Source: Xylographa opegraphella
Lineage: Eukaryota
Assembly (NCBI GenBank): GCA_022813865.1
Contig: JALDZX010000018.1
Span: 186,001-250,000, forward strand
Direction: 5' to 3'
DNA: 64,000 nt
In this document: one piece after another, positions 1 to 64,000 of the stretch
How positions within the stretch are numbered: position 1 is the first letter of the stretch
Layout: every line of letters begins with the position of its first letter
Notes under the pieces: generated by a model
Seen by the model: the letters and a program-made list of their open reading frames with translations, nothing else
The model's database searches: none
What the model was told of the DNA's origin: nothing
Made by a program: the position numbers and the translations under genes

Positions 1-240
1 CTTATCGAATTGACTGATGTGTACCTTAGCTTGGGGGTCTTGATCACGTGTAATATCGCATTCTAAACTACTAATAGTGCTGGGCCATCCATAAATAGAA
101 AAGGAAACAGGATCTACATCCACGCAGCTCCTGCAGTTTCAGAAGACTAGGAAGCTGCAGTTCTCGGGTTCCATAGTTTACCAAAATGTAGTCCCTCACG
201 AAAGTAGTTTCAGTCGTCGAGCTGATTGGTCGCCTCTGGT

Positions 241-1243
241 CTATTCTTCCGCTACTTCCTGTTTCATCTCTGATGTCTCGGTTGCAATGTTAAAGAGTGC
301 TTCGTTCTCTTGCTGTGCCTTGATGAACGCCTCTTTGAAGAGGTTTGCGTCTGTGGGCAAGTCAGCTATCCCGTTACATAATCTGGTTAGGTCATAGAGG
401 AACTCACTCTCACTGTTTGCAAATCGAATAGCAAGAGTACAAGGCTCCGGCTCGCGCTCGCTGACGTCTGCGGCTGCATTCCATACCCAGCTTCGGTCAC
501 TGCCCACGTTTGGCGAGAGCTTCATGTCGGGGACGACTATTCCCATGTTAGCACTGCTTGCTTTTAAGTTTTAGTCCGTCAACTTACCATAGTGATTCGC
601 GCAGACCTTTAATGTCTTATCCCGTCTCATGACCAGCCTCGTTTTCCCGTTGTCTCGATGCTTCAACAGCCTCACATCTCCAGTGCCACGCTCTTTCCAC
701 TCTCTCGATTCGCGGTCGAATTTGAAGAGCTTCGCTCGCATTTTGAAGGTCTGCTCCTCCTGCTCCTCGTTGGTCCTGGTCTCAACTTTCTCCGTCAGAT
801 GCACCACAGGCTCGAAGTGAGCATCAGGAGCATCTGCCTCTGGATCCTGTAAAAATTATTAGTCCCTAACGCCTATGTAGAGTTCTTAACAAGACTAGAG
901 CCTGAGTTACCTCATCGTCCTCCGCATCTTTTTTAGCCTTCGAGGATCCTGAGGGCTCGTTGGTATCCTCTTCTGCCTGTTCTTTCTTTTCTTTCTTTGC
1001 TCCACCGCCAAACATGGAAAACACATTATCCTTCATGTTAGCAGCAGTAGACGCTGCGGTCGCCGCAGCATTACTGGCCATCCCGGTGTACGTTGCGGGG
1101 TGGTTGGTTGCACTTTCAGAGTATTCGTCCCCCTTCGGGTTTGTTACGAGTTCGGTCTCTTGCTGGGCAAGCTTGGGCTCGCTGGAAGCAACTTGCTCAG
1201 CGGAGGGGTCTAACTTAGATTCTGTGTTGGAGGACATGGTCAT
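241..1243 (-). CDS. YRB1: Ran-specific GTPase-activating protein 1 (RanBP1/Yrb1), multi-exon
   Basis: Exons join (intron 910-847, GTAACT..ACAG) to give [71 protein letters not shown], the Ran-binding domain signature; N-terminal NVFSMFGGG motif. Confidence 0.95.
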
Positions 1244-1626
1244 GATGCTGGCAGTAGGAAAGGGTTGAAATCCCTATGCTGGCTGGTTTGTTCTTTGCTT
1301 GCAGTGGAACGAAGCTTGGGCTCATTGGGCAACCGGTGAATCACTAGCGCCAAAAACGGTTATCCTCATTCACCACAATCTCGTCGTGTGTGAAGGATAC
1401 ATGAAAATCGTGGAGCATCATCTTGTAGAACTAATATGTCTAAATTATTCTGCTACCAGCGCTCAACGAGCAGTGAATCATGTCCATCGAGTACACATCC
1501 TAACCTTGACACCCCAGGTTCAACCAGCCTACTGTATAACCATTGACCGCCGCGCCTAACCCTACAACAACACCGCATATAGTCATCATATCCCAGGGAG
1601 ATAGCTCGATAATTTCCCTTCGTACT

Positions 1627-4188
1627 TTACCTGTTGCCTCCTTTCATTGCTCTCGCGTGTCGACGCTTTTTACATTTCTCGTGACGAAGTTTTTTCTCTT
1701 GTTTCGCCGGCGGTCCACCACGTACTTTCCACCACATCCGCAGCGCCTTTTTCTGAGTTTCGCGGAGATGCTTTTCGCGGTAGTCTTGTACCTCATGGGC
1801 AAGCGCCATAACATTGAGACCCGTGGCTGCTTCAGCCAACATCTGAGCTTGTTGTGTGAACAGCGATGACATTCTTCGAGTGTAGTCATAGACATCTTTG
1901 CGTAGGTTTTTTTGTTGCTTTGCAAGTCGAGATGAGACCCTAACACCGTGCTGTTGGAGGTGTTGAGCCATAGTTCGGGAGAGCTCCTTCGATTGTGCAA
2001 GCATGATCTCTGTGGTTCGTGTAGTCTGGTTGAGAGATGCCAGCCCAATCTTCTCCACTTCTCTCAAGGCACCGTCAGCTTTTTTCACTGCGTCGCGAAC
2101 AAGTGCTTGAACTCCTATACTGGTTTGCCCATAGGCTAAATTGAGGCCGGACTGTGCAGATTGTAATTCACCTCTGACCTGTTCCGTAATCGCTTGAGCT
2201 GCTTTCTTCCAGCCAGCTATCTTGAGCCATGGGGTACCAAAGTCAACCTGGAAGGTTTCGTTGATTTTGGGTCTTTTGGCAGTCCATACGGAAATATTTA
2301 AGGCCCCATAGGCATCTTCCCTCGCGAGTTTGAGTGCATACACTCCGTCGAACAAAGTCGAGAACTCGTAGTTCAGAGGTTCCTTTCCTCGTCTGACATT
2401 GAAAAGGAGTGCAGGGGTTTTCTTGAATCGAGTGAACCACTTGGGTGGTGTTAAGACGACATGGCAGTCACCGACTACCTGTAATTTGAACTTGTCAGAC
2501 ATGTTTGGCGTCACTTTATGTGGTGCCAGGCTGGGCTCCAATAAGAAGGACGCCAAATCAGTATTTCTTAGAGTTGGACTGATGCTCTTTGGAGCACTAC
2601 GATCACTGGCAGCAGCAGAAATTGAAGGTTGAGCCGTTGTCATTTGGGAAGAAGTAGAAGAAGCTGCAATAGATATAGGTGTGAGACGAGAATCTAATAT
2701 TGGTGTAGGTTGATAATTCTTTAGTTCAACATTACCCAGTTCCAGCATTGATGTGGCGTTAAGTAAACGCGTACTAGTCATGGCGACACCGTAAAGGAAT
2801 AAAGCTGCGAGAAGACAAGTACCATAGAACGAAGTATATCTTGTTTCTTGTCGTAGGATTGTCCGAATACGTTTCGGCCAGATGCCTAGAACTGCATTAA
2901 TCGCTGAGTGATGGTGCGTAGGACGAGGGATTGTAGCCCCTTTCGTGGTTGCCGAGGCGATGCAAGCTAGATTTCTTCCCATCTGACTCGAGTCAATGTC
3001 AAGAAACGTCTGCAAATCCACCGGAAAGCGTTGTAGAACTTTCTGTATTTGATTTTGATGGTCACGAGCTTCGAGGCAGATATGTGGCGTTCTGAGATCC
3101 AGTCTCATAGGTCGAGCAGAGCTGTCCCAGTCTGTGTCCGAAGCCACCATGATCACAGGTACATCATGCCGGATCATGAAAGATCGCACCCCAATCCGTG
3201 TCTGCTCGGCTTCGATAGTCTCGCTCCTGGGTAGATAAAGAACGGCCAGATCTGGAAGTCTGTAATCTTTTGACACAGTAAACTTGTTGCTGGCAGGATC
3301 CCATGATGATCTCACAACCTTATGATCCTTAAGCTCGAGATGTATCTCGTCTTCTAGGATATCGTTCGGACAGTGTAAAGCAGAAGTGCATTCTTCAACG
3401 CTCATATCGAGGCCCATTGAGTCCAGGAGGAGTACTTCTGGAGATTCTCCGTCGCCAAATGAAATTGGAACAACAGTGAACTTCGAAAGTCCTTCATCGG
3501 ACCGCGTTGATGTCATGTCGAAGGAGGAAGCCAGTGCCGATCCGATCTTCTGGATGATGGGCTGCTTTACTGAGGTTGGACCAACAAACATGACCTTGTA
3601 AGGCTCAGTCACATGCAGTCCCTCATAGATCATCTTCTGTCGGACAGTAGCCACAAGGAATGTTGGTGGCTTCTGAAGCTCAAATTTTTGACAGACATTG
3701 TAGCAATCATTACCTTCGAATTTTTTCATAGGATGAGATACCTCAATTATTCCCCTGGTGTATATGCCGGCGGTTTGCGACTCCTGAAACTTGAAAGGCT
3801 GGCTTTGGAATGGCGGGGCGGGCAGAGGTCGGAGGCCCTTATTTGTGTCCTCCATTTCCTCTTCAAATTGTACCATGTGGTCAACAGATGAAGCACCACG
3901 AGATTCGCGAGACTCGGAATTGTTGTTAAGCTGAACCTCACCAAAGCTGACCTTCTCGTGGGTCGTTGCGAGGCCTTGGCTTTCATCGCCAGTATTATTT
4001 CCATCCACACTCTCCACTCTATCATGATCGTGATCGATATCATCGGTCGACGGTGTTTGCTGCCGTGACAGACCGTGATCTTCGTCATCAGAAGTTACTA
4101 TACTAATATCATCGATAATGTCCCAAGCACCATCCTCAATAGAGCTTGCGTTGTCGTCTACGGAACTATCGTCGGCTTGAGAGGCCAT
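1627..4188 (-). CDS. Uncharacterised single-pass membrane protein (853 aa from ATG 4188; ORF open to ATG 4311)
   Basis: Intronless 894-codon ORF; acidic N-terminus, globular middle region, one hydrophobic segment (FYGTCLLAALFLYGVAM), Ser/Thr-rich linker, helical C-terminus with basic tail. Confidence 0.85.
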   Translation of the reverse strand: MASQADDSSVDDNASSIEDGAWDIIDDISIVTSDDEDHGLSRQQTPSTDDIDHDHDRVESVDGNNTGDESQGLATTHEKVSFGEVQLNNNSESRESRGASSVDHMVQFEEEMEDTNKGLRPLPAPPFQSQPFKFQESQTAGIYTRGIIEVSHPMKKFEGNDCYNVCQKFELQKPPTFLVATVRQKMIYEGLHVTEPYKVMFVGPTSVKQPIIQKIGSALASSFDMTSTRSDEGLSKFTVVPISFGDGESPEVLLLDSMGLDMSVEECTSALHCPNDILEDEIHLELKDHKVVRSSWDPASNKFTVSKDYRLPDLAVLYLPRSETIEAEQTRIGVRSFMIRHDVPVIMVASDTDWDSSARPMRLDLRTPHICLEARDHQNQIQKVLQRFPVDLQTFLDIDSSQMGRNLACIASATTKGATIPRPTHHHSAINAVLGIWPKRIRTILRQETRYTSFYGTCLLAALFLYGVAMTSTRLLNATSMLELGNVELKNYQPTPILDSRLTPISIAASSTSSQMTTAQPSISAAASDRSAPKSISPTLRNTDLASFLLEPSLAPHKVTPNMSDKFKLQVVGDCHVVLTPPKWFTRFKKTPALLFNVRRGKEPLNYEFSTLFDGVYALKLAREDAYGALNISVWTAKRPKINETFQVDFGTPWLKIAGWKKAAQAITEQVRGELQSAQSGLNLAYGQTSIGVQALVRDAVKKADGALREVEKIGLASLNQTTRTTEIMLAQSKELSRTMAQHLQQHGVRVSSRLAKQQKNLRKDVYDYTRRMSSLFTQQAQMLAEAATGLNVMALAHEVQDYREKHLRETQKKALRMWWKVRGGPPAKQEKKLRHEKCKKRRHARAMKGGNR

Positions 4189-5137
4189 CGCGACGATTTG
4201 AGAGTTCGCAAGCCAGTCCGATAAGTTGTGCGTTGAAGGTATCGTTGGGAATAGCAAGGCTACAGCGGTCTTCTCTTCGTAACTATGGTATCCCAGACGG
4301 ACTGGCTGCATTGGAGCGAGTCAGCACCACAACTCATTTACAGAGGCATGCTTGGGCACAGAGAGAAAATGAGAGAAAGACAGTGATACAGGATGAAGAA
4401 TAACGCGGACGAGCAAGACAGGTTCAGAGTTCGAGAGAGTTCGACCCACCTGAGTCAACTGCCTCGTCTCGGCGAAGTGGGTTGCTGGTCGAAGCTACCC
4501 TATGACTACCATTCCTGATCACGGGACCAATAGTAGTCGCTGACAACAGACACTCATCCACAACACAGTACAATGAGATGCGAAGCCGCAAGGCAAGACG
4601 ATGCTCCAGGCTACAGCAGCTCCAAGGTGATGGTCACAGTGTTGGACGACTCGGGTGCTGTTGCAGAAGACGTGTTTGGAGCCTACACGGAGATACCCCT
4701 CCACTAGACCGCTTCCAGCTTACGATAAGCGCACTCCTTATCGTCACATGGGCTTTTGACTCTCAACGAACAAATGACATATCAAGAACAATACTATATA
4801 CAGAAATCTATCTACTAGTATAAACGACTACGTTTTGCTGGTGTAGATCGTTCTGAACGCAGATCGTGAAAGAGCAGAAGCGCTTCCAAGAGTGATCATA
4901 GGAGTGCTGCCCACTCGTTAACGCCGGGAGACTGAAGTTCGTGTTTCGGCCAGGCTCCTGTGTGTTGGGAAACACTCTTGTGTATAGCTTCGATAAGCGT
5001 TGAGCGGATCCGATCCATTATTTTAAATCATATATTCCGAATAACGCCGTTGCCAACGCATGCTCAGGACAGCACTTCCACTTCCATGTCCGAAAATCCC
5101 TAGTCGTGCCAGAAATGCTCAACAATCAAAATACCAG

Positions 5138-6946
5138 TCAAGGCGATGCCCAGCCACCTAGGCGAATGTAAGTTCGAATCTCAACCAGAAACTCAAGGGA
5201 CTGACCTGCAACTTCAACCCACTCGGCAAGACAGCTGCCCTGTTTTCCTTCAACGTCAGGAATGTCCGTATCGCACTTGCATCTGCACCCAACGCCATTT
5301 TCTTTGACTGAATCCCAGGTTTCCCAGTAGTCGTCCTCTTCTTTCCGTTTTTTTTCGTCCAATGTTGTCTTTTCGAGAAACCGCTCTCTGGGTAATTGTC
5401 GTGCTGGAGCATTGGCGGGACAATGCTGTATCGTTGTGTGTCGATACCCAAAATCTCGGAAGTAATGAATGTCTTTGGGGCCTAGTAGAGCTCCTGCTGC
5501 TAAAGAGTGGATAGGAGCATCGCCCCACTGGAGATTTGTTAGCCTGGAAAAGCTTTAGAGCGAGAAAGTTACACGAACCCGCTCCATCCAGAACCCTCCA
5601 CTCCGATCCATAGTGTCAAAGAAATCTTCGTACTCCTTGCTGCGGAAAAAATCCAGCCTTGCGATCTCAAAATTACTCCAGAAATGGCACATGTTGTATG
5701 TCTCGCCATCCATTGCTTCAGGATCTATGTCTTCTAATCGTCCATGGCCTGGCTCTGTTGTTAAGATCTCCTCCGGCAACGGCTCTTGGTATTTTGGATC
5801 GTCCCTGGGAAGGGTCTCTTCCTCTTTTGCGGGCGGCTCAACAAACATCTCCCATAATCCTTTGGATTCTAGGTTATGTTTACGTTTATAGGCAGAAGCA
5901 TATCGGAATATGTTTGGTACGGTTTCTTTCAACTCTTTGACGGCAATGGTGAAGCCGTAGGTCTTGTTGGCGCGTGCCATATGTTGGAAAGGATCGCTAA
6001 ATCAGTTGGTCAACAAATAAAGGAACGGAGCTTGCCGATGTCATACTAGGTAATATCACAGAAGTATTTGATCTCCGGTTCCAGCCGCCAGTACCATTCA
6101 TACTTCTTAAGAAGATCGTGTTTGTAGAAAAATCTTGTACACCATTAGTCACAGTTCGTCATAGACAACGCAGTCACTTACCCAGAGTAAAATCTGCACA
6201 TGTGATGATAGCTCTCCATGCCACCATACATGATAGCAGCGTCACCTTGCTTCCGGATACCCTCACGAGCGACATCTGCGTTTACCCAGTCCGGATAACC
6301 CCACATTGATGGATCTATCTTGCCAAATTCTACTGGCGCGCTTGTGTAGTTCGTGATAGTCTCCTTGAATTCGGTACCAAAATCTCCATCGTTTAGAAAG
6401 ACATAGGGGTAGTGAAACCACCTATTGAAATGTCTCTCTATAGATTTCACGGATTGTATGACCCCTTCCAATTCTTTGTCTCTTGCTAGTACTACAAACG
6501 CTGCGTTTGCACGGGGACCGTTGGTCTGCGGCTCCAAACAGCCAGTAACGAAAACTTTGTCATGCTTCTCGCTGATCCGTCTATATAGTCAATGATATCA
6601 GCATTGATTGTAGAAGAAGTGAAATAGTGACTCAGATCTAGGATTTTCTGTACCTTATTGAAGGTGGCGCGCCAGCTGGTAATAATATGCCTCCTGGACT
6701 TGAAGGATGGCGGACGACAAGCACCAGTATTAGGATTATAACAATACACGGGAACAGCAGGACAGCGCCCAGGGGTATCGATATCTTGGAATTGCCCCTC
6801 AACCGTATCCTCCTGCGGAAGAAAGCTAATCTAGGAGAAATTCGCTCCCTCTGACGAGAAATATCTCCCAGAGTAGGAAGTTTTTCAAGGGAAGGGAGGT
6901 TCGGAGAGGAAGGTATCCGCTTCGCGATGTTCTGTACGATGCCCAT
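5138..6946 (-). CDS. Glycosyltransferase family 15 (KRE2/KTR alpha-1,2-mannosyltransferase, Ktr5/Ktr7-like), multi-exon
   Basis: N-terminal TM (IPLGAVLLFPCIVIILILVLV); motifs RANAAFVVLAR, FNRWFHYPYVFLND, SYHHMCRFYSG, YNMCHFWSNFEIA, GGFWMER; final micro-exon GWASP*. Confidence 0.93.
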
Positions 6947-7673
6947 GGATGCCGGAAGGGAACGACGACCGCGTCACCGCGTCGTCGTAATATTGAAAGT
7001 TGACTACTTCAAACAGCTGCCTCGAGCTGAGACTATCGGTGTTAATGGAGCTGAAGATTTGTTGGTGACAGCTGTTCTGCCACAAAGAATAGAAATGCAG
7101 GTGTGAGAGGGAGTTCTAACGAGCGGCTGGGAGTCGTCCCCTTCGTAGAATGTACGAGTATTACTGCGCTATGTCACAGCTTCAATCCACAACAGGTGCC
7201 AGACATATGGCCCCCATCGGCAGTCTGAGATCTGGATTCGTATGGCGAATGCTACTTTTTGCAGCGGATAATAGGAGTGGTTGACCGACAGATCCCAGTT
7301 CGACTAAGCTATATATAGGTTAGTTAGCTTCTCTGAGTGCCCTCATCACCAAAACACCCTTGTCACACAAGAACACTGCGATCTCCGTGCATTATTTCTG
7401 TTGCCTGATGTTCGTACACATTCGTTGTTTACAGACATGAGAGGCGGCAATTAATCTCGTCTTCCGAGCACAGAAATGCCATTACGTATCACGAAACCTT
7501 TCTGACGAAGGGTCTTTCTACCAAAAGAAGCTTCGTTAAATCTGCCTTGAATACATTTCCCGTCTCCCCAATAAACATTTCTAACAATTATATTTACCAA
7601 TGAGTAGTCATACTGAAATTTCTATCTTATGATGCATCTTGACGATTTACAATCAGTTTGACTGGCAAGGGGA

Positions 7674-8241
7674 ATGGCTTTCAATGCTAAGAATCTAACA
7701 TATGGTCTGCCTTCAGATATCACTAGTCACCATATTCACTGACCTTGGTTCAGAAGCGAATGAGCCTACATTCCTGAGAAAACTCAAGAATGAGTATGGT
7801 GGTCGCAATGCGGATCGTCATGAGAGTCAATTGGCCAGGCCACGGAAACAGAGAGATGTTGATGACTTCGATGATGAGCCAACATACGTTGATGAAGAAA
7901 GTAACGATACCATCACCAAGGCTCAGTATGAAGCTATCTTGAAGAAAGAGGAGCAAGTTACTCTGGAAGTACAGCATGCCGAATCCCTGGAATCGATGCA
8001 TGGTGGCACAGTCACTCAGGGGGTTGTTGAAAGCGTCACCAAAGAGAATCTGTCTCGAAAGGGCATGGTTGCAGCGATCGGAGGGACCGGAAAGCGGAGG
8101 ATTGCTAAGGCTGTTGGAGATGACGACCTGGATCATAATGGCGAGGAAAGCCAGCAAGCGACGACAAAGGTGAAAAGGCCAACGAAGAAATCCAAGAAGA
8201 TTAAGCTATCTTTTGACGACGAAGGTAGAGACTTCCACTAG
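7674..8241 (+). CDS. DUF4604-like small hydrophilic protein
   Basis: MAFNAKNLTY + intron + EANEPTFLRKLK...DDEPTYVDE...KKSKKIKLSFDDE matches the remembered family ends (NLxY..EPxFL; KxKLSFDDE). Confidence 0.75.
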
Positions 8242-8698
8242 AGATTGTTCTGCATCATTAGTACACCAAGCACATTATCCTCCAGGGTCACAGCTAAGAC
8301 CGTAAGCACATTTACATTGATTGATATCACTTTATATAGAAAATTCTTCGGGATATTGAGCCTGCCCACCATAATCTGTAAATGAGTCTGAATTGGCCTA
8401 GATATTTGAAGGCTGCAGTGAATTAGTCGTTATTCAGTGAAGCTTGAGAGCCAATGCTTTGGATCGGTAAGCTTTAAGAGAAGTTATATCAAGAATAGCT
8501 TCAATCGGTTCATGAAATACAGGGGTTCCATGATTCAAAGCTCAAAGTTACCTCTAGCTTTCGGATACAGTACACGAACATCGCGCCAAGGAATTGCGTG
8601 AAAGCTCCTACACGCTACAGGTATCACTTTCAATGTCCATCGCGTTCTACGTACCCATATTTCTTTACCATACCGAGTACCATCTCTGATCTCACATC

Positions 8699-10330
8699 AT
8701 GTTGTGCGCAAGTAATAATGCTCTTCTATTTCGTACTTTGTTCAGCGACTAACCTGTTTGGCAGTATCCGGAGAATCTCCACAAACGCCTGTAGCTTCGC
8801 GGAAAAGTGGTACGTCTTGGTCGAAAGTTTCGAGCTACATTACTAACGGCATAGGGCACGTTTTCGAGAGAAGACTCATTGAAGCTTACATTTCGGAGAA
8901 TGGCACAGACCCGGTCACAAATGAAGAGTTGACCGTCGACGACCTCATCGATCTGAAGTCGTCTCACACTGTGCGTCCTCGACCACCGACTTTGACCTCT
9001 ATACCTTCCCTTCTCTCAGTGTTTCAGAATGAGTGGGATGCGCTAGCTCTGGAAACATATACATTGAAGCAGCAGCTGGTGCAAACGAGACAGGAACTGA
9101 GCACAGCGCTATATCAGCATGATGCTGCAGTCAGGGTGATTGCAAGATTATCGAGAGAACGTGATGAAGCGCGTGACGCCCTTTCAAAAATTACATTGAA
9201 TGGAGGCCCGGTCGCAAACGGAGACTCCATGCAAGTCGATGGTCAGGAGCTTTCAGAGGCTCTCGCTGCCAAAGTTGACGCTACTCAAGAGAAGTAGGCG
9301 GAATCCCAGCATCTAGATATCTCTCTCTCTTGCTAATACCATACAACTCAGATTGTCCAAAACACGAAGAAAACGGGCTGTTCCAGAGGATTGGGCAGAT
9401 GCAGATATTATACAGTCACTTAAATCCAAGAAACTTTCGGGGCCCCTATATCCAGGATCCCGGTTATTAGCTCTGGACAAAAGTGGAGACTTGGCGCTTC
9501 TTGGAGGCGCCGATGGTGTAGCGGGGGTCTTCTCGGTGTCTCAGAATGAGGTCCTTCAGACTCTGAAAGGGGGAGGTGGGGCCATTAGTGATGGTCTTTG
9601 GGCTGGCGATCGTGCTGTTGTGGCGACTTCCACCGGGCACGTAAAAATCTTCGACGATGGCTCCGAAGTCTCGAGCTTTCCTGGGCACGCTGGTAAAGCT
9701 GCCGCCGTTGCACTGCATCCAAGTGGAGAATTACTTGCTTCCGTCGGAGTTGATAAGAGTTACATTTTCTACGATTTAGAGTCTTCCAAAATTGCCACTC
9801 AGGTGTATACAGACTCTGGTAAAGTTCTCGACTCGTGTAGAATTACCACAAGCTAATGCATTTCAGCGTTGACCACCGCGGCGTTTCATCCTGATGGTCA
9901 TTTGTTCGCAGCAGGAGGAACTGACGGCCAGATCAAAGTGTTCGATGTCAAGTCGGGTGCAAATGTTGCAAACTTCGAGTCGTCCGGGCCCATTCAGTCG
10001 CTCTCTTTCTCAGAGAACGGGACATGGTTAGCATCAGTTACAGAAGGAGAGAATAGTGTCTCGATTTGGGACCTTCGTAAGGCGGCTCAGATCAAATCTC
10101 TTGAAATCGGGAGTCCGGTGAGCAGCGTTCGTTGGGACTACACCGGTCAATTCTTGATGGCGGTGGGGCCGAGCGGTGTGAGCGTTCAGCAGTACTCGAA
10201 AGCATCGAAAGAATGGACGGAAATATTGAGAAGTGGTTCTGAGGCGGTTACAGGGGAGTGGGGCCCGAGAGCTCAGAGCATCGTGACATTGGGACTTGAT
10301 GGGTCGATAACAGAGTTTACACAGTCATGA
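8699..10330 (+). CDS. PRP19: Pre-mRNA splicing factor Prp19/Cwf8 (U-box E3 + WD40), multi-exon
   Basis: MLCA-ISGESPQ..VFERRLIEAYI..GTDPV U-box; RPPTLTSIPSLLSVFQNEWDAL..RQELSTALYQHDAAVRVIARL coiled coil; C-terminal WD repeats. Confidence 0.96.
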
Positions 10331-10881
10331 GCTGTGTCAGACATCAGTCTCATGTTGTGTGCAATATGTTGTATCCTGAGTCAAAACAAAAGCGCGGAGT
10401 GAAGGTGGGTTGCATGGAGCCCGGAGATTCCTAGCTAGCACAAATTTCCTGAGTCGCTGTGAATAGAAGAACAGGCGGAGAAATCTAAATGCACAACGTC
10501 AAAGTTCTTTCGAGGCAGGAACAACTGCAGGACAGACACGGGAATCATGGTCACGTCCAGCTTGTCTCCTTCCAAATACCACAACCAGTCTGATTCCTAG
10601 TCATTGAGTCGAATGCTTGTTCGTGACATGGTGACCAATTTATGCCATGCTCCGGGTGGCAAAGGCGAGCCGGGGTTGTCCTCGCCTATGTTCACTTCTA
10701 GCCCAGTCCACCTCGGCCCTGCTCTAACAATTATAACACATCTACCGGCCCATGAAAACGTCACCCCACGACAACTGCTCACCATTTTCGGATAAGTGGG
10801 TGGGTGTCACATACAGTCTTGGGGAGTTTTCATCTCTATCAAAACCCTGCCTATTGTTCTCTCATTGTCCATGGGCCGAAG

Positions 10882-12235
10882 ATGGCGGACGAGGAGTACT
10901 TCCATGGTTCCATACCGACCCACACTAACCGGAAGGTGAGTGAAGTCCTGATGTTACCTTTACCCCAGTTCTAGGTAGACTGTACTAGTACTGAGAGGAG
11001 GTGTCTACAACACAGAGGACACACGAACAATTTGCCGCGGACCACACCAGAAGTCAACCTCAGTGGATCTCCGACTTCCCGACGTCTGTTTCCAACAACA
11101 TCAGCATGTCCGCTTCCTCTGCAAACCACGAAGGCAATGAAGTACCCGTAGCAAGATACGTGGGTGATGGGCTAGATTATAGAAGACCCATCATGTCAGT
11201 GCCAGCGGATATGAATGTTATCGACCTCACAGAGGAACCGGATAGCCCGCTGCAGACCCATAACCGCCCGGGCAATACAACTTCTCGCGCAGCTTCCACA
11301 AGAGCTAGTCGCCTTCCGAGATTCAGTCGTAATGTGATCGATCTGGAGGAGGAAGAAGACTACGGGATGGAGGCATTTGAGGTGGACGATGATACACAAA
11401 GGGCTTTCAACGACGCGATGGGAGAATACGACCATACGCTAGGACGGGAAGAATCGCCAGGATTTGAGATAGTGTCTGAGCACTCGATCAGACCACCCAC
11501 ACCACCTACAACTGGTCTACAGGGCGCGGCATCTTACATCTCGCAACTCAGACCAACATTCCCGAGACTCCCTCCTTCATGGAGAGGAACCCATACCAAC
11601 ACCCCAACGAGCACATTCTCACTTCGCAATTTCTTCCGCATGAACACGGAAGGCACAAGGCTGATCGATGCGGAGGAACAAGAGAGGCAGCAGCATCCGC
11701 TTCACTTCTACCGGCGGCAACAGATGGCGCAGGCCCACGCTGCTCGCCTCCACCATATCATCGACGACGTATCGCCCGTAGATCCGACCGGCCGCTTCCA
11801 GCCGCCAGGAACGCTGGACTTCGACATCGTCCCGTTTAACCTTCACCACGACGGCCGAACGGTGCCTCCTCCCCTTCCGACCTACGAAGCCCCGTCAGCC
11901 CCTCGGCCGGGCTTCACGCGCTCGCCCGCCGAAACCGACACGGTGATATGCCCAAACTGCAACGAGGAGCTGGGCATCGGCGAGGACGCTGTCAAGCGCC
12001 AGGTGTGGGTGGTGAAGAAGTGCGGCCACGTAAGTCAAGCTGCCCCGACCGGATTCGATTATCACTGACCATATTCCAGGTCTACTGCGGCAGCTGCACG
12101 ATGGCGCGCCACAAAGTCAAGGGCAAGCACCTCCGGCAGCGGAGCGCCTCCTCACCGTTCTCTCACTGCGTTGTCGAGGGCTGCGGCAAGTCGGCCCTCG
12201 GGCAGCAAAAATGCTGGGTGCAGTTGTACATATGA
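10882..12235 (+). CDS. SIM-containing RING-like protein, Slx5/Rfp1-type SUMO-targeted ubiquitin ligase subunit
   Basis: Exon 1 (10882-10935) splices in frame to 11016; SIM-like VIDLTEE and VIDLEEEE; C-terminal GFTRS..CPNC..CGH|VYCGSC..CVVEGC. Confidence 0.75.
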
Positions 12236-12487
12236 CCGCCCCGGGGGGGCTGCTACGGGGCAGCGAGGTCTGTACATACGACGCTGCTGCGTCTGTGCTT
12301 TTCTTTCCACTCTCAATCCATCAATTCAAGTTTGGGGATCGGGGGACTGTGCATTCTTACTCCGGCGTCCTGAGCTCCGCATCTTCTTCAGCGGCGGGCT
12401 TTTGTAGGTACACGGCGCCTTTTTAACGGCCTAGAGAGAGGGGGTGCGGAGGGGGAGGGTGGGGCTGTAGTGGGCTTTTTAGAGGTT

Positions 12488-12521
12488 TGGGCTGGGCTGG
12501 GCTGGGCTGGGCTGGGCTGGG
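12488..12521. repeat. (TGGGC)n pentanucleotide microsatellite, about 6.8 copies
   Basis: Read directly from the sequence. Confidence 0.9.
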
Positions 12522-12580
12522 GGCGACGGAAGGAAGGACTTTGTAGACTGTACATATCCTGAACGCTTTGCTCGGGGCGG

Positions 12581-12660
12581 GCAAACGTGCTCGTGGTAAT
12601 GGAGAGGTAGAGGCTTGCAAATATGCTCGTGGTAATCGAAACGTAGAAGTTTGCAAACGT
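12581..12660. repeat. Imperfect 36-bp tandem repeat, about 2.2 copies
   Basis: gcaaacgtgctcgtggtaatggagaggtagaggctt / gcaaatatgctcgtggtaatcgaaacgtagaagttt / gcaaacgt. Confidence 0.85.
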
Positions 12661-14041
12661 CCATCATGCATCGTGCCCGGTAGGGCGAAGGGAGCGGCAA
12701 CAGGAGCGGGAGCGGGTTTATGACTGGCTGGCTGCCTTACCTTACCCTACCTTACCTTGGTGGGTTGGCGGGCAGGTATGCTCCGGAGGGTATATCGATG
12801 CTTTCCGCGGGGTCGATGCATTCCGGGTGGTAGGGGGGAGCCATGGGGCGGGGGTGTGGGAGAGGGGAGGGCGGGAGGAAAGGATTGGTGGTGCGGGGAG
12901 GGGGCGCGAGGGACGAGGGAGAGCGGGAAGCGAGGACTGGTGGTGAAGAGCAGATCGAGGACTGGGGGGTGGGACTGTGTAGCTGTGGACGAGAGTGGGT
13001 GGCAAAGCGGAAGTGTTGTTGGTCGTAGGTAGGGAGGTGGTTACTATGCGCGCGGGCAATCGCATGGAGCTGCTGCTGCAGGGAACCATTATTGCCGGGC
13101 GACGAAGAGCGCAGGTCCGTGAGCAGGCCGTGGCCGATGAGAAAGAAAGGGTCCTCTCGTGAAACGGCAGATGATGGCACGTGAGACGGAAGCAGCACAT
13201 CGGGACTGACTTCTGATTCACCAATAATAATACATAAATGAACGGGACCGAGTCGGGTTTAGTTTTCGATCGGAGAGTACCACACATTAGATTATTATCC
13301 AAAACCAATACCCAATGAACCGTGGTCCCAGCACGCGCTTTTTCTGCAAACCCCAGCGCCCGTTGACAATGCCGAAGCGTGACGAAGCTTCCGACCATCA
13401 GGAAAATTGAAAAGTATATCGCAAGGCCCAAGCGCAAACGGCAACCGAAAAGGGCCAGAAAGCAAAAAGGCCGTGGGGGAATCATCATCCGAATGAAGAA
13501 AAAGACGGCAAAGAGGGAGACTGTTTGGAATGATCAGGTACAGTGGATAAAGAAAAGCGAGATCGCGACATTATACAGCGCGTCGTTTGTCGAAGAGAGC
13601 AGATGCGGAAGGAGGGAGGCGAAGGTTTCGACGTCGGGATCGAGGGCAGACTTGGCGTTTCGGACGAATGACCGACGGAGCTTGAAAGGCCGGCTCCGTG
13701 TCCCCGGCATGTTCCGGGCCAGGGTTCAGCCAGAGCCGGAATTCGACTTAAGAGTGAGGTACTGTACGGGGGAAGTGGAAGCTTGGTCAAGCGCTGCGCT
13801 ATGCTGATACTGATCGCTCGAGGACGTGTACAGTACTACCCAGGAAAGGTACCAAGGTAACTGCCTCTGTTAATCTTCGTGCACGCACACACCGCCATCT
13901 CAGTCAGCAGCCAGTGCTGGCTCTGCTCACCTACCATTCGTTCTCGATCTTGCGTTCACTGAGTCCCTCCCGTTGTCGGGTCCGTAAACTGCCGTTTCCA
14001 CCGCGTCCGATGCTGTCTGTGGACGGTGCCCTATCCCCCGG

Positions 14042-14203
14042 TCATCGGCATTGAGGGCAGGAGCCAGGGATGACGATGTAACGTTCGTGAGGTGCTCGAG
14101 GACAGTTGGGGTCGCGGACGCCTTCATAGTCGGTGCGGACGTAGTGGGTGCCTCGTTCCATGCACGCGCTGAAGACGTAGTAGTTTTTGTAGTAATGGCA
14201 CAT
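14042..14203 (-). CDS. 53-aa Cys/His-rich microprotein (absent from the ORF track)
   Basis: MCHYYKNYYVFSACMERGTHYVRTDYEGVRDPNCPRAPHERYIVIPGSCPQCR*; start context CACAATG; many C-ending codons; TATATAT about 190 nt upstream. Confidence 0.7.
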   Translation of the reverse strand: MCHYYKNYYVFSACMERGTHYVRTDYEGVRDPNCPRAPHERYIVIPGSCPQCR

Positions 14204-16625
14204 TGTGAAGCCCCGGTGTACGGAAGACCTGTCGCGGCGAGGGCGTGTGGGGACTTCTACACGGGCAAGTCAGTGGTGCGAATGCCGGACAGGTGAGGGT
14301 CATCGGCACACCGTGGCTGGAATGTATCGGACAGGGAGAGTGTCGCGATGCTGGGGATGATCGTGACGGAAGAGCACCGAGGGCAGCAGCCGGATATATA
14401 GGCTTCCACCGCTCGCGGCTGCGAAGACTGCTGGACTGTGGTCAAGGAGATGTGGATCCCTCGCATTCCCGTTGCGGTGGCGGTATCTGCAGATGGACAG
14501 TCCCTGAGCTGGACTAAAGGGAAGGAAAGAGAGAGAGAGAGGATAGCAAAGAGAGTTGCGGATCAGGGGACACGGTGCTGGAGATCCTCTCCATGGTTCA
14601 CAGATATACTTGGCCGCGAGGGTCTTAGGGAGGCCGACTCAGCATCAGAACCCATACTTGCGCGACCAGGGAAGCGGACGGCCATACTGGTCGCGCGCAG
14701 CAACGACCCAGACCCGTAGGCAGGAGGAAAGCAATGGCCACCTCCTGGGGCAGTTGGAACCAATAATCACTGCTGCGTGGCATGAAAGCGGTCAAAGCAC
14801 TCGGTGGGATGTCCTTTCGTGAGCCTTGGGTCCGCGAGGAAGGTTTAGCTTCAGCAGAGTTGACAGGTCCACCGACTAGGCTACCGGGTCACGCTGAAGT
14901 GCCGGAATTGGAGCGCATGGCGGCCGTCGCTGGACAAGCCGACCGGACCCTGGGGTGGTGGTGAAGCATCATTGCGCATTCGACCTGATATGGTGTGAGG
15001 GAGGGCCAGCAGAGGGAGGGCAGAGCCTGCGGTGTGACCTGCTCATGGGGAGGCTCGAAGAGGAAGTCCGGGGAAAGGGGGGAGGGGGGAAGATGGGAAG
15101 TGAGACGTTGGGGACAAGCGAACGTCAACTCACTCGCTCGCTGGTTGGTAAACACGTTCTGATATCCGCCCGTCACAACACCCCTTCTCCACCCCTGGCA
15201 TTGCAGTCCTGAGCATATCGCATACAGAACATCCATGTCCCGGAGGTGAAGAAACCACGATGCCATGTGATCGTCCCGTCCCCATTCGGATGGCCATCCT
15301 GACTCGTCCGCTCCAGACCATTTCCTCAACACGGCTCATCATCCCATCCACCGCGTGGAACTGGCGTAACGATGCCGCTTAGTGCAAAGTATCTCGCCCA
15401 AGCCGTTGAAGGATCACGGCGGGAACGAAGGTCGACGGATTCATTGGCTACTGCTTGCTGTTGGCGCTTGCCATAGCGCGGAAAGGATAATGGAGACGCG
15501 TTTACGGGAACAAGTGGGATGGCGAACGTTAAAATGCCGGACAAGAGCTGCTGGGTGCGAGAAGCGAGAAGGTCAGTGTGTCGACCGGGCGCGTCAGCTT
15601 TACAAAACATCCTACGCCGGAGTGGGTCTGTCGTCGAAAGGCCCAAGAGTTCTTTGGGCACCGGTGAATGGACGGCAGGCGAGAGGCAGGCTTCGATTGG
15701 GCACGCCAGGACCGTGCAAGCGGTACCTCCTTTACAAGCTACACACTCCCCTCCTGCCGAAGTACCCACGAGCATTCTGACGTGAAAGAGGGCAGAGGGG
15801 GCCTTGGGAGGACGCTCGCTCCGTCGGCTATCGCATATTCGGCCAGATTGCACCATCGCTCCTGGGGAGCAGGAAGGAAAGGAAGGGGAGTGGTGGACTG
15901 AGGTTGATATTGGGTTGAGCGTGCCGGGCTAAGCATGATTCCAAATCCTTCGCCGGCCACGACATACATGATGCCACATACCGTTTGGGTCAAGTGACGG
16001 TTATGTACTGCCGGTGCGGGTGCGCGTCGCCAGGTTTATTGGCAGCTGTCAGGATAGGGCGGCGCATGGCTGACGGCAAGCCGCACAAGTCAAAACCCCC
16101 GTTTCACCCTTCTCATCAGCTGTGATCCAGTCAATCACGAACGGGAAGCTTCGCTCTTCGACACGAGAGGTGCAATATTTGAATAGGCAATAATAATAGT
16201 AATAATTCAGGGGCTGGGAAGGAGAATAAGGGAGAGTGATGGATAGGGCCGACACCGGCTATTGATGCCCCGGCCATTAGTTAATCCGCTGTCCTGCCGA
16301 GCATGGCAACCCCAAGCGAGACGAGCTTGCCATCGTCTATTTGCTTAGTCATCCGTTGCTGAGGGCCGCCGTAGTTTGTACCGCAGTAACCACCGCATTC
16401 AACCACACAAACCACCACGTTAATATACGCTCGTTTCTGCAACAGCACACCTGCCCTCCCTCAACTCCCTCAACTCCCTCATCGTCACTCTCTACTCACT
16501 CTAACCACCGAGCTTGCAATCGCTCGTCTTTGCCACCCTTTCCCTCCCTGCCGCAAGCCTCCTCGTCTTGGGCCTTGCCCGCCGTCCTATCCTGGGATAC
16601 ACCACTTTCCCTCAGTGCCGACGCC

Positions 16626-17807
16626 ATGGGCTTTGGCGACTTCAACACAATATGTCAGACAAGCCCCTTGCCTCTATGCTCCTTGGTGGGCCCGATCTCC
16701 AACATCACCGGCACCACTGGCATCCAGGCTACCTGCTATGCACGCAGTATTGAGCTCGCCAATACCATCATCTTCGAGGCCGCCACCGATTTCATGCACA
16801 TATTGGCGCTGGCCATGACCGCCATCATGATCATACATGTCCGATCCAAATTCACCGCCGTCGGTAGGTATTTGTTTATTGTTGACTGCACGATCCCTTG
16901 CCAGAGGAGCTTTGCGCTGACGATGTTCTATTTTTAGGTCGCAAGGAAATCACCACCTTTTTCTACATCTTCCTCATGCTCACCATCATCTCGCTCATCC
17001 TCGACTCGGGCGTGATACCGGCGGGTAACGGTGTGTATCCATACTTCGTCGCTGTGCAGAACGGCTTTGCGTCGGCCCTGTGCACCAGCCTTCTGATCAA
17101 TGGCTTTGTCGGCTTTCAACTCTACGAGGATGGCACCACCCAGTCGGTCTGGCTGTTGCGCGGCTCGTCGGTAGTCATGTTCCTCATCTCGTTCGCTGTC
17201 TCAATCCTTACATTCATGGGGAAAGCTGGCCTCAGCCCCACCAATACCGTCGGATTGTTTGTGGTGCTGTACGTCGTCAACGGGGTTTGTTTGCTCGTCT
17301 ATGTGATCATGCAGATCATCCTGGTGGTCAATACGCTCCAAGATAGATGGCCCCTCGGGGATATTGGCTTTGGTGTCTTCTTTTTTGTTGTGGGCCAGGT
17401 GGTACTCTACGTCTTTGGCGACACTATTTGCGCTGGTGTCGACCACTATCTGGACGCTCTGTTCATTTCAACGATCTGCAACCTTCTGGCGGTGATGATG
17501 GTGTACAAGGTACGAGTCCCGCTATCCGTCCAGCTTCACCTTGGGTTTCTCGAATCCGAGCCATCGATTCAAAACATTTCCTGTCTCCTCCTGATTCGCA
17601 TTTGCTAATATGCATCCTAACTAGTACTGGGATTCCATTACCAAGGAGGATCTCGAATTCAGTGTCGGCACAAAACAGGGGAACTGGGAAGTCAAGGAGC
17701 TTCTGCCTGAAGACGACCGCCGCACGACGATGTACCAAGATGCAAACTCGGAATACTCGAGCAGCATGCATCAACGGCAGTCTGTGTACGGCGGTGGATA
17801 CCAATGA
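16626..17807 (+). CDS. CHS7: Chitin synthase export chaperone Chs7, three exons
   Basis: [89 protein letters not shown]. Confidence 0.96.
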
Positions 17808-20800
17808 TCACGCCACTTCTCGATCAACAATATTTCATTTCACATTTACGCAACGCATTTGTCTCTCTTGGATTTAGCGACATTGGCGTTTCTCCGATAG
17901 CATAGCGACGTCGTCCGAGGCACGTGGTTGCATCTCCAGAGCATGGGATTGGAAAGCATTGGCGCTGGGAATACAATAATTGAGCATCACGGAGGGAGGA
18001 CGCTTCACGGACATGATCACCCACGAGGGATAGATATTCTGACCGGCGTCCCTATAGCGTAGCATTAGAACACGAACCACACCAAACCCTGATCTGCGGA
18101 GGGAGCTCTCTCCGTCCGACCGCGCATCAACCACAGGCCTCTTCGTCTCACCCATAATCCATAATCCACATCTGCTGTGCAACCTCCTCACTTTTTAGAC
18201 TGCCCAGACGCCCGCACCGCTCCTTCCGCCTCGTCCCTGTCGCCCCGCCACCCCCTCCCCTCGCCCGTGCGCCTGACCCCTCAGCCGCGCTGCCATCCGC
18301 CCTCCCTAACCCCAAAGGAGAAGAACCCTGTTCCCCACGTGCGGCAGCGGAAGCGAACCCACCACCACCCGCTCACGCCCTCTCCGTGTCCCGCCCTCCT
18401 CTATCCTCCAGGCCTCCGTACAGGCGTAGTGTAGTGTAGGTCGTCGACCCTACCCTAACATAGCTTACCCTAGTATAAATCAATCCGCAACAACTATGCC
18501 AAGATTAGACCCCGGCGCGCGAGCGCGAGCGCGAGCTTCCCAGATTTCAGATCCCAGATTCCTTTTCCCCCTTTTTTCTTTTAGGCGTACTCCGTAAGGT
18601 AGGGATACTCACGTACTCTCGCGCATTGAACTCCCCTTACCTTACCTTACCCTCCCTACCCATCCACCACAGCCCCGCCTACACGCTCGTCCCCCCTCAC
18701 CTCCCCCCTTCGCCCCGCTCCCCCACGCGACGTCGCGCCCACAAAGCGAGCCGCAACGTTGTCGCAACGTGGGATTTGACTTCCCGCCGCCGTTTGCTAG
18801 TGTTGGTGCTGGTGCTGGTGCTGGCTGTGAGGGCGAGGGCGAGGGCACGGTGGGTAAGGAGGTGGGGAGGGAACGTGGGGTTTGACTTCTGGATGGGTGG
18901 GGGGCGGTGCGTGAGCGGTGTGAGCGGTGAGAGCGGTGGGAGGGACGGTTTCGCTAGGGGAATGGGGAGGGGAGGGAGGGGATGTGAAGAGGGGATGTGA
19001 AGAGGGGTAGTTGAGGGTGTCTTGCTCTCTCTGTCTCTCGAGCTCGAGCTCGAGCTGTCGCGGTGGGAAAGTTGCGCTGCTCGCTCGCGGCTCTGTCTCT
19101 GTCTGCCTTATCTACTAGCGGCGAAGTGGATCTGGGGAAGTGACAGGGTCTGACGGTTCGCTTATCTGGCGAAGGTCACTTGCGGTGGTGGTGGGTACAT
19201 ACGTACCGCAGGAGGGTGTGAGACAGCCATGGGCTTGCGGGCTGGAGGTGGCTGGTGGGGCGGTTGGATGGGCTCACCGTTTTCAGGCCAGATGGGGTCG
19301 GTCCTCGCGGCTGGGGCGGAGGGGGTTGGTGACTGGGTCGGGTGGAGGGCGGTGGGGTGGTGGTGGTGGAGGTTGGGGATACCAGGGGAGGGAAAGGGAG
19401 GCCATAGAGAGGATTTTCCGTATTGGGAACACGGAGGACGACTGGGGTGGGAAAGGGAGTGGTGGAAGCAAGGATGGGATGGATCTCGGTTCCAGAGATT
19501 GATGGGCGTTTTTTCATTGGGTGGGGGGATATGTGGTGCTGTTCTGGGACCCTTTGGTTCATCTCCCCTTTCTGGACGGGGGGACTGGGGGTTTTATTAT
19601 TCCAGAGAAACGGTTTTTTCCCCATATTCATATGATCTTGCTTGACGAAAGGCAACAGTCTCGTCGCTAACTCGGAGTCGATCTCTTGATACCTGTGCAG
19701 CATTACCATCGTCCAATGACTCCCAAGGATAAAGTGTAAAGCAGGGCTTCCCCCATGGCGGAACACGTCTGGTCCCGGCGTGCGTTCTTATTCTTTGATC
19801 TGTTCCTGAGCTGGGTGTTGATAGCGGCCGCCCTGGATGTGAGTGGATTGTCAACGGTGTAGGAGCTTATGGATGCCAAGATCCGCGATGATAGGTCTCA
19901 TTCTCGCCATCTTCCTGGGTAGGGAGCAGATGGTTATCGGGTTGGATGTCTTTGTGCTTGATTGCGTTTCTGGGCATGTATGCTCGGCTGTCGAGATAGG
20001 CAGAGGATGTGCTAAGGAGATCTTCGGATCTGAGTACCAGGGGTCAGAGTGCACTCGTCCTGGTTGCAGATAGAAAGCGCTGAAGAGGGCTAAGTGCCCA
20101 GGGTGATGTCAGAAGAGAGAGAGTTTTTCCAAAGGATAGTCTTCGATGTGATAGCCATCACGTACCTTCGACGACGTTAGGATGGGTGCAATTTCCATAG
20201 CGGACGGATTTCTCTTCGTACGTCGTTTTGTTTCTATGTCTGCACCCACTCATACCCCTTTTATATTGATCTCTTCGAATGCGAAGGATCCTTTTAGCCT
20301 CGAAGTATGGATATCAGCCTTGAAGACCGATGTGTTAGAGCCATGGACCATCCGAGCTCTATCATCTCGAATGTACGGCCCATCACCCAGCACTCAGATA
20401 TTCAGAAATCGTCACACCGCTCCGAGGCACAGACGATTGAATGTCCCATGGTGATCTTTGCCGAACTTCAAAACATGGACAATCATTTTCGGCTCCGAGC
20501 CTCGTGTTTATCTCAAAGATGCAGAGGGCGGAAGACTTAATACTAAAGCAGATGTAAAACCACCATACGAAGACGCTGCTAAAACTTCCTGCCGTAGAAT
20601 CTATGCCTTGACGACAGTCGCGTGACACAGTCAACTCAATTGTATACATGGCACGAACCCAATCAAGCACAGAAACCCAAATTCCACAACCTCTCACAAC
20701 CTCCCGACTACCCAACCCATCCCACGAATATTCCGAAACACATACTCGTATCGTAAAAGGAGAAAGCAACACAGCAAGAAAAGAATCCCATGATATACTA

Positions 20801-21553
20801 TATCCAACGACAAGTATATCTGCCGTGAAGCAAAGGGGAGACAGAACATAGGATCGTCTACAGAAAAAGCAAAGACGCCACTTCCGAATGTCCTAGAATT
20901 CTCAACAACGAACGCACGATCGTAAAGACGCAAGCAGTTTCGCTGTAGTCGACGCTTCACCAATGTTTCTCTGCAGACTAGTATACTTGCAACGGAGAAT
21001 GAGGAGCAACGACAGGTGAAAGGCTTCCATTGACAGGCGAGGGGCTGTACCTGCATCGTACCGAAAAAATCTGTCCATATGTTCTTAAAAACCCTCACAC
21101 CTTCGATGATCCAATCTCAACGTCACGAACCCAACACCTATACCTCCCCCGTATCTCTCTTAAAACCCCATACGCACAGCGTGCCCATATCGACATTATC
21201 ATTAAAACCTAGAAGCTATGTACGTCGGACTTAAGAAAAGCCGCATCATTAACGGCCTGAACATCCATCCCATGATAAAACGTCAACAATTCATAATCAC
21301 GAAGCGCATCCGACGTCATGATCGCTATGGAAACGCTGTACGATCGCACTTTTTTTTCCTCCTGCATGAAGCATTACGTCGATGGCATCACCATCCAACC
21401 CACCATTCGACACCATGACCATTTCCGTTTCCATCACCATCACTGTTGCCATGCACCCCGTCGTCACCCCAAACTCCGCGCCAAGGTATGCCAGCCTGCT
21501 GAGAAATCCCCATAACCCGCGGCGATACCGACCTTCAACGCCACTGGTCCCCA

Positions 21554-24500
21554 TCAACCAGCCCCGAACCAATACCCTTCGTTTGCCAACATGCCCAACA
21601 TCTCCAGACTCTCCCCAATCTCCGGACCAAAGGCCCCAGTCCACGGCCCCGACCCCATTGGGTTCGTGTCGGTCGCCGAATGTTGCCCTGGGTGGATGAG
21701 CGGATTGACATCGAGCGTGAGCCAGTCGTAGTCCTGGCTCGACGGCGCGTACATGAAGGCGGCTTGCTGCTGCTGTTGGAGCTGCAGTTGCTGCTGGTAC
21801 TGTGCCTGCTGCTGCGGCGGGGTCTGCAGGCCCTGCGAGTGAGGAAGCGACTGCTGAGCCGAGTAGGCCTGCGGCGGCGAGAGTGACTCGAGGGAGTTGC
21901 TGTAGAACTGCGAGCCGTCGCTGGTGGTATAGGCAGAGGCGTAGTTATAGTCCGGCGGTGGCATGATTGTCATGCTGCTGTCGTTGGGGTCAATGAGGTT
22001 GGTGGTCGAGCCCAGGAAGCGACCTTGCGCCCGAATGGACTCGTAGCTCGAATTGTTGGGGACTTCTTGCTGGCCACTCATAGTGTTATACTGTTCGGCT
22101 GTGGGCGACGTCGGCTTCATGAGATTTCCGGGTGATTCAGCCGAAGGCTTTCTTGTGTGAGTAGCAGTGCGTTTGTTCCCACCTCGAGCCTTTACGGCAA
22201 ACTTCACAAATTTGGTTCTGATGCTGGATGTTAGTCCGTCGAGAAGATCAGCAATCCGCGATATGAGGTGGACATCGTCGACAACGTTCTTTCTGAGCGC
22301 CTTCACAGTACTTTCCAGCAGTTTCAGTGAAATATCTACTTCCTCCTTTTTGGCTCCAAGAGCAAATGTCTAACAGTAAAAAAGTTAGCATCAAGCTTTC
22401 CACGTAGAAATGATCATGTTCGGCTTGAGACAGAACGGAGTCAAGGCCTTCGTGCCGATATCACAATACTCGCGGGGGAATCGAGAACAAAAGCTCGGCG
22501 TGACGTGGAAAAAGCTCGAGACTAACCTTCAGCAAGAACATTGCACCAGACAGGATCCGAAAGTACGTCCGCACAGGCGCATGTCTTAGACCATTTTGTG
22601 GTACGAGTCCATCGAGGATGTGGCGCAGCATGCTCCGCGAGGCATCGACAACTTCTGCAATATAGATTTCATTTTGCTTGCGAAATGCCACCAACGCGGA
22701 AGAAAGTAGAGTAGGAGCCATGGGCCCATTGGTACTTGAAGGTCCTCCCGAGTTTGCCGCCGCTGTTTCCTCTGCTGTGGTGGCACATTTTTCGAGTACT
22801 GCCTGTAGCGACAGAGAATTCACATATGTACCTGGACACGTTTTAGAAGATGGACAGTACTTGGTTATTGTCTAGTACACTTACGAGCATACTCATACTC
22901 GATCATCAGGAGTGTTCGAGAAAGTGGCGGCACTGCTACAATTAGTAAGATACACCGCTTAAAGGGTAGTGACTTACCATCGGCTATACTCTCGAAATTC
23001 GCTAACCACTCACGCAGCCTCGGCCAATAAGCCTCAAGATAGTTCAAGTAATCTCCAGTCTGAATCCGTTCCCTTGTGATTGTCTTCGATTCGAACATCT
23101 CAGAATTACCTTGTCTCATGAGAGCTGTTAATCCTGCCCATGCGCGTTGGATCTTCTCCATTGTCTCTTCGCATTCGGTTCTACAAACTAAGTGACGGTT
23201 AGATTGAGTGAGTAATGAATATTGAGGATACTGACTCGGACGTTCCGGTGGTGCAAGCATCTTAAAATAATCGATGTGCAGCATCTTCCCATCTTGGGGC
23301 AGAATATTGGCGATACCAAGTCTGCCACTGGTCAGATTGACGAATATGTACAATAAACGACCAACACGGTTGGCACGGTCACTATCGTAAGCATTGCTTG
23401 ATTTGAGAAGCGGGCGCCACTCTTCCCCATCCATCAACGAATCAAATATACCAAGCTCGTAAGACAGCGTATACGCGAAACTAACTAAGCTCCAACACAT
23501 CTTGTCAGATCGCTGGGCAGGTTCTGTCCATCCTGAGTAGATATTGCTAGCACTGGCAGATTTTTGAGCTTCGCTAATTCCAGTCTCCGAAAGAAGTGGT
23601 ACCATGATCTCATCGCTATCGTCTCCAGGTGGAAAGTGCATAGACCGCGGATGCCATTCGCTTAAAAGAAGCAAACTGTCAAAAGTTAGTAGGAACATCA
23701 TGAGCATCACTCGTCCAGCTAATACCTCTCCACAGTCCCCAATCCTCTCAGACCCCCTCTGGTCACGGCTGAGCGCTGCTCTCTGGTTGCCCCAGCGCCA
23801 CAAAAGCCTCCTCCTGATTGTTCCTGGCTCCAGAACATGCGGGTGATCATGCCTTGAAGATACATCCAAAGTTTGTCATGAACCATGAACGATCTGGACT
23901 GACCAGCTGGACCAGCCAGAACCATGAACCGCGAAGCGATGGTCAAGAGCGTCATCGCGAGCACTGGCTCTTCGTTGAGCAGCTTGGAATGGGAGGCCGG
24001 AAAACGGAATTGCAGAGGACCGATCGGCGTCAACGGTGCCAGATATTTGTAGAAGTAGTCCATGTAAGAGATTGCTTCCGCCGCAGTGAACCAGCCAGCC
24101 CTTACAAACCTGAACAGTGACCAAGCACGTAATGCATCTTTCATCTCGTCCTCGGCACTAGTCGCAGCTTCACCAGAGGATGATACAATCGCTGGATCTA
24201 TAGCCATTGCTAGATCATGGCTGAGGAGAGTGCCGTCTGAGAGCTTGCGTGAAGTGCTGGACGCTCCTCCGCCCTGGACAGACGCGTTTTGCTGCGTTGA
24301 ATCACTCTGTCGGTTCAAGTCTCCCGACCTCGCCACTGCGTCCACCAGCAAGTGGAGAGCATCTCCAGGATTATTTATAGGGCTCTTGAAAAGAGCGGCC
24401 GCAGTCTCGTTCGTTACTTCGCGGCCATCAGGTGTAGTCTTCAACGGCCTTACTGGCGCATTTCGGGCTGCAGATTTCCCTAGGGGATTCCCCTGCAGTA

Positions 24501-25112
24501 CTGCCGCCGGCTCCGCGTGTGGCTCTCGGCGCTCTTGTTTCTCAGTTGGCCCGGAGTAATGCTCAAAGTCGGGCGGCGACATGCTACCGCCATCCTGCCC
24601 CTCGGCCACATTGCGGTCGGAGACTCTGGACGTGTCAAATTGACTTCTGCGGTTTCTCACTACATACTCCTCGCTCAGATCCTGCGGGCCTTCGTCTTCG
24701 GCTTTGCGCTTCCGTCGAGTTTCGGTGAAAAAGCAGTCTTTCTTTTCACGCCGGCAGCGTACACAAGGTGGATCGTGCGGATTATCAACCTGGCCCAGGT
24801 CACATCGGACTTTACGGCGACGACAAGGGATCTAAGAATGACGGATTCAGTAACGGCAATTGCAGGCGCACAGATAAGCATGTCAGCCCCCCGCCAAATA
24901 AGCAGCGGGACATTTGTTGCAGCTCTCCCGAGTGTGGAGAAGGGGGGAGGGGGGTAGTGTAGCAGCTCGCAGTTTGGGTGGGGGAAGGATGAATGGAGCT
25001 GGGAGAGCAAGTGGAGGAAGGTGGGACTCACACATGCTTGATATGTACGCTTATGCGACGAAGCTGGGTTGTCGACGCTGACTAGTGGAGGTGTGACCGA
25101 TACAGTCGCCAT
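21554..25112 (-). CDS. ARO80: Zn(II)2Cys6 transcription factor, Aro80-like, multi-exon
   Basis: Spliced HKRTYQAC|IPCRRRKVRCDLGQVDNPHDPPCVRCRREKKDC; middle region WSLFRFVRAGWFTAAEAISYMDYF; VVDDVHL motif; Gln-rich and acidic C-terminus. Confidence 0.85.
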
Positions 25113-25748
25113 GGATGTTATCTCGAAGGAGTCTGCACGTGTGGGTAGCCGATGAAAGCCGGACGAGGACCGCGAATCGAGAAGATGTCGTGTCGTGGCC
25201 TGGTGCTACGCCTCAGTCGAGTGGAGCGCATTTGAAATCTCAAACTACAGGCATATATGCATGAGCAGAGTGTACAATGCAACAGCGTCAAGCTGATTCC
25301 TGTTCCGCTGCTGCTACCTTCATCGTCTCTTCTTGACTTGCACACACACTTTACAGCGCCCATCTGGTGCGACGGGCCACCTGAAGGCGACAAATGTGGC
25401 CTCCCTGCAGATGCAATCTATATTTATCATGCCTTGAGTTTTACAATCGTGGAAGACTTGGCTTGGTTGCTATCGCTGATCAGGACGCTATATATACTGC
25501 CTGAATGCAAAGTATGTTCGTTCTCGTAATTCAATGACAACGTGGATTGCTAGACTCGTCCACCCTGCGCCCATCCAACCACGAGCGCCAGCTTTCTATG
25601 CCCCATGATGCAGTAGACTCAATCCGTAAAGATAGCGGTTTGGTATCCTTGTACGCAAACAAGTACATCACTCTCGGATAAACGTCAGATATTGAACACA
25701 AAATACTCCCACGTCCAGACGACCCCCCCGTCTACATAAATACTTCCT

Positions 25749-28700
25749 TCATCGTACCGGCGCCTTGGCTTTTCGTGCGAGTAGATCTTGTAACAAGCCA
25801 TCCAGTCGACTGGACATGTCATCCAGCCGACGATTCTCTTCCTTGCACAGATTCCTCACCACCGGGTGATCCGGTCCGACCGGTTTGAGGTCTGATCTAT
25901 CGTGCACCACGACCAATAGATCTCTAATATCCGTGTCATCCTCCAAGTACGTTCTTAAGCTTGCATCGCTCCATGATGGCAGACTACGAGTTGATAGCAC
26001 AGTCGACGCAGGGGTCTCGGGATCTCGAACGCTATCCTCGGGCGGTGCTTCCAAGAGCTCAGGCGTCGATGCTGGGGAAATTGGCGAAACAGGAGGTTCC
26101 TCTTGCGACGAAGTGTCGCCGACAAGAGGTGGCAGATGTGTCGGGTGCACAATCGGAGATACCTGTACTGGCGATTCGGATAAACGATCTTGTACAGGCC
26201 GGTGTTCCGGCGCAGACTCTGATGGGTGCTGTATAGGGTTTTCTGGGGACTGCTCTACTTCTGGTGATGAATCGAAGTCATCCATGGGCATGCGCTCTTT
26301 GGCCTTCTTGACCTTCTCAGGCTTAATCTCTGACAGCGATGGAGATGAGTGAAGGATATCACGGATAGGAGAAAACATGCCTCCACGAGGTTTCGCTTCG
26401 ACTGGCGACAAGGGACGGTTTGCTAGAGCTGATGCCTGCTCCAGAGAAATGGCAGGTCTTGGCCCTATACCAGCGTTTCTGGACTGCGCTGATTCACTTC
26501 TTTGGATATCTTCGATACCATATGGATCTAAAGATGTATCCGGTGAATGCCTAATGGGCGCGAGTCTAGGTGCGACCTGATCAAAGAGATTTGTCTTGAT
26601 TAATGGCGTTTGACCCTCGCGCGATGGCGAGCGTTTGGTGGGGGCCTGGACTTTTGATGGCTGACTCTTTTGTAGTTTGCTCGTCTGTCTTTGTGGTGAT
26701 CGTGAAGGACTTGTGGGGCCGGGTTGAGTGTCCTGACCTATCGAGTCCGACGAGACCTTTGGTGATGTTGAAGCTTCCTTCGATACCCAATCGGGCTCTT
26801 CATCCTCACTTTGGGGTTTACTCTTCCTGTCTTTGCGCTTGAATAGGCCACTGAGCATTCCAGGCTTCTTCTCTTTCCGTTTCTCGTCTTTCGGTTTTTC
26901 CAATGGCGAAGCAATCTTTTCGAATGTGTCTAAACTGCCTCTGGTTTTGATCTGTGCAAGTTAGTGATTGATCTTCCAAGTGTTTGAATATGCGGGTATT
27001 GACCTCTTTAGCTTCAGTAGGGGTGACCGTAGATGTACTTGAATCGTCCCGAAGTAAGCTGGGTGTCAAGCTCATCTTCCGCGTCTCGCCTGTGTCGTCT
27101 TTGAAGAATGAATCTGTATTTCGTACTGTACCCTTCCTAGACTTGCCAGAAATACCATCATCTGCCGAGAATTAGCACGTCAACCTTTTCGAAGCACTTG
27201 ACAGTTGTATACCTTGATGATCGGATAACTCTTCACTTGTACGGGATCTTTCTGGTTGTGATTCTTGCTCAACATCAGCTATTTGCGGTGCCATTTCTGC
27301 CTGTATCTCGTCGTCATTGGTCATTTCATGTTGAGCTCCTCTAGAATCAAGCGGCTCAACGCCAGCGGCATCCTCTGTACTGCCATCTGCGTCTCCAGAT
27401 TGTAAGGCTAGGCCAGCATCTGCAATCTCAGGGTATTCCCCTTCCTCGTCTTCCTCTTCACTAGAGTACTCATGATCGGAAGGCTCGTGGTAAGTCGGAG
27501 CTGCAAATTGTACTGTTTTGGCGTTTCGGCGCCGCATTGCTTTCTTCAGTGGGTTTTTCGATTTTTCTGGATTGTCTCCGAGCATGGTTTGTGACAACTA
27601 GAACTACTAGTCAATATTTTTGTGGCAGCACAAAAAGACAGAAATCTCCTACGTCGATATTTCTATGTTTGTTTAACCTTGCTAGACGCTCCGTTGGTGT
27701 CTCAATATGCTCGGCTGGAAGATATCCTGAGTTGTATCAGCCAAACGTGGAAACAATTCACTACAAGTTTGACCAACCAATACTGCCGTCTTTCACGACT
27801 CGCACAAGCCACCAATAGCTATTAGTGTCGTCCAGAAGTACCATTGTGTCACCTTTGGCGGCGTTCGCTTGACCTTCGACCGTTGCGACGAACGTGTGTA
27901 ATGCATACACGAATTCGAAACTAATATCTTCTATTTCGCGTAAGCACTCTCCACCCCAGCCAGAGTCGACAAATCGGGGATCGGTAAAAGAAATGTCCTC
28001 GGGATCATCATCAGCATTTTCATCGTCCTCTTCACCGTCAGATGTTGAGCTCCAGTCCTCGGAAGATGATCCCACTCCCGAGAGGCATGGTTCTAGGATT
28101 CCGACGTCATCAAAGCTATCATCCAAAAGCGGATCGTCGGCCGGGAGAAGCAAGTGATGCAAGTCGGCCCCTTCAAAGTCTGTATGGTACGGTTGTTGTA
28201 TGTCATCAATTTCTTCTCGAAAATAGGACATCCTGGTCTCGCTCATAAGGGGTGTCAGTTGGTCCAGGGTTTCACTTGAATAGCTGTCCTCTCGTGGTAT
28301 CTGTTTGAGGCCTTGTTCGATATACTTACCCTGATGATGATCCTTTCGGGACGGCGAACCAGAACCTTGGCTGTTAAAAGAGAGAGGATAATGTATAGAT
28401 GTCGTAAGAAACGGTGATGAGGACGACGAAGTGGAGATCGCTACTGGCTTTTGTATACTTCTTTGTTTTGTAGGTGTTGACAAAAGAGACGATTCCCTGA
28501 CTGGTAAAGGAAGATGATACCCACCAGAGTCAATTGACGGCGAACTGGAGATCTTATCCATCATATCATCATCCATACTGTCTTCCCCCTCTTGGTCGTC
28601 TATTTCTCCGTCTCCTTTGTCCTGCCCGTTGACGTCTCCATTCCTCTGTAGATTTTGGATATGGTGCTCGCTGTCCGCGCCATCATGACCATTGGCAGCA

Positions 28701-29041
28701 AGATCATCATGAAGGAGTTGCAATTCCTTGCCGGAAAGATCGCGGGAATCGCGCGGACTTCGGGTGTGATGCTCGATGGTGTCAAACCCAGCATTCTTCA
28801 ATGCATTAGCTTGATGAGGTGCCGGTGGTCCATCGCCGTACGGCGCTGGATTTGTAGGCTGGCGGGTGTGGTCTTTGGCCGACGGGGCATTCTGGTCTTG
28901 CAAGTCGATTGTGTCTGTAGTGAACAGTACTTAGCTTTACGTCCAGCGTATGGGCCTCCAGAGCACTCGGGCGATGGCGATAATGCTCTTATGCTTGTGC
29001 GACCAAGACTTACCGGCTCGAATGATCTGTGGTCGTGTCAT
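25749..29041 (-). CDS. teaC: SH3-domain polarity protein Tea4/TeaC/Bud14 family, multi-exon
   Basis: Start MTRPQIIRA|DTIDLQD; SH3 EFVYALHTFVATVEGQANAAKGDTMVLLDDTNSYWWLVRVVKDGSIG; PP1-docking-like KTVQF; C-terminal WSDASLRTYL..IRDLLVVV. Confidence 0.9.
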
Positions 29042-30070
29042 GTTGCATAAAAGGGCGACCGAGCCGATTTACGGCGGTTTACGTTTGAGAAAGCGCCGGT
29101 CAAGCTCCGTCTGGTACATACGCTGGAGATACTGAGAAGAGAAGGCTATCTTCCGAAAAACTTCGAGAATTACGTTCAACCCAGCCGCTGGAATAATTCT
29201 GTAACGGATGGGGGGGGGTTGTGGCGGCGGTGAAGTCCTTGTCTTATCGGGGGGTTAGTGGCCGCTTTGCTGACCGGGTTCATGCCTTGGTTTCAGCTGA
29301 GCTATGAGGCTTAGGAGCTGAGGAATGCTTCAATGCGTAGCAATAATCAATCTTATAGAGAAGCCAAGAAGATCATATGAGGGACTTCGATGTCGCGCTT
29401 AGCAAATTCGATGGACTCGAGAAGGGCTTCGGGCGACACGTTGTGATGTGGTCACGGGGCGCTCAAATGCATCATTGTTCATGCTCTCCTCACCCTGATC
29501 TTCAGGGGCTAGGCCCGGGTAGGGTTCTCAGGAACTGGTTTCATCCAAGCAGGGTTGGAAGAATTTCCGGATCAAACAACAAAGAAACTTCCACATCAAC
29601 TTCAGCATCAGCATCAGCATCAACGAACCTTATCAGGTGCTTCTACCTAGAATGGTTCAGCCTCTAAAAGTTCTCTATACCTGCGAGCGCTGATCGTAGG
29701 ATATGTGGATTCCGACTTTCGAGTTCACCAATCGAGCTTTTTTTCCCGTCTACTCTTGACCTCACACGACCTCGAAGAATATATCCCATATCTCGTTTGA
29801 TTTCCATGATGTACTGCTGGAAATCCAGCTGTCTCATATAATTGAAATCTCTAAGATCCGAAAGGAAATGTTAAATGTTACGTTGATAAGTTGTTTAATC
29901 TTCTCTCCATTTCATTCATTATCCATGCATCCAATGCACAATGGTACAAGACCAAGAAAACCAAATATCTCCGATCGTGTTCTCAAAGCAATACACTTCA
30001 TGAATGTGAGACCCCCCACTCCAAGCTCCCGACAACTTCATCAGCGACCACGTGCATCCCCTCCCTCTGC

Positions 30071-30506
30071 CTATCGTGCCTCTCTACCATTTATCCTCAT
30101 CACCTTCTCATACATCGGCGGCGGAGCCTGGACCTCATACCCTCGTCGCTGCTCATCCACATACATCCTGCCCTTCTCGTCCGAGTACTGTGGCGGCGGA
30201 GCCGAGAAAGTGCGGCCCTGCTGTTGTCTCGGCTCTTGCGCAAGTCCGCGCTCAAGGACGGCAGGCGGGTAGCACTCCTTCAAGGCCGATTTTTCTTGAG
30301 AAATTTCTGGAGCGAGCTGCTTGAGGAGAGCGCGCTCTTGTCGCTTTTCTTCGACGTGTCTACAGCCGTGTGGTTAGCTGTGAGCATGCCTAGGGTTATG
30401 TAGAGACGTACTTGACGAGGACGTCGACAAGCGTGCGGATAGCACCTTTCCTGCAGCGGCGAGTGCTGTAGACAGCGCCGTTCTCGTATCGTCTGCGGCA
30501 GCACAT
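30071..30506 (-). CDS. 127-aa protein with N-terminal MCCRRR and two PPxY motifs (2 exons)
   Basis: Exons 30506-30412 and 30359-30071 joined by intron GTACGT..GCTAAC..TAG give 128 in-frame codons including the stop. Confidence 0.7.
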
Positions 30507-31498
30507 GTTGATTGGAGCTGGGGAAAGCTTGAGTAAAACTTGAGGTATGGGATAGTGTGCTGAAAGGGCGTCAAGCAATGATCGATATGGCGCGGAGGTA
30601 TTCCGAAGTCGATATATCAAGATTATCAAAGTACTTGTATCTTCGTAATTCTATTAACACTATTTGCTGCTGTTCAAACATCTCCCCACCCAAGGAAATC
30701 CATCCCTCTTATACCCTCATTCCCCACATCCACCCTCCGCCCACAGGCCCATCCCCATCCCCCATCCCATCATGACTCCGCCGCACTGCCCGTTACGCAA
30801 TTACGCAACCTGCCCATGCGACCGTGCCCACCAGCGCGCTATACCAAAGCCAGCAACCAGAGCGACACGCACGAGCGTGAAAGCGCCGTAGATCCAAGTC
30901 GACCCCGCGTATTTCTGAGGACGTTGCGGCCGTAATTTAGGGCTTAGAGTATTCGGGCGGGGCGATGCCCGCTCCGGCGTGCGGGCTAGTGGGATTTCCA
31001 AACGGACGTTCGGAGTCGGTGGATATTAGACACCGATAGAGAGAGGTGGTCGTTACATCATTCACTTGCGTGCGTGAGGTGCGCGGAGGAGAGGAGAGAC
31101 TAAGGTAGGTAGCTGATGTGCGGTTCTAGGGAAATAAGGTGCTTAGCAGTCCGCGTACTTGATGACCTTTGTGAACAGGAGCGGTATACGAGTCTACTCC
31201 GTAGGAGATGCATTGGCAGGCGATGTACGCGACCTCTTTAGGCAGAACCACAATCGACAGTGCAGCCTCCCTGCTCTGGAAATAGAATTAGGTTGTATAC
31301 AAAGTCAATCGTCGTCGTCTTCATCATTCTGAAGTCCGCCTATATGTTCGACAAAAGAATGATCGCCAATTTTTGATGCGTATATACATGAATGCCGTTT
31401 CCAAAACTCGTACATCTGGTATCAACCTCTCGTGAAACGCAAGCCGCCTAATGCTGATAATGGTAAAAATACCCGTAAGGACAACAACGAAGCCCCTG

Positions 31499-33472
31499 TC
31501 AAAGGTGGTCGCGGCTGCTATCGTACTTGTCCAGTTCACTGCCGTCGCCCGAGTAGCCAATCCGGTCCCGGTTGTCGTCGATGATGCGGCCATACTCGAG
31601 GAGGAGACGAAACATGTAGATCTGGAAGCATACTTCAATTCTCGAAACTCGCTATCAAGCACTATAAGAACTTACCTCGATATCATCCCGCCGCAGCACC
31701 TTGTTAGCCCATTCCCGCCCCTGTTGAGCAATTCGTCGTCCCTCGGCATCATGCTTCGCCACGTATGGCACGCCAGGCAATCGCTCTGCCTGCGAGTCGC
31801 CACTTCCGATAAAATATGTGAGTAAGGTATATATGTCATCGAAACGGTTGTCCATCGGCACGAAATGCCGCCATGCAAACAACCTCGAGTCGTGCCACTC
31901 TCTGAAGATCGTGGCTTTGATGCCCAGAGATCGGCTCTCGAGGAAAGCGCGCCACCGGCCGGAGAAAGAGTGGCCATCCACATCGACCAGGAACTTGTAC
32001 TTGAACTGTTCGGGGAGATCCATCTTTGGTGCCAGAGCCAAGACATTGTCGTATAGATAGCTACAGTTGGGGAAACAAGCGAACGCATCGGTGAAAGCGA
32101 CATCGGTGTGCTGTTGAGCGAATTGGGAGGGGTTGAACTGTCGGAAGTTCTCGTATTCGCCCCTGGCCTCTGGCACTTCAGCCAAGATCCTGGCCGTCTG
32201 GTCGTGCATCTCCGTGCCATTAAGGAGCATCACGAGACGATGGCGGTGCAATCTTCGCCAGCTGTCCTCGACTTGGACGCCGCCTGATGTCGCACCACGC
32301 CAAATAACGATGTCCTCTTTGTCATCCCATTTCAAATCATACTTGTCATCGTAAACATAGCGCTTGTCATTCTTCCAATACATGGACGCTGGGAATAGGA
32401 TGTCGCTATTGACGTTCACTTTGCACTCTCCGAAGACAGGGACAAGTCGCTTGGTGGCAGATATCGAGGAGGCGGAAAATAAAAACCCGTGCTTATCCTG
32501 TATCTCTGGCCCGATGGTACATAGATCAGAAGATAGATTGAAGTTGGTGATGACGCCACCCAAGCGGTTTTTATAGCGAAGTTCCGCAGCGCCTTGATTT
32601 GGTTCCCGTTCATTGGCATGGGATTCGGGAGGGCACGCTGTCTTGGCTATTTCCATGTATTGTCTGCCGGCAGCCCCATACCACCCTGGATCTTCCCGAG
32701 GGCTATCATCATGTTCAACGGTTGTATCAAGCAAATCAGTCATATTCGCGGTAAATTCTCCGTACGCCTCAGGAAGCATTTGGCGTCTGTACATTTCGGT
32801 ATCCAGATAACCTTGCATATCATCCCATGGTACGACAACCCGGGGCTGATCGAACCTGTTTAGAGCAATATCCATATCTGGAATGTGATCGATGAATCTC
32901 TCGATCAGATTCTGCATAGTCTCCGATCTCCACGAGGTATTGTGTTGGCTGACTATCTTCTTGTTCCTAATATGTATGCCTGCAATACCGTCCACGTCTA
33001 CCTCCCACATATGCGCAGCCAATTTCCGAATGATTTTCGGTTCGATAGCCCAGAAAGGCCGTAGGTCGTCCATAACCTGGTCAAAGTCGTCGATATTATA
33101 CACATGTCTGTCCCTAGCGAATTTGTACCACTCCTGAAATCTAGGAGGTGGATGTCTTCCATATTTCCTCCTGTACTTGCTGACAGTCTCCTTGAGTGTT
33201 CTTGAACGGCCGCTGTCGTATTCCCGCCATGTTCGATCCACCTCCGCTATCAATTTCGAAATGGGATGATCATCGACGGGCACGTAAGGGCGGCCCAGCT
33301 CCGAGTCTGCTGAAGTATCATGGCTTGATTTCGTCTTACCAGGAAACGGCACATTATTAATTGTTGAACGTATGTCAGCTCTAGGTAGTGCCAAAAGGTT
33401 TGCGATTAAAATGCAGAATCCGACAGCAATCAGAACCAGGAGCACGCGCCTCTTTCCACCAATAATGGCCAT
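31499..33472 (-). CDS. Glycosyltransferase family 90 (CAP10/Cxt1-like xylosyltransferase)
   Basis: N-terminal signal anchor; YRRKYGRHPPPRF, WRGATSGG, YKFLVDVDGHSFSGRWRAFL, KATIFREWHDSRL..WRHFVP; last exon IYMFRLLLEYGR..*. Confidence 0.93.
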
Positions 33473-33749
33473 GACAGAAGTTTGTGAAACCAGTGGTGGA
33501 TGCCGTATAGTCGCGAGATGGGCACGCTCAAGCCCTTCATAACTTCTGATTTTCCAGAGGATTGCGCATTGCAGCTTTTACCAACATTCCCATCACATTC
33601 AGTAACTTTTTGAATTGGTTATCAAAGCTCCATGATCATTGGCTCACTCGGGTGGCATCAACCTTAATCCGAGACACCAGATGCCAAGGATAACCAAAGT
33701 ATAACTTCCAAACTCATGCTGTAGTCACGATTTAACAACATCCTACAAG

Positions 33750-34763
33750 ATGCCTCCACGACTCCTGACGTCGATCCGACCTCTACTTCGGTCTCCAGCA
33801 ACCTCCCTACTTCTCCCTCCATTCCTCATTCCATGTCTCAATCCGTCCACCACTCACCGCCAGGCATCCATCCTCTCCTCCCTCTCCGACAACCCCCTCG
33901 CCTACCACAAAAAGATCCGCCGTGGCCGCGGGCCCTCCTCCGGCAAAGGGAAAACCTCAGGTCGTGGACACAAGGGCCAAAAACAACATGGAAAAGTTCC
34001 GCGGGGTTTCCAGGGCGGACAAACACCTCTGGAAATCGTGCACGGCACCCGAGGCTTTGTCAATGTCTTCTCCGTCGACATGCAACCCCTCAATCTCTCT
34101 CGCATCCAGTCCTGGATTGACCAAGGCCGCATCGATCCTTCTCGCCCGATCACCATCAAAGAGCTGTCGGACAGTAATTGCGTGGGCAAGATCAAAGACG
34201 GAGTCAAGCTCCTGGCCGACGGCGCGCAGGAACTACGCACCCCGATTAATATCATCATCTCGCGCGCGTCGAAGTCGGCTATTGCGGCGGTGGAGAAGAT
34301 TGGCGGGTCGGTGATGACGAGGTTCTATACACCGTTTGCGATACAGCGGATACTGAAGGGGACGACGGATCCAATCAACTCTTTGCGGTCGGAGCGGATA
34401 ATGATGGAGGAGGAAGAGGAGGATGAGGATGAACGGAACGAAGCCGAAGAAGCCGAAGATGGAGACTATCGTTCCGAAGCGCTGGTAGGCGATGCCACGG
34501 CAACTTCGGAAGCAAGCACGATTGCGAACGCCGTAGCAGCCGTGCAGCCCAGGCGCTCCGGATTCCGTTATCGATTGCCAGATCCGACAAGCAGAAAGGA
34601 CATCGAGTACTACAGGGATCCAGCTCATAGAGGTTATTTGAGCCACTTGGTTAAGGAGGGTCAGACTCCTAGTTTGTTCTTCAAAATACCTACTGGAGGG
34701 AAAGGTGTCGCGGGCAAGCGAGCAGCAGCCAAGAAGGCTTTGGAAGAGAATCGAATATGGTAG
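33750..34763 (+). CDS. MRPL10: Mitochondrial large-subunit ribosomal protein uL15m (YmL10-like)
   Basis: Presequence-like N-terminus; RRGRGPSSGKGKTSGRGHKGQKQ..GFQGGQTPL; KDIEYYRDPAHRGYL. Confidence 0.93.
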   Translation: MPPRLLTSIRPLLRSPATSLLLPPFLIPCLNPSTTHRQASILSSLSDNPLAYHKKIRRGRGPSSGKGKTSGRGHKGQKQHGKVPRGFQGGQTPLEIVHGTRGFVNVFSVDMQPLNLSRIQSWIDQGRIDPSRPITIKELSDSNCVGKIKDGVKLLADGAQELRTPINIIISRASKSAIAAVEKIGGSVMTRFYTPFAIQRILKGTTDPINSLRSERIMMEEEEEDEDERNEAEEAEDGDYRSEALVGDATATSEASTIANAVAAVQPRRSGFRYRLPDPTSRKDIEYYRDPAHRGYLSHLVKEGQTPSLFFKIPTGGKGVAGKRAAAKKALEENRIW

Positions 34764-35201
34764 CATATGTAGCGGAGTGGCCTTCATTCTCGTATACTAA
34801 AGCATGAGTTTCGAGTTTCTGTGTAATTGTTGAGATTGACACGATAAAGCTGGAACCCATGAGGTTCACTATATATATAATAAGTAAATGTGTTCCCAAT
34901 TCGACAGTCATATCAACAACAAGAGGAAGAAAGGTCAAAGTGACGAAGAAGGGTCAGAACCAAGCAAGACAATGGGTATCCTTGCGCAAAACCAAAATCC
35001 CAACGCAGAATATTCGATCCCAACCGTAGTTAGTCATGACTCCGTAAACCCGACAGCTGACTTCCAGATATATCCCTATCCAATGTGCAGTCAACCGTCC
35101 CGACTATACATCGGAGTCCCCAGTTCATAGATAGTCAAAAATAGCATATCTGCATCCAGTCGTTCCTCGTACCCATCACAAAGTGCTCGGCGCCATTATG
35201 G

Positions 35202-37196
35202 TCAAGTTGGCCACCCGTTCCTTCCATCCTCTGTTTGTTCAAATGCTCCTAACCACCTACCATCGAGGCACCTGCCTACTGCCCATCTTTGCTCAGCGTG
35301 CATACACAAACATCCTCGGATCATATCCTTGGCACCATCTGCCCATCCTTTTCCTGTTTCTAGTGCGTTTTCACTCCAGTCGCCTGCCAACACCATGATT
35401 CGCAATTTTGGCTGGAAAACATGCTGAAAGGGCAAGTCTCCAACGACGAGCGCGTAGCATACGACACCATAAGCCCACATGTCCACTGCTGTGCTCAGTA
35501 GCCCTACAGGTGAAAGGATCAGCTCAGGTGAGGCATACTGTAGACTTCCTGCAATGGACGTAGACGTATCAGACGGTCCGATAGCATGCATTGAGGTCTC
35601 GGAGTGTATGGTGCGTGTGTCGCTAGTGAAAAATTCTGCTAGCCCAAAATCACAGAGAAGGAGATTTCCACCCTTTGAGGCAGCTTCTGGACCAGAAAGA
35701 TCGATAAGACAATTTTCGAGTTTAAGATCGCGATGCACAACACGGACATCCTCGTGTAAATAGCGAATCGCTGAAGCAAGTTGATATGCATACCGTCGAG
35801 CAAGTTCCGGTCGAAGCCCTTGCCGGTTGGCGCGAACAAGATCGAAGAGGGTACCTCCACTGTTGAGTTGAGTGAAAGCAAATGTCGCAAAATCAGTAAT
35901 ATACACAGCGAGGAGAGGCAGTATATGTTCATGCGAAAGGCAGCGCCAGACAGAGACTTCGTGCTCAAATTCGGCTTGGAGACGATCATTGTCAACTTCC
36001 TCCTTGCCGTTCAGTTGTCTTCGCACAATCTTAACAGCACGTTTTATGCGATTGCTACCGGATAATGTGTATGCTTCTCGGACGACGCTGAATCCGCCGA
36101 AGCCAATTTGTTTGCCTAACACATATTCACCAATCTCTTGGCCTTCGCCATCGGGCTCAAAGGCCATCTCGTCGCGCTTCCACCTGGAAAGAAACGCCGA
36201 GGCAGGAGAAATAGAAGCTGAAATAGAACTGTGCGTGCTCTGCCCTCGACTCAAGCGGCTGTTGACGCGTTCGAATGTGTAACCCTTCGCTCTATGCCCC
36301 GATGCTCGTCGATGTGATTTAGGCCAGGCGCTGGATTCTTCCAAAGATGTAGGTTGGTGCCAAGGTGAATAGGCAATCACGGGAGAAATGAGGTAGGCCA
36401 TCTCCCCATTGAGAGGTGTGCGTACTTCTTCAAGAACAGGTGATGCAGTGGTTTGTGATGTTAATGAAGTACTATGTTCGAAATCCTGTGGAGGGCTACT
36501 CAATGCTAGGTCATCAACAGTGGCCTGAAGTAAAGGGTAACGACTGATATGAGGGACGTATTTCTTCTCCCTTCCAGAGAGCGGTTGCCGTCCAGAGGAT
36601 AGCTTGACGAGTTCACCAGTTATAGGGTCGTAGTCAGTCCGATCAGCTTCGCTATGGGCTCTCTCCAAAGGGGAGCGTGTTGGCCGTTTAGCTAGCTCTT
36701 GAAGCAACGATCGTCCTCTAGGCCTTGTCTTTATGTGCAGCTTTGGCAAAGACTCCCCCAGCGCTGTCTTGTGGCCGTTCCCAAGTGTGGCCGCTGAGTT
36801 GAATGTAATTGAAGGTCGGCGTTTCTCGAGATATCCTGCTAGTAGAGACGGCTCGTGGTAACGAGAATCAGGCAACAAATCCGGGGTACAGCCTCGATGT
36901 TCAAACTCATCCACATGTGGTGCGGGCACATCGATTGGTGGTGTCGCCGCATAGTCCTTATCGTCCAGGCAAGCGGGACGCTCCTGTGCTACGTCGTGGG
37001 TAGGATCAGTTTCCAAGTATTCGCAAGGTACACTATCTTGCAGGACGCATTCCCAATCATTACAGCCCGATTGCAGACCTGATTCATCGCATCGATTGTC
37101 GCGGTTAGAAAAGTAGGAAGAGGGCGGTGTAGGTGTCGTGGTATCGGACGTCACAGCTCTCAATCGTCTAAATCTTGCCTGGAGGTCGAAGGCCAT
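35202..37196 (-). CDS. Ser/Thr protein kinase (CAMK-like, NNK1-like); 5' end uncertain
   Basis: IGFGGFSVV, AVKIV, HRDLKLEN, DFG, GSLQYASPE and DMWAYGV all intact; first in-frame ATG at 37196, with the frame open about 150 nt further upstream. Confidence 0.88.
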   Translation of the reverse strand: MAFDLQARFRRLRAVTSDTTTPTPPSSYFSNRDNRCDESGLQSGCNDWECVLQDSVPCEYLETDPTHDVAQERPACLDDKDYAATPPIDVPAPHVDEFEHRGCTPDLLPDSRYHEPSLLAGYLEKRRPSITFNSAATLGNGHKTALGESLPKLHIKTRPRGRSLLQELAKRPTRSPLERAHSEADRTDYDPITGELVKLSSGRQPLSGREKKYVPHISRYPLLQATVDDLALSSPPQDFEHSTSLTSQTTASPVLEEVRTPLNGEMAYLISPVIAYSPWHQPTSLEESSAWPKSHRRASGHRAKGYTFERVNSRLSRGQSTHSSISASISPASAFLSRWKRDEMAFEPDGEGQEIGEYVLGKQIGFGGFSVVREAYTLSGSNRIKRAVKIVRRQLNGKEEVDNDRLQAEFEHEVSVWRCLSHEHILPLLAVYITDFATFAFTQLNSGGTLFDLVRANRQGLRPELARRYAYQLASAIRYLHEDVRVVHRDLKLENCLIDLSGPEAASKGGNLLLCDFGLAEFFTSDTRTIHSETSMHAIGPSDTSTSIAGSLQYASPELILSPVGLLSTAVDMWAYGVVCYALVVGDLPFQHVFQPKLRIMVLAGDWSENALETGKGWADGAKDMIRGCLCMHAEQRWAVGRCLDGRWLGAFEQTEDGRNGWPT

Positions 37197-38473
37197 TCCC
37201 CGGCCCAGGCTACCATGAGTGTGACCAACGATGTGGGCAGCACGTTTCGATGCTGTTCCGCTCCTCTTATATTCCACGTTGAGGACCCGAAGCTACGCAG
37301 GGCGTAATAGCGAGTGCGGGTAGAGCTGATAAAGTGCAGCCGGATAAGCTTGTTTTCAGGTTCCTAACCCTTCCGATTCTATAAATGGATCTTTTTCCTC
37401 GACTCGAGTTTCGGCTTCACAGCATGCCGTGGGGGTAAGGACTGGATATTTGGTGCTGAATAGTGGAAAGCTGAATAGTGGAACACGAGGGATAGATATA
37501 GTGGCGACCACGAAAGAGGCACACTGCGTATTACGTAGGATGAGGACTGCAAAATCACCGAATGACGAGATAGGAATGTCTGGTAGGTCAGTCACAAAGG
37601 GTGTACCCCCACATCGATATCGCACTGTTGTGCAATATGCCTGCGCCACTGCAGTTTCAGAGGCCTTGTATGACCGACTGTTTTTAGGTAATGATACGTT
37701 GTCGCAAGTGAAGGTGCAGGGGTCTGCAGTGCAAACTCGGAGCTTGTTGGTGAGAGCGAAATCTGGAAACGGCGCGGTGAGTGCGATGTATGGGCGACGA
37801 ACGGTGACAATTGTGTGTAGATAGATAGACAAAGGAATGGAAATAGACTGTGATGTGCGAACAGCAGCATCCAGGCTTTGCAGAGGAAGACATTTCGCTT
37901 TTAGCCCTGCGGTTCCTCCGATTGCGGGCGCGCGTGCTGCAGGGGTTCATGTCAATGGTCGGAGAGTCCCGTCCGCCCTAAGGTAAACATCTGGTGGAGA
38001 GTTTTATGCAGAGCACAAATCATGTACATAAATACGGAGTACGTCGATTGGAAAATTCAAGGGCAAGTACGACTCCTGGTAGATACCTGTAGAGCCGCTT
38101 GAGGACTCGAGAAAGGTCTGGTTCTTTACACCTTGGTGACCTTGATGGCTCTGTCAGGTGTCTGAACCTGTGATACTTCACTAGTCTACAATGGCGTTGA
38201 TCTTGATGGTTGTTGACGATGCTGCGATTTTTATTTCACCAGAAGATCCACGCACTCCTCGTTCCTTCGTGATTCGCGCCCCTCATTTCTTATACCTGCA
38301 TGAGGTACTGTTGGTCGATCAGCAGTAGGGAATACTTCCGTCTTCCCCGCATGCCTCTACTTCACGTGTTCCGCCTTCTTGAATAGATAAGAAGGTGTTC
38401 CTCCTTCGCAAACATGCCCCTCTCTCGTGTAACAAAGCGCCTGTTGCGATTGCCCAGCAGGCATCTCTACACA

Positions 38474-40182
38474 ATGATTGCTGCGAAGGATCCGTCTACC
38501 ATCGATATCAACTCAGTAGTTCAGGGAGAGGGATCTCGTGAATCAGAGACGCCACCTCCTATTCACAATCACTGGTGGAGTCGTCAGACGTAAATGAGGC
38601 TTCCTCAAAATTCAAGGGTGGTCACTAATCTTGCTTCTAGCTATTGGGGATCCCTACTCTTCAACTTCGGTGCCTTCTTATTACCTGCACTCTATAGTAC
38701 ACTTAGCAAGCTATGGATCGCAAACATCGACTCCAGCCAAGTAGTCACTACCGACGTATATACCTACATTGGGGTCATCGCCGAGGTCTTGAATGACGGC
38801 CTGCCTCGATGTGCATGGCTTATCATTGGTGACAAGACTACACGTACGGTATCTTCTCGGCTTTCCCTGTCATACACCATGATTGTGGTTCAGCTAAGCC
38901 TCGGTCTCTTGATGACCTTGATCTTCATCGCCTCCTCCGAGAGTCTGGCAGCCGCATTCGTACCAGAGCTGGTCAGGCAGAGTTCGTTGACTTATGTGAG
39001 AATCTCGTCCGTCGAAGCATTATCCTCGGCTATGGAAACAGTCGTATCGTCTTGTACGCGAGCTCTGGATCATCCCGATGTTCCTTTACTGATCAGCTCC
39101 GCAAAATTCGTCATCAACATCATCCTTGATGTACTAATCATATCACGTTTTCATGTTGGCGCATTTACCCCTACAGTCAACAGCCAAGCTCTGATTCGAA
39201 TGACCTGCGATCTGACGTCTGCACTTTCGGGGCTTCTGTACTTTGTATATATTGCTAGGAAGATGCGCAAACAGACACGCGTCTCAGAGCAGAGTGTCAA
39301 ACCAGGGTTCGAAGCGCTGAAGATACTGATACGTCCCAGTGTATACACCTTTGTCGAATCTGCGCTTCGCAATTCCATCTATCTGTGGGTGGTTAGTAGA
39401 ATCATTCTAATGGGAGAAAATTACGCAACCGCTTGGGGGGTCTTCAACACCATTCGCTGGGGGCTCGTCATGGTTCCTGTCCAGAGCTTGGAAGCTTCTA
39501 GCTTGACCTTTGTAGGACATAATTGGGGTCGGTGGAGGGCACGAGTTGGTGTCGATATCCGAAGACCGAAGGCTTCAAGAGCGGACATTTATGGTAACAT
39601 CGGAATCCTGCGACCCATACACTACGAGAAGCACGAGCTAATCATCTCGAGTAGAAATTGCACGGCCAGCACTCATATCTTGTATCATCGCCGTCCTCAT
39701 CGAAGTCATAATCTGCGCATCGCTCTCTACCCACGGAATGCAAGCGTTTGCGTACTATCTATCCGACTCAACAGTCGTTGCCGAAATAACACAAACCATG
39801 TGGAAGGTACGAATCTCCTCGTACCCCGTCTTATTTTCCCATTTTGATAAGCTGACTAACATAACAACCACCCTCATAGACAATCGATTGGACCTACGTC
39901 TTCTACGCCCTCGATTATCAGCTCGCTGCCATCCTGCTTGCGACGTCTCCTCGATGGTATCTCTACCAAGCGCTCGGGTCAAACCTGCTGTGGATGCTCC
40001 CGTGGGCCATCGTGGTAACGAAGATTACGTTCCCCGAATCAATCGCTTGGACGTACTACGCCATCATCTTCGGTGGAGCACTGGTGTTTGACTTTTTCGC
40101 CACCACCCTGACCTTGTGGGGTTGGGCGTGGAGGCTGATGACGGGCAAGCTCAAAACGGACGTGGTGCAGCGGGGATTCTGA
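38474..40182 (+). CDS. MATE-like multi-pass membrane transporter, multi-exon
   Basis: MIAAKD..WWSRQ|TYWGSLLFNFGAFLLPALYSTLSKLW..; many hydrophobic helices; YATAWGVFNTIRWGLVMVP..LTFVGHNWG pattern remembered from fungal MATE-like proteins. Confidence 0.75.
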
Positions 40183-41273
40183 TTGCATCGTTTCCTCACG
40201 ATGAAGCTCGGTACAATTTTGGAGGACTTGAGCCTGATTCTTCTTGTCTCCGCAACACGTGCAACATGTCGTCTACCGAAGAAGCCATGCGAGAGCACAA
40301 CCATATTCCAAAACCCTTGTCCCCGTCGACCCAGATATTCTCTCCACCAACGATCTCCAGGCCGCCGCCGCCCAACCACCTCTCCTCTCCTCGTTGACAT
40401 CCTACACTACGCCAGCACAGCCTCCATCAACCCGCCAACCTCCTTCCCCGCTTCCCCACGCTCGACGGATCCCGTACACGACACCGCTCGATAGCATAAG
40501 AGCCCTTGTGGCCTGTGGTTTAGAGCCCCATTCAAGCCACTCCGAAATATAGCAACATTGTTATGACTAGCTCTTATTCCCGGCTTGGAACCTCGCTTCC
40601 GCTTCACGCGAGAGGCACATGCTGGAGATCGCTCTGCAGTGACTGTTCGTGGTAGGGGTTACATGGGGACTAGGTTTTTGGATTGTGCCTGTGGCTGTCA
40701 GGATGGGTGGACTGTTGCTCTGTTTGCGCGGGTTGGATGGTGGAGGTTGTGTAGTGGATGAGGCTCAGGTTCATAATTGAAGGGACGTTGGGAGGGGGGT
40801 TCAAGGGTTATGGCAGGTCGGGGCAAGGCGGGGAGGATGGGGTGATGGGGTGAGTTTTTGATGGGAGAGTGAGAGGGTGATGGAGAGGGTAGGCCCAGAG
40901 TAGATGACTGGGCAGATGGTAGAGTCTAGGCGCTATCACTACCTTGTGCATAGCTACGGCGGGTACAATAGACAACTGCCTTGATTGCTTCAAGAGCGAC
41001 GGCGTGGGAAGTGTAGGAAAACGCTTCTTTCTTTCCACGTCAGAGATCTGCTCAAGACTCCATGGTATCTATCCTATGGTACAACAGAAACGAACGCCGA
41101 ACAGATGCTCCCTCGTGACGCTCAAGGCCCCGTCGCGAGTATCGCGGACGTCGCCATCAACGCCCATCCCTGCCCAGATACCTGCCCCGGTACCTTTTCC
41201 CCTCAAACTCCAATCCTTGCGTGAGATCCCTCTCCCCCCTGAAATAGCCGTCTGGTCTCAGAAAGAGTCGAGC

Positions 41274-42403
41274 CTAGTAGTCGTACTCATAAAGCCACGA
41301 CTCAGGCGCCAGGTCTCGCTCCTCAAGATAATGGAAGTAAGCCTCAGCCTCAGCCTCCGGCTCCGCCTCGCGCTCCTCGATCTCCAAGAACGGCTCGGGG
41401 GCGGCGTCCCGCTCATGGAAGTAGAGCTCGGCGTCGGCCTCCGCCTCCGGGAGCGCGTCGCGCTTCTCGACGAGCTGGGAGAAATAAGCGTCAGCGGCGC
41501 GGCTGGCGGCGGCGTCGGCGTCGCGCTCGGCGAGGTAGCCAAGCGGGATGACCTCGCGGGCCTCGAGCCACTTGGAGGCGAGCTTCTCGGTGAACTCCTC
41601 GACGTTGGGGTCGCTGTTGATGGCGTTGATGACGAAGTCCTCCGCCTCCGGGTCGTTCTCCATGTGGTGCAGGAGGGTGTGCACTTCCGCGTGACTGAGC
41701 GCCGCTTCGCGGGCGTAGATGCCGTCGCGCTTGCCGGCCTTGGTTTTCTTGCCGCCGGCTTTGCCTCCGCTCTTGCCTCCGCCCTTGCCTCCTCCTTTGC
41801 CGCCCTTCTTTCCGCCCGGGGGTGTCCAGCCTGCGGCGATGGCGGCCTTCTTGATGGCTTCGGGGATGGGCTTGCCTGACTGTACGTGTGCGGCTGCCGC
41901 AGCGGGTGAGATATCTCCGCCCTTGGATCCGCCCTTGGATCCACCCTTAGATCCACCTGTGGCTCCTGCGTTGGTGCTCTTCTTTGGAGAACGCTCGACT
42001 AGGCCCTCGACATCGCGCTTGGACGGGGCTGTCCATCCAGCTGCTATGGCAGCGGCCTTGACCTGAGGGTCTAAGGAGTGTGATGCAACTTGCGCAGCAA
42101 TTTGGGAGACTGTAGCAGCTTCTCGTTTAACTAGTCAAGGAGGCGTGTTAGCAATACTAAAAGCACACAAAGCACATGCATGGTGGACTTACCAGCAGCA
42201 CCTCGGAAGAGGTCCATGATGGTTCGCTTGGCGACCGGAACGGTAGCGGAGACGGGTACCGAAACTTTAGGGCCGCTCTGGTTGCCACCCTTGCAGACAT
42301 CATTGTTGCCCGTGCAAATAACCTCCTCGGTGTTGTGTCCGCCAGCGGAAACACTGGCTGTCAAGGAGAGAACCGTAGCGGCCACGAGAATAAGAGACTT
42401 CAT
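41274..42403 (-). CDS. Secreted 355-aa precursor with Kex2-type sites and Ste13-type dipeptide spacers (KEP-like)
   Basis: Signal peptide MKSLILVAATVLSLTASVSA; intron 42192-42131 (GTAAGT..GCTAAC..TAG); 211+857 nt = 356 codons; five KR sites, several ER/AR sites, EAEPEAEAEA spacer. Confidence 0.85.
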
Positions 42404-44141
42404 TTTGAATCTGAATGGAATAGAATGCTTGTGAATGAAAATGAAGATCGGGTGTTCGGCTCTGCCAAATCGCTTCTAGATGTATGAAAGAAAATAGTGT
42501 TGGTACTGGTCTGATACGGAATAAACGGGGGGAAGGACAGACTAGTCTTATATGTAGAGGTAGAGGGCGCAGACTGAGCGAAATGGCAGGTATGCCCCGA
42601 GTAAGAAGGGGTGGAGAAGCACATCACAGCCTTCGAAACCGCGTCCTCGAAAGAGATGATGGAGAATCGCGGAGCTGTTGGTCTGACCTCGTAGCGTAGG
42701 ATTATCGACACCGACTTGTTGTTGTCTGAGCCAAGCGAATAGATTGCGTGCGAGCATGTTTTGCGGTGCGATTGATATTGGCATCTTCCATGACCCCGAA
42801 ACTGAGCCTTAGGGCTCTTGTTTCTTGGCGTTGATAGCGGGCACTGTTGACGAACAAGCCCCCGGGGGAGTCCCTGCTAGCGGCGATCACGCCCCAGCCG
42901 GCCCCTAAACTGCGCCCTCGCCTTGTCCCCTGGGTGGGAATGTGCGGAGAGCTACCGGATGTTGTATCAACTGGCGACACAGCGACAATACGCGTTTTCT
43001 AGTATAACTAAAACATCATCCATACGGTACCATCAGCCTACGGCCCATGATTATCACTGCTCCTCAATAACCGTGCCTCACACGGCAGACGACGAAAGAA
43101 CCTACCTCCGTACAACTTCCAAGTAGAATGCGTGCTCGTACGCCACCACCACATGGATCATTTAGGATATCCAACCCGAGCTCAAATTGGAGGCTGTTTC
43201 TCGACAGGCCACTTCTTGTTCATCAGACACCAGGCTCATGTCTCTTTACTGTCCACAATTCATCAGAACCCATGGGTGCGGAGCAGACATCGCCATGCGA
43301 ATAAGCCTCCCCAATTCGGACAGTAAGCCAGCTTAGTCGTAGGATGGTTGAACTCCGGTGGCCAACATATTACCAGCCACGATAGTCTTGTGCGTGCAGC
43401 CAGTAGAAAGAGATCTGTTGCCCGATGAGGCATGAACAGAGCGAAGACCAGCCCGTGTTGTCCAGGGTGCCTCGTTGTAAGTAGACTAGTCGTTGCAGTC
43501 GTTGTAGTCGCAATTCCACGCCGTAAAGGATTCTTTACTGCAACGTCAAGATCGAAAAGAAAGGACTTGCCAAGCCGAAGCTCGTGATGCACAGAGCTGA
43601 GCCCGAGAGGCGGCTTCACGCTCGCGGCCAATCGCCTTCGTCTCACGCACTCCAACATCTGCCACTTTCGTTCCGCATGAGGCACTGCGAAACGCGCAAT
43701 TGCCAGACGGAATTTTTCAAGGTTGCATTGAAGAAGGATCGCTAACTACCACGCGCGGCACGATTCATCCAGGCCCAAAGAGAACAAAATTGCCGATCGA
43801 GTGGCTCCTAATGGGAAAGTTGACAATAATACGACAGTTGGCCCTCGGGCGGGATTACGACGCGAGCCCCTGAACTCGGAGCTTACAATCTCACTTAACA
43901 TCTACCACATCTTTTCATGCCGTTCGTATATGTATTTGACACAAGTATTGCGGGGGGCGGTGTGTCCTTGGCCTCACGTAATAACCGTCATGGCGAAGAC
44001 GCAAAGCCATGCTGTATGTGTGGGACTCCCATGAAACATGCTTTGCCGGTGAACTCGATGTTGACTTTATCTGACATCCTGCCTTCTGGTAACTTGTTTT
44101 CTCCATGATAAGTCTTCAACTCCTATGGTTCTCTATGTATT

Positions 44142-45455
44142 ATGCATTCATCTGCCGTCTCCCGACATAGCATGTTCTCCAGTTTCATGAGTCGATACGT
44201 GATGGTCGACTCAATCCTTCCTTTCGTTGGCGCCCATGTTTTGCTCGCAATTGGCTTAGGTTATACTCATCCTTCGTCAGCGGTGCGACCTCTTATCTTG
44301 CTTCTGATCATTGCTTGCTGCCTCACCTCTGTTCGAAGCACGGTTTCGAAGTCGATTCCTGGAGAAATTGGGGGGGAGTATGTTATCGGTTTCATCTTTC
44401 ATGCTAGTCACTTCCTCTGTCTAGCCAAGCTATCTCCGCCACTCAAATCGACGGAGCGTGAGCGTTGGACATGGTCCACGAATCAGTTGTTCGAGGCTAG
44501 ATGGGGCATCTCGCCTAAGATTCTGCCATCATGGCCTAAGCGAAGCAAGGACGACACATCCTCTGGGGTCACCGATAGACAAGACATTCCAGTGGGGAAG
44601 TCAACTGACAAAACCACAGAGGCGTCTCCGTCCCTTGCTAGTCTTATACCTTCTAGACGCGAATTCCTCTTCAAAAGAACGTGGGATCTGGTATGGACTG
44701 TATCAATTATTTGGCTGCTGAAAGGCAATAAGCTCCTCATTTTCCCAGATGATATCACGAGCGTTCCTGACGGCTTCCTCCGCCGATTGGCAGACGTCAC
44801 TCCAAGAGAAGCGTTCATTCGAATTTACTTCACATTCTTAGGCTGGGTTTTACCATATTGCACGCTTCGTGCGGGACACAGTCTTACAGGATGTCTCTCC
44901 GTTCTTTGCGGCGATTCGCCTGAGAGATGGCCACCACTCTTTGGAAGTATCGGAGAAGCTTACACGGTCCGTCGCTTTTATGCGTAAGTAATAGAATCTA
45001 CCCTGTCATACTAGTAGCACAAAATGCTACAGGTCCTGACATCTACTAGTTTCTTCTGGCATCACTTGATGCGCAAAGCATTCACCTCGCACGCCGTCTT
45101 CGTCGTCAACAAAGTTCTCCACCTTCCCCGCAACAACCCAGCTTCACGCTACCTGATCATCATCCTCACGTTCCTGATCTCCGCCGGCCTCCACGTAGCC
45201 GCTGGTATAGCACCAGTCAGATGTGCGATTTACGCTCAAACCCGCTATTACTTCTCCATCGCTGCGGTCATCATGCTAGAGGATGCGGTGATCTGGCTGT
45301 GCAAATCCTGGTCCAGCGCTCACGTACTACGTCCTGATGACCCCAGGAGGACGCTGTGGCGCCTGCTCGGCTACTCGTGGGTCGCGTTTTTCCACGTCTG
45401 GTCTATCTCGAAGTTTATTTTCGGCTCTTTCAGCTGTGCGCATCCGGACCTCTAG
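44142..45455 (+). CDS. Membrane-bound O-acyltransferase, MBOAT_2/wax-synthase (Tri7-like) family, 2 exons
   Basis: WPPLFGSIGEAYTVRRFY-FFWHHLMR and TFLISAGLH (putative catalytic His); several TM segments. Confidence 0.85.
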
Positions 45456-46162
45456 TGAATATGCCTCGAGTCTCTTCATTACGGGCGCACGGCGTTGCGC
45501 AGACTTTGAAAACAATGCATAGCCAGACGAGAGCAACCTGGTCGCGACCGATCAGAACGAGCGGACCCGGTATCTCTCTAACAAAAATGGTGTACTAAAT
45601 CGAGAGTGATCACTGCAAGGCTAATTGCAAAGTTCAGTAGTACTGCACAAACCAGATCATATCTCCTGTCCTTGCATAAGAGTATAGATAAGGCGTGTCA
45701 CGTCCTCGGTCGGTCAAAACAATCATTACGCACTCTTCCGAAACGGATGCGGTCGCGGATCTGGTTACGGGAAGTATGCACGCACGTTGGTGTCTCGATC
45801 TGGGAATTTAGGGATGCAAGAGCTTATCGTTCCGCTTGGGTTGGGCTTAAAAATTGAACGCATTGCGGCGCAGCAAGTTGGGAGTCGATTCAAGCCCTGC
45901 TCATACTGTAAGTACTGAAGGGCTTTGTGGAATAGCCGATGGATTGCTCACGCGAGAATCATATGACTGTGAAGTTGAAGTGCTGTGATAGATTCTTGGT
46001 CGTCTAGCTTTGTTGTGTAAAGATATACCTAGTGATAATGATGGTTGCATGCATTTAATAAATCATGAAATAGAAATACCGAGATCCAAACAGCTAATAC
46101 ATGAATCGCCAGTAAAGAAAAGCAAGCATGTCATTGGGCAACAGAGATACGACTTGAGAGTC

Positions 46163-46741
46163 TCAATCAGTATCCGATTCCCTGGGGTATACTGTGCTGC
46201 CCACGAAATGCTCAATGCTCCACACAAAGTCCTCCCGCGGAATCAGCATATAAACCTCCGTCGTCCAGATATAGACCTCCGCTCCAATCATTACCTTCCT
46301 CCCATCCAGCAATTCGACCTCAACTTGCACAGCGGTACGCGTGTACATTGCTTCATACCTATCCAGGTACTCTTGCTGCGCCTTTGTAATGCCAAAAAGT
46401 ACAACACCCGACACTGTATCTGCGTCGTGCTGAGAGGGGAGGACTGCTGGGAAGCTGAGGCCGTAGAGACCGAATCTGTGATGCTTGTAGAGGACGGCGG
46501 GCGTCATCCTGGCCGCAATGGCGTACTCTCCATGCTTGCCCCTAAGAACATAGTCAAGGTGGTCAGGTAGCATAAGCGACCCGTAAAAGAAAGTCGGCTT
46601 GATTGTGGAAGCAAGTAGATCGGCGAGCCTGTCAGTTGTGAAGCGATTTCCGAGGGCGCGTAAGTATGATTCAGGTAGTTTTATTGTGGTCGAGCCAGAG
46701 GCCGCCGGAAATGCATCTGGATGAGTTGGAGCTTCAGACAT
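46163..46741 (-). CDS. Gamma-glutamylcyclotransferase-like (AIG2-like) protein
   Basis: FFYGSLM, FPAVLP, VSGVVL, LDRYE and AEVYIW motifs of the GGCT/AIG2 fold. Confidence 0.85.
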   Translation of the reverse strand: MSEAPTHPDAFPAASGSTTIKLPESYLRALGNRFTTDRLADLLASTIKPTFFYGSLMLPDHLDYVLRGKHGEYAIAARMTPAVLYKHHRFGLYGLSFPAVLPSQHDADTVSGVVLFGITKAQQEYLDRYEAMYTRTAVQVEVELLDGRKVMIGAEVYIWTTEVYMLIPREDFVWSIEHFVGSTVYPRESDTD

Positions 46742-46958
46742 GGTTATATGGTCGCTTCAACGCCAGTGTAAATGATGTAATGAAGAGCAAAAGGATCTCG
46801 AGGTCAATTGGCGATATAAGTAGATAAATTTTGGATCTCAGTGAGGTTGTACAGCCAGTGCATAGTGAATCTGTGTAGACTCAAAACGTGATAAAGAAAT
46901 ACATGCAGAGTCTTTCTTCGATGATGCCTAGGCATCTAGCCCACGGTTCCAATACAAA

Positions 46959-46996
46959 CCACAGTACTCTCTTAGAAGAGCCACAGTACTCTCTTA
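46959..46996. repeat. Direct repeat ccacagtactctctta x2 (22-bp period)
   Basis: Copies at 46959-46974 and 46981-46996, between the divergent GGCT-like and CDC48 genes. Confidence 0.85.
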
Positions 46997-47496
46997 AAAG
47001 GCATTGGAGCACAACGACAGGATGTCCAATGAGGCTGCGACTTTCTTAGATCACATTGTGTAACACTCAGTAGCAGATCTCGGTCTCATGTAACACAGGT
47101 GACAGAAATAATCTTGACACACCAAGTGAATACTCGAAGCTATCCAAGATCTGAAATTAAGCGGGTTTGTCGCGTTAAGCACAAGGCTTGTCGCCTAGCA
47201 AATCTGACTGATGCTCTTCCATGCATCACGATGAAGTTCTTCGCCAGTCCAAAGCTAAAATCCAAGGCTAGCGCATGCTAGCTCGCTTAAGACATCATCC
47301 ATCTGTAGCCTCTCGAAGCTCTTCTACCTCTTCAATCTTGACACGATCATCATCACCTACCATACCATCACTGCGTTTCGCAGCTGCACGGACTCGTAGC
47401 TCACTCTCACTTGATACCACTGTCTCACTGGGAGAAACCTAAGCTCATAATATACGGTCATTTTCTCAACAAGAAATCTTGCCCCCCAGAATCACC

Positions 47497-50244
<2,748 letters not shown>

Positions 50245-50724
50245 GGTATCTCTGCTGTTTCTTTGTGTTGTCTTGCATGTCGGGGGAATATCCGGGGAAG
50301 ATGTGTCTCATAGATGCGACGACTTCTGGCCTGGCGTGGTGTTGCATACTGGGTCATGTGGCAGATTGTTGAATGATAGACTTCCCTATGGCTTTCGGCC
50401 TTTGTATTTTACAGAGTGGTAAATTAGAAACCTACTTCGCATGACTACTCTCCAGGATAGTTGCACTAAAATATGGCTGCTCAACTTGTGAAACATACTT
50501 CTCGCCGTGTCTCGATACTTCGGATTTTCTTCCACGTTCCACTTTTCACATATAGTATATTACTCCCTATTATCGCCGGCCTCTGAATGCAGAAGACATT
50601 GTCCTAACTCCGTCGCTATGCGCAAGTTCCAACAACAACGACATGCCAGGCAAGCACGACGTACAATATTCCGTCCCCCCTCCATAACGCACTTAGCCCA
50701 CCACCCACCTCCTCCTCCTCCTCC

Positions 50725-51192
50725 TCAAACCCCCTCCTTTTCCACCCCCTCAATATCCACCACCTCGTCCAAAAAGCCCCTCACGACCCTCACCCCCACC
50801 TCCACCACCTTCTCCGGCACCATCAACGACCCTCTCCCCCCTCCATTCACGCCATTCACCCCATTCCCTCCACCGTGCTTCCCACCACCGTGCTTCTTGC
50901 CACCGTGCTCCCGCTTGACGAACGCCCCGGTCCCGTCCGCGCGCCCGTTGCCCTTGATCTCGCGCAGCAGTACCGCCATCACCTCCCCGTACGTGGCGCA
51001 CTCCCCGCTGCGCAGCAGGTCCTGCACCCGGGCTCTGAGCGCGTCCAGCCAGCCCGTCGCTTGGCTCTCGTGTAGCAGTGTGTTGTGGATGGTGCCGATG
51101 GCCGAGCTGCTGAGGAGGGCGGCGTGCAGTTGGGAGCGGAGGGGGGCAGTGAGGGGGCCAGTGGGGGGGATGGGGATGCGTGGGGTTGTCAT
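50725..51192 (-). CDS. Sus1/ENY2-like protein (SAGA DUB module / TREX-2)
   Basis: LLHESQATGWLDALRARVQDLLR..VPEKVVEVGVRVVRGFL resembles the ENY2 pattern GWxDxxK..VPxxV..IRxFL. Confidence 0.6.
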   Translation of the reverse strand: MTTPRIPIPPTGPLTAPLRSQLHAALLSSSAIGTIHNTLLHESQATGWLDALRARVQDLLRSGECATYGEVMAVLLREIKGNGRADGTGAFVKREHGGKKHGGGKHGGGNGVNGVNGGGRGSLMVPEKVVEVGVRVVRGFLDEVVDIEGVEKEGV

Positions 51193-51753
51193 GATTTGGC
51201 TTGGGTGGTGGAGTAGGAGGGATGGGAGGTTGGGTGAGGTGAGGTTGTGGTGTATTTGGTTTGTGGAGGACGTGCTGGTGCTGGAGCTGTGGCTGCGTTT
51301 CCCGTGGAGGTTGATGTGTATGGAGGGTTTGGCGTTGGTGGGGAGAGAGTTTCGGAGGGTGGATGTACGGGGAACGGTTGTAGGAGTTTAGTGGGTTCGA
51401 CGTTTTGAGGTTCCCATTGTTCGTGAGCTCGTCGCAGGTTTATTGAGGAGGGCGGTGGTGAATTGCGGAGAATCCCATTGCGGATTTATTATTGTCTACA
51501 AGGTGGGGGATAGTTTATCAGTACCCGATTGAGCCGCGGTCCATGTTAACCAAAACCAAAGTTTTCGTAATTTTTTACTGTGGTACATACTCTCTTTTGG
51601 ACGCGGTTTCTAGAAATGACTAGATTTTGCATGTTACGGGGCTTATCTGTTCACAACTGAGATCTTTCGACAAGGATCAAATCGCTGTATATCCTACATA
51701 ATTATATACAGATCCGAAGCGCTGCACCAATAATGTGAACCTATAGGTAATAT

Positions 51754-52736
51754 TCAGACTGTGGCTCTCCAAGCATCCCGTAATCCCAGCACACCGGCAA
51801 CCAGACCCAGTACTGCCAGCTGTGCTTCTCCGACCAGGCCGCTCTCAGATCCGTAATGCACGGTTACTGGAAACCAGGCAGCATTAACGTAGACCTGCTT
51901 CCACCATTCCCTATCTTCCTCTTCCCTCCTTGCCAAAATTTGACCATGATTGGTCTCCTCGCCCTGCTGTACCGAGCCCAGATCTTTACTCGAGCTTACT
52001 TCTTGGTTTATACTCCATTGTCTTGCTAGTCGGCCAAACTCCAGTACTACATGCGCCATCCAGAACCGCGAACTCCACACATACCAACTATTGACTTTTT
52101 CGTTTCCAAACGCGAAGACTCCTTTGCTCCCAAGGTACGCTCCGTTCTCCAGGTATTGGAAAATCGCACATGCACCAACCTGGCCCCACACAATGCTCCG
52201 CAACACCCTATCCTGAGGTGGCGATCGGTATATTGATGCTCCCCATGTATAGATCGAGAGCAAGCCGCCTAGACGGAGGAATATCCGCACATCATCAATA
52301 AGGGCTGCAAGTGCGGCAGTGGAAGTTGTGAGCCGAAAGAGGCGAGAGGTCGGAGACGGGATCAGGGTAGCAAAGAAAGTCGAGAAGGGAGGCAAAGCGT
52401 AGGGTAACTGGGAAAGAAGGTTATCGAGGGATTTCGCGGCTTTAGAGAGTCGGAGGGCGGTGATGCGGTTGAGAAGCGCATGGAGCAGATGAAGGGTATA
52501 GGTTATGGTTAGGAGGGTGGTGTCAAGCGAGGATGTCGTCGAAATGAGCCTGGCGAAATCATTTAGAGCTCGATTTCTGTAGAGCTGCACCAGGCCATGA
52601 TAGCTTCATTCTCAGATCAAGGGAGATCGCACCTATTGATACGAGAGATGTGGGAATCAGTTCGCGCGACATAGTGGGGAAGCACTTGCGCCAGTCTCCG
52701 CAGCGAACTTGAATGAGCATTAGGTGAGGAACTCAT
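51754..52736 (-). CDS. pex11C: Peroxin 11C-like (Pex11 family), 2 exons
   Basis: Inferred exon 1 MSSSPNAH..TDSHISRIN spliced to RLISTTSSLDTTL; DVRIFLRLGGLL, FQYLENGAYL, WSSRFWMAHVVLEF, NAAWFPVTVH. Confidence 0.82.
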
Positions 52737-53192
52737 GGTGTGTACATGAGAGATATTGTCGGATCTCAATCACAATCGATAGAGCTTCAAGAAGGCTTGG
52801 TCGATGTTTCAGAGAATTGGTTTCTTCCAGCAGATATGAAGATCAGACTGAACCTCGGCACATAATCACGTGCCATGCCCTCGCCTTTCACACGGTTACT
52901 TGCCCGTTCCAAAAGCCGCTGTTACAGTTCGATCTTGACACGCCTGACTCTGTTATTATGTCAGTGCAGAGAACAAATCTAATGTCCAGCACTTGTCTTA
53001 GTACTCCCCTTGGTCATTCACCATGGGGTTTCGTCCACACCCCCAACCTTCGCTTAAATCGCCGCCGGCAATTTGAGTTCTCATCCATCCCCTCACAATG
53101 ATCAACCCGATGACATTCTATCGTTAGAACTGCGGTAGTTCCAGACGTATAGTACAGATCAACAACACACTCGTTACAACCCAGAACAAAAG

Positions 53193-54027
53193 ATGCCTGT
53201 GCCATCATCCACGAGGCAACCTCTTCATTCGCCTCTTTCATCATCACAACTGCTGCCATATCCTTTCTACGGCATGGCTTCATTAGCTCAGGATTCGCCG
53301 TACACTTCACCAAGTCCTGTGCTGTCCCGAAATTATTCTGGATATATAGACCTCACTGCAGACACTTCGCCACCCCCCGGATCAAGCATGCCAACTATGC
53401 CCACTAGGCTTGGTCAGAGTTCAATGGATAGAGTTGAGCCTGCACGGAAGCGAAGAAGACTTGACACTGGCACCGGCCCATCTGTTGAGAGCTTACTACA
53501 ACCGCCGCCAAGCGGGCTTCATGCTATCGACGAGGTGGATTTGACAAAGGTGGACGATGATGCATCGTTTCAGAAACTACAAGAAGAGCAGCGAGTTTGG
53601 CACGAAGAGCAGATTCAAAAGCAGAAGGACCAGCAGCAAGCAGAGTCTATCAGGTCATTGCATGAGCAAAGCCGGAAACCTATTCGATTATCAGATTTAC
53701 AGTGCGTGGTGTGCATGGACAATATGACAAATATTACGGCCACTCATTGTGGTAAGTTTAACTGCTGGTTTTGGTTTTCTTATGACACTGACTAAGTTCT
53801 CAGGGCATTTATTCTGCCATACATGCTTGATGGAGGCTTTAATCGCCGGTGAAAATCAAGGACCTGACATAGGAAAAGGGCCATCGAGGTGTCCTGTCTG
53901 TCGTAAGAAAGTTGTGAGACCCAGGGAAGGAAAAGATATGAACCAGTTGATACCTCTTGAGATTAAGCTTCTCACCAAGAGTGCTGTTGCAAGAGGCAAA
54001 GAACGAGCAACAGAAAGCGAAGCCTAG
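53193..54027 (+). CDS. C3HC4 RING protein with SIMs, Slx8/RNF4-like SUMO-targeted ubiquitin ligase, 2 exons
   Basis: YIDLT and EVDLT SIM-like motifs, RKRRRL NLS-like motif, CVVCMD..THC|GHLFCHTC..CPVCRKKV. Confidence 0.8.
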
Positions 54028-54449
54028 GCACTAGGAAGACGAAGAGGAAGTGACCTGGTTCAATGACCGGACTCGCGACTGCATAGCGCTGGAGTTCTGC
54101 TGGCGTTGGGAATCTCAGCGGCTTACTTGATGGAATACCCTGTGCGCTGCCTGCTTGAGTTTTCTGGCTTCTTGTGACCAGCATAGACCTTTTGCATTAG
54201 CCAATCTGTCACTTGATACCTGCGGCTATAGAGCTCAGGTTCCATCTGGGCAGAATATGAAAGTATTAAGAGCTACCAAATCAAGAAAGCCAAATCAGTC
54301 TATATCGAGTTCTCACGCGCCATATGTGTCAGCTCGAACAAGGGAACGCTCAAAGGAGCCCATTTGAGACGTCTTCTGCGACTTCTCTAGATCTGAACGA
54401 GAGCGCCTTCGATACCGTCAGATATCTGTAATCAACAAACACCGCCTCC

Positions 54450-55943
54450 CTAGCTCTCAAGCGTGTTCCTGCGAGTCTTCTCTACGATCCTTACCCCCCT
54501 CCCAAGCACCGCCTCTAACGCGCCTCTCAGACCCAACTCATCAAACTTCATCCCGCCTCCTTCCGCCTTCGTCCCCCAGCACCTCACACATTCCACATTC
54601 CACCTCCCCAGCTCCTCCTTATCCACCACAGGTGCCCCTTCCCCCTCTAAGAACACCACATGTGTCACATACCTCTTCCACACATCCCGACTCGGCATCC
54701 CCATCCGGCCACGGCTCTCCTCTCCCGCCCTCGTAATCGCAGCTACAAAGTCCACCGCCCCCATGGGACTGCTCCGCGGACCCGTCTCCCGATCAACGCT
54801 CCCGTTCACGATAAGGATCTTGTACCTCAAATGCGGCGCGGTGGCGAGCGCTTCCCCCACGCCCCGCAGGATCAAACAGGGCACGATCGAGGTGTACAAG
54901 CTGCCGATACTGTAGATGACGGCCTCGGCGTCCTTGATAACGCTGACGACCTTCGGGTTCGCCGCCGGGTGGATCTCCTGCCCGTACGGGTTGATGTACC
55001 AGATGCGCTCAATGCGCGCGGGGAGCGGCTCCTCGTCCGTTTTCGAGAACAGGATGTTCGGCTGCCGCAGCAGGGGCAGCGAGCCGGGGAGATAGGCGTC
55101 CTCGTGCTCGGGGTCGTCTGCCGTACCGGGCCCGTTCTCCGCCGACCCGTCCGGCAGCGCGGTCGGTGCGCTGGGGTGAGAAATGGCGTTCTGCCCCGTG
55201 ATGACGGTTCCGTCCACGAGGCCGGCGCTGATGTGGTGGCTGAAATTGGAGTTGACGCCCGGCACGACGGCGACGTGTGGGCTGACGCCGCCAATGAGGG
55301 AGAGCAGGTAGATGGCGGCGTCGAAGGAGCCCGTGAAGAGGCGGGCCCCGGTTAGGAAGAGGTTCCCGAGCGAGGCGGAGGTGAAGTTGAATGTGGAGGA
55401 CGGAGGGCGGGCGCGCTTGAGGATCTCGAGGTTGAGGTGGTTGAGCATGCTGCGGATGAGCTCCCGCTGTGGCGGCGGGATGGGTGACCATAAGGGAGAA
55501 GTGCCGGAGACGAGGTCCTGCCAGGAGATAAGGGCGAGCTCAGGGGAGGGCGGGAGGCGGTGGTTGAGGAGGGTGTGGATTTCGAGGTGGGTCGTTGGAA
55601 TGAGCCGAATGAGCCGGCCTGTGAAGTAATCAGCTGGGAGCTACGACATAGTCATACACAGAAGGTAAACGTCGGCTGTCAACAGAAGAGTCGTTCGTAC
55701 GAGGACGGTTGAACAACGAGGGCTTCTAATACAAAAGTGAACCGCACTTCTCAGATCTCCGATCCCCGGCCCACCGAACACGCGTATGAGCTCGCTCGAG
55801 GATCCGCCATTGTCGCTGATCGGGATCACGTAGCTGAGGGGACAGTTCCTCTTCTTGACGATTTCGCCGAACACATCCACGAGACTGTTGGCGGCGGTGC
55901 CGCCGGAGAACACGACGATGCCATGGGGCGTAGAACTTTCCAT
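54450..55943 (-). CDS. UPF0052 / CofD-YvcK(GlmR)-like protein (YNL011C-like)
   Basis: IVVFSGGTAANSL, IPISDNGGSSSEL..GGPGIGDLRS, ASLGNLFLTGARLF, YSIGSLYTSIVPCL. Confidence 0.88.
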
Positions 55944-56482
55944 AGCGAAACGTAGCTCAGCCACCTTCAAGTCAAATGCAGTGGAATAGACAGTCGACGC
56001 TATATCAAAGTAGATGGCTGCCTAATCGAGCAGTCTGGGTAACGTGGCTTCAACAAGAGATGACATGATTCTGACTCGAAAGAGTGAGGAACTTATTTCC
56101 AGTTCATCTCAATGCAAGAGCTTTGATACGTATATTTCATGCTGTTGAATTCTGACATCTATTCCCACTGCGAATCTAGTGTAGTATTAGCAGGTTGTGT
56201 ATATGAGTTTTTGGTTTATTTTGTTTTAGAATATGGATCGAATCGTGAATGTACTGCCAGCAAACTTATACTCCAATTAAAAAAATTAGGATGAGTATCC
56301 CCGTCATGTTGAGTGCGGCCGGATCGATATCTGCAAGGCGAGTCTCAGGTTTACTGGGAAATATGGTTGACCGCGGTCAATATTGATTATAGAGCTATCC
56401 TAAAGCTATGCTAGTACTTTTTATTGACACTACAGGTCAAATGTATGGGAAAATATACTCCGACGCATTTCATGGGTTTCTG

Positions 56483-59400
56483 TCAAGCATAAGCAGCCCA
56501 TCCACAGAATAGCAATGCAAGATTTCTTTCATCCGTCGCTTGCTGTATGAGCTCGTTCACCGTAGCAGTGACGCTCAAAGACTTAGATAATTTCTTTGCC
56601 ACGACTGTGAGCGCCCGATCTGCTTCCCCTGGCTCGCTTTCCTGGATAATGTTCTCGGCCGCTTCATTGTCTCCGATCTGTGCCTGATTCTCCTGCAGTT
56701 TCTTCAATCGCAAGGGTGATAGAGACCAGCTGTAGAGGGGATCGTATCTCAGTACATCCAGGATGGTCATGATACTATATGATTCGTCTCGGAGCGCCTC
56801 CATGGTAAATTCGCAGCAGCGACGGAAGCCACCTTCAGTCCCAGTAATGCCCATTCCATCAACGAGATCTCGTGTCAATCTGAACGGTACGACTTCAGGC
56901 ACAGTCAAGACACGGCCCTGCTCGAAAGCGATACCCAGATCGATGTGTACCACCTCGCCGGTCTGTTCGTCAAGGAGTATGTTGTGACCGTGTCGGTCCC
57001 CGAGGCCCAAAATGTAACCCAAAATGGATATTGCAGCGGTACTCCGGGTGTATGCCAGTCGCGTCTCGAACCAATCGTCGGGGTTCTCGAAATGTTCCAT
57101 GAAGAAATATCGCATGACAGGGTGGAATTTGTCACACACTGCTCGAAAGGTCTTCAAGCGAAGGTCAACAGATTTATTCTGGACATCAAGTATGTGCTTG
57201 CGACAAATATTTGGCTTTAGGTCGCTGGGGAAGTATCTCTGGTGTGCAGGCATTAGGTAGTCATGAAGAGGTACGGTATCAGAAACAAATTCCATAAGAC
57301 CGGATGTGGATGTCAACGGCACTACCTTGTATGTCCTAATAGCGAGGTTCCTCTGACGGGCATTACGATGTGATTTGAGTAAATTGCTCACTTGGTCGAA
57401 GACTTGCTCCATTATGGAGTCTTGTCTCAGATCATCATTTCCACCTTTGAACTACCCGGATTAGCGGAGGCAGAATATCGAGTCCGATACGCCTTACCAG
57501 TTGCTTGTACTTTCGGCCATCAGTGCCAATCGCTGTCAATATCTTAGGCATACTTATACCCGATGCAATTGTGAATTCGGACTGAAACTTGGCGATTGTT
57601 GGAACACCCTCGTAATCACAGTCATGCCGTAGTGATATCTTCATGGTTGGTGGTGGAACCCTAAGGTTCGGGACATCTTGCTCAAGTTTCAGTCCTGTTG
57701 GCGATTTACGCAGCAAAACCTTGGTCCCAGGTTTGTGTCTCCCTTCGTCGACCTTCTCAGTCGCAAAGCGGACAAAGTTGATATTCGAATTATGAACTCC
57801 AAGCCAGGTTGGCGCAGCACGCCTATTAGCTTTGAGCTGATTCACTATCTTGACAGCGGCTGCGTTCCTGGCAAGAGCAGCTTGATCTTTGCCGCCTTTG
57901 GTCTTGCTACTGGCAAAGACTTGATACATCCCATGATAGGGATGCTCAAGGCAGATGCGGAATACCATGGCCGAGAGGAGAACTTGGAAGCTCGTTCGTG
58001 CATCTAGAAGACGTGACGTCCATTGATTCATCAGAGGGGCGAACTTCCTACTGCCGACATGATTGATGTATTTCGAAACCGCGTTGTTTGCAATCTCATT
58101 TTCGTAATGCTCCAACCATAGAGCAGAAAATCGTAAGGCATCAGAATCATAACTATCACATGCCCTCAGACTCAGTAGATAGTTCTCAAGGCTTTGCGAT
58201 AAGAAAGCCTCTCGACTGTCTTTTAGTCGCTGATATTCTCGGTCGTCAAGTCCGAACCACTGCTGAGCTTTCTTGAGGTGACTCTTGAGATTGTCGTGAT
58301 CTTTCCCCTGGGAAATTGCCGTCTTGATCATCCTTTCAAGGTCCTGTACTTCGGCTTCTTTACGTTCTCGGAGTCTCTGTATACGTTGGAAATCCTCAAG
58401 GTTATCGTTGTTCTGTAGTTGCTTATCACAGAATGAAGCGAACTCGTGAAAAACTTGGCCGGCCTCTTGACCTTTGTCCATGTCATTAAGTTCTTTGATA
58501 GCAGGTAAAAGGTAGTTTGCAATAATTTCGTCCGGTTTCTCCAGTCGCGCTTCCGAAATACGATGACCCTATGTCGATGTCAGTGTATAGGAGGCGTGAT
58601 AGTAATAAGGAATACAAAAATTACAAGCTTTGCAAGGAGTGCCGGCTTGCCAACATAGATATTCTGGGATTGTAAGTCCGAATGATACACGATCTCCTGG
58701 AGCATCCTGATCGAGGCTGACATTTCTTGTTGATCCCACAACACATTGGTACCTTCTAAACTAATGGCCGCGTCGACAGCAACACCCTGCTCTAAGCATG
58801 CCGGAACGATCTGGCTCATGTAAGTGGCCGTACTGAGCGCGCTTTGTAATGCCCCATGATGTCGACTTAGAGCTGTTGACGCAAGAAGTGAGCGACATTC
58901 GACTTGTCGTGCATCACGTTGAGAAATTTTTGCTAGGTGTCGTAACTGATCACTCTTACTAAACATGCTAAAGAGCGTTTGCCGACATGACAGAATTGTT
59001 GCCGTGTTGTCTAATCTGTGGAAATTAGCTTCTCTCCGCATACAATACCATGTGAACATACCTCTCAGTAAGCATCCATCGGTTGCGAGTCTCAAACTTG
59101 GCCCACACCTCCTGTAACTGGTCAACACCTTGTGAGAAGACCACGTCTTCTACCTCCGTAAGGATAGCAAGACAGCTTAATGTTTCATGGATGGTGGAAA
59201 CTCCTAATTTTGTGAACATCATTGATCTTAGGGTCGACCGAAATCCTGAACTGATGGCTGTAGTAATTTCACTGTATTCTGATGCATTATGGATGTCTTG
59301 GAATGCTTTGAAAATAATACTCCCCGTGCTTGCTGGTGTTGCTGGGGCTGGGATGTCCCACCGTTCCAATTTTCTGGCGGTACGTAGCATTGCTTCGGCA

Positions 59401-62400
59401 TTAAAGGTACCCGAACGCGTTGAAGTGGATATCATTGATTGTGATAGACTATTGAGGTCCAGTGTGTCTAATATGGTAGTTATGCCATGTTCTGTTTCCT
59501 CTTTTGCTACACGGCTCCGTCGAACCTGGCTATCATAGTCTGCACTCCGAAAAGATAAGCTTTTGAATCCAGAGTTCTCGAACTCAAGCTGTTCCATCAT
59601 TGCGGATAGATTTGACGGTTGACGAATCCCATAGAACGAGTCTTTGTCGTCCAGGTTACGGAAAATCTGGAGTAAGAGAGTGTTTGGCAATGCGGGCTTA
59701 ATGTTAGAGGCTCTCCGAGACTTGCTGTTTTTTATGATTTCAGAGAAGCCTATCTCGAGAAGTAATAGTGCTGTCTTGTACATATGACATTTTACAGCCG
59801 CAGCAGCAGCATGCTCATAGTTGAGATCGAGCCACTGAGAACGATCGGCTTGCGTGTTTTCCCGAGGTAAAGCTTGGGTACGTAGGTAGAGTATAACGTG
59901 TAAGATCAGGTTCAGGTGAGGGATTATTGCGTTGGTGGAATTGCTAAATAATTGACTCAGGGCAAAAGATAGTACCTGTTTCACTTTTTGCTGCTTGTCA
60001 GCTTCACGAAGCAGTACAAGATGTATAATATAAGGACAGAGCCGTTCTGGTAGATCTTTAACAGCCAAGAGCACAGGCTTGAGCTCAGAGAGAAGCTTAT
60101 CTTTTGGATCGAGCGATACCAAGCTAACACACAAGATCCGAATCCATTCTTGAAAGTCGTAGTTATTTTCGAAGACGAGGGCTTCTTGCAGAGATTTAGG
60201 CACGTTCAAATCTCCGCCGATAGTTCTGGGACAAGAAAAGGAACCCCAGAAGGTGGCCGTAATCAATGAGCTCGGAAGTGATTGCTCACAGTCTGTCAAG
60301 AGATCGGTGCCTTGGGCCTTACTTACAATCATCTGTAGCGCTCTTTCGGCCAGCCCAATATCTTGTTGCTTGTCGGTCAGCAATATTCTGGAGAGATGCT
60401 GTAAAATCATGCGTCGCGAATTCGATTCCAATACTTGCTGTGATGCAAATTCTAGAACCGACAAATTGTCAACCTGAACTTCACGTAATATCGTTTTAGG
60501 AATCGTTCCTGTTCCTCCATAGGCGCGGCCTAGGACCCTACCAACCCAGGAAAGATAGTCTGACTCTATTTTACGATGCTGACACGAGCTCCAGAGAGAG
60601 TCTACGAATGATGCCGCTTGCTTGTCGGCTCCTAGAATATCGTCCCGGAATCCGGTAGGAACATCAAAGTTGGTACATAGTAAATCGAGAATACCGTTAA
60701 GTGACGATTCAGCTACTAAAATCGGGTCGGCCTGCCGATCCTTCAATAATTCCAGCAGCAACGCGCTTTCAGGAGTGCCTATGCGTGCGTTACCTGTAGC
60801 ACGAATTTGACGGGCCGAGTGAACAATGGCCTTGAATGATGTTTCCGCAGCATCTCGTAGATCGGGCGACGCGAAGTCTTCGGCAAACTGGCCAAGCCAA
60901 GCATGAAAATCCTGAGCTCTGGACATCGTGGCGAGAAAATGGCTCTCTTGTGTTGTACTTTCTTGTGGGCTATGCAGAAACTTCCTTGAGGCGGAAAGCA
61001 TAGACACTATTAGTCCAGTCAGGAATGATGGTACTGTCTTGAGGTAGTCGATACCGTGAACAATGAGGTACCGGGTTATCCCAACAGAGTCTTCTGCACA
61101 GTGTGTATCAACAAGAAAAGGGCGTAACGCATGCAGCGCCATCTCCAGCGCATAGTCCCTCAGTGCTGTTTTGCCAGCCATACAAATGAGTATACGAATC
61201 TTACGTATGATTGAGCAGGTATGCAAAGAACCTAGTGCCTCGTGAACGGAGTCCAATAGATACCGAAAAATAAATATGTACAATGCGGGCGGCCAGGCGT
61301 CTTCTATATCATAGGCTGAGCGTGAGAATAGATAAGAAATTTGATCCGTCAGGTATCCAGCTTTAAAAGAGGGCTGCCGACCAGCCGGTAAGGCGGCCGT
61401 TGAAGCTCCGTAAGAAATCATTTCATCATATACAATATGTGCGGCACTGTACATCTTATCGCTCTGGAACCCTTTCACGATATGGTCCTCGCGATCCATG
61501 GTTCCAAAGAATGTAGCCATGATTTCAGGGAAGTGCTTTGTCACTAAAGCGCCATAACGATCTTTACCAAGTAATCTGCGTAGACGGATATCAGCGCCAG
61601 CAGCTTTGGCGTCTCGGTTTGGCGGTATTGCGGCATCTCGAGAAATACAGTAAGCTGCGCATTTGCCGAAAGATAATTCCAAGAGACGCTCGTATGAAGT
61701 GGAAAGAGCGGCGGCTAGTTGTAGAGCTTCGTCATCCCTACCACGCATTACGACCTGTCCAGTCACCTCAGCCTGGATGTCGGTCAACAGATCAGTAAGA
61801 CTGCCGTACCCGAAAATGTTGTGCGGTATTGCGTTCAAGGCTTGTGATTCAAGCCACGTGAAGATAATCTGGGAAGCGAACAACCTGAAGAGTTCCTGTG
61901 AACTGTAAAGATGTAAGGCTTTCGCCATGCGTGCCAAGCAGAACTTTGCATGCAATATGGATCGACTGACTTGACCAGCAGTCTCGAAAATTGCGTATAT
62001 ACAGCGCCGCAATAACGTCGACCAAGATGATCCTAGGTGAGCTAGAACGAACAGCCTTAGAGCTATGCCTTCGATCCAATCCCTTACAGTTGGAAGGCTG
62101 TTGATTATATCTTCTAATATTGCATCATGCTCTTTCAGAATGAAATGACCAAAGATGCCAGAAATATTTCTTCCAACGAAGAACTTGACTGAGACAGTAC
62201 CCTCCTCAAGAATTTGAAATAAGCTTGTTCTTGCGGACGGTAGATCAAGACTCCTAGCATAATCTGGACGGATCTTAACAACACTCTGAAGCAAAAGGGA
62301 AAGACATTGATGAACATGCGGTGAACAAATGCCGCGACTGAAGACCTTGATAAACCATTCATAAAGATTGGAGCCAAGATCCGTAATGGAAGTGTCGCCA

Positions 62401-64000
62401 TTGTCTAACCAAACAATTGCGGAAGAGGCCATCAAGTCTAGACATAACCCTTGAGCGACTTCACATCTTTCGTACTCGTAAGGCTCTAGTATGGTGTTGC
62501 CGAGATACTCCAGCAACAATAGTACTGCAGAGTTATCCATACCGATACCGCTGTTGAGAAATTTCCTCAGGTAAACTCTACAAGCAAGGAACTCGTGAGG
62601 AGGTAGAGAAATCAGGTACTCAATGTGTCTGAGGTCGACTGATCTAGCTCCATCGCCACTTTTGTCGATAGCCCGGTCTATCGACTCCTGACAAATCCTA
62701 GCAATAAGCGATGCACGCTTTGCTTGTACGCCGGTACTGGAACAAACCCAATCATGCTCTATATCGTGTATCAAATAATCCGTTTTGCTTGTACCGCAAT
62801 TCTGTGAGTCAAAATCTTGATCAATTTCCATAAGATCTTGTTTATCATTTTCACGTCTTCCGAGATTAGAAAGTTCCTGCCAAAAGTCACGATCGAATGG
62901 CAAGGCGGTCGCTAAGGCGCCTTTGTGTAGCATAGAATTATCAACTTTAAAGAAAGTACTGCTACTAAGCAGTATCCCGAGAGCGTTCAGGAGACCATCG
63001 ACGACGGTCATGGGGTCCTGCTGACAAAGTATGAGACGAACCAATCGTGTTCTCAGCTGAGTTGCCATGAGCGTAAGCGATCGCGACTTGACGGAGCCAC
63101 TGACGGGACCGGCCGAAGAAATACCAAATGCAACTATACACAGCGAGCTCATGATGCTCGTAACATCAGCACTTAGTGCTTGCGAATCAGAATCCTCGGA
63201 TATTGGGTCTTGCTTAAGCACATTAGTAACCTCGATAATAAGGAGTTCGATAGCGGTGTCATAGATGTTCTTAAATCTTTTATCCACGGTCTGAGCAGCT
63301 GTACGTTGGCATGATTCTGACTTCGAAGATGGAAATCCCAAGTCAGCCGTCTCATTCATGTGGAGATACTTTGCCAGATTCTCCTCGTGCTTACTTCGCA
63401 GAATTGCCTGTGCAATTGTGCCCAAACCTAGAAGACTCTGATCGCTATCATCAGTGAACGGCAGGCGTAAGACAGCGGATATGAGCTTCATTATAGTTGA
63501 AGCTTCGCTATGACGTGACAAATGGGCAATCTGATGCCGATCGTGAATTTGTGCTATCGTCAAGTCAATCAAATACATGCAAATGAGGTAATCGAAGGCG
63601 AGAGTGACCTACAAGGTCTCCATCGAATAAAGAGCCAACGAAGAATACGCTCAGATGTCATTTGCATTGCAGCGGGGTTTTGCTTTAACATGATGTTAAT
63701 GACAGTTTTCCATAGATCAACAGCGGAATCACAAAACGCCGAAGGGCCGTTCAGCTCTACGGAGCTGAGCATTTTGTCCGCGACTTCTACGATATCTGCG
63801 TAAACAACAAGCCCTTTATCAAGAATAATGGCCATCAGATGACAGGCTGCTCTGCATGTCGAGTTTGAGGAAACATTCCGTGCGGCTACCTGCCAAGCAT
63901 CCAACCAGAATCTGCAGAGCAATGTTGTTGTAGCATATGCTTGAGTCGCAGCACTAAAAGATTAGGTCAGCCATCCATGCGACCGTGGTAATGTAATCAG
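56483..64000 (-). CDS. TEL1: Tel1/ATM PIKK kinase, 3' portion (5' end lies beyond the window), multi-exon
   Basis: FAT region; spliced [51 protein letters not shown] end [13 protein letters not shown]. Confidence 0.96.

Follow-up and report, generated by a model that had tools for sequence, protein, structure and literature searches.

The locus and its protein family

The minus strand of the window, by which we mean the whole 64,000-nt stretch of DNA analysed, carries at 1627..4311 a one-exon open reading frame (stop codon 1627-1629) whose product, in this lichen-forming fungus, is an unnamed, predicted single-pass membrane protein that we refer to as P0001. The frame is as given in an initial annotation of the locus, which started the protein at the ATG at 4188 (853 aa; the translation of window positions 1630-4188, minus strand, begins MASQADDSSVDDNASSIEDGAWDIIDDISIVTSDDED), but the ATG at 4311, which yields 894 aa, is probably the true start, since the 41 aa that it adds resemble the extensions of at least 25 aa found upstream of the conserved Met in the gene models of 89/146 relatives. 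Xylographa homologues are 852-853 aa long, with 79-85% identity over 100% of the query. The probable extension (4189..4311, minus strand) carries ..ALLFPTIPSTHNLSDWLANSQIVA and, on alignment with homologues, the pattern L-x-[FY]-P-T-I-P ... W-L-x-x-S-Q; [FY]P[TVIL][ILV] is present in 53 of the 89 upstream extensions, and we regard [FY]PTIP...WL..SQ as a second conserved short motif. Residue numbers below count from the Met at 4188.

We place P0001 in a large family of the Pezizomycotina that lacks annotation (398 clusters at E<=1e-3), with members in tractable genera such as Penicillium, and that source names read "hypothetical" or "uncharacterized" for all but one entry, whose differing name is a probable misnomer. 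No named Sordariomycete member is among the relatives found. Conservation was counted over 146 aligned relatives from several classes, 139 of which cover the N-terminal motif described below. A Pfam scan of P0001 at E<=1 returns no family, and none scores above its cut-off in 49 relatives; a single-protein search of PDB sequences with P0001 gives no meaningful match, no autophagy protein is among the matches of the PDB sequence and profile searches, and a homologue search with a 90-sequence profile adds no further members. Matches in the ESM Atlas are unnamed ascomycete clusters only. Our literature search found no description of the family, the peptide strings retrieving unrelated matches only, and no Atg8 gene was found within the window.

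Predicted membrane topology and lumenal region

A transmembrane helix is predicted at residues about 455-478 (2755..2826, minus strand) from hydrophobicity and the structure model, in agreement with the single segment first placed at about 2830-2775: the most hydrophobic 19-mer of P0001 starts at residue 458, and the modelled helix spans 447-478. A 19-mer with a KD of at least 1.6 occurs in 142/146 relatives (median TM KD 2.21), and flanking K+R residues average 2.77 on the N-terminal side vs 1.25 on the C-terminal side, the N-terminal side being higher in 110 sequences and lower in 11. These predictions point to one TM with a cytosolic N-terminus and a lumenal C-terminus, and so support the N-in topology and lumenal sequons proposed initially. 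The four sequons listed then are all present (NAT477, NIS631, NET643, NQT720), but that list left out the best conserved one, NMS562: N562-x-S (2497-2505, minus strand) is conserved in 109/145 relatives, and N631-[VI]-[S61/T53] (2290-2298, minus strand) in 91/146. Both could be structural rather than glycosylated. As read from the alignment, sequon conservation C-terminal to the TM favours the secretory pathway over the outer mitochondrial membrane, and the most likely location of the protein is the ER or outer nuclear membrane.

Beyond the membrane lies a poorly conserved, Ser/Thr/Pro-rich linker predicted to be disordered (residues 479-540, 2569..2754, minus strand; pLDDT<50 for 484-538), followed by an Ig-like beta-sandwich (residues 541-656, 2221..2568, minus strand; model pLDDT>90) that holds both conserved sequons and whose fold matches, to filamin, titin, ZP-N and S-layer Ig-like domains, are all weak. 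The long helices anticipated after the TM are modelled at residues 657-823 (1720..2220, minus strand), as 657-688, 693-787 and 793-823, and end in a conserved Q-K-x-A-L-x-x-W-W. This stretch of ~165 residues is amphipathic: its hydrophobic periodicity is 3.68 residues, and its hydrophobic moment reaches 0.48. Profile matches to apolipoproteins A-IV/A-I/E (E 1.9e-6 to 1e-3) may reflect composition only, because designed helical bundles match the same helices at E 2.7e-6; Pfam Apolipoprotein appears, below threshold, in 3/49 relatives. The protein ends in a basic tail (residues 824-853, 1630..1719, minus strand), as judged by charge count, with a median net charge of +8 over the last 30 aa of the relatives and at least +5 in 116/146.

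The predicted cytosolic alpha/beta domain

Between the N-terminal tail and the TM, a highly conserved alpha/beta domain of ~290 aa is confidently predicted on the cytosolic side (residues 130-415, 2944..3801, minus strand; domain model pLDDT 89.8, pTM 0.86). It contains the segment LPDLAVLYLP...VRSFMIRHDVPVIMVA (residues 311-349), which includes VPVIMVA and lies at 3258-3142, where the initial annotation, giving about 3260-3140, had seen an echo of the receiver-domain pattern with Tyr in place of the phospho-acceptor. Tyr does occupy the supposed acceptor position in P0001, though the position is variable in the family consensus LPDLAIxxxS; a sequence match to receivers is not found, as Response_reg has no Pfam match in P0001 or 49 relatives. 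Fold matches are weak and fall among receiver and GTPase/septin types, including the pseudo-GTPase-like CENP-M and septins, with likeness to receivers at background Z only and GTPase-like folds matching equally. The Atg32 pseudo-receiver structure is absent from the fold-match lists for this domain, an absence that is compatible with similarity. Nor does P0001 qualify by the P-loop GTPase motifs G1 GxxxxGK[ST], G3 DxxG and G4 NKxD. Judged by its sequence, this is an alpha/beta domain without the ligand motifs of either receivers or GTPases.

An invariant AIM/LIR-type core in a Ser/acidic tail

The DNA at 4114..4125 (minus strand) reads TGG GAC ATT ATC, confirming the AIM/LIR-type core W-D-I-I proposed at 4125-4114 (residues 22-25). 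The occurrence of [WFY]xx[LIV] is by itself uninformative, since P0001 has 10 such motifs vs 10.9 expected from composition; of these, just 2 fall where disorder is predicted. Conservation of WxxI, the check set by the initial annotation, comes out strongly: the core is kept as [W/Y/F]-x-x-[I/L/V/M] in 139/139 relatives that cover W22-I25, and another [WFY]xx[LIV] motif, at F82, is kept in 7/117. The aromatic position is Y81/W56/F2 among the relatives and the fourth position I59/L58/V20/M3, which is the pattern of substitutions that an AIM would tolerate. In the structure model, WDII lies inside a tail with pLDDT<50, undocked from the folded domain, so that the candidate core appears accessible and in acidic context, as an Atg8-interacting motif should be.

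The acidic/Ser context noted initially takes the form of a near-invariant tract upstream of the core (residues 6-21, DDSSVDDNASSIEDGA, 4126..4173, minus strand), with S15 kept in 113, S16 in 112, D/E19 (position -3) in 133 and S20 (position -2) in 126 of 146 aligned sequences. It counts against a receptor reading that position -1 to the aromatic holds Ala in 40 sequences, and that only 52 of the 109 sequences with a residue there have a phosphorylatable one (T35/S17). Just after the core of P0001 comes S-I-V-T-S-D-D-E-D (residues 29-37, 4078..4104, minus strand), a phosphorylatable acidic cluster resembling an Atg11-binding region, where S29 is kept in 75 of 146 sequences (D in 35), T/S32 in 104, D34 in 119 and D35 in 103; the 20 aa after the core hold a median of 6 acidic and 6 S/T residues. 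The published Atg11-binding consensus is D/SILSSS (PMC4195827), which SIVTSD of P0001 fits. The CK2-like hydrophobic-S-acidic motif claimed for this stretch thus holds for P0001, and its S/T-D-D-E part is kept in the family, but the hydrophobic pair is not: the Atg11-type pattern [DEST]-hydrophobic-hydrophobic-[ST] is found in only 44/139 relatives. In PMC7946963, the FIR/LIR rule is given as an acidic/phospho residue followed by aromatic-x-x-hydrophobic, aided by neighbouring acidic/phospho residues, and the core and flanks of the P0001 family appear to match it. A disordered, poorly conserved linker (residues 38-125, 3814..4077, minus strand) leads to the alpha/beta domain, with pLDDT<50 for residues 20-122 and a mean top-residue frequency of 0.17-0.36 over residues 51 to 130. 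Readings of the motifs as kinesin-light-chain W-acidic, FFAT or calcineurin PxIxIT were considered and dropped as apparently poor fits to the respective consensus patterns.

Comparison with known receptors

According to PMC8789198, Atg39, the nucleophagy/perinuclear ER-phagy receptor of S. cerevisiae, has a cytosolic N-terminal Atg8-binding motif and Atg11-binding region, an N-in TM and lumenal membrane-binding amphipathic helices, the same order of features as predicted for P0001. As described there, Atg39 is a protein of 398 aa without a folded cytosolic or a lumenal Ig-like domain, whereas P0001 has 853-894 aa and both, and the two motifs, tens of residues apart in Atg39, adjoin in P0001. 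This likeness is one of layout.

CCPG1, a vertebrate ER-phagy receptor, is a type II single-pass protein whose lumenal part is helical. An acidic FIP200-binding motif that contains Ser comes immediately after its canonical LIR (CGWTVI), and a second motif of this kind, FIR2, reads SDDSDIVTLE (PMC7946963); this LIR-next-to-FIR arrangement resembles A-WDII-DDISIVTSDDED of P0001. After I-V-T, CCPG1 has the Leu of the FIR core where P0001 has Ser, the P0001 family does not keep the hydrophobic pair, Pfam detects no homology between the two, and the alpha/beta and Ig-like domains of P0001 are extra relative to CCPG1.

With Atg32, the mitophagy receptor of S. cerevisiae (AIM 86-89, Ser114/119, pseudo-receiver 200-341, then TM; PMC8122514), P0001 shares, as predicted, the succession of an AIM, an acidic region of CK2-type phosphosites, an alpha/beta domain that lacks a phospho-acceptor, a TM and an extracytosolic C-terminal domain. 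Pfam on P0001 and 49 relatives and the PDB searches reveal no homology to the Atg32 family, and Atg32 resides in the outer mitochondrial membrane, whereas the conserved sequons of P0001 argue for the secretory pathway.

An uncharacterised ascomycete protein with a W-x-x-I motif, acidic clusters and a TM has been proposed before. SMAC_04227 of Sordaria macrospora (Kück and Stein 2021), found in euascomycetes only, is a motif-based candidate mitophagy receptor, picked, as PMC8226480 relates, for W-x-x-I (SPSWEQI), acidic clusters, a SILS-type Atg11 motif and a C-terminal TM. Set apart by this description, it is unlikely to be a family member and is probably a different protein, since its phosphosites extend to S732 and sites that far along would be lumenal in the P0001 family.

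A candidate receptor and its alternatives

We tentatively favour the reading that the protein is an ER or nuclear-envelope selective-autophagy receptor of Atg39/CCPG1-like layout, an interpretation that draws on sequence features and models and gives the receptor idea of the initial annotation partial support. The [W/Y]-x-x-[I/L/V] core of the disordered tail would enter the two hydrophobic pockets of lipidated Atg8. CK2- or Hrr25-type kinases may phosphorylate both the Ser/acidic tract upstream and the S/T-D-D-E cluster downstream of the core, which would strengthen binding and might allow this stretch to contact the Atg11 claw as well, in the way of LIR/FIR motifs. The alpha/beta domain might be a regulatory or scaffolding module. 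The Ig-like domain, the ~25-nm amphipathic region and the basic tail could attach to the facing membrane at its lumenal leaflet, in the manner of the Atg39 helices, or alternatively cluster the protein or lumenal cargo.

The ~290-aa cytosolic domain and the lumenal Ig-like domain, foreign to Atg39 and CCPG1, suggest a primary function beyond cargo tagging, and a rather unlikely alternative is a membrane scaffold or tether outside autophagy. The main work, for instance in contacts between membranes, in shaping organelles or in handling lumenal lipids, would then fall to the alpha/beta domain, as a pseudo-GTPase or pseudo-receiver, and to the lumenal Ig-like/helical part, with the motif recruiting some other partner. 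Conservation and model confidence are indeed highest in the alpha/beta domain and the beta-sandwich, Pfam detects no known receptor domain in P0001 or 49 relatives, the fold matches to CENP-M and septins suit such a role, and the N-terminal extension bears its own conserved motif; this explanation leaves unaccounted for the invariance, in a Ser/acidic context, of exactly those positions that define an AIM, the aromatic and the +3 aliphatic. That same core, with the CK2-type acidic cluster, might instead direct sorting or retrieval (as an adaptor-complex YxxPhi signal, an aromatic retrieval signal of the FxFxD type as in yeast Ste13, or an acidic sorting cluster) in a type II protein that cycles through Golgi, endosome and vacuole. 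A type II orientation with a long N-terminus in the cytosol, like the conserved lumenal sequons, would suit any secretory compartment, and Y-D-F-I-D, present in many relatives, fits F/Y-x-F/Y-x-D. We think it unlikely that the motif works in this way: the aromatic is Trp in 56/139 relatives, and Trp is not known as a ligand of the YxxPhi pocket; aromatic residues occupy the third position in only 45/139 and Asp the fifth in only 65, with W-A-T-L-S or Y-E-I-L-G throughout whole clades.

The same receptor mechanism could also operate on mitochondria, as an Atg32 analogue, or on peroxisomes, with the amphipathic helices and basic tail in the intermembrane space binding acidic inner-membrane lipids. 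The AIM, acidic phospho-cluster, alpha/beta domain, single TM and C-terminal domain are colinear with Atg32, and a C-terminus that is basic and amphipathic would suit membranes rich in cardiolipin. The initial annotation held that clear Atg32 orthologues are generally not recognised in filamentous ascomycetes, and PMC8226480 likewise reports Atg32 homologues as undetected there, which leaves room for such an analogue. We judge this placement very unlikely, given that the C-terminal domain keeps two N-x-S/T sequons, of which one interchanges S and T, that the median TM hydrophobicity is fairly high (KD 2.21) and that a 375-aa folded domain would need to cross the outer membrane.

Returning to the ER/nuclear-envelope receptor, a bolder form, which we consider unlikely, is that the family is the missing Atg11/Atg8-dependent nuclear-envelope/ER autophagy receptor of filamentous ascomycetes, equivalent in function to Atg39 and possibly related to it by very distant descent. 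From the outer nuclear membrane, an apolipoprotein-like amphipathic rod of ~25 nm would span the lumen, and Trp-Trp and the basic tail would grip the inner membrane, drawing both membranes into the autophagosome; the phospho-regulated AIM would be gated by the alpha/beta domain, a pseudo-enzyme.

The receptor idea aside, the family represents a widespread "dark" protein without a Pfam family, in which two domains are predicted with confidence and several short motifs are conserved. In the literature cited here, counterparts of the budding-yeast receptors Atg32, Atg36, Atg39 and Atg40 have not been recognised in filamentous ascomycetes; a nucleophagy receptor of Aspergillus oryzae has been inferred from a partial atg11 phenotype but not identified (PMC11335778), and factors outside yeast are "largely unknown" according to a 2026 review (PMC13208281). 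The P0001 family offers a concrete gene in tractable genera such as Penicillium, with a single invariant motif, and by its sequence would be a testable candidate organelle-autophagy receptor in filamentous ascomycetes.

An extended reading frame with two candidate starts

The frame runs unbroken over window positions 1627-4311 on the minus strand (ORF listing). Translation with the ATG at 4188 as start yields the 853-aa protein P0001, whose residue numbers are used here and whose N-terminus is MASQADDSSVDDNASSIEDGAWDIIDDISIVTSDDED; the same frame continues upstream for another 41 codons to an ATG at 4311, and this extension contains ..ALLFPTIPSTHNLSDWLANSQIVA. Similar extensions are present in the gene models of 89 of 146 relatives, and the full protein is therefore probably 894 aa, with its start at 4311. 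The pattern [FY]P[TVIL][ILV] occurs in 53 of these 89. A further short motif is conserved within the extension (4189-4311, minus strand), the second in this protein: L-x-[FY]-P-T-[IL]-P and then W-L-x-x-S-Q, shared by the gene models of many relatives in several classes. Of 136 sequences, 130 retain the Met at 4188, so two start sites or isoforms are possible.

A conserved core in a predicted disordered N-terminal tail

The initial annotation placed W-D-I-I at 4125-4114, and reading the DNA gives exactly these coordinates. We find ten [WFY]xx[LIV] motifs in P0001 against 10.9 expected from composition, such that WDII taken alone is no more than chance; its position and conservation set it apart. 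Residues 1 to about 122 are predicted to be disordered (pLDDT<50 in an AlphaFold2 model), conservation is low over residues 51-130, and only one further motif of this kind, at F82, falls in a disordered part of the protein, where 7 of 117 sequences retain it. In the 139 relatives covering the region, the aromatic position of the core is Y (81), W (56) or F (2), and the +3 position among relatives is I (59), L (58), V (20) or M (3), with no other residue type at either position in any covering sequence. The proposed check on WxxI conservation in orthologues is thus passed convincingly, both defining positions being kept in 139/139. Before the core, S15, S16, D/E19 and S20 are near-invariant, and T/S32, D34 and D35 are kept after it. 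The two defining positions are common to three clade-specific versions of the region, SSLGDS[AT]-[WY][DE][FI][IVL]-DD.S..[ST]DDED, SSLGDSA-YEIL-GDS..LTSDDED and SSLSES-WATL-S.SD..SEDD. Judged by sequence, the W/Y/F interchange fits the tolerance of an Atg8-interacting motif (AIM).

The segment S-I-V-T-S-D-D-E-D of P0001 matches the yeast Atg11-binding consensus D/SILSSS (PMC4195827) and resembles the FIR2 peptide SDDSDIVTLE of CCPG1 (PMC7946963), a FIP200-binding region (FIR). A CK2-like motif had been annotated here; the cluster holds up, but the case for a dedicated Atg11 motif is weakened, as [DEST]-hydrophobic-hydrophobic-[ST] lies within 14 residues past the core in only 44/139 sequences, and a looser form in 55/139. 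The family retains an acidic cluster rich in S/T (medians of 6 D/E and 6 S/T per 20 residues). The FIR rule as reported is an acidic or phospho residue, then aromatic-x-x-L/I/V, with adjacent acidic or phospho residues assisting (PMC7946963), and by this rule a single motif, the AIM, could bind both Atg8 and Atg11.

Predicted topology and domains

In a full-length AlphaFold2 model built on 90 sequences (mean pLDDT 69.5), residues from about 130 to 415 form an alpha/beta domain and those from about 560 to 655 a beta-sandwich, both predicted with confidence. A helix spans 447-478 and long helices span 657-823; residues 484-538 are a disordered linker, and the C-terminal end is an unstructured basic tail. 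Just ahead of the alpha/beta domain, where the disordered N-terminal region ends, lies a conserved short motif, I/F-x-F-x-E-P (residues 131-137, window 3778-3798, minus strand; PFKFQES in P0001), in which E136 is nearly invariant. The domain is modeled as a three-layer alpha/beta fold with beta-hairpin insertions and may be receiver-like or GTPase-like. The stretch LPDLAVLYLP...VPVIMVA, earlier likened to a receiver pattern, is present at residues 311-349; the receiver phospho-acceptor is not conserved in the family, nor are the GTPase G1/G4 motifs, and 'pseudo-enzyme scaffold' describes the domain best.

The annotated hydrophobic segment is found at residues about 455-478, and 142 of 146 relatives have one strong hydrophobic segment. 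Its N-side flank is richer in K+R in 110 sequences and poorer in 11, and a cytosolic N-terminus is therefore predicted. All four sequons named in the initial annotation are present; a fifth, NMS562, had been overlooked. On the C-terminal side, N562-x-S is kept in 109/145 and N631-[V/I]-[S/T] (S 61, T 53) in 91/146; these conserved sequons favor a secretory-pathway lumen, with a structural reason for their conservation also possible.

The beta-sandwich gives weak Ig-like matches to filamin, titin, ZP-N and S-layer domains. Apolipoprotein-type amphipathic helices have an 11/3 periodicity and heptad coiled coils one of 3.5; the family-averaged hydrophobic periodicity of the C-terminal helices, 3.68 residues, is the apolipoprotein-type value rather than that of a heptad coiled coil. 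An apolipoprotein-like 11-residue periodicity is odd in the lumenal part of a fungal membrane protein. The family profile of these helices matches apolipoproteins A-IV, A-I and E at E 1.9e-6 to 1e-3 but matches designed helical bundles equally well (both over residues 676-820, window about 1729-2162, minus strand), and the likeness is therefore one of composition and periodicity, not homology. Pfam Apolipoprotein appears in 3 of 49 relatives, below threshold. A conserved Q-K-x-A-L-x-x-W-W closes the helices, and net charge over the final 30 residues has a median of +8 (at least +5 in 116/146 relatives).

An unannotated family in Pezizomycotina

Exhaustive phmmer finds 398 cluster representatives at E<=1e-3, 209 of these at E<=1e-30. 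Among the matches listed, the closest are Xylographa 'hypothetical proteins' (79-85% identity, full length), followed by other Lecanoromycetes, and every named member comes from Pezizomycotina: Candelaria, Stictis, Helicocarpus, Dactylellina (Orbiliomycetes), Phylliscum (Lichinomycetes), Aplosporella (Dothideomycetes), many Helotiales (e.g., Sclerotinia, Monilinia, Glarea, Cadophora), Penicillium and Polytolypa. The closest matches point to a Xylographa-like, lichen-forming fungus as the source of the window. Relatives are called 'hypothetical' or 'uncharacterized' in all but one entry, the Rutstroemia member P0268, labeled 'glycosyltransferase family 15 protein', in which we find no Pfam domain at all. 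The gene neighboring the studied frame codes a GT15 mannosyltransferase (5558-6973, minus strand; KTR-type alpha-1,2-mannosyltransferase, intron-split), and the label is either a naming slip, as is probable, or a hint that both genes adjoin in Leotiomycetes too. Pfam scans return no family for P0001 at E<=1 and none above cut-off for 49 diverse relatives; the ESM Atlas returns unnamed ascomycete clusters only.

Neither an Atg8 gene nor any other recognizable autophagy gene lies within the 64-kb window. It holds a RanBP1-domain gene (Yrb1-like; 244-807, minus strand, interrupted by a short intron from about 546 to 574), of which an acidic Ser-rich ORF at 869-1273 is probably the N-terminal exon; Cdc48/p97 in three ORF pieces (CDC48_N and two AAA domains; 47762-50241, plus strand); a PEX11-family gene (51757-52605, minus strand); a very large PI3K-related kinase (C-terminal PI3_PI4_kinase and FATC, ORFs of at least 1527 aa; 56486-63608, minus strand); and genes for Prp19, Chs7, a GT90 protein, ribosomal L27A, a protein kinase and a CofD-like protein.

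No description of the family, motif strings included, was found in full-text literature, a coverage mostly outside subscription journals. A 2021 perspective reports no detected Atg32 homologue in filamentous euascomycetes and, among 27 motif-selected Sordaria candidates, favors SMAC_04227, picked for its C-terminal TM and carrying phosphosites up to S732 (PMC8226480). Those phosphosites would be lumenal in the studied family, so SMAC_04227, compared by description alone, is probably a different protein. Atg32, Atg43 and Atg24 are the only mitophagy receptors that a 2022 review gives for fungi (PMC9980689), a 2024 study of A. oryzae infers an unidentified nucleophagy receptor (PMC11335778), and according to a 2026 review the factors for nucleophagy are 'largely unknown' outside yeast (PMC13208281).

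A candidate receptor and its alternatives

The predicted features come in the following order: a disordered tail that holds an invariant AIM-type core beside a phospho-acidic cluster, a single N-in TM, then lumenal amphipathic helices. Atg39 is described with this order: its cytosolic residues 1-144 hold the AIM and Atg11-binding region, the TM follows, and the perinuclear part has amphipathic helices by which it binds the inner nuclear membrane (PMC8789198). In CCPG1, where the LIR adjoins the FIR (PMC7946963), the order is again the same. On this basis we tentatively favor a receptor for selective autophagy that sits in the ER or nuclear envelope. In this reading the alpha/beta domain would have a regulatory role, and the lumenal part, with a helix of about 165 residues that would be about 25 nm long, could attach to the membrane opposite, bring receptor molecules together or retain cargo in the lumen; we infer every binding step of this mechanism.

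A scaffold or tether with no autophagy role, its N-terminal motifs binding other partners, would also suit the conserved large domains and the second motif, in the N-terminal extension; we regard it as unlikely. Still less probable is a type II protein cycling between Golgi and endosome on an aromatic/acidic sorting signal: Trp occupies the key position in 56/139 sequences, clades carry W-A-T-L-S and Y-E-I-L-G, and a Tyr-based YxxPhi signal is not known to tolerate W/Y/F interchange at its first position. The identical receptor mechanism on mitochondria or peroxisomes sits poorly with the conserved sequons and is improbable indeed.

The observations first made on this frame and its features are confirmed, and their reading as a receptor is partly supported. 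A receptor role is a well-founded hypothesis for this family, which by Pfam belongs to no known receptor family and is an unannotated, new variant of the receptor-type layout.
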